Assembly: GCF_003367075.2 (NCBI RefSeq) | Contig: NZ_CP065936.1 | Location: 2,610,001-2,642,000 of the forward strand | Source: Cylindrospermopsis raciborskii Cr2010 | GTDB taxonomy: Bacteria; Cyanobacteriota; Cyanobacteriia; Cyanobacteriales; Nostocaceae | Direction of reading: 5' to 3' | DNA length: 32,000 bases | Part shown: positions 1 through 32,000 of the stretch, piece after piece | Layout: every line of letters starts with the position of its first letter | Position numbering within the stretch: position 1 is the first letter of the stretch | Notes under the pieces: model-generated | The model's database searches: none | What the model was told of the DNA's origin: nothing | Seen by the model: only the letters and a program-made list of their open reading frames with translations | Made by a program: the position numbers and the translations under genes

Positions 1-120
<120 letters not shown>

Positions 121-203
121 ACACTAATAGGGCTTGTATCCAAAAGTTTCTCAATGGAGCTAGAAATTTAGGCCCTAAGTAACTATCAATGAACTAATCA
201 CCA

Positions 204-719
204 ATGGGCACAGAAAACCTAGAAACTGCGAAAAATCTTTACTCCCAAGGCAAAATCGCCTTTGAGAACGGAGAATATCAACAATCTGTAGATAATTTGG
301 AAAAAGCTACCAGTCTACTGTTCCAAAATTCTCGCTTTGCTGGAGAAGTAAATATCTGGTTAGTTAACGCTTACGAAGCTACGGGAAGATCCCAAGAGGC
401 GATCGCCCTTTGTCAAGAGCTTTCCCATCATCCCCATTATGAAGTTAAATCCCAGGCCAAGCGCTTAGTCTACATATTAAAAGCTCCCAAACTCAAACGA
501 CCAAAAGAATGGATGACAGAGATACCTGATTTTGCTACAATTTCTGAGCGTCAAACCAAAACCCTAATTGCTCCGCAAAAATCAACTTCACCCCAGAAAT
601 CCCCGGATTCAGAATATGTGGATCTTAGTCAGGTAAATACACAGGATAATCTTTTTATTTGGGTGGCTTTAATTATTGCTGCTTGTACTATTTCCTATTT
701 AGTTTGGTTGAGTTTCTGA
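204..719 (+). CDS. Conserved hypothetical protein: TPR-like helical N-terminus, Ser/Pro/Thr/Gln-rich linker, C-terminal transmembrane helix
   Basis: 171-aa ORF with an ATG start. The N-terminal 90 aa have a TPR-like helix pattern (AKNLYSQGKIAFENGEYQQSVDNLEKA ... WLVNAYEATGRSQEAIALCQEL). The C-terminal hydrophobic stretch is LFIWVALIIAACTISYLVWL. I do not recognise a named family. Confidence 0.6.
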   Translation: MGTENLETAKNLYSQGKIAFENGEYQQSVDNLEKATSLLFQNSRFAGEVNIWLVNAYEATGRSQEAIALCQELSHHPHYEVKSQAKRLVYILKAPKLKRPKEWMTEIPDFATISERQTKTLIAPQKSTSPQKSPDSEYVDLSQVNTQDNLFIWVALIIAACTISYLVWLSF

Positions 720-771
720 ATGGGTTGTTAGCAGTTAGATGGAGTTTACCTTGTTCTAAAGGAGAAAATAT

Positions 772-1578
772 ATGGCCACATACAAAACCACAAGGTTGGT
801 TTTTAAAAACAGTATCCATAGCAGAAGCTTAATAAAGCTGGCAAAAAACTCCAAAAAGGTGATGATGATTTTAATCATCTTTATGTCCTTAATCTTATCC
901 GGTTGTGTAGAATACAATCTGGGTATTAATTTCCATGACAGTAATAATGCTGAATGGGTACAACACATTCGGATTGCTGAAAACTTGACCAGTTTCAGCA
1001 GTGATTATTTACAGGAGTGGTTTAATGTTTTATCTCGTCGCGTCAGCAACATAGGGGGTTCCACCAAATATATTTCTCCAGGTGAACTGGTGGTGAAAAT
1101 ACCTTTTACTCATGGTCAAGAACTAGAGGAGAAATTAGCCACTTTTTACCCACACTCCCTACAAACCTCTCTCCATGAACCAATCAATATTACTTCCAAC
1201 ATAACCCTAAAAGAAAATAACTTTTTGTTCCTATCCAGAAATAATTTAATTTATCAATTAGATTTGCGCTCTTTAGCAGGAGTAGTTGCACAAAAAAACA
1301 GTTCGGATAAAACTCAAATTTCCCTGTTCAACATAGACTTTACCCTCAAAACACCCTGGGGGAATATTAAGAATATTAATTCCACTGTAAAACCTCTCCC
1401 ACCAGAAACAAATAACCAACAAATAACATGGCAAATGCAACTGGGAGAGTTAAATCAAATAGAGGTAGTGTTTTGGCTCCCCAATATGCTCAGTATTGGA
1501 ACCTTAATAATTATTATTATAGTTTTGTTTGGTTACTACTTGAAATATTCCAGTTTAAATATACCCAATCAAAACTGA
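772..1578 (+). CDS. Putative lipoprotein with C-terminal membrane anchor (possibly the cyanobacterial DUF3153 family; family assignment uncertain)
   Basis: 268-aa ORF. AAGGAG lies about 7 nt upstream of the ATG at 772. A lipobox-like signal is present (KKVMMILIIFMSLILSGC). The C-terminal TM segment is LSIGTLIIIIIVLFGYYL. Confidence 0.6.
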   Translation: MATYKTTRLVFKNSIHSRSLIKLAKNSKKVMMILIIFMSLILSGCVEYNLGINFHDSNNAEWVQHIRIAENLTSFSSDYLQEWFNVLSRRVSNIGGSTKYISPGELVVKIPFTHGQELEEKLATFYPHSLQTSLHEPINITSNITLKENNFLFLSRNNLIYQLDLRSLAGVVAQKNSSDKTQISLFNIDFTLKTPWGNIKNINSTVKPLPPETNNQQITWQMQLGELNQIEVVFWLPNMLSIGTLIIIIIVLFGYYLKYSSLNIPNQN

Positions 1579-1603
1579 TAATAAATAATATATTTAAACA
1601 TAT

Positions 1604-2248
1604 TTAAGGGGATAACCGCTCTATCCTCCACTCATGATTATGCAAACGGGTATACAGTAATCTATCGTGTAACCGACTAGAACGCCCCTGCCAAAATTCA
1701 ATTTCCTGGGGAATCACTCGAAACCCTCCCCAGTCAGGAGGTCGGGGTATTGATTGATTTTCATATTTCTGCTCAAGTTCTGCCAATTTTAATTGCAAAA
1801 ACTCCCGATGGGGAATGACTTCACTTTGATTAGATGCCCAAGCACCCAAGCGACTACCATGGGGACGCACTTCAAAATACCCATCAGACTCCTGGGGGGA
1901 AATTTTTTCCACCCCACCAACGATTCTCACCTGACGCTCCAATTGTGCCCACCAAAAAACTAATGCTGCATGGGGATTTATCCCTAACTCTTGTCCCTTA
2001 TGACTATTATAATTAGTAAACAACACAAAACCCCTCTCGTCAAAGTCTTTTAACAAGACCATTCTGGCTGAAGGTTTGCCATCACAGGTGCAAGTTGCCA
2101 GGGTCATGGCATTAGGTTCGGGTAATTCCGCTGCTATAGCTTGATCAAACCATATTCTAAATTGTACAAGGGGATTCCCATTAATACTTTTCTCATCCAG
2201 TTCTTGTAAAGAGTAGTCCTGTCGAAGATCCGCTATAGTTCTATCCAT
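1604..2248 (-). CDS. pdxH: Pyridoxamine 5'-phosphate oxidase
   Basis: The 214-aa ORF shows PdxH hallmarks along its full length: PNAMTLATC..GKPSARMVLLK, FVLFTNYNSHKG, ALVFWWAQLERQVRIVG, GAWAS.QS, and the C-terminal EFWQGRSSRLHDRLLY...WRIERLSP. Confidence 0.95.
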   Translation of the reverse strand: MDRTIADLRQDYSLQELDEKSINGNPLVQFRIWFDQAIAAELPEPNAMTLATCTCDGKPSARMVLLKDFDERGFVLFTNYNSHKGQELGINPHAALVFWWAQLERQVRIVGGVEKISPQESDGYFEVRPHGSRLGAWASNQSEVIPHREFLQLKLAELEQKYENQSIPRPPDWGGFRVIPQEIEFWQGRSSRLHDRLLYTRLHNHEWRIERLSP

Positions 2249-2271
2249 TGTTGTGTTCCTGATTACTAAAC

Positions 2272-3312
2272 ATGCGACTTTCAGCTTCCCTGCAGACTAT
2301 ATTAACATACGGACTGGCCTGTCCACTTATCGCTGTGAATGTTTGGCTACTCTCTTTGTTGTTCCACTACTTCCAGCACCCAATCACTATTCTCAGCATC
2401 GCAGCTATTTTAGCTTTTTTGCTCAATTACCCTGTCCAGTTACTAGAAAAGGCCAGGATTACTAGAACTTACTCAGTCATAATAGTTTTAGTGATTACTT
2501 TAACCCTATTGGTGATTCTGGGTTTTACCCTAGTCCCCATGCTAGTGGAACAAACAACCCAGCTCCTCAAAAATATCCCCGATTGGGTGACTTCCAGTCA
2601 AGAAAATTTAAGTAGGTTACAGGTCTTAGCTCGTCAAAAGCGTTTGCATATTGATTTCAGTGTGGTTAGCAGTCAAATTAATGCCAGCGTGCAAAATATT
2701 CTACAACAAATTGCCTCCGGTGCAGTGGGTTTTGCTGGAACTTTATTGTCCGGACTTTTAAATATAGTCCTAGTCGTCGTATTGGCATTTTATATGCTGA
2801 TATATGGCGATCGCTTGTGGTCTGGCTTAATTAATCAACTACCATCCTATATTGGATTACCCCTGAGCAAATCCTTACAATTGAATTTTCATAACTTTTT
2901 TTTGAGTCAACTGTTGTTAGCATTATTCATGGTAATCGCTTTAACACCAATTTTTTTATTTTTAAGAGTTCCCTTTGCTCTATTATTTGCGATTATTATA
3001 GGAATCTCCGAACTAGTTCCTGTAATTGGTGCTACTTTGGGTATAGGGTTAGTGACCTTACTAGTATCCTTACAGACTTGGTGGTTAGCATTTCCAGTAG
3101 CAATGGTGGCAATTATCATACAACAGATCAGAGATAATATCCTAGCACCCAAATTACTTGGTAATTTTACCGGACTCAATCCCCTATGGATTTTCATTGC
3201 CATTTTGATGGGATTTGAAATTGGAGGTTTGCTGGGGACTTTAGTAGCAGTACCAATTGCGGGTACTATCAAGAGTACAGTTGACACTATTAGAAACAAC
3301 GGAATAACTTAG
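2272..3312 (+). CDS. AI-2E family transporter (PerM/UPF0118-type permease)
   Basis: 346-aa polytopic membrane protein. The family-typical C-terminal half is present: ISELVPVIGATLG, RDNILAPKLLGNFTGLNPLWIFIAILMGFEIGGLLGTLVAVPIAG. Confidence 0.85.
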   Translation: MRLSASLQTILTYGLACPLIAVNVWLLSLLFHYFQHPITILSIAAILAFLLNYPVQLLEKARITRTYSVIIVLVITLTLLVILGFTLVPMLVEQTTQLLKNIPDWVTSSQENLSRLQVLARQKRLHIDFSVVSSQINASVQNILQQIASGAVGFAGTLLSGLLNIVLVVVLAFYMLIYGDRLWSGLINQLPSYIGLPLSKSLQLNFHNFFLSQLLLALFMVIALTPIFLFLRVPFALLFAIIIGISELVPVIGATLGIGLVTLLVSLQTWWLAFPVAMVAIIIQQIRDNILAPKLLGNFTGLNPLWIFIAILMGFEIGGLLGTLVAVPIAGTIKSTVDTIRNNGIT

Positions 3313-3340
3313 AAAAAATGGTTTTTAATTATACATTTCC

Positions 3341-4147
3341 ATGGATGCCAAAGATCTGTTAGCAACAATTAACAACCTGATTGAACAGGCCAAAAGGGGA
3401 GAGATAGATCCCTGGAATGTGGAAGTAGTTGAGGTAATTGACCGGTATTTAGAATTCATGTCACCCCAAGGTACCACTCAAGGTTATGAATCAGATTTGC
3501 ACCAGTCCGGTCAGGCTTTTCTATCCGCATCTATGCTTGTTCTTTTTAAAGCAAATACCTTAATGGAGTTGTCAAGAATAGATAGTGAAATAGATAATAG
3601 TTCTGAAGATGTAGTTACAGATGATAACAATACAGAGTCACATAGTATAGAGAGGTTGCAGTTAGAGAGGCAATTAAGAAGGCGGACCGCTGCCATGCCC
3701 CCACCTAAGCGTCGCGTTACTCTGGTAGAATTAATCGAGCAGTTACAGATTATGGCTAGTCAGCTAAAGGAGGTAGAAAAGCCAAACAAATCGGAGCGAC
3801 CTAGGCGTCAGCCAACTATGAAAACCATGAAAGCGGCCTTAGAATTAGCCCACCAGGAAAATCTCACCCAGGTTGCTGTGGAGGTGGAACAGGTGTTGCT
3901 TCTAGCAGCAAAAGAAGAAAATTCATCAGAACCATCCTGGGGATTAGAAGAACTGGTAGAGTTGTGGAGTGGTACACAACAAGCAAATCAGGTGGACAAA
4001 AAATCTAGCAGTGAGCACAATTCCGAGCATGGTAACCTAGTCAGTGTGTTTTGGGCACTATTGCTCCTTTGTGCCCAGTCTAAAGTAGAGCTATTCCAGG
4101 AAGAATTTTATCAGGAAGTCAAAGTGCGGTTATTAAGACAGAAGTAG
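3341..4147 (+). CDS. scpA: Segregation and condensation protein A (kleisin subunit of the SMC complex)
   Basis: 268 aa. The N-terminal motif is RGEIDPWNVEVVEVIDRYL. There is an acidic/low-complexity middle region. The C-terminal winged-helix-like end is VSVFWALLLLCAQSKVELFQEEFYQEV. This is the pattern I recall for cyanobacterial ScpA. Confidence 0.8.
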   Translation: MDAKDLLATINNLIEQAKRGEIDPWNVEVVEVIDRYLEFMSPQGTTQGYESDLHQSGQAFLSASMLVLFKANTLMELSRIDSEIDNSSEDVVTDDNNTESHSIERLQLERQLRRRTAAMPPPKRRVTLVELIEQLQIMASQLKEVEKPNKSERPRRQPTMKTMKAALELAHQENLTQVAVEVEQVLLLAAKEENSSEPSWGLEELVELWSGTQQANQVDKKSSSEHNSEHGNLVSVFWALLLLCAQSKVELFQEEFYQEVKVRLLRQK

Positions 4148-4330
4148 TTGCTAGTACCCTAAATTCTTAGATCAAATTTGATAAATATATGGTAATGGTA
4201 AATTATTGATTGGTGGGCCAGCTATAACTAAAAATCCGTGGTTGCCAAAAAGTATTGGATAATCAAACTATAATTGGGTATTTTAATGATAATAAACTGG
4301 CTTGTGGTTGAGGAACAGGAGTAACATTTT

Positions 4331-5500
4331 ATGAAAGCAATGATTCTAGCAGCGGGTAAAGGCACTCGTGTACGCCCTATTACATATACCATTCCTAAAC
4401 CAATGATTCCCATTCTGCAAAAGCCAGTAATGGAGTTTTTGCTAGAGTTATTGCGTAAACATGGGTTTGACCAGATCATGGTTAATGTGAGCCATTTAGC
4501 TGAGGAGATAGAAAATTATTTCCGTGATGGTCAAAGGTTCGGAGTGCAGATTGGTTATTCTTTTGAGGGTAAAATAGACGATCAAGGGAAATTAGTGGGG
4601 GAAGCTATCGGTTCAGCTGGGGGAATGCGTCGTATCCAAGATTTCTCACCTTTTTTTGATGAAACATTTGTAGTTTTGTGTGGTGATGCTTTAATTGATT
4701 TAGACCTCACCGCAGCAGTTAAGTGGCACAGGTCTAAGGGTGCAATGGCTACTATTATTACCAAGTCTGTCCCCCAAGAGGAAGTTTCTAGTTATGGTGT
4801 GGTTGTCACAGATCATGATAACCGAGTGCGAGCTTTTCAGGAAAAACCATCCGTTGAAGAAGCTCTCAGCACCAATATTAACACCGGTATTTATATCTTT
4901 GAGCCAGAAGTGTTTAAGTATATCCCATCCGGTGTTGAATATGACATTGGTAGTCAGTTGTTCCCCCACCTGGTGGAAATTAATGCTCCCTTTTATGCTA
5001 TCCCCATGGATTTTGAATGGGTAGATATTGGTAAAGTACCTGATTATTGGCGGGCAATTCGCGGTGTTTTACTGGGAGAGATTAAAAATGTACAAATACC
5101 CGGTTATGAAGTTGCTCCAAATATATATACTGGTTTAAATGTAGCCGTAAATTGGGATCGGGTAGATATTACTGGACCTGTTTACATTGGTGCTATGACT
5201 CGAATTGAGGATGGGGCCAAAATTGTCGGACCATCCATGATTGGACCAAATTGCTGGATTTGTGGGGGTGCGACTGTGGATAATAGTGTGATTTTTGAAT
5301 GGTCTCGCTTAGGTCCAGGAGTTCGCTTGGTAGATAAGTTGGTATTTGGACGGTATTGTGTAGATAAAATGGGCGCTGCTATTGACGTACAAGCAGCAGC
5401 TTTAGACTGGCTAATTACTGATGCACGTCAAACCCTACCCGCTGAAATTCCTCCAGAACACCAAGCGATCGCCGAGTTGTTAGGAGCAATTACAGTTTAG
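4331..5500 (+). CDS. Sugar-phosphate nucleotidyltransferase (NDP-sugar pyrophosphorylase, GDP-mannose pyrophosphorylase-like) with C-terminal left-handed beta-helix region
   Basis: 389 aa. The N-terminal signature is MKAMILAAGKGTRVRPIT..PKPM. Also present are VLCGDALIDLDL and YGVV...V..F.EKP. The C-terminal part has hexapeptide-repeat-like segments (GPVYIGAMTRIEDGAKIVGPSMIGPNCWICGGATVDNSVI). Confidence 0.85.
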   Translation: MKAMILAAGKGTRVRPITYTIPKPMIPILQKPVMEFLLELLRKHGFDQIMVNVSHLAEEIENYFRDGQRFGVQIGYSFEGKIDDQGKLVGEAIGSAGGMRRIQDFSPFFDETFVVLCGDALIDLDLTAAVKWHRSKGAMATIITKSVPQEEVSSYGVVVTDHDNRVRAFQEKPSVEEALSTNINTGIYIFEPEVFKYIPSGVEYDIGSQLFPHLVEINAPFYAIPMDFEWVDIGKVPDYWRAIRGVLLGEIKNVQIPGYEVAPNIYTGLNVAVNWDRVDITGPVYIGAMTRIEDGAKIVGPSMIGPNCWICGGATVDNSVIFEWSRLGPGVRLVDKLVFGRYCVDKMGAAIDVQAAALDWLITDARQTLPAEIPPEHQAIAELLGAITV

Positions 5501-5534
5501 GAAATGGTAGGGGAATGGGGATTGATAACTTTGA

Positions 5535-7550
5535 TTAACTGTTATTTAGATACGTATATCTTCTCAGACTTTGTTCGTAGGTTTGCAGCAATCTTTGGGA
5601 TTCGGATAAGGTGATACGGTCTTCTAATAGAGCTTGTTCACAACGCTGGCGAATATTTTCTACCATGTCTTCTGAATCATACTGGACATAACTGACTACT
5701 TCGCTCATGGTATCCCCTTTGACAACGTGCTCAATTTGGTAACCTTTGGGCGTAAGTTGAATGTGAACAGCATTGGTATCACCAAACAAGTTATGTAGGT
5801 TGCCCATGATTTCTTGGTAAGCACCGTTGAGGAACATCCCTAAATAATAGGGTTTATCAGGGTTGAATTTATGCAGCTCTAAAACCGATTTAACATCTCT
5901 TAGATCGATAAATCGGTCGATTTTGCCATCGCTATCACAAGTTAGGTCTGCTAAAATGCCCCTTTGAGTCGGTTCTTCATCTAAACGGTGAATGGGCATG
6001 ATAGGAAATAATTGGTCTATGGCCCAACAGTCTGGTGCTGATTGAAATACGGAGAGATTAATGTAATAGATAGAAGCCATGATTTTTTCCAGATCTTCCA
6101 ATTCATCTGGTACATATTCTTGTTGCCTAGTAATTTCCAGGATTTTTTGACAACAAGCCCAGTATAAACGCTCAGCCTTGGCTCGCTCCTGTAGACGTAA
6201 TATGCCTAAGTTAAATCGACTAATCGCTTCTTCCTTGAACTGGGCAGCGTCATGATAGAACTCTTGATAGTTTTCTTTGTTGATACACTGATATGTCTCC
6301 CACAAGTATTTTATAATTGGGGATTCTCCTTCCTGGAGCTCCTCCGGTGGATTCAGTGGAACATCACTGGTACTTAAAACATCAAAGATAAGCACGGACT
6401 GGTGCGATGCGATCGCTCTTCCACTTTCACTAATTAGGGTAGGTACAGGAATTTTACTTTCCGAGCATGTATCTTTCAACTCTGCTACAATATCATTGGC
6501 ATAGTTTTGCATATTGTAGTTTTTAGAGGCATAGAAATTTGTTTGGGAACCATCATAATCTACTCCTAACCCGCCACCCACATCCAAGAACTTCATGTCA
6601 GCACCTAACATTGCCAGTTCCACATAGATCCGACTAGCTTCTTGAATGGCATCTTTAATCACATTAATCGCAGAAATTTGTGAGCCAATATGAAAGTGAA
6701 GTAGTTGTAAACAATCCAGTAAATTGGCAGATCTTAACCTATCCACAGCTTCCATGATTTCTGGAATAGTCAAGCCAAATTTAGCACGGTCTCCCGTGGA
6801 AGTTCCCCATCTACCCATGCCTTGAGTGCTTAATTTTGCCCGTACTCCTAAAATTGGTTTAATCCCTAACTGAGCACTAGCTGCGATCGCTAGATCGACC
6901 TCTTCAATTTGTTCCAGGACAATAATTGGAGTTTGTCCTAGTTTTTGAGCCAACATTGCCGTTTCTATATATTCTCGGTCTTTATAGCCATTACAAACTA
7001 ATAAAGCTCCTGGTGTGTCTAATAAAGCCAGAGCAATCATTAATTCTGGCTTAGAACCTGCTTCCAGTCCAAACTGATGAGGCTTGCCAAAACGCACCAA
7101 ATCTTCAATTAAGTGCCGTTCTTGGTTGCATTTGACCGGAAAAACCCCCCTATACACTCCAGAATAATTATAGCGAGCGATCGCCTTGGCAAAGCAAGAG
7201 TTTAAGCGCTCTATACGATCCTCTAAAATATCAGAGAAACGAATTAACAAAGGTAGTCCCAGATTTCGTTGTTTTAGAGCATTGACCAACTCAAACAAGT
7301 CCAGAGATCCACCCCGATCTCCCTTGGGAGAGACTGTAACATGTCCTGCTGCATTAATGGAAAAATAAGGTCTACCCCAACCTTCAATGCGATATAGATC
7401 TTCACTATCCTCTATTTTCCAACTGCGGGATAAATCACCCGATTTAGTGCTGGGGGGTAGTAGTTTTTTATGTTTTTGGTTTTTCAATTCTGATTTATGT
7501 CCATTAGTATGAACTTTGACGATTTCATCGGTAATTGACTCGACACCCAT
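5535..7550 (-). CDS. speA: Biosynthetic arginine decarboxylase
   Basis: 671 aa. GAGGAAG lies upstream of the ATG. Motifs: YRIEGWG.PYF.IN..G, the PLP-lysine region GVFPVKCNQ, HFHIGSQI, DVGGGLGVDYDGS, and C-terminal NLFGDTNAVH. Confidence 0.95.
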   Translation of the reverse strand: MGVESITDEIVKVHTNGHKSELKNQKHKKLLPPSTKSGDLSRSWKIEDSEDLYRIEGWGRPYFSINAAGHVTVSPKGDRGGSLDLFELVNALKQRNLGLPLLIRFSDILEDRIERLNSCFAKAIARYNYSGVYRGVFPVKCNQERHLIEDLVRFGKPHQFGLEAGSKPELMIALALLDTPGALLVCNGYKDREYIETAMLAQKLGQTPIIVLEQIEEVDLAIAASAQLGIKPILGVRAKLSTQGMGRWGTSTGDRAKFGLTIPEIMEAVDRLRSANLLDCLQLLHFHIGSQISAINVIKDAIQEASRIYVELAMLGADMKFLDVGGGLGVDYDGSQTNFYASKNYNMQNYANDIVAELKDTCSESKIPVPTLISESGRAIASHQSVLIFDVLSTSDVPLNPPEELQEGESPIIKYLWETYQCINKENYQEFYHDAAQFKEEAISRFNLGILRLQERAKAERLYWACCQKILEITRQQEYVPDELEDLEKIMASIYYINLSVFQSAPDCWAIDQLFPIMPIHRLDEEPTQRGILADLTCDSDGKIDRFIDLRDVKSVLELHKFNPDKPYYLGMFLNGAYQEIMGNLHNLFGDTNAVHIQLTPKGYQIEHVVKGDTMSEVVSYVQYDSEDMVENIRQRCEQALLEDRITLSESQRLLQTYEQSLRRYTYLNNS

Positions 7551-7817
7551 TTCTTCCTCACCTTGTGTTGTGTTTACCCACAGAGTAATAATTTAACAAA
7601 TTAAATCCCCAACTGTAATTAATCCACATTCCTAGGATTTTCAATTTTCGTTTGATATTTGATATTAGTATGAGAAATATGTTAAATTTAATTAAGATTG
7701 CGGGGAAACCTCCCAGATCTAGCTTAGGCAAACTGTGTTGCCATGTCAAATTACAAAATGGATTTATAAGCATCCGTTACAAAATTAGTCATATTAGTAC
7801 TAGAGGCAAATTAACAG

Positions 7818-9704
7818 ATGAAATTTTCCTGGAGAGTTGTAGCACTTTGGTCAGTATTGGCCCTGGTAATAGGCTTTTTTCTCTGGCAAGGTACATTTGC
7901 TGGATCCCCAGGGGATCAAAGCAAAAATGCTGCCAATACCAGAATGACCTACGGACGATTTTTAGAATACCTGGATGCTGATCGTGTAACCAGTGTAGAC
8001 CTATACGACGGGGGTAGAACAGCTATTATTGAAGCCCTGGATCAGGATATTGAGAACCATGTTCAACGTTGGCGTGTAGATCTCCCCTTCAATGCGCCCG
8101 AACTAGTGAACAAACTAAAAGAACATCAAGTCAGTTTTGATGCTCACCCAGTTCGTAACGACGGTGCCATCTGGGGTCTATTAGGCAATTTAGTCTTCCC
8201 CGTGTTATTGATTGGCGGTTTATTCTTTTTGTTCCGTCGTTCTAACAACCTTCCTGGGGGACCAGGTCAAGCCATGAGCTTTGGTAAATCTCGTGCTCGT
8301 TTCCAAATGGAGGCTAAAACCGGAGTAAAATTTGATGACGTAGCTGGTATTGAAGAAGCTAAAGAAGAATTACAAGAAGTTGTTACCTTCTTAAAGCAAC
8401 CAGAGAAATTTACTGCAGTAGGGGCGAAAATTCCCAAAGGTGTGTTGCTAGTAGGACCACCGGGAACAGGTAAAACCCTATTAGCAAAAGCAATTGCTGG
8501 TGAAGCAGGCGTACCATTCTTTTCTATTTCCGGTTCGGAATTCGTAGAAATGTTTGTGGGTGTGGGAGCTTCCCGAGTTCGTGACCTGTTTAAAAAAGCC
8601 AAAGATAACGCCCCTTGTATTATCTTTATAGATGAAATTGATGCTGTAGGTCGTCAACGGGGTGCGGGTATAGGTGGTGGAAATGATGAGCGGGAGCAGA
8701 CCCTGAACCAATTGTTAACGGAAATGGATGGTTTTGAAGGTAACACTGGCATCATTATTATTGCTGCTACCAACCGTCCTGATGTCCTTGACTCAGCTCT
8801 TTTACGTCCTGGACGTTTTGACAGACAGGTGACGGTAGATACACCTGACATTAAAGGGCGGTTAGAAATCTTAGAGGTTCATGCCCGCAACAAGAAACTA
8901 GATCAAAGCGTGTCCTTAGAGGCAATTGCCCGTCGAACTCCTGGATTTAGCGGTGCTGACCTAGCCAACTTATTGAATGAAGCGGCCATTTTGACCGCCA
9001 GAAGACGCAAAGAAGCAATTACCCTATTAGAAATTGATGATGCGGTTGACCGGGTAGTAGCAGGGATGGAAGGCACTCCTTTAGTAGACAGCAAGAGTAA
9101 GCGATTAATTGCCTACCATGAAATAGGACATGCCTTAATAGGTACTTTGTTAAAAGATCATGATCCAGTCCAAAAAGTCACCCTAATTCCCAGAGGACAA
9201 GCACAGGGTTTAACCTGGTTTATGCCTAATGAAGAACAAGGATTAATTACCCGTTCTCAACTCAAGGCGAGAATTACAGGTGCTTTAGGAGGGCGTGCAG
9301 CTGAGGATGTAATTTTTGGTGCAGCAGAAGTTACTACCGGTGCAGGAAATGATTTACAACAGGTAACTGGTATGGCGCGCCAAATGGTAACACGTTTCGG
9401 TATGTCCGAACTTGGTCCCCTATCCCTAGAAAGTCAACAAGGGGAAGTCTTTTTAGGACGTGATTGGACAACCAGATCGGAGTATTCTGAATCTATTGCC
9501 GCTCGTATTGACGCACAAGTGAGAACAATTGTAGAAGAGTGTTATGATTTGGCAAAAAACATCATGAAGCAAAATCGTACTCTTACTGATCGTCTAGTAG
9601 ATCTTTTGATTGAAAAAGAGACTATAGACGGTAATGAGTTCCAGCAAATCGTAGCTGAGTATACTGTTGTTCCCGATAAAACCCAGTTTGTTCCCCAGCT
9701 ATAA
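7818..9704 (+). CDS. ftsH: ATP-dependent zinc metalloprotease FtsH (resembles the FtsH2/slr0228-type paralog)
   Basis: 628 aa. Motifs: Walker A GPPGTGKT, Walker [32 protein letters not shown], zinc site HEIGHAL. The N-terminus [11 protein letters not shown] and the C-terminus [13 protein letters not shown] match my recollection of the Synechocystis FtsH2 type. The paralog assignment is from memory only. Confidence 0.97.
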
Positions 9705-9790
9705 GTAGGGAATTATTTGTAGGATGGGTGGATGTAACCCATCCTAAGATTTTCCTGGGTTGAGTTTAATAACTCAGATTCAATCCCAAC
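9705..9790. repeat. Short dispersed intergenic repeat, copy A. It fills the whole convergent ftsH/hlyD spacer and carries a nested hairpin insertion.
   Basis: Three collinear blocks are shared with 23642-23689: GTAGGGA (9705-9711), ATTATTTGTAGG (9712-9723) and TTGAGTTTAATA (9760-9771). Both copies end in CCCAAC. Copy A has 36 extra bases (9724-9759) between the second and third blocks. Confidence 0.55.
9720..9746. terminator. Stem-loop between the convergent ftsH and hlyD-family genes; likely intrinsic terminator for ftsH
   Basis: Perfect 10-bp stem tAGGATGGGT (9720-9729) / ACCCATCCTa (9737-9746) with the 7-nt loop GGATGTA. On the + strand it is followed by AGATTTTCC. The T-tract is short and absent on the - strand side. 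Confidence 0.5.
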
Positions 9791-11287
9791 TTACCTGACG
9801 GAAAAAGCCTCATTGAACCTTCTAGTAATTGGTTCCACAATAAAAGTCAGAATTGATTTTTTGCGAGTCACTATTTCCGCATTTGCCATCATCCCTGGAG
9901 TAAACTCCACCTCCTGACCATCCATAGTAATTGAATGCTTATTTAACCTAATCCTAGTGGGAAAAACCAAACCTAATTTTTCATCAACCACCGCATTAGG
10001 ACTAATTTGTAAAACCTCAGCATCCACCACACCGAATTCTTGAAAAGGGAAAGTTGCCAACTTCACCTTTGCTGACATACCTTGACGAATAAAACCAATA
10101 TCCCGATTGAGAACTTTTACTTCTAGTAGAATATCTTCTCCTTCGGGTAAAATAGAGAGTAATTCTTCACCGGATTGAACTGGACCCTTAGTGGCTTTGA
10201 TTTTATAAATTATTCCCGATACTGGGGCCTTAATTATTTCTTTCTCCCTTTGTTTTTTTGCCTGGTCTAATTGTCCAACAATATTGGTCATTTCTTCTCT
10301 ACGTTTATTTATCTGGGTTAAAATTTCGCTTTGTCTCTCTGATGTTAATCTTAAACTTTGACTTTTAGCGGATTGATAAGTCTGTTGTGCTTGATTAATT
10401 TCCTGTTTTTGAGCAGCAATATCTTTTTCTAAAGAGGTCACCCTATCCTGAGCTTCCAGTAATCTGTTTTTAGCATTATTTACCTCATTAACAGCTCTGA
10501 TAATATCCGTATTTGCCCTATTTACCCTCTCCAAAGCTTCCAGATAATCAACCCTAGGAACTGCACCAGGAGTGAGTAGAGTCCTGAGATTTTCTTCTCT
10601 AGTGGTAGCAATTTTCAAATTGCTTTGTATTTGATTACGAATATTTTCTGCATTGACCAAATTGTTTTGGGAATTAACTACACCAGGTTTACTGTTAGCC
10701 AGATTTTCTTGTAAGCGACTCAATCTGATTTTTGCTTGCTGAATATTGGCAAGTTGCCGTTTCGCTTCTGCTTCTGCAGACATTTGTTTAGCCTTGTAGT
10801 CTGATAACCGAGAATTTAACAACTCGTCTTGTAATTTGGTTCCCGTAGTTTTTGCTCCAGTTCTTTCAGTTTCTAAACGTTGTAAATCTTCCTCAATTAA
10901 TTTACTGGCCTTTGTTAAACGGTTAATATCAGTTTGTTGAAAATCAGGATTCCTTTCAATTAACACTTGATCCTTATTAACCCGATCTCCTTCCTTGACC
11001 TTTACTGCTAAAATAGAACCATTACCCAAGGATGTGACTGGTCTAATTTGAGTAGAAGCGATTAACTCACCCGTTGCAGTTGCGACTTCATCAACTTGAG
11101 AAAGGTGAGCCCATAAAATACTGCTAAATACAATTGCACTAATAGTTCCAGCTAATAGTCGGGTATAAATAGGAGGGAGTTCTTGTACTGCTTTACCCAA
11201 TTCATAAGATAATTTTTCCTCTGGTTTGGCAAAGTTTTCCTTAGTTTGACGAACTTGAACCGCATTGGCCCATGGGGAATATTTCAT
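9791..11287 (-). CDS. HlyD-family periplasmic adaptor / membrane fusion protein (type I secretion or efflux)
   Basis: N-terminal TM helix LLAGTISAIVFSSILWAHL. Barrel-sandwich segments (ILAVKVKEGDRVNKDQVLIE ... APVSGIIYKIK) flank a roughly 230-aa coiled-coil region rich in Q/E/K/N/L. The ORF track starts at a TTG (11296). I prefer the ATG at 11287 (MKYSPWANAV). Confidence 0.85.
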   Translation of the reverse strand: MKYSPWANAVQVRQTKENFAKPEEKLSYELGKAVQELPPIYTRLLAGTISAIVFSSILWAHLSQVDEVATATGELIASTQIRPVTSLGNGSILAVKVKEGDRVNKDQVLIERNPDFQQTDINRLTKASKLIEEDLQRLETERTGAKTTGTKLQDELLNSRLSDYKAKQMSAEAEAKRQLANIQQAKIRLSRLQENLANSKPGVVNSQNNLVNAENIRNQIQSNLKIATTREENLRTLLTPGAVPRVDYLEALERVNRANTDIIRAVNEVNNAKNRLLEAQDRVTSLEKDIAAQKQEINQAQQTYQSAKSQSLRLTSERQSEILTQINKRREEMTNIVGQLDQAKKQREKEIIKAPVSGIIYKIKATKGPVQSGEELLSILPEGEDILLEVKVLNRDIGFIRQGMSAKVKLATFPFQEFGVVDAEVLQISPNAVVDEKLGLVFPTRIRLNKHSITMDGQEVEFTPGMMANAEIVTRKKSILTFIVEPITRRFNEAFSVR

Positions 11288-11527
11288 ATATACCAAAAGG
11301 GAGAGATAGGACTATAGTTTTTAAAAACAGTTGGTTGATTAACAAAAATCGTCAATTGTTAACATATTCGATGCTAATACAAGTAATGATAAAATGGTGT
11401 AGTCTGAACAACAACTTGCCAATGGATTTTACATTTCCATAAAATAGGTTAATCGTTAAAATTCATAGCTGGGTGGTTGACTCCTTGGTCATGGTATTAT
11501 ATAGACAGGAAAATGAGGAAATAAACG

Positions 11528-13639
11528 GTGTTAAAATTCTTTGCAGACAGAGGTGGAACATTTACAGATATTGTAGCGTTAACCGATAATCAGGACATAA
11601 TCAATAGATTATTAAACTACCCCCAGAGATTTTTAATTGTTCCCTTACCCGATCAACAATGGGTAATAGTTTATAAATTATTGTCAGAGAATCCCGATCA
11701 GTATACAGATGCGGTAATTCAAGGAATTCGTCATATTATGGGAGTTCCCCTCCAACAGAGTATTCCTGGTCAAACTATAGAAGTGATTAAAATGGGAACA
11801 ACAGTGGCAACAAATGCACTGCTAGAAAGACATGGAGACCGGGTTGTTTTAGTCATTAATAAAGGCTTTAAAGATGCTTTAAGAATTGGTTATCAAAACC
11901 GTCCTAACATTTTCGCTCGACAGATAATTTTACCCACCATGCTGTATGAAGCAGTAATTGAAGTAGATGCTAGATATGATGCTCAAGGTAAGGAGTTATT
12001 TCCCGTAAATTATCACCAAATTAAATACGACCTACAAACAATTCATCAAACAGGAATTGACAGTTGCGCCATCGTTCTTATGCATGGCGATCGCTATCCC
12101 AAACATGAACAAGAAATAGGAAAAATTGCCGAAGAAATTGGATTTACCCAAATTTCCATTTCCCATCAAGTTAGTCCCCTAATGAAACTTGTGAGTCGGG
12201 GAGATACAACAGTTGTGGATGCTTATTTAACACCCATATTACGTCGTTATGTCAATCAAGTTTCCAGTCAGGTTCCTGAGGTAAAATTAATGTTTATGAA
12301 ATCTGATGGTGGGTTAACTGATGCAGAGAAATTTCAAGGTAAAGATAGCATTTTAAGTGGACCTGCTGGTGGTATTGTTGGTGCAGTACAAACTAGTAAA
12401 AGAGCGGGATTTAATTTAATCATCACCTTTGATATGGGAGGAACAAGCACAGATGTGGCCCATTTTAAAGGGGAATATGAAAGACAATTAGATTCGGAAA
12501 TAGCAGGTGCGCGGATGCGAGTTCCCGTCCTAGCGATTAATACCATTGCTGCAGGTGGAGGTTCAATTTTATCTTTTGATGGATCCACCTATCGTGTAGG
12601 TCCAGAATCTGCAGGTTCAAATCCCGGACCTGCATCCTACAGACGGGGGGGACCATTAACAGTCACAGACGCTAATATTATGTTGGGGAAGATTCAACCC
12701 CAATACTTTCCAGCAGTTTTTGGAAATGATGGTCAATTACCTTTGGATAGGGAAATAGTGCTGGAGAAGTTTACAAACTTGACCCAGAATATGACATTAA
12801 CTACAGGAAAATCCTTTTCTCCTCCACAGGTAGCATCAGGATTTATTGCTATTGCTGTGGAAAATATGGCTAATGCCATTAAAAAAATTAGTCTACAACG
12901 GGGTTATGATATTAGCGAATATGTATTATGTTGTTTTGGAGGTGCAGGTGGACAGGTAGCTTGTTTAATTGCGGATACTTTAGGAATGAAAAAGATATTT
13001 TTGCATCCCTTTGCTGGTGTATTGTCAGCTTATGGAATGGGTTTAGCTGATGTGAGAGCTACCAGAGTCACCGGAGTAGAAAAACCCTTGAATCAGTCCT
13101 TAATTCCCCAATTACAGGAATTAGTTACCCGTTTAGAAATTTCCGCCAATCAAGAATTAAATCCAGCAGAAAATCAGGTAAATCATTTGTCAGTCAGGGT
13201 GATTAAAAACCTTAACCTCAAGTATGAGGGAACTAATTCTACCTTATCCGTCGATTTTAGAAACGATATAGAATTAATACAGCAGCAATTTGCCAGGGAA
13301 CACAAATCAAGATATGGGTTTATTCAGCCAGAAAAAACCTTAATTGTGGAATCTATTTTTGTCGAGGTGATTCAACAGATGGACACACCAGAAGAACCCA
13401 TCATTTCCCGTCAACTTCCCCAGGGGCAAATTCCCCAACCTTTAGAAGTAGTTGAGCTATTTACCGCCAATAGATGGTGGTATACTCCAGTTTATAGAAG
13501 AGAAGATTTACAACCGGGAGATATTATCCCAGGTACTGCTATTATTGTGGAGAAAATCAGCACCATTGTGGTTGAACCCAATTGGCAAGTAAAATTAACC
13601 GAACGTAATCATTTAATCTTGGAAAGAGCAGAAAGATGA
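11528..13639 (+). CDS. Hydantoinase/oxoprolinase family protein, A-type (HyuA-like; possible 5-oxoprolinase subunit)
   Basis: 703 aa. GTG start with GAGGA 9 nt upstream. Motifs: FADRGGTFTD, MGTTVATNALLE, SGPAGG, FDMGGTSTD, GGGS, GPxSAG..PGPA.Y. Confidence 0.9.
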   Translation: MLKFFADRGGTFTDIVALTDNQDIINRLLNYPQRFLIVPLPDQQWVIVYKLLSENPDQYTDAVIQGIRHIMGVPLQQSIPGQTIEVIKMGTTVATNALLERHGDRVVLVINKGFKDALRIGYQNRPNIFARQIILPTMLYEAVIEVDARYDAQGKELFPVNYHQIKYDLQTIHQTGIDSCAIVLMHGDRYPKHEQEIGKIAEEIGFTQISISHQVSPLMKLVSRGDTTVVDAYLTPILRRYVNQVSSQVPEVKLMFMKSDGGLTDAEKFQGKDSILSGPAGGIVGAVQTSKRAGFNLIITFDMGGTSTDVAHFKGEYERQLDSEIAGARMRVPVLAINTIAAGGGSILSFDGSTYRVGPESAGSNPGPASYRRGGPLTVTDANIMLGKIQPQYFPAVFGNDGQLPLDREIVLEKFTNLTQNMTLTTGKSFSPPQVASGFIAIAVENMANAIKKISLQRGYDISEYVLCCFGGAGGQVACLIADTLGMKKIFLHPFAGVLSAYGMGLADVRATRVTGVEKPLNQSLIPQLQELVTRLEISANQELNPAENQVNHLSVRVIKNLNLKYEGTNSTLSVDFRNDIELIQQQFAREHKSRYGFIQPEKTLIVESIFVEVIQQMDTPEEPIISRQLPQGQIPQPLEVVELFTANRWWYTPVYRREDLQPGDIIPGTAIIVEKISTIVVEPNWQVKLTERNHLILERAER

Positions 13640-15219
13640 AAAAACTATATGATCATATTCAGCCAGATCCAGTTCGCTTAGAAATTTTTAAAAATCTCTA
13701 TCAATTCATTGCCGAACAAATGGGAATAGTCCTGCAAAACACAGCTGTATCAGTTAATATTAAGGAACGTCTGGATTTTTCCTGCGCTATTTTTGACAGT
13801 TCTGGTTTATTAGTTGCTAACGCTCCTCATATTCCTGTGCATTTAGGTTCCATGAGTGAAAGCGTGCGCTGTTTAATTAATGATTTGGGAACTACAATTA
13901 AACCAGGCAATGTTTATCTATCCAATAATCCCTACAATGGGGGAACCCATTTACCTGATGTTACTGCTATCACGCCCATATTTTTACCCCCATTTTCAAA
14001 TATGTTTTTAAAAACTGGGCAAGACTCTCCCCTATTTTTTGTTGCATCCCGAGGACACCAATCAGATATCGGTGGTATTACCCCCGGATCCATGCCTCCC
14101 CATAGTACGGATATTACCCAAGAAGGGATTATTTTTGATAATTTTCTCCTGGTTCAGGAAGGAGAGCTACAAGAAACCTCTGTGAGAAATTATCTGTTAA
14201 ATCATCCCTATCCCAGTCGCAATCCTGAGCAAAATATAGCAGATTTTAAAGCTCAAATTGCCGCTAACGCCAGGGGAAGCCAAGAATTAATAAAAATGGT
14301 TGATCACTATGGGCTGGAAACTGTAAAAGTTTATATGCAGTTTGTACAAGATAATGCGGAAGAATCAGTAAGAAGAACTATCAATGTTTTAAAAAATGGA
14401 TCCTTTACATATGTCATGGATAGTGGGGCAAAAATTCAAGTTCAAGTCACTATTAATCGGGAAAATCGCACAGCTAAAATTGATTTTACGGGCACATCAC
14501 CACAATTAAAGAGTAATTTTAATGCACCTAAAGCTGTAACCCAAGCAGCAGTATTATATGTCTTTAGAACTCTGGTAGATGACAATATTCCTCTTAATGC
14601 TGGCTGTCTCAAACCTTTAGAAATTATTATTCCTCAAGGTTGTATGCTAAATCCCACCTATCCTGCAGCAGTAGTAGCAGGAAATGTGGAAACATCACAA
14701 ACTATTGTTGATGCTTTATATGGTGCCCTAGGTGTAATGGCTGCTTCCCAAGGAACTATGAATAATTTCACTTTTGGCAATGAAAAATATCAATATTATG
14801 AAACTATTTGTGGTGGTTCCGGAGCAGGTATGGACTTTGATGGCACAGATGCAGTTCACACTCACATGACTAATTCCCTACTTACCGATCCAGAAGTGCT
14901 AGAAACCCGTTATCCGGTAATAGTGGAAAGTTTTACTATCCGTGAGAATAGTGGGGGTAAAGGAAAATATTCCGGGGGTAATGGGGTGGTCAGAAAAATC
15001 AAATTTCTGGAATCCATGACGGCAAATATTCTTTCTGGTCATCGTTTAGTCCCCCCCTTTGGATTAAATGGTGGAGCACCAGGAAAGGTGGGAAACAACT
15101 GGATACAACGTGAAAATGGCATCCAAGAGGTTTTAGATAGCACTGCTACCGCAGAAATGCAACCAGGAGATATTTTTGTCATAGAAACTCCTGGTGGTGG
15201 TGGATTTCAGGAGCAATAA
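13636..15219 (+). CDS. Hydantoinase B/oxoprolinase family protein (HyuB-like)
   Basis: 527 aa. The start overlaps the upstream stop (ATGA at 13636-13639). Motifs: [57 protein letters not shown]. Confidence 0.9.
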
Positions 15220-15224
15220 ACCCA

Positions 15225-16007
15225 CTAAACTTCCACTATCACGGGTGCATGATCACTAGGCTGTTCTAGCTTTCTAGGACTAATATCAATAAAGCAACTT
15301 TTAGCTTGTTTATAAAGTACATCTGTTAAGTAGTGATGGTCTATTCTCCACCCCGAGTTTCTTTTAAAAGCTCCAGTACGATAGTCCCACCAACTATAAT
15401 TACCCCCCTGGGAATTAAACTTGCGAAACCCATCCCCAAAACCCAGTTTCAAAATCTCTCTTAAAGCTTGTCTCTCTGGTAAGGATGCCATAATCTGATT
15501 TTCTGTATCTACCTGTTTATAAATGTCTATATCTTCTAGTGCAATGTTAAAATCACCACACATAATAATATCAGAATTACACTTCAGCAAAACCTCCAGG
15601 TATGTTTTTAATACTGCTAACCACTGCAATTTATATTGATATTTCTCACTTCCCACTGCTGAACCATTAGGAACATACAGATTAATAATCCTTACTTCAT
15701 CTACAATACCCGTGATTACTCTTTTCTGGTCATCCCACTTAGGTTCCAGATTTTCCAGGACTTGACAAAACCCTGTACTTACACTTTTCATTGGCTGGCG
15801 ACTAATTAATGCTACACCATTGTAAGCCTTCTGTCCATAAATATAAGTGTTATAGCCCATGTCATGAAATACAGTTAGGGGAAAATCCGTGTCTATGACT
15901 TTGGTTTCCTGTAGACACAGAACATCAACGTTATTTTCCCCTAACCAGCTAATAACCTGTCCTAGACGAGTACGAATTGAATTGACATTCCAAGTGGCAA
16001 TTTTCAT
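15225..16007 (-). CDS. xthA: Exodeoxyribonuclease III
   Basis: Motifs: MKIATWNVNSIRTRL, DVLCLQETK, NLYVPNG, GDFNIA, WWDYR, C-terminal RIDH...PSDHAPV. The track start (TTG at 16022) adds 5 residues. The ATG at 16007 gives the canonical N-terminus. Confidence 0.9.
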   Translation of the reverse strand: MKIATWNVNSIRTRLGQVISWLGENNVDVLCLQETKVIDTDFPLTVFHDMGYNTYIYGQKAYNGVALISRQPMKSVSTGFCQVLENLEPKWDDQKRVITGIVDEVRIINLYVPNGSAVGSEKYQYKLQWLAVLKTYLEVLLKCNSDIIMCGDFNIALEDIDIYKQVDTENQIMASLPERQALREILKLGFGDGFRKFNSQGGNYSWWDYRTGAFKRNSGWRIDHHYLTDVLYKQAKSCFIDISPRKLEQPSDHAPVIVEV

Positions 16008-16476
16008 GAGCAGATTTAGCAATAGTTATACAAACAGAGAATTTGAGAATATTGAATATTAATTTAATTATTATAGTATGGGGAGTTACAAAATCTGAAA
16101 ATTGTCAATTGCAACAAATATACTCCTACACTTATGATCCCCAAGACAGATGAAACGACTATATACTAGTCTATAATAACAATGGTTATATTTATTGTCT
16201 ATATACTGTTATTTCAACCCAACTTGTTTGTGGAAATTAGAAAAGTTAATTTAAATTGAAAAAAACTCAGTAGAAATTTCTTTCCTCTTAAAATTCCTCT
16301 AAGTGAGGTTGGAACTGCTAACAGGATATGTCAAATCAAATTACCACTATATACAAAAGCAGTTGTGACTAACCAACTAATTGCTCGGGCAAGTTAGTGA
16401 ACACTAAATTAACAAAGGATCCATTTAACTTGACTAAGTTTTTCTCTAAGCATAAAAATTTTAGGAGGATATTGAC

Positions 16477-16671
16477 ATGAGTAATAGAGCCAATACATGC
16501 CCCTGCTGTGGCGGGTCCGTTTTGCGGCATATTCGTCACAGCGAACTGTACTGGTTTTGCCCATCCTGTCGTCAAGAAGTACCGCTACTAACCATAAGTC
16601 GCATATCAGGTCAATTGGAAAATGCCCACACTACCTCTATCAAATCCTCCACTGTTACATCGTTGGAGTAA
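16477..16671 (+). CDS. Small zinc-ribbon protein (CxxC...CxxC), conserved-hypothetical type
   Basis: 64 aa. A strong SD AGGAGG (16463-16468) lies 8 nt before the ATG. The cysteine pairs are CPCCGG...YWFCPSC. The C-terminal half is Ser/Thr-rich and probably disordered. Overlapping ORFs 16497-16682 (+) and 16369-16575 (-) lack such signals. Confidence 0.6.
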   Translation: MSNRANTCPCCGGSVLRHIRHSELYWFCPSCRQEVPLLTISRISGQLENAHTTSIKSSTVTSLE

Positions 16672-16807
16672 TAGCTGGCTAAAACCCTGTAGATATGATG
16701 GCTAAGGCTATATTCTTGTTGCCAAAAAGGCAAATCGGGATACAGAAGGTATCATATAATGAGGAAATGGATCTAAATTTTTACAAAACTTAACACTATC
16801 TGATCAC

Positions 16808-18166
16808 ATGCTGATTAACTCTTCTGGCCTTTCCAAGCTTAAAGAATCAATTGATAATTCAATCACCGAGAAGATTTTTTTAGGACATAAACCCGGGCCA
16901 GAACTAATTGCTATTCTAGCAGTCTATCTTGTCCAGGGCGCCTTGGGATTGTCTCGTCTTTCAGTGAGTTTTTTCCTCAAAGATGAATTACAGCTAAGTC
17001 CGGTAGAAGTTTCAGCCATTCTAGGTATAGTTACTCTACCTTGGATGATTAAACCATTATTTGGCTTTGTTTCTGATACTTTTCCCATATTTGGCTACCG
17101 TCGTCGTCCCTATCTAGTCCTATCTGGGATTCTAGGTGCTGCTAGTTGGTTAGCCTTAGCAACATTAGTAGATAGCAGCTGGAAAGCAACAATAACAGTC
17201 ACCTTATCTTCTTTAGCTATTGCTGTCAGCGATGTGATAGTTGATTCCTTGGTTGTTGAACGTGCCAGGTTAGAATCTCAGGCCAAGGCTGGTTCTCTCC
17301 AATCCCTGTGTTGGGGAGCCAATGCCTTGGGCAGTTTTTTAACAGCCTATTTCAGCGGACTAGTATTAGAGTATTTTACTACAAAGACAGTGTTTTTAAT
17401 TACTGCGTTATTCCCCTTGCTTATCTCCCTAGTTGCCTGGTTTATTGCCGAAACATCGGTTTATCAAGAAGACTCACAGCAAGATAGGAGCAAGTCAGTG
17501 AGTATTAGAACTCAGACTAATCAACTTCTACAAGCTTTTCGCACTAGGGCAGTTTTACTACCAACCCTATTTATTTTTATCTGGCAATGTACTCCCAGTG
17601 GAGAATCAGCTTATTTCTACTTCTTTACCAACGAGCTGCATTTCCAACCGGAGTTTTTAGGTAGGATACATCTGTTTACTAGTTTAGCTTCTTTAGTTGG
17701 TATTTGGATTTTCCAACGATTTCTTAAAAACGTTCCATTTCAGAGTATTTTTACCTGGAGCATTATTATATCCGTATTATTAAGAATGACTATGTTAATG
17801 CTAATTACACATACCAATAGAGCTTTAGGGATAAATGATAGATGGTTTAGTTTGGGAGATAGCTTAATTATTGCAGCCATGGGACAAATTGCATTTATGC
17901 CTACCATGATATTAGCAGCTAGAATTTGTCCCCTGGGAATAGAAGCAACACTCTTTGCAGTATTGATGTCAGTATTTAACCTAGGTGGATTGGTTTCCAG
18001 AGAATCCGGAGCTTTAATTATGTACTGGTTAGGAATAACAGAGAGCAATTTTGACAGTTTGTGGTTGCTACTAGTAATAACTAACTTGATTGCCTTACTA
18101 CCAATGTTATTTGTCAAACTTTTGCCCGGTAAGGAGGAAATGGAATATGGAGTGGTGGTCAAATAG
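16808..18166 (+). CDS. Folate-biopterin transporter (FBT/BT1) family MFS permease
   Basis: 452 aa with about 12 hydrophobic segments. The N-terminal region matches the FBT pattern I recall: LAVYLVQGALGLSRLSVSFFLKDELQLSP.E...ILG...LPWMIKPLFGF.SD..PIFGYRRRPYL. Confidence 0.85.
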   Translation: MLINSSGLSKLKESIDNSITEKIFLGHKPGPELIAILAVYLVQGALGLSRLSVSFFLKDELQLSPVEVSAILGIVTLPWMIKPLFGFVSDTFPIFGYRRRPYLVLSGILGAASWLALATLVDSSWKATITVTLSSLAIAVSDVIVDSLVVERARLESQAKAGSLQSLCWGANALGSFLTAYFSGLVLEYFTTKTVFLITALFPLLISLVAWFIAETSVYQEDSQQDRSKSVSIRTQTNQLLQAFRTRAVLLPTLFIFIWQCTPSGESAYFYFFTNELHFQPEFLGRIHLFTSLASLVGIWIFQRFLKNVPFQSIFTWSIIISVLLRMTMLMLITHTNRALGINDRWFSLGDSLIIAAMGQIAFMPTMILAARICPLGIEATLFAVLMSVFNLGGLVSRESGALIMYWLGITESNFDSLWLLLVITNLIALLPMLFVKLLPGKEEMEYGVVVK

Positions 18167-18233
18167 GTTTCCCCCAAATTAGTCCTACCAGTGTTACAAT
18201 AGTAGATGAAACTTAATATCAATTGATAAAAAC

Positions 18234-19721
18234 ATGCAATCCATAGATATACCTACTCAGCAAAATTTAGAAAAATCCTATACTCGCGAAGATTGGCAAC
18301 AGGGATATGAGTCCCTGAAAGAAGAGTATGACTATTGGATTGACGAGGTAGAAGGTGAAATACCCAAGGAGCTGGAAGGGACAGTTTTTAAAAATGGTCC
18401 TGGGTTATTAGATATCAACGGACAAAGAATACATCATCCCTTTGATGGTGATGGAATGATTAGTCAAATTATATTTAGTGAAGGTCGAGCCCACTTCCGA
18501 AATCGATTTGTACAGACTGAGGGTTATTTAGCGGAAAAGAAAGCGGGTAGAATTCTTTATCGCGGAGTATTTGGGACTCAAAAACCTGGTGGTTGGTTAG
18601 CTAATATACTGGACTTTAAAACCAAGAATATTGCTAATACAAATGTTATTTACTGGGGTAAAAAACTACTGGCATTGTGGGAAGCAGCGGAACCTTATTC
18701 ATTAAATCCTTACACCTTAGAAACCTTGGGCAAAGAATATTTTAATCATGGTTTATCATCAGGAGAAGCTTTCAGTGCCCATCCCCGGGTAGATCCCCAG
18801 GGCAAACTAGTTAACTTTGCCATTGAACCAGGAATAAAAACAAAGATTACAATTTTTGAACTCAATCAAGATGCTGAAGTGGTAAGTAAGCAAAATCATA
18901 AAATTGATGGTTTTTGCTTTATTCATGATTTTGTTATCACCGAAAATTATTGTATTTTCTTCCAAAACCCCCTCAGTTTTAACCCCATTCCTTTTGCCTT
19001 AGGAAAAGTTGGTGCAGCACAATGTATTAAACCGGAAAAAAATCTCCCCACCAAAATTATTCTCATTCCCCGTCAGCATAGTCCCATGGTATGTTCGGGA
19101 GTAAAGGTTTTAGAAACCACAGCTGGGTTTATTTTTCACCATGCTAATGGTTTTGAAATAGACAATAAAGTTATTGTTGATTCTATCTGTTATGATTCCT
19201 TAGCCTTAACAGACATTGAAACCAATCAAGATTATCGACAAACAAACTTTGATGCGATCGCCCCTGGAAAGTTATGGAGATTTGAGCTAGATTTATTGTC
19301 AGAAACAGTGACAGCCAAATTAATAAATGACCGCGCCTGTGAATTTCCTGCTATTCATCCGGATCACGTAAGCAGACCCTACCGTTATTTATACATGAGC
19401 GCTGCTCATAATCCCCGGGGAAATGCTCCTTTACAAGCCATTTTAAAAATTGATTTAGAGTTGGGGAAACAAGAGATTTGGAGTGCTGCACCCAGGGGTT
19501 TTATGGGTGAGCCAATCTTTATTCCCCATCCCCATGGTCAACAAGAAGATGCAGGATGGATTGTAGGCTTGGTTTATAATGCAGAACATCACCGTTCATA
19601 TATGGTAATTTTAGATGCTAGTGACCTAAAAAAGGGAACAATAGCTAAATTACATTTAAAGCATCATATTCCCCATGCACTACATGGTAGTTTCACAAGG
19701 GATGTGTTAGTGAACCGATAA
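18234..19721 (+). CDS. Carotenoid cleavage oxygenase (apocarotenoid-15,15'-oxygenase-like, RPE65/CCD family)
   Basis: 495 aa. The four iron-ligand histidine contexts typical of the family are present: FSAHPRVD, FIHDFVITENY, FIFHHANGFE, HIPHALHGSF. The N-terminal motif is G.IP.EL.GT.FKNGPG. Confidence 0.9.
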   Translation: MQSIDIPTQQNLEKSYTREDWQQGYESLKEEYDYWIDEVEGEIPKELEGTVFKNGPGLLDINGQRIHHPFDGDGMISQIIFSEGRAHFRNRFVQTEGYLAEKKAGRILYRGVFGTQKPGGWLANILDFKTKNIANTNVIYWGKKLLALWEAAEPYSLNPYTLETLGKEYFNHGLSSGEAFSAHPRVDPQGKLVNFAIEPGIKTKITIFELNQDAEVVSKQNHKIDGFCFIHDFVITENYCIFFQNPLSFNPIPFALGKVGAAQCIKPEKNLPTKIILIPRQHSPMVCSGVKVLETTAGFIFHHANGFEIDNKVIVDSICYDSLALTDIETNQDYRQTNFDAIAPGKLWRFELDLLSETVTAKLINDRACEFPAIHPDHVSRPYRYLYMSAAHNPRGNAPLQAILKIDLELGKQEIWSAAPRGFMGEPIFIPHPHGQQEDAGWIVGLVYNAEHHRSYMVILDASDLKKGTIAKLHLKHHIPHALHGSFTRDVLVNR

Positions 19722-20961
19722 TCATCCTATCTAACACCTGAGTATAAACTGTGTTTAGTTGACTGGCCACACCCTCCCAACTAAACTTTTCTACAACTCT
19801 CTTACTACCAGCTAAACCTAATTTATCTCGCCATTGAGGATTACCAATAATCCTATCAATAGCATAGCTAAAAGCTGTTACGTCTTGAACGGGAGCCAGT
19901 AAACCTGTGTTCTCACTTACTACGGTAAATTGCAGCCCTCCCACGTCACTAGCTATCACTGGTGTACCACATGCCATGGATTCCAAGGCTACTAGACCAA
20001 AGGGTTCATAATGACTCGGTATGACACAAACATCAGCCGCAGAATAGTAGTAAGGTAGTATGTCCCTTTTTAACAAACCGGGAAAAAGTGTATATTCCAC
20101 CATTCCTAGTTCCCGGACAATTCCCTCAATGCGATCGCGTTCCTTCCCGTCGCTATTACCTGGTGTACTCCCACCACCAATAATCAGTTTCAGGTTTTGG
20201 TCTCCAAAAAACCTTGACTCTCGCACTGCGCGAACCAGAGTTTCTATTCCTTTACGAGGGTCAAATCTCCCCACATAGAGCACAACCTTGGCCTTCTTGT
20301 CAATGCCTAATGTATCTCTAGCCACCCCTCTATCCACACAATTAAACCGGCGAACATTTGTACCACAGGGAATAACTGTAATGTTACCTTTCCTACTGAT
20401 CAAAGTTCTCATTTGTTCTTCTTCTTGGGGACTCGTGGCTATAATCACTTCCGCTTTTTCCAACACCTCTTTTTCCACTGCCAACCTTTGATTGGCAATG
20501 GGTGGAATGTTTTCTATAGTGTTATATTTGACTACTCCTAGGGAATGATATGTGTGAATCTGTTTAGTTCCTTGAATCTGTCTCAATTGGAGTCCCACCC
20601 AGCTGGATAGCCAGTAGTTGGTGTGAACTAGTTCATATTTAAAACCGCTTTCTTTCTGAAATTTTAATAGCTGTTCTACAAATTCTCGTAAATATTGAAA
20701 ACCATGGTCTCTGGAAACAAATTCCACTGGTCCTGCTGTCAATCTAATTGTTCGACAATGGGAATTATGTTGTACAATATTCTCCTGGTCAGGACTGACT
20801 TTACGACTGAACATATCAACTTGCCATCCTAGCTGGGATAGTGCTTCACCTACCTGGCGAACATAAACATTTTGTCCCCCGGCCTCTTCTTTGCCAATTT
20901 CTATCGCCGGATCACCATGGACGGAAATCAGGGCAATCCTTTTATTAGTTGTAGAGTTCAT
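19693..20961 (-). CDS. GT4-family (GT-B fold) glycosyltransferase, sucrose-phosphate-synthase-like glucosyltransferase domain
   Basis: 422 aa. N-terminal IALISVHGDPAIEIGKEEAGGQNVYVRQVGEALSQLGWQVDMFSRK. C-terminal donor-binding EX7E region YEPFGLVALESMACGTPVIASDVGG. The SPS-like call rests on resemblance to the ISxHG...GGQxxYV pattern and is tentative. The 3' end overlaps the convergent oxygenase gene by 29 bp. Confidence 0.8.
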   Translation of the reverse strand: MNSTTNKRIALISVHGDPAIEIGKEEAGGQNVYVRQVGEALSQLGWQVDMFSRKVSPDQENIVQHNSHCRTIRLTAGPVEFVSRDHGFQYLREFVEQLLKFQKESGFKYELVHTNYWLSSWVGLQLRQIQGTKQIHTYHSLGVVKYNTIENIPPIANQRLAVEKEVLEKAEVIIATSPQEEEQMRTLISRKGNITVIPCGTNVRRFNCVDRGVARDTLGIDKKAKVVLYVGRFDPRKGIETLVRAVRESRFFGDQNLKLIIGGGSTPGNSDGKERDRIEGIVRELGMVEYTLFPGLLKRDILPYYYSAADVCVIPSHYEPFGLVALESMACGTPVIASDVGGLQFTVVSENTGLLAPVQDVTAFSYAIDRIIGNPQWRDKLGLAGSKRVVEKFSWEGVASQLNTVYTQVLDRMIIGSLTHPL

Positions 20962-21533
20962 AGATACTTGGTGTATGTTATCACAGGGTAGTATGGTATG
21001 CCATCCAGGCTGACCTGAATTTTAAAACTTGGTCTTCTTTGTTGATTTTAATACAAAAATCACATTCTGACCGGTTATTATCTTTCTATGATGATTGATC
21101 TTATATATCATCAGCAGTTTTTTTACTTATGGTAAAAACCTCCTGTGACTCCGATTAAATCATTTATTCGGCTTATGTTACAACTCCCTTTTGGTTAAGC
21201 AAAAGTTAAGTTGAGGTTAAACAGTAAAACCTAAACAGTTTTATTTTTTGGTTTGGCAATTTTTAGTTTTTTAAAAATGAACCTAACTTCCGATCCTATA
21301 AAAAAAAATAGCAAAATTCTGTTACATACAATACTAATTTAGTAAATCTTACCAGCAAGTAATCCGGATTCCGCGTAATTTCGGTTTTTTGAATAATTTT
21401 GATGATAATTTCGATACAAAGTAGTCTAAATCTTAGGTCGCGATTATGATTATGAATAGCTGGACAAACCAAAAACTTATCCCTAGCTACTGTACAATAC
21501 AAGAAAATATTTAAATTATCAAAGCTGATTCCG

Positions 21534-21902
21534 ATGACCAACTCAGAAGTTAACACAAAATCCAGTGATAAGAGCTTAGAAGCAATGCGGCACTTTTCAG
21601 AACAGTACGCCAAACGGACTGGAACATACTTTTGTTCAGAACCATCCGTGACAGCAGTGGTCATTGAAGGTTTAGCCAAGCACAAAGATGATTTAGGTGC
21701 ACCATTGTGTCCCTGTCGTCATTATGAAGACAAAGAAGCGGAAGTTAGCGCCGCCTATTGGAATTGTCCTTGTGTACCAATGCGGGAGCGCAAAGAATGC
21801 CACTGTATGCTTTTCCTTACTTCTGACAACGAATTTGCCGGGAAAAACTTACAAGAAATTTCCATGGCAACCATTAAAGAAGTACGAGACAGTATGGGAT
21901 AG
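21534..21902 (+). CDS. ftrC: Ferredoxin-thioredoxin reductase, catalytic (beta) subunit
   Basis: 122 aa. The cysteine signature is CPCRHYEDKEAE....WNCPCVPMRERKECHCMLF (CPC...CPC...CHC), which is diagnostic of FTR-B. Confidence 0.95.
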   Translation: MTNSEVNTKSSDKSLEAMRHFSEQYAKRTGTYFCSEPSVTAVVIEGLAKHKDDLGAPLCPCRHYEDKEAEVSAAYWNCPCVPMRERKECHCMLFLTSDNEFAGKNLQEISMATIKEVRDSMG

Positions 21903-21908
21903 TTCCCG

Positions 21909-22313
21909 ATGAATGGAAATCAACCAGAAGAATTTTGGTTAGGTGTAGAACAGTTCAATGCTGGACAGTTCTACGCTTGTCATGATACCCTAGAAGCACT
22001 GTGGATAGAAGCAACAGAACCAGAAAAAACCCTCTATCAGGGAATTTTGCAAATTGCCGTGGCCTTATATCATCTGGAAAATAGCAACTTGCGAGGAGCA
22101 ATGATCCTATTGGGTGAGGGTACGAATCGTTTGCGTCGTTTGGCTGATGATAACAATTATGGGATTAATTTGTGGCAACTTTTAATTGATAGTGTGAACT
22201 TTTTAAAAGTCATTCAGCAGGAAAAACCAGAAGAGGTTTCAACCATGACCTTGCCTAAGATTGTCAGGTCAAATCCCCTAGGCACCGATTTCAAAGTTAG
22301 CAAAACTCCATAG
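21909..22313 (+). CDS. DUF309 domain protein
   Basis: 134 aa. It starts 7 nt after the ftrC stop. The motif FNAGQFYACHDTLEALW.......K.LYQGILQIAVALYHL.N.N..GA..LL matches the DUF309 consensus as I recall it. Confidence 0.8.
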   Translation: MNGNQPEEFWLGVEQFNAGQFYACHDTLEALWIEATEPEKTLYQGILQIAVALYHLENSNLRGAMILLGEGTNRLRRLADDNNYGINLWQLLIDSVNFLKVIQQEKPEEVSTMTLPKIVRSNPLGTDFKVSKTP

Positions 22314-22344
22314 TTGAGAAACTTTAATCAGCGGAAAACGTCGA

Positions 22345-22872
22345 ATGTTTCGTTGCACTTACAATCAACTTTTATCATGTCCACCTATGCTCAAATCACA
22401 AATGCACCGTCTGGGACTGGCTATAATGCTCCCTGTAACTATCATTACGGTTACCCTAACTGGTAAGCTATCCACCGCCCAATCTTCCGGGGGAAATCGC
22501 CCATTGACCATCCGTGCTGACATTCAAGAGTATGATGCTAAAACTCAGGTGATTACTGCCCGTGGTAATGTGCAGATGCTCTATCCTGCTCGTCAAATTC
22601 AAGCAACTGCTGCCCAAGCCCAATATTTTAGTAAGGAACGCCGGATAGACTTTAGCGGTAATGTATATATTTTACAGCAAGGTAATAATAGTATAAGAGC
22701 TGAAAAGGTTACCTATCTCATTGATGAGGGACGATTTATCGCCCTACCCCAATCTAACCGTCAGGTGGAATCAATTTATATGATAGAGGATGATGATTTG
22801 AGTCAACCAACTAGTAGACCAACAACCAAACCAACTCCTAAGCAAGGTTCTAAAACTCGGTCTCCCCTCTAA
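22345..22872 (+). CDS. LptA/OstA-family periplasmic protein (LPS transport bridge component-like)
   Basis: Signal/anchor segment LGLAIMLPVTIITVTL. OstA_N-like beta-jellyroll repeats follow (LTIRADIQEYDAKTQVITARGNVQMLY...QATAAQAQYF.....IDFSGNVYILQQGNNSIRAEKVTY). It sits directly upstream of lptB. The true start may be an internal Met (22387 or 22402). Confidence 0.7.
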   Translation: MFRCTYNQLLSCPPMLKSQMHRLGLAIMLPVTIITVTLTGKLSTAQSSGGNRPLTIRADIQEYDAKTQVITARGNVQMLYPARQIQATAAQAQYFSKERRIDFSGNVYILQQGNNSIRAEKVTYLIDEGRFIALPQSNRQVESIYMIEDDDLSQPTSRPTTKPTPKQGSKTRSPL

Positions 22873-22902
22873 TTACTATTAATCATTGCAAGAGCAGCGA
22901 TA

Positions 22903-23631
22903 GTGAAAATCTTTCTGGAAAATATTCACAAGTCTTACAGTAAAAGAGTTATTGTCAATCGTGTTAGTCTTTCTGTATCTCAAGGTGAAATAGTTGGTTT
23001 GTTAGGACCCAATGGTGCTGGTAAAACCACAACATTTTACATTGCTACGGGTTTAGAAAAACCAGATCAGGGCAAGGTATGGTTAGATGAACTAGATATT
23101 ACTTCCATGGCCATGCACAAAAGAGCTAGATTGGGTCTTGGCTATCTTGCACAGGAAGCGAGCATTTTTCGTCAACTATCTGTCAAAGAAAATATACTTT
23201 TAGTTCTAGAGCAAACTAATGTGCCAAGGCGAGAATGGTCTAGTAGACTACGAGAACTATTAACAGAATTTCGCCTGCAAAAAGTTGTTAATAGTAAGGG
23301 TATTCAACTTTCTGGGGGTGAAAGACGACGTACAGAGTTAGCTAGAGCTTTAGCAGCGGGTAGGGAGGGTCCGAAATTTCTGTTTTTGGACGAACCCTTT
23401 GCTGGGGTTGACCCCATCGCAGTGGCAGAAATTCAGCAAATTGTTGCCCGATTGAGAGAGCGTGGTATGGGTATTTTAATCACTGACCACAATGTTAGAG
23501 AAACCCTGGCCATTACTGACAGAGCTTATATCATGCGGGAAGGACAAATCTTAGCCTTTGGCATTGCTGATGAACTATACAATAATCCTCTTGTGCGTCA
23601 ATACTATTTAGGAAATCACTTTCTCCTTTAG
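22903..23631 (+). CDS. lptB: LPS export ABC transporter ATP-binding protein
   Basis: 242 aa with a GTG start. Motifs: Walker [11 protein letters not shown]-loop LAQE, signature LSGGERRR, Walker [15 protein letters not shown]-loop ITDHN. It sits between the lptA-like and lptF/G genes. Confidence 0.9.
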
Positions 23632-23641
23632 AAACAATTAA

Positions 23642-23693
23642 GTAGGGAGGCACAATTATTTGTAGGTTGAGTTTAATACGAAACCCAACAAAT
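23642..23693. repeat. Short dispersed intergenic repeat, copy B (uninterrupted form), forming an imperfect hairpin just downstream of lptB
   Basis: GTAGGGA (23642-23648), ATTATTTGTAGG (23655-23666), TTGAGTTTAATA (23667-23678), ...CCCAAC (23684-23689). ATTTGT (23658-23663) pairs with ACAAAT (23688-23693), plus GG/CC. A degenerate partial copy (AGGTTGAGGAACGAACC) lies at about 23742-23758. Confidence 0.5.
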
Positions 23694-23764
23694 ATGATAA
23701 TAATTTATTGACTTTTCATATCTGCGCCCAATTTTGTCGGTTAGGTTGAGGAACGAACCATCAT

Positions 23765-24931
23765 ATGCAGACCAAACCATTTTACACGATTAACTCCCTG
23801 ATGCCATTTTCTATTATGGATCGCTACTTGGCGATGCAGCTACTACCCATCTTTCTATTTGGTGTTGGTGCTTTTACTTCCGTAGTCTTAGCCATTGACA
23901 GTTTATTTGAGTTGTTGCGCAAAGTAGTAGAATCCGGACTACCAATTAACATTGCATTAAAAGTGTTTGTGCTGAAATTGCCCTACGTCATGGTTTATTC
24001 CTTTCCCATGTCTACTTTACTAGCAACTTTAATGACTTATAGCAAGTTATCCAGTGACAGTGAACTGATAGCTTTAAGAGGATGTGGTGTGAGCGTGTAT
24101 CGAATAGTCCTAACAGCAGTTTTGCTGAGTGGTTTAGTTACTGGAATGACCTATATATTTAATGAATATATTTCCCCCGCAGCCAATTATGAAGCTAGTG
24201 TTACTCTAGAAAGGGCCTTAAAATCAGATCAACCATCATTTAAACAACAGAATATTTATTATCCAGAATATCGAGAAGAAAAAACAAAAGATGGCGGTAG
24301 TAGTAGACTATTGGCGCGCTTATTTTATGCTGATGAATTTGATGGCAAAAAAATGAAAGGACTGACAATTATTGATCGTTCTCAAGCGGGAGTAAATCAA
24401 ATTGTTGTATCTGAATCTGCCCAATGGAATGCATATAAACAAGTTTGGGACTTTTATAATGGCACTATTTATTTAGTTGCTCCTGATCGTTCTTATCGAA
24501 ATATTTTGCGTTTTGAACATCAGCAATTACAATTGCCTAGCACACCCTTAATTGTGGCTAAAAATAGTCGAGACTATGAAGAAATGAACATTGCCCAATC
24601 ATTACAACAACTAGAAATAGAAAAGTTAGCAGGTAATCCCCAAAGAATTAAAAAATTGGAGGTCAGAATCCAACAAAAAATAGCCTTCCCCTTCATTTGT
24701 ATAATTTTTGGTTTAGTTGGTTCAGCTATGGGAACCATCCCCCAACGCACTGGTAGAGGAAGGAGTTTTGGTGTCAGCATTATAGTCATTTTTATTTATT
24801 ATTTATTACTATCTGTTTGTGGAGCTTTAGCACAAGCAGAAATTTTGTCTCCCTTTGTAGGTGCATGGTTACCCAATCTGTGTGGGTTAGGGATGGGAAT
24901 TTTAATTCTTATGCAATTTTCCCAAAAGTAG
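23765..24931 (+). CDS. LptF/LptG-family LPS export permease (YjgP/YjgQ)
   Basis: 388 aa. The N-terminus has IMDRYL...LLP.F. There are three TM segments, a large periplasmic beta-jellyroll-like insert, then three C-terminal TM segments (FPFICIIFGLVGSAMG ... VIFIYYLLLSV ... WLPNLCGLGMGILIL). The true start may be Met13 or Met18 (23801/23816). Confidence 0.85.
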   Translation: MQTKPFYTINSLMPFSIMDRYLAMQLLPIFLFGVGAFTSVVLAIDSLFELLRKVVESGLPINIALKVFVLKLPYVMVYSFPMSTLLATLMTYSKLSSDSELIALRGCGVSVYRIVLTAVLLSGLVTGMTYIFNEYISPAANYEASVTLERALKSDQPSFKQQNIYYPEYREEKTKDGGSSRLLARLFYADEFDGKKMKGLTIIDRSQAGVNQIVVSESAQWNAYKQVWDFYNGTIYLVAPDRSYRNILRFEHQQLQLPSTPLIVAKNSRDYEEMNIAQSLQQLEIEKLAGNPQRIKKLEVRIQQKIAFPFICIIFGLVGSAMGTIPQRTGRGRSFGVSIIVIFIYYLLLSVCGALAQAEILSPFVGAWLPNLCGLGMGILILMQFSQK

Positions 24932-24941
24932 ATGGGGATGT

Positions 24942-27900
24942 TTAACGATTGGGGTTTGAGCAAACAACCCGGAAACCCAAATTGTTCTTGTCAGAGAGAT
25001 GACGATTACGGGAACCAGAACGACAGTGTTTAGCAGAATCACACCAAGAACCACCACGTAACAGATGGCCGCGAAAAACACCAAAAATTCCCTTCTCAAC
25101 CCATGGACTACCATCCTTTGGTATATCTTGGTAGTGATCACGCCAATGATCTAAACACCATTCCCAAACGTTCCCGTGCATATCGTATAATCCAAATGGG
25201 TTGGGAGGGAAACTTCCCACCTCCGTAGTTTGTTTGCGATATTGTCCTTGAGGTGCTAAACTATCCCCATGGTCTCCATGATAGTTGACCAGATCTGTTG
25301 TAATGGTGTCACCAAAATGAAATTCTGTGCTGGTTCCCCCCCTACAAGCATATTCCCACTGTGCTTCACTAGGTAAGGTGTATATCCTTCCAGTAATCTG
25401 ACTGAGTTCTTCGCAGAAATCAAGTGCTTGACTCCACTTTACCCTTTCTACTGGGCGTTTGTCACCCTTGAAATAAGAAGGGTTATCTCCCGTAACAGCT
25501 TGATATTGTTCCTGTGTTATCTCGTATTTTCCCATGAAAAAACTGGGTATTGTGACTAAATGTTCAGCAATCCCCTCCGCATTTCCCCGATTTTCAGCTG
25601 ACTTGATGGTAAATGTCCCTCCTGGAATTTCTACCATTTCTAAGGTGATATCATCACCTAAATCCTCCACAAAGTATATCGCACTAGCGTCACGTTTGAT
25701 TATCTCTCCGGAATTTTTCTTACTAACTACTTCAAAGCTTAGGATCTTTAAGTTAAGGTAATTACGGAGTTTAATGGTCAGTGTTAATCCTCCCTTCTCC
25801 CAAAACTTGAGGTTTTCCTTTAGGTCTAAACTACCAAGACTTAAAGCTCGGTTAAAATCCTCTATTGCTCCCTGTCTGTCTCCCAATTCGTAGCGAATGT
25901 TCCCTCGTATGTTATACGCTTCAACATAATTGGAGTTAATCTTCAAAGCTTGATTAAAATCCTCTATTGCTCCCTGTCTATCCCCTAATTTATAGCAAAC
26001 AATTGCTCGATTGTTGTATGCTTCTGCATAATAAGGATTTATTTGGAGAGCTTGACTAAAATCATCTTTAGCCCATTCCCTATCTCCCAAATCTGTGTAT
26101 GCAACTCCCCGATTGTTGTATGCTTGAGCGTAATTGGGATTAATGTTTAAAGCCTGATTAAAATCTTCTATGGCTTTTTGTCTATTTCCCAATTCATAGC
26201 GTGCATATCCTCTATTAATATATGATTCTGTATAATTAGAGGCAATTATAGTAGCTTGAGTAAAATCTTCTATAGCCAATTGCCTCTCGCCCAAACAAAT
26301 ACGCACAATTCCCCTATTGTTATAGGCTTGGGCATAGTTGGAGTTAATATTAAGAGCGTGATTGAAATCCTCTATTGCTCCCCGATTATCCCTCAACTCA
26401 TAGCGAACAATTCCCCTATTGTTATAAGCTTGGGCATAGTTGGAATTAATATTAAGAGCATGATTGAAATCCCCTATTGCTCCCTGGTGATCTCCCAGCT
26501 CATAGCGAACAATTCCCCGATTGTTATAAGCATCAGCATAACTAGGGTCAATATCCAGACCATGATTGAAATCATTTATCGCCCCTTGGCTATCTCCTAA
26601 CTTATAAAGAGCAGTTCCTCTACCAATATAGGCATCAGCACAATTAGACTTAATTTCTAGAGCTTGAGTGTAATCATCTATTGCTCTCTGGTAGTTTGCT
26701 AAATCATAGTAAGCAATCCCCCGATTATAGTAGGCATCAGCATAATCAGGACTAATATTAATGGCTTCCGTATAATCATCTATTGCCGTTTGATAGTCTG
26801 CCATATGACTACGAACAATTCCTCGATTGTTATATACGTAAGCATAATCAGGATTAAGATTCAGGGCCTGGGTATAATCATCTATTGCTCCCTGGTTGTC
26901 TCCCAACTCACTTCGGGTCAGTCCCCGTGCAATGTAGGTTTCAGTATCATCAGGGTTAATATTGAGTGCTTGAGTATAATCATTTATCGCCCCTTGTTTA
27001 TCTCCCAGTTCGCTACGAAGCATTCCCCAAGCGTAGTAGGCTTGAGCATAATTAGGATTAATATTAATAGCTTGAGTATAATCATCTACCGCTCCTTGTT
27101 TATCTCCTAAGCTAGTGCGAGCAATTCCTCGGTTGTAGTAGGCTTGAGCATAGTTAGGATTAAGACTCAAGCTCTGGGTATAATCATCTATTGCTCCTTG
27201 TTTATCTCCTAGGTTAAAACGAGCAATTCCCCGACCGTAGTAGGCTTGAGCATAATTAGGATTAATATTAATGGCTTGGGTATAATCATCTATTGCTCCC
27301 TGGTTGTCTTCTAAATTAATGCGGGTAGTTCCCCAATTATAATAGGCTTCAGTATAGTTATAATCAACTCTGAGAGCTTGAATGTAATCATCTATTGCTC
27401 CTTGATAATCTCCCAAGTAAGTACGAATAGCTCCCCGATTATTATATGCTTCGGCATAATTAGGATTAATTCTGATAGCTTGGGTGTAATCATCCATGGC
27501 CGCCTTGTTAGAACCCAGGTCACTACGAATTATGCCCCGGTTGTAATAGGCACTAGCAAACTTAGGATTAAGATTCAAGCTCTGGGTATAGTCGTCTATT
27601 GCTCCCTGCTTATCTCCTAATTGACTGCGAGCAACACCTCGATTATGGTACGCTTGGGCATAATTAGGATTAATTCTAATTGCCTGGCTAAAATCATTGA
27701 TAGCTTCTTGATGGTTTCCTAAGTCACAGTAAACAAGTCCTCTAGCAGCATAACCATCAGCAAAGTGGGAATTAATCCTGATAACCTGATTAAAATCATC
27801 TATTGCTCCCTGCTTATCCCCTAAATCATATCGAGCAAGTCCCCGTCTAGTATAAGCATCAAAAAAAGCAGAATTAAGGTGAAGAGCTTGGTTGAAATCA

Positions 27901-28784
27901 TCTATTGCTTTTTCAAGATACCCCATATCACTATGAGTGACTCCGCGACTATAAGCAGCTAAAGCCAGATTAGGGTTAATATCAAGAGCTTGGTTAAAAT
28001 CCTCTATTGCTCCTTGCCCATCCCCCAAATTGCTGCGGGCAATTCCCCGCTCCATATATGCCTGAGCTAGGTTAGAATTAATACTTATGGACTGGGTAAA
28101 ATCATTTATTGCCCCCCGATGGTCTCCTAAGTCGCTGCGGGCAATTCCTCGACAAAGGTAGGTATGGGCATCCTCTTCCAGGTCAATTTCTAAAACCGCC
28201 TGATTGCCTAGGGAAATAATAGTGTCAGTCTGTCTTGGTGATAGGGTACTACAGACAGCCTGCATTTGCGCTAAATGAACTGAAAATTTAGGTAATGCCT
28301 GTTCAAATTCAGTTTCTATATGTTGCAATATTTCTAACTCTGCCCCATAATCAACTGAACTAGAAGGAGATATAAAAGGATTGGGGGTAAAAGTAGTGTT
28401 TCCACCAAATGTGCGATGAAACCAGATAGCTAACTCCCTAGCTATCTTTAATATAGTCAAAGCCTGACTAGAATCACTAGTATACTCATAGGCTGCTCTA
28501 TCACTAACAACCCTAACTTGATGGAATAGAAGGGCTACCTTTTGTGGTAGAATTCCCTTTAGCTCTAATTGGTTCAATAGGTCTGCTTGGTTTTCAACAG
28601 TGGAATGGAAATTTCCCGTTCTAGCAGCAATTAATTGAGCCAAGAGTTGGCCAAAGTAGCACAATTTAACCAGACAAGTGTTGGGTTGATTCCACACATA
28701 GCCCTCAGCCAAAATACCAAGACGTACTAACTGTTGTAAATCCTGCGGTTGTAAAAACTGGAAGTTGACTGATTCTTTTGTCAT
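24942..28784 (-). CDS. 1280-aa multidomain protein: DUF4145-like N-terminal domain, about 23 tandem TPR units, C-terminal FGE/SUMF1-type (formylglycine-generating-enzyme-like) module
   Basis: One uninterrupted ORF with an ATG start (MTKES). See the three sub-features below for domain evidence. The + strand ORFs inside it (26256-26600, 26790-27110, 27378-27620) are antisense artefacts of the repeat. Confidence 0.9.
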   Translation of the reverse strand: MTKESVNFQFLQPQDLQQLVRLGILAEGYVWNQPNTCLVKLCYFGQLLAQLIAARTGNFHSTVENQADLLNQLELKGILPQKVALLFHQVRVVSDRAAYEYTSDSSQALTILKIARELAIWFHRTFGGNTTFTPNPFISPSSSVDYGAELEILQHIETEFEQALPKFSVHLAQMQAVCSTLSPRQTDTIISLGNQAVLEIDLEEDAHTYLCRGIARSDLGDHRGAINDFTQSISINSNLAQAYMERGIARSNLGDGQGAIEDFNQALDINPNLALAAYSRGVTHSDMGYLEKAIDDFNQALHLNSAFFDAYTRRGLARYDLGDKQGAIDDFNQVIRINSHFADGYAARGLVYCDLGNHQEAINDFSQAIRINPNYAQAYHNRGVARSQLGDKQGAIDDYTQSLNLNPKFASAYYNRGIIRSDLGSNKAAMDDYTQAIRINPNYAEAYNNRGAIRTYLGDYQGAIDDYIQALRVDYNYTEAYYNWGTTRINLEDNQGAIDDYTQAININPNYAQAYYGRGIARFNLGDKQGAIDDYTQSLSLNPNYAQAYYNRGIARTSLGDKQGAVDDYTQAININPNYAQAYYAWGMLRSELGDKQGAINDYTQALNINPDDTETYIARGLTRSELGDNQGAIDDYTQALNLNPDYAYVYNNRGIVRSHMADYQTAIDDYTEAINISPDYADAYYNRGIAYYDLANYQRAIDDYTQALEIKSNCADAYIGRGTALYKLGDSQGAINDFNHGLDIDPSYADAYNNRGIVRYELGDHQGAIGDFNHALNINSNYAQAYNNRGIVRYELRDNRGAIEDFNHALNINSNYAQAYNNRGIVRICLGERQLAIEDFTQATIIASNYTESYINRGYARYELGNRQKAIEDFNQALNINPNYAQAYNNRGVAYTDLGDREWAKDDFSQALQINPYYAEAYNNRAIVCYKLGDRQGAIEDFNQALKINSNYVEAYNIRGNIRYELGDRQGAIEDFNRALSLGSLDLKENLKFWEKGGLTLTIKLRNYLNLKILSFEVVSKKNSGEIIKRDASAIYFVEDLGDDITLEMVEIPGGTFTIKSAENRGNAEGIAEHLVTIPSFFMGKYEITQEQYQAVTGDNPSYFKGDKRPVERVKWSQALDFCEELSQITGRIYTLPSEAQWEYACRGGTSTEFHFGDTITTDLVNYHGDHGDSLAPQGQYRKQTTEVGSFPPNPFGLYDMHGNVWEWCLDHWRDHYQDIPKDGSPWVEKGIFGVFRGHLLRGGSWCDSAKHCRSGSRNRHLSDKNNLGFRVVCSNPNR
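24945..25643 (-). other. C-terminal FGE-sulfatase/SUMF1-type domain (aa ~1048-1280) of the giant protein
   Basis: LEMVEIPGGTF, FFMGKYEITQEQYQAV, PVERVKWSQALDFCEELS, YTLPSEAQWEYACRGGT, FGLYDMHGNVWEWC, RGGSW......CRS..R.......NLGFRVV. It is preceded by the FEVV....GEII.R......F.EDLG lead-in typical of the cyanobacterial version of this module. Confidence 0.85.
25836..28166 (-). repeat. Tandem array of about 23 TPR units (34 aa / 102 bp each), aa 207-983 of the giant protein
   Basis: The consensus is visible by eye: (Q/E/D)AY.NRG.(A/V)R..LGD.QGAI.D(F/Y).QAL.INPNYA. There are 22 full units plus a 29-aa terminal unit. Adjacent units at 26305-26406 and 26407-26508 differ at about 10 of 102 nt by my hand alignment. 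Confidence 0.9.
28404..28784 (-). other. N-terminal domain of the giant protein (aa 1-127), DUF4145-like
   Basis: The pattern L..LG.LAE.......P..CLVKL...G.LLAQ.I....G........Q.DLLN.L...GILP......FH.VR......A....S...A...LKIA.ELA.WF resembles the DUF4145 helical domain found at the N-termini of HsdR and Abi-like proteins. The usual GN.A.H stretch is replaced here (SDRAAYEY). Assignment is from memory and has not been searched. Confidence 0.45.
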
Positions 28785-28929
28785 AACTCAATTTGACCAC
28801 TGTGACACAAAATTAATGGTAGTGTGGGACAGACTCCAATATTACTACACACTACTCATGAGTGTCAATCTCAATCAAGACCACGCTGGTACGAAAAATT
28901 ACCTAAAACTTTTCTAGGAGGTGGACATC

Positions 28930-30042
28930 ATGGCTGCTAAGAGTTTTCCTATAAGTAGCCTCTCTATAAAAGGATACAAGTCTATCAAAAACCTTCAAGA
29001 CTTCCCCATGCGATCGCTCAATATTCTTATCGGTGCCAATGGCGCAGGAAAGAGTAATTTTGTCACATTTTTCGCAATGCTCAGTGAACTGGTAGAGCAG
29101 CGATTACAAGTTTGGGTACAAAAGCAGGGCGGTGCGGAGCGAGTTCTGAGCTTTGGAATCAGAGAGACTCCTGAGTTGTATTCTAGAATTTATTTTGCGC
29201 GGAATCAATATAGCTTTACTCTAGGACCGACAGCATCTTCTGGTTTTGTTTTCTTGGAGGAGGAAGAGTATTTCGATGGCCCACGCTTCGATCCAAAAAA
29301 GAAAACTAAATCAGGTCAAACAGAGTCATGTTTGAGAGATTGGAAAGCAGCTGCAAAGCAAGACAGTATGGAGGATTACATTTATTCCTCAATGTCAAGC
29401 TGGAAGGTCTTTCACTTTCACGATACTAGTGACATGGCTGGCGTAAAACGCCCTTGTTCAGTTCACGACAATAAGCATCTCAGACCCGAAGCGTCTAACC
29501 TTGCTGCTTACCTATACCTTCTGCAACAAAAGGAGACAGCCATATATAATCAGATTCGTAAGACCGTGGCGTTGGCGATCCCATTCTTTGATGATTTTGT
29601 TCTTGAACCTACCACTCTACCAACAGAAGAACAGCAAATTCGGTTGCTATGGAAACAGAAAGACAGCGATTATGCTTTTTGGCCCAGTCAGCTTTCTGAT
29701 GGTTCACTCCGATTCATCTGTTTAGTTACGGTTCTTATGCAACCCAATCCTCCTTCCACTATCATCATCGACGAACCAGAGTTAGGACTACATCCCCATG
29801 CCATTGTTTTGCTTGGTTCTCTCATTCGAGCAAACTCCAACCGAACCCAGGTTATCGTTTCCACTCAATCTGTCCCATTACTTAACGAGTTTAGCATAGA
29901 CGACTTGATTGTAGTTGAACGGGAGGAAGGAGCTTCCGTGTTCAAACGCTACAATGGCGAGGATTTCTCCTCTTGGCTAGAAAATTATAGCATTGGTGAA
30001 CTGTGGGAGAAGAATATTCTTGGAGGGAGGCCTAGAAAATGA
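28930..30042 (+). CDS. ABC-type AAA ATPase (AAA_21/AAA_15-like), partner of the downstream DUF4276 gene
   Basis: Walker A LIGANGAGKSNF, ABC-signature-like LSDGSLR, Walker B/D-loop TIIIDEPELGLHP, H-loop position VSTQS. AGGAGG (28916-28921) lies 8 nt before the ATG at 28930, so I prefer that start to the GTG at 28921 used by the track. The stop overlaps the next start (ATGA at 30039-30042). Confidence 0.85.
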   Translation: MAAKSFPISSLSIKGYKSIKNLQDFPMRSLNILIGANGAGKSNFVTFFAMLSELVEQRLQVWVQKQGGAERVLSFGIRETPELYSRIYFARNQYSFTLGPTASSGFVFLEEEEYFDGPRFDPKKKTKSGQTESCLRDWKAAAKQDSMEDYIYSSMSSWKVFHFHDTSDMAGVKRPCSVHDNKHLRPEASNLAAYLYLLQQKETAIYNQIRKTVALAIPFFDDFVLEPTTLPTEEQQIRLLWKQKDSDYAFWPSQLSDGSLRFICLVTVLMQPNPPSTIIIDEPELGLHPHAIVLLGSLIRANSNRTQVIVSTQSVPLLNEFSIDDLIVVEREEGASVFKRYNGEDFSSWLENYSIGELWEKNILGGRPRK

Positions 30043-30491
30043 TTCGCGTTCACATCATTTGTGAAGGACAGACAGAAGAAGATTTTATCAAAGAGGTATT
30101 GCGTCCCCATTTTTCCCAAAAGGGAATAGCAGTCTACCCCTCCCTCATTGGTAAGCCAGGTCACAAGGGAGGTAATTTCAAGATTGAACGCCTACTGAAT
30201 GATGTGCGTAACCGCATCAAAGGGGACACAGAGGCTTTCTGTACTACTATGTTTGACTACTATGGTCTTCCCACCTCATTTCCTGGGAAGACTACAAGCA
30301 CTGCGGGGATGACCTCAGAAGAAAAATCAAATATCCTGTGTCGGGAGCTAGCACAGGTGATTGAGAGTCAGCGATGTTACCCTGGGATAAGAAACTTCGC
30401 TGCTGTCTGTACATCTTTATCACCCCTACCAGAACAATTAATCACAATTCGTGGACTACCTACTAACTGGGGACATAAAGTTTCTAAATAA
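30039..30491 (+). CDS. DUF4276-family (Toprim/RloB-like) protein, apparently 3'-truncated. Family homology runs about 30039-30376; the remaining 38 codons are antisense trpB sequence, so this is a likely pseudogene.
   Basis: The N-terminus [21 protein letters not shown] and the [11 protein letters not shown] region fit the DUF4276 pattern I recall. From codon 114 on, the frame reads the reverse complement of the trpB 3' end (the trpB stop complement TTA is at 30377-30379). The later conserved part of the family (I recall an HEFEALLF-like motif and a total length near 190-220 aa) is missing. Confidence 0.6.
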
Positions 30492-31639
30492 GCGATCGCA
30501 TGGGATGTTTCCAAAGCTGGTATAATCCCCTCCAATTGGGAAAGTCTTTGAAAAGCCTCTAAAGCTTCCCTATCTGTTACACTATAATATTCAGCTCTAC
30601 CGGTATCCTTCATATAACTGTGTTCTGGTCCAACACCAGGATAATCAAGTCCTGCACTAATAGAGTGTGGCTCAATAACCTGCCCCTCCCCGTCTTGTAG
30701 CAAATAACTCATAGCACCATGCAATACACCCACTTGTCCTTTGGTCAAAGTAGCAGCATGTTTACCAGTATCCACCCCTTCACCAGCTGCTTCCACACCA
30801 ATTAATCGTACAGAAGGTTCTTTAACAAACTCATGGAAAAGTCCCATAGCATTAGAACCCCCTCCCACACAAGCCAAAAGAATATCTGGTAAACCGCCCC
30901 ATTTTTCCATAGCTTGCTCCCGGGTTTCCCGACCAATCACAGCATGAAAGTCTCGCACCATCATGGGGTAAGGATGGGGACCAGCAACTGATCCTAGAAT
31001 ATAGTGAGTTGTTTCCACATTAGTCACCCAATCCCGAATGGCTTCAGATGTGGCATCTTTAAGAGTACCTGTTCCCGCAGCTACCCCCCTCACTTCCGCA
31101 CCCATTAATCGCATTCTAAATACATTTAAAGATTGGCGTTCCATGTCATGAACGCCCATATAAATAACACATTTTAAACCAAACCGGGCGCATACCGTTG
31201 CTGTAGCTACCCCATGCTGTCCTGCTCCGGTTTCAGCAATAATTCGCTCTTTACCCATGCGTTTGGCTAAAAGTACCTGACCAAGAGCATTATTAATTTT
31301 ATGAGCACCTGTATGATTTAAATCCTCACGCTTTAAATAAATTTGCGCCCCAGTACCATCAGGAAGAGCATAATGAGCAGTAAGTCTTTGGGCAAAGTAT
31401 AAAGGTGTGGAGCGTCCTACATAGTCTTTTAGTAAAGCCTGTAATTCCGTTTGAAAATCCGACTCCTGACGATAACGCTGATAAGCCGCTTCCAATTCAA
31501 ACAAAGCTGGCATTAAAGTTTCTGGAACATATTTGCCCCCAAAGCGACCAAAACGTCCCAGACTATCGGGGACAGAACTAGCTTGGGACAGGTTAGGAGA
31601 AAGGGGAGTAGTAATCACAGATTCATTAAAAAGAGACAA
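30377..31639 (-). CDS. trpB: Tryptophan synthase beta chain
   Basis: Motifs: [14 protein letters not shown], the PLP-lysine motif [41 protein letters not shown], and C-terminal CSGRGDKD. The track start is a TTG at 31639. A GTG at 31618 (ITTPLSP...) is an alternative start. Confidence 0.95.
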
Positions 31640-31675
31640 CAGGGTTAATTTTAAGAGTTAATTCTAATTCTATAT

Positions 31676-31702
31676 TCTATCTGCAATTATCTTGCAGATA
31701 GA
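31676..31702. terminator. Perfect 11-bp stem-loop in the ndhJ-trpB spacer (candidate ndhJ terminator or trpB regulatory element)
   Basis: TCTATCTGCAA (31676-31686) / TTGCAGATAGA (31692-31702) with loop TTATC. It lies 34 nt downstream of the ndhJ stop on the - strand. There is no clean U-tract, only AT-rich flanks. Confidence 0.4.
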
Positions 31703-31735
31703 TATTAATCTGGACAAGAGCATGAAAAATGCTAC

Positions 31736-32000
31736 TTAATAAGCATCTTGCAACTCGTAGAAATCCGGCGAAATGTAGTCCTTACGCAAAGGCCAACCCA
31801 CCCAATCTTCAGGCATCAGGATTCGTTTCAAATTGGGATGACCCTCATAAATAATACCAAACATGTCATAGGATTCCCGTTCTTGCCAGTCAGCAGTCCG
31901 CCAAATCCAGTACACAGATGGTACAACGGGATTCTCTCTGGGTAAGAATACCTTAAGTCTTACCTCAGCTGGTTTATCAGCATCACTACTGACCTTAATC
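31736..32000 (-). CDS. ndhJ: NAD(P)H-quinone oxidoreductase (NDH-1) subunit J, C-terminal 87 codons (gene starts beyond the window)
   Basis: The reverse-strand translation is ...[61 protein letters not shown] with the stop complement at 31736-31738. The track ORF 31748-31945 (+) is its antisense shadow. Confidence 0.9.

Follow-up and report, generated by a model that had tools for sequence, protein, structure and literature searches.

[quoted passage not shown] DUF4276 is a type of Toprim domain; it carries a conserved Glu and, after strand beta-3, a DxD motif. Mad4 of the MADS system is a DUF4276 homologue (PMC12065111). In PARIS, class-1 OLD and GajA, as in the locus described here, an ABC/SMC-head-like ATPase is paired or fused with a Toprim-superfamily nuclease. 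The window, a 32,000-nucleotide stretch of Cylindrospermopsis raciborskii Cr2010, contains an ATPase gene and a DUF4276 gene next to a giant gene, between lptG and trpB. The initial annotation proposed that the three genes could form one conflict locus, in a combination not recognized as a named system. Judged by profile matches, the ATPase and DUF4276 pair is the PADLOC candidate HEC-01, which is already named. It is highly probable that the interval consists of two independent units, a decaying HEC-01 cassette and a lineage-specific giant gene. The features of the interval are as follows.

23765..24931, plus strand: lptF/G-family permease, left core flank (TIGR04408 and TIGR04407 matches)
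24942..28784, minus strand: giant gene, 1280 aa (ORF and Pfam)
24963..25640, minus strand: C-terminal FGE-sulfatase/FGS domain (C-type-lectin-fold), aa 1049-1274 (Pfam PF03781)
25824..28169, minus strand: 23 consecutive 34-residue TPRs, aa 206-987 (register print-out, TRF, Pfam)
28170..28784, minus strand: N-module, aa 1-205 (PRK11448 match, HsdR N-terminus homology)
28785..28929, no strand: divergent spacer, 145 bp, between the giant gene and the ATPase ATG
28793..30382, no strand: strain-variable slot, giant gene start to trpB stop (blastn of the window against Raphidiopsis brookii D9, L001)
28930..30042, plus strand: ATPase gene HEC-01A, 370 aa, alternative GTG start at 28921 (PADLOC, Pfam AAA_21)
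30039..30372, plus strand: HEC-01B (DUF4276/TOPRIM) remnant, codons 1-111 of 222 (PADLOC, allele alignment)
30039..30491, plus strand: DUF4276 ORF, overlapping the trpB 3' end antisense (ORF)
30377..31639, minus strand: trpB, right core flank, complete (TIGR00263, E = 2e-186, above cut-off)

The three accessory ORFs had been placed correctly in the initial annotation, and its domain identifications hold against Pfam, NCBIfam and homologues. The lptG stop (24931) and the giant gene stop (24942) are confirmed to be separated by 10 bp, and the spacer to measure 145 bp (28785-28929) when the ATG at 28930, with GGAGG upstream, is used. The lptB-lptG synteny is kept across Nostocales. At other Nostocales loci, neither the giant gene nor trpB was found within 10 kb downstream of lptG. 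Rfam detected nothing within 20-32 kb of the window.

The ATPase matches the HEC-01A profile (PDLC04175) end to end (E = 1.5e-144, profile positions 5-362 of 363), and this match spans residues 10-371 of the 373-aa ORF with the GTG start. Pfam assigns it to AAA_21 (E = 6e-26). The AF2 model (pLDDT 89.6) has an ABC/SMC-head fold, and the solved structures closest to the model are PtuA, SMC/RecN heads, OLD and GajA. The sequence search of solved structures returned UvrA, OLD and SMC only, with E >= 3e-4 for the ATPase, and no match for DUF4276. HEC-01A is apparently an intact ABC-type (SMC-head-like) ATPase. It has at least 7,999 homologues (7,999 of 8,000 scored candidates at E <= 1e-20), and the best 120 are mostly 63-70% identical. 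A cyanobacterial history had been proposed from an exact HIP1 site, GCGATCGC, at 29010-29017. The site is present, and the closest relatives of the ATPase, in L083 and L086, carry HIP1 at cyanobacterial density, in agreement with the proposal.

The two genes, both on the plus strand, overlap by ATGA at 30039-30042, and the same overlapping co-directional pair is seen in L084, L125, L126 and L128. This two-gene organization with a start/stop overlap is that of HEC-01. The window cassette differs from HEC-01 in that HEC-01B retains only 111 of 222 residues and in that the cassette is outside Hma, BREX and R-M, between the TPR/FGE gene and trpB. HEC-01 is embedded in BREX in L084/L085 and L125, positioned between pglX and pglZ in L084 and L125, and is standalone in L126 to L128. 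Because relatives occur both in BREX and alone, embedding is common but not obligatory. HEC-01A is translationally coupled to the HEC-01B nuclease gene. By analogy with OLD, Gabija and PARIS, the ATPase of an intact pair may sense an infection cue and license the TOPRIM nuclease, which would cut nucleic acid.

The OLD/PARIS-like design of an ATPase with a small Toprim partner, recognized in the initial annotation, is borne out by the PADLOC HEC-01 pair and by the ATPase model, which matches OLD and GajA. The predicted fold gives TM scores of 0.45-0.5 with OLD (6p74), GajA (8x5i) and PtuA. The matches to the PADLOC profiles of AriA, Old and GajA are weak: that of AriA (1.6e-25) is far weaker than that of HEC-01A, and those of Old and GajA reach only the C-terminal ATPase motifs. 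The window ATPase is much shorter than its counterparts in PARIS, OLD and GajA and lacks their long coiled-coil insert; AriA is ~55 kDa, whereas the window ATPase is 370 aa. Its partner carries DUF4276 instead of the DUF4435 of AriB in PARIS or the Toprim_Old domain of OLD. Unlike in class-1 OLD and GajA, the ATPase and the Toprim domain are encoded by separate genes and are not fused. As for MADS, the window ATPase shows partial matches to MAD3 models; that to NCBIfam MAD3 is restricted to the C-terminal half and scores 93 bits where the cut-off is 420. No other MADS gene is near the pair, the neighbours being lptG, the giant gene and trpB.

HEC-01B in the window is truncated. It matches the PADLOC profile (E = 3.4e-36) at positions 12-130 of 230 only, and the Pfam DUF4276 profile at positions 1-88 of 192 only. 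In the sister strain L122, HEC-01B is 222 aa long and matches positions 12-226 of 230 (E = 1.3e-77). The window sequence equals the L122 allele minus 342 bp, with 0 mismatches over the remaining 1,697 bp. The intact sister allele was located in GCA_045377415.1. The deletion, whose junction lies between 30372 and 30373, 4 nt from the trpB stop, took the C-terminal half and the stop codon of HEC-01B together with 7 nt of spacer. The block following residue 111, RFIPYVQM(Y/H)EFE(A/G)LLFS(D/E)...TAPSK...C.(L/R)F..WL, is present in 5/5 intact homologues and absent from the window. Past the junction, the remnant ORF continues antisense through the trpB 3' end to 30491; the 150-aa product is composed of the N-terminal Toprim half and a 39-residue antisense-trpB tail. 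The DUF4276 homology had been annotated as ending on the base before the trpB stop codon. It does end beside that codon, but it stops at 30372, 4 nt short of it. Because the 342-bp deletion removed the C-terminal half, the truncated HEC-01B is predicted to be non-functional; the ATPase gene remains intact.

The slot is in different states in relatives, and the cassette has decayed independently in several of them. In L123 and L124, 1,689 bp are lost, and L087 shows two other cassette deletions, one of them between GTGAACTG repeats. L083 has HEC-01B with an in-frame internal deletion, and in L086 HEC-01B is gone. In R. brookii D9, the slot is occupied by a 4.46-kb PDC-S37/Hhe-like helicase-nuclease gene (PADLOC PDC-S37, E = 0, 1385 bits) with the Pfam domains DUF4011, AAA_11, AAA_12 and MTES_1575. 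This type (DUF4011 - SF1 helicase - Vsr/MTES_1575 endonuclease) is absent from the window, and the D9-like L121 has PDC-S37 in the identical slot. The breakpoints are 8 bp upstream of the giant ATG, where blastn homology to D9 ends at 28792, and at the trpB stop. The stop codon of PDC-S37 and the ATG of the giant gene overlap in D9 (ATGA), which hints at co-expression of the giant gene with its upstream neighbour. The slot is a recombination/deletion hotspot with swapped candidate defence cargo. In the window lineage this cargo is HEC-01, intact, truncated or deleted; D9 and L121 have PDC-S37 instead.

The composition evidence is weak, as the initial annotation had said. GC3 of the pair is slightly raised (0.41-0.46 against 0.29-0.40 in neighbours), the tetranucleotide z-score is <=1.1 with the TPR repeat array as the sole outlier, and the overall GC of trpB equals that of the pair. 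The island argument therefore rests on synteny.

The giant gene stays in place while the slot changes. A 100% identical giant protein accompanies intact, truncated or deleted HEC-01 in different strains, and that of L122, with the intact cassette, is identical to that of the window. In D9, the giant gene is syntenic beside lptG and 93% identical at the nucleotide level. Its dN/dS is ~0.25 against 0.04-0.08 for core genes; it is under moderate purifying selection whatever its neighbour. No giant-like neighbour was seen in any of 7 HEC-01 contexts elsewhere (L083, L084/L085, L125, L126 to L128). The three-gene idea does not survive the comparison chosen for it in advance, because the giant gene keeps its position in relatives without the pair (D9, L121, L123 and L124). 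The initial annotation had also allowed for two unrelated neighbours, and it is this reading that agrees with a fixed giant gene and with HEC-01 occurring elsewhere without it. The giant gene and HEC-01 are adjacent because the slot is a recombination/deletion hotspot, not because they form one system. The strains that have lost HEC-01 and kept the giant gene are 99.8-99.97% identical to the window; they are weak evidence of independence, since too little time has passed for their giant gene to decay. The stronger case comes from a single further species, represented by D9 and the D9-like L121, and from a small sample of HEC-01 contexts.

We consider it unlikely that the cassette is not dead, that is, that the ATPase alone has a retained or domesticated role or the 150-aa remnant works, and that the repeated loss of the nuclease was selected and not neutral. 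The ATPase has an uninterrupted, full-length ORF, and three independent cyanobacterial lineages (the window, L083 and L086) keep HEC-01A with HEC-01B damaged. The dN/dS of HEC-01A is 0.13-0.23 against L083 and L086, both without a working HEC-01B, but this value includes the time before the partner was lost and comes from a small sample. The sister alleles of L087, L123 and L124 delete the ATPase too. No substitution separates the window allele from the intact one; the loss is thus too recent for selection on an orphan ATPase to be visible yet.

The other unit, the giant gene, encodes a lineage-specific, cytoplasmic protein, a new version of an architecture already known in cyanobacteria. Its N-module matches NCBIfam PRK11448 (HsdR N-terminus) at positions 2-165 (E = 2e-31), with DUF4145 sub-threshold in Pfam (E = 0.07), and is 40-58% identical to the N-termini of 1116-1189-aa HsdR ORFs. 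The HsdR link came from an exhaustive representative search and a metagenome scan; a word-indexed search gave two matches. The sequence search of solved structures gave no match to the N-module. Residues 1-205 align over their full length with EcoEI-family HsdR, and the alignment takes in the linker that leads to the nuclease domain. The N-module relatives carry the full HsdR domain set. The giant protein, however, lacks the HSDR_N nuclease, the ResIII/Helicase_C motor, the EcoEI_R_C domains and a coiled-coil segment of ~50 residues. Its match to PDC-M16A of PDC-M16 covers positions 3-202 of 930 only and corresponds to the shared DUF4145 N-module. Elsewhere, the N-module is fused also to LRR, dynamin, kinase and UvrD modules; for this reason, an origin of the giant gene as a recent deletion scar of hsdR fused to a TPR gene is not favoured.

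The catalytic-type motif of HEPN RNases, which in this DUF4145 subfamily is R..GN.A.H, is degenerate in the N-module and reads R..SD.A.Y (R91..S94 D95..Y99, nt 28488-28514). The region is R-V-V-S-D-R-A-A-Y in both the window and D9. In the other aligned N-module relatives, GN is kept in 18/19 and H in 19/19. In the DUF4145 RNase RAZR (PD-T7-4), the R/H pair (R146/H154) is essential (PMC13017515). With the catalytic-type His replaced by Tyr, the N-module of the giant protein is probably inactive.

The TPRs are in unbroken register, Pfam TPR_1 matches 21 stretches of the protein, and the DNA array has a period of 102 nt (TRF). The FGE domain at the C-terminus (PF03781, E = 4e-45) shares 55-59% identity with a large family of Nostocales paralogues, which are fused to kinases, caspases and HEAT repeats. 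The fusion of these paralogues to kinases and caspases points to a binding role. Near the C-terminus lies a C-x5-C pair, which may correspond to the catalytic C-x4-C of FGE; no sulfatase gene is near the giant gene. FGS is always C-terminal in its host proteins (Kaur, Burroughs, Iyer & Aravind 2020, PMC7159879). As in those cyanobacterial proteins, FGS occupies the very C-terminus of the giant protein and is preceded by variable modules, but a vWA, MoxR or STAND partner is absent. It also differs from DGR-diversified FGS targets in having no template repeat: no second copy of the last 300 nt of the gene was found within the window. Compared with D9, the C-terminus shows few residue differences and is not hypervariable. 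The combination of DUF4145, 23 TPRs and FGS was found only in this lineage in homologue, representative and metagenome searches. Most likely, the giant protein belongs to the cyanobacterial FGS-terminal family and acts as a binder or scaffold without enzymatic activity.

Such a protein could be a fixed receptor that cooperates with any nuclease module in the slot, the effector being exchangeable. Two different candidate defence modules indeed occupy the same slot and abut the giant gene start, with the start/stop overlap to PDC-S37 in D9, and surveys of conflict systems list FGS as an effector or direct interactor and TPR-type repeats as superstructure-forming. This seems quite improbable to us, however, as PDC-S37 is defined as a single-gene candidate, the conserved motif is lost from the N-module, the giant gene is unchanged where the slot is empty, and no co-occurrence is seen beyond this genus. 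Moreover, the giant gene of L121 is frameshifted beside a PDC-S37 gene that appears uninterrupted, although cut at its 5' side by the contig end.

A tighter association, in which the giant protein serves the ATPase and DUF4276 as sensor or scaffold and all are co-regulated from the 145-bp spacer, is very unlikely. The giant and ATPase genes are adjacent and divergent, all three proteins contain conflict-type domains, the giant N-terminus matches PDC-M16A and the REase_I N-terminus, and the spacer survives in all deletion alleles (L123, L124 and L087) as well as in L122. On the other side, the giant gene has another neighbour in D9 and L121 and almost none in L123 and L124, HEC-01 elsewhere is inside BREX or alone and never beside such a gene, and the giant architecture is restricted to this lineage in searches. 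The spacer, suggested initially as a shared control region, belongs to the variable segment; in D9 the giant gene is kept without it. The one promoter-like site in the spacer lies at 28868..28839 on the minus strand, directed toward the giant gene, and is a TTGACA-18-TAATAT match at 10/12 that is no commoner than in shuffles. Promoter and terminator scans gave no excess of sites over shuffles, and the idea of shared control is therefore unsupported by them.

An assembly artefact, with the truncated DUF4276 as a mis-join beside trpB, can practically be dismissed because L079 to L082, four contigs or assemblies independent of one another, all show the junction. It is read through in the NCBI assembly L079 and the JGI metagenome contig L081 and reached in two Logan contigs, which stop ~50 nt beyond it, but contig ends just inside trpB are expected from a de Bruijn assembler if strains present together diverge on the left side of trpB.

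What appeared to be a new three-gene system becomes a known candidate, HEC-01, with an unrelated neighbour. The giant protein is one more host of the HsdR-type DUF4145 N-module, with the catalytic-type motif lost, and is relevant only to cataloguing cyanobacterial FGS/TPR conflict-type proteins. The intact sister allele is a ready control for testing the candidate system HEC-01. The slot presents an allelic series: intact, nuclease-truncated, both genes gutted, nearly all deleted, and replaced by another module. This series, mostly within strains that are 98.4-99.97% identical, shows the speed at which a defence cassette erodes in a genome-reduced bloom-forming cyanobacterium.

The studied region is flanked by lptB, an lptF/G-type permease gene (lptG) and a complete trpB. 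The ORF list contains the three ORFs between lptG and trpB where the initial annotation had placed them.

24942-28784, minus strand: giant gene, 1280 aa
28921/28930-30042, plus strand: ATPase gene
30039-30491, plus strand: DUF4276 ORF, 150 codons, extending into trpB
30377-31639, minus strand: trpB, complete

The ATG at 28930, which has GGAGG upstream, was used as the start for the 145-bp divergent spacer. The length of this spacer had been given correctly, as had the 10 bp separating lptG from the giant gene and the position of the HIP1 site (29010-29017). The domain identifications also agree with Pfam: TPR families and FGE-sulfatase (4e-45) for the giant protein, AAA_21 for the ATPase, and DUF4276 for the third ORF, which matches only positions 1-88 of the 192-position model. 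Evidence from composition had been called weak, and it is. GC3 of the ATPase and DUF4276 genes is slightly raised (0.41 and 0.46, against 0.29-0.40 in their neighbours), their overall GC equals that of trpB, and tetranucleotide deviation is within 1.1 sd, the sole and strongest outlier in the window being the TPR array. The accessory status of the pair is based on comparative evidence and not on composition.

The pair had been likened to modules of an ATPase and a Toprim-like partner, possibly within a three-gene combination without a recognised name. The domains stand, but the pair corresponds to an already named candidate system, HEC-01. With PADLOC profiles, the ATPase matches HEC-01A end to end (1.5e-144), and the small ORF matches HEC-01B only at profile positions 12-130 of 230. 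[quoted passage not shown] DUF4276, assigned to the Toprim superfamily and homologous to Mad4, has a conserved Glu, and its strand beta-3 is followed by a DxD motif (PMC12065111). Modelled with AlphaFold (pLDDT 89.6), the window ATPase matches PtuA, the SMC and RecN heads, OLD and GajA at TM ~0.45-0.56, which is consistent with an ABC ATPase. There is no closer solved relative among these model matches, and the sequence shows only marginal matches to solved structures. The ATPase belongs to a very large family: of 8,000 candidates scored, 7,999 are at E <= 1e-20, and most of the best 120 homologues, which span phyla, are 63-70% identical.

Exact-sequence lookup of the giant protein found three further contigs (L122 to L124). 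In L122 (GCA_045377415.1), a 222-aa DUF4276 gene ends 11 nt from trpB, and beyond it come a 370-aa ATPase gene, the same spacer and the giant gene. Its DUF4276 protein covers positions 12-226 of the 230-position HEC-01B profile (1.3e-77). When the slot was aligned from the giant gene start to trpB, the window and L122 were 100% identical over 1,639 + 58 bp, with a single clean 342-bp gap. The junction lies between window positions 30372 and 30373, 4 nt outside the trpB stop. The deletion takes codons 112-222 of DUF4276 together with its stop codon and 7 spacer nucleotides; as a result, the ORF continues into the 3' end of trpB in antisense. Beyond residue 111, five intact HEC-01B proteins have a conserved block in common, RFIPYVQM(Y/H)EFE(A/G)LLFS(D/E) followed by TAPSK and C.(L/R)F..WL..LE.L, and the window product has none of it. 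The acidic EFE..FS(D/E) stretch comes after a predicted strand and is likely to be the counterpart of the Toprim DxD motif, judging from its description in PMC12065111. An NCBI assembly (L079) contains the same junction, and so do two Logan contigs (L080 and L082) and a JGI metagenome contig (L081); it is therefore real. By this comparison, the candidate HEC-01 cassette of the window is broken by a very recent deletion.

Other deletion alleles are observed. The metagenome contig L087, 98.4% identical to the window, has two different deletions: most of the ATPase gene is lost between two GTGAACTG repeats, and the middle of DUF4276 is lost while its true C-terminus and stop are kept. L123 (GCA_006523545.1) and L124 share a 1,689-bp deletion which spares only the spacer and 96 nt at the start of the ATPase gene. 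The 342-bp and 1,689-bp deletions end at the identical right-hand nucleotide (...TTTTCA followed by GATGTTACC), 4 nt outside the trpB stop; in the slot segments of L123 and L124 this breakpoint lies between positions 292 and 293. No microhomology was seen at either type of junction.

L124 is otherwise 99.97% identical to the window, and two of its three mismatches are in the spacer adjoining the deletion. Its alignment to the window breaks at an RPE65-family gene (window ~18997-19236), which encodes 495 aa in L122 and L123 and is called as only 137 aa in L124 (around 9558-10975). Here too a strain-specific deletion or rearrangement has occurred, a short way beyond the studied region. L080 and L082, independent metagenome contigs from Logan, both end at window position 30428, ~50 nt into trpB past the junction. 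Such ends are what to expect from a de Bruijn assembler where co-occurring strains differ in their slot alleles, and they hint at a polymorphism coexisting in natural blooms.

Raphidiopsis brookii D9 (L001) has collinear flanks, with 93-94% identity to window 23768-28792 and 30383-32000. The intervening 1,590 bp of the window is replaced by 4,459 bp encoding one large protein.

L001 15020-19204, minus strand: PDC-S37/Hhe-like helicase-nuclease, 1394 aa, slot cargo

The protein contains DUF4011, AAA_11, AAA_12 and MTES_1575 domains matches PADLOC PDC-S37 with E = 0 and is Hhe-like. The gene is also present in the D9-like contig L121. Together with the HEC-01 states of the window and its relatives, this indicates that the interval from the giant gene start to the trpB stop is a small strain-variable slot with defence-type cargo. 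The PDC-S37 stop codon in D9 overlaps the ATG of the giant gene (ATGA; L001 15021-15023), and there the giant gene looks as if it is transcribed together with the defence candidate and coupled to it in translation.

Intact HEC-01 pairs are found within type 1 BREX between pglX and pglZ (L084/L085 and L125), alone amid housekeeping genes (L126 to L128), and on Nostocales plasmids at ~46% identity. The chromosomal and metagenome contexts sampled, L084/85, L122 and L125-L128, have partners of 222-240 aa. The two closest ATPase relatives outside the species lie in HIP1-rich DNA of 41% GC, and are presumably cyanobacterial for this reason. In L083, the ATPase is 81% identical, its DUF4276 partner has an in-frame internal deletion, and BrxL and PglX fragments flank it. 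In L086, the ATPase is 94% identical and DUF4276 is lost after 7 nt. In L083 (171-1430, 2134-3515 and 3532-3780), the BrxL fragment is N-terminally truncated and the PglX fragment is an apparent gene start; the whole resembles a ruined BREX locus of another cyanobacterium, in which HEC-01 was embedded.

The initial annotation had proposed a three-gene conflict locus or, equally, two unrelated accessory neighbours, and the second reading holds. The giant gene adjoins lptG in the same place whatever the state of the slot, different or emptied, and no giant-like neighbour was seen in the other HEC-01 contexts examined. Conservation of the giant gene in relatives without the pair had been named beforehand as evidence that would overturn a single system, and it is what the comparison shows. 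The emptied-slot strains are 99.8-99.97% identical to the window, so close that the giant gene is not yet expected to have decayed; the weight for independence is thus on D9 and L121 and on the absence of co-occurrence elsewhere. Between the window and D9, dN/dS of the giant gene is 0.25 (N-terminal module 0.29, TPR 0.23, FGE 0.30) against 0.04-0.08 for lptB, trpB and lptG, indicating that the gene is functional, with constraint weaker than on these core genes. Neither the giant gene nor trpB is downstream (within 10 kb, several contigs ending sooner) in 41 other cyanobacterial loci, 40 from Nostocales or unclassified cyanobacteria and one from a Cyanophyceae MAG; the lptG-giant-trpB arrangement is therefore specific to the genus. 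In L121 (3323-4823; Logan ERR1750013, 98% identical to D9), the giant homologue changes frame near codon 313, within the TPR array. If the frameshift is genuine, that strain can dispense with the gene; otherwise the repeat was misassembled.

The suggestion that the 145-bp spacer is a shared control region was not borne out. Homology to D9 stops 8 bp upstream of the giant ATG, and the spacer goes with the cassette rather than the giant gene. A promoter scan of the spacer gave one promoter-like match, toward the giant gene, no better than chance. The spacer is retained in all deletion alleles, which would make sense if it now provides the promoter of the giant gene.

The N-terminal module of the giant protein (residues 1-205) aligns from end to end with the N-terminal parts of HsdR proteins of 1116-1189 aa (DUF4145, HSDR_N, ResIII, Helicase_C, EcoEI_R_C) at 40-58% identity, and with positions 2-165 of NCBIfam PRK11448 (2e-31). 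An exhaustive search found 1,304 relatives; among them are LRR, dynamin-like, Ser/Thr-kinase and UvrD proteins headed by the same module. It is a mobile N-terminal module and need not be a deletion scar. DUF4145 is a divergent form of the HEPN domain (PMC3710099), and one DUF4145 protein, RAZR, requires an Arg and a His at a distance of eight residues for defence and RNA cleavage (PMC13017515). The full R..GN.A.H motif is conserved in 18 of 19 aligned relatives (CN replaces GN in the other) and the His in all 19. The window and D9 have R..SD.A.Y and lack a coiled-coil segment of ~50 residues. From this alignment, we infer that the module is catalytically inactive.

The TPR array (residues 206-987) has 23 TPRs in an unbroken 34-residue register with zero insertions. 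Its DNA (window 25824-28169) repeats with a period of 102 nt, adjacent copies matching at ~70%, and this array is the likely reason that database copies of the protein are labelled "partial". The FGE-sulfatase (FGS) domain (residues 1049-1274) shares 55-59% identity with a very large paralogue family of the Nostocales, where the fusion partners are kinases, caspases and HEAT repeats. FGS at the extreme C-terminus, the position it has here, is a described syntax of cyanobacterial conflict-type proteins, in which it was proposed to bind invader molecules directly and not to be an enzyme (PMC7159879). No DGR template copy was found within the window, and no C-terminal hypervariability was seen against D9. 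The giant protein is most likely a cytoplasmic, non-enzymatic binder or scaffold. The locus is a candidate HEC-01 cassette with a freshly truncated nuclease gene, in a defence hotspot, beside a stable lineage-specific gene for a protein composed of a probably inactive DUF4145, TPRs and FGS.
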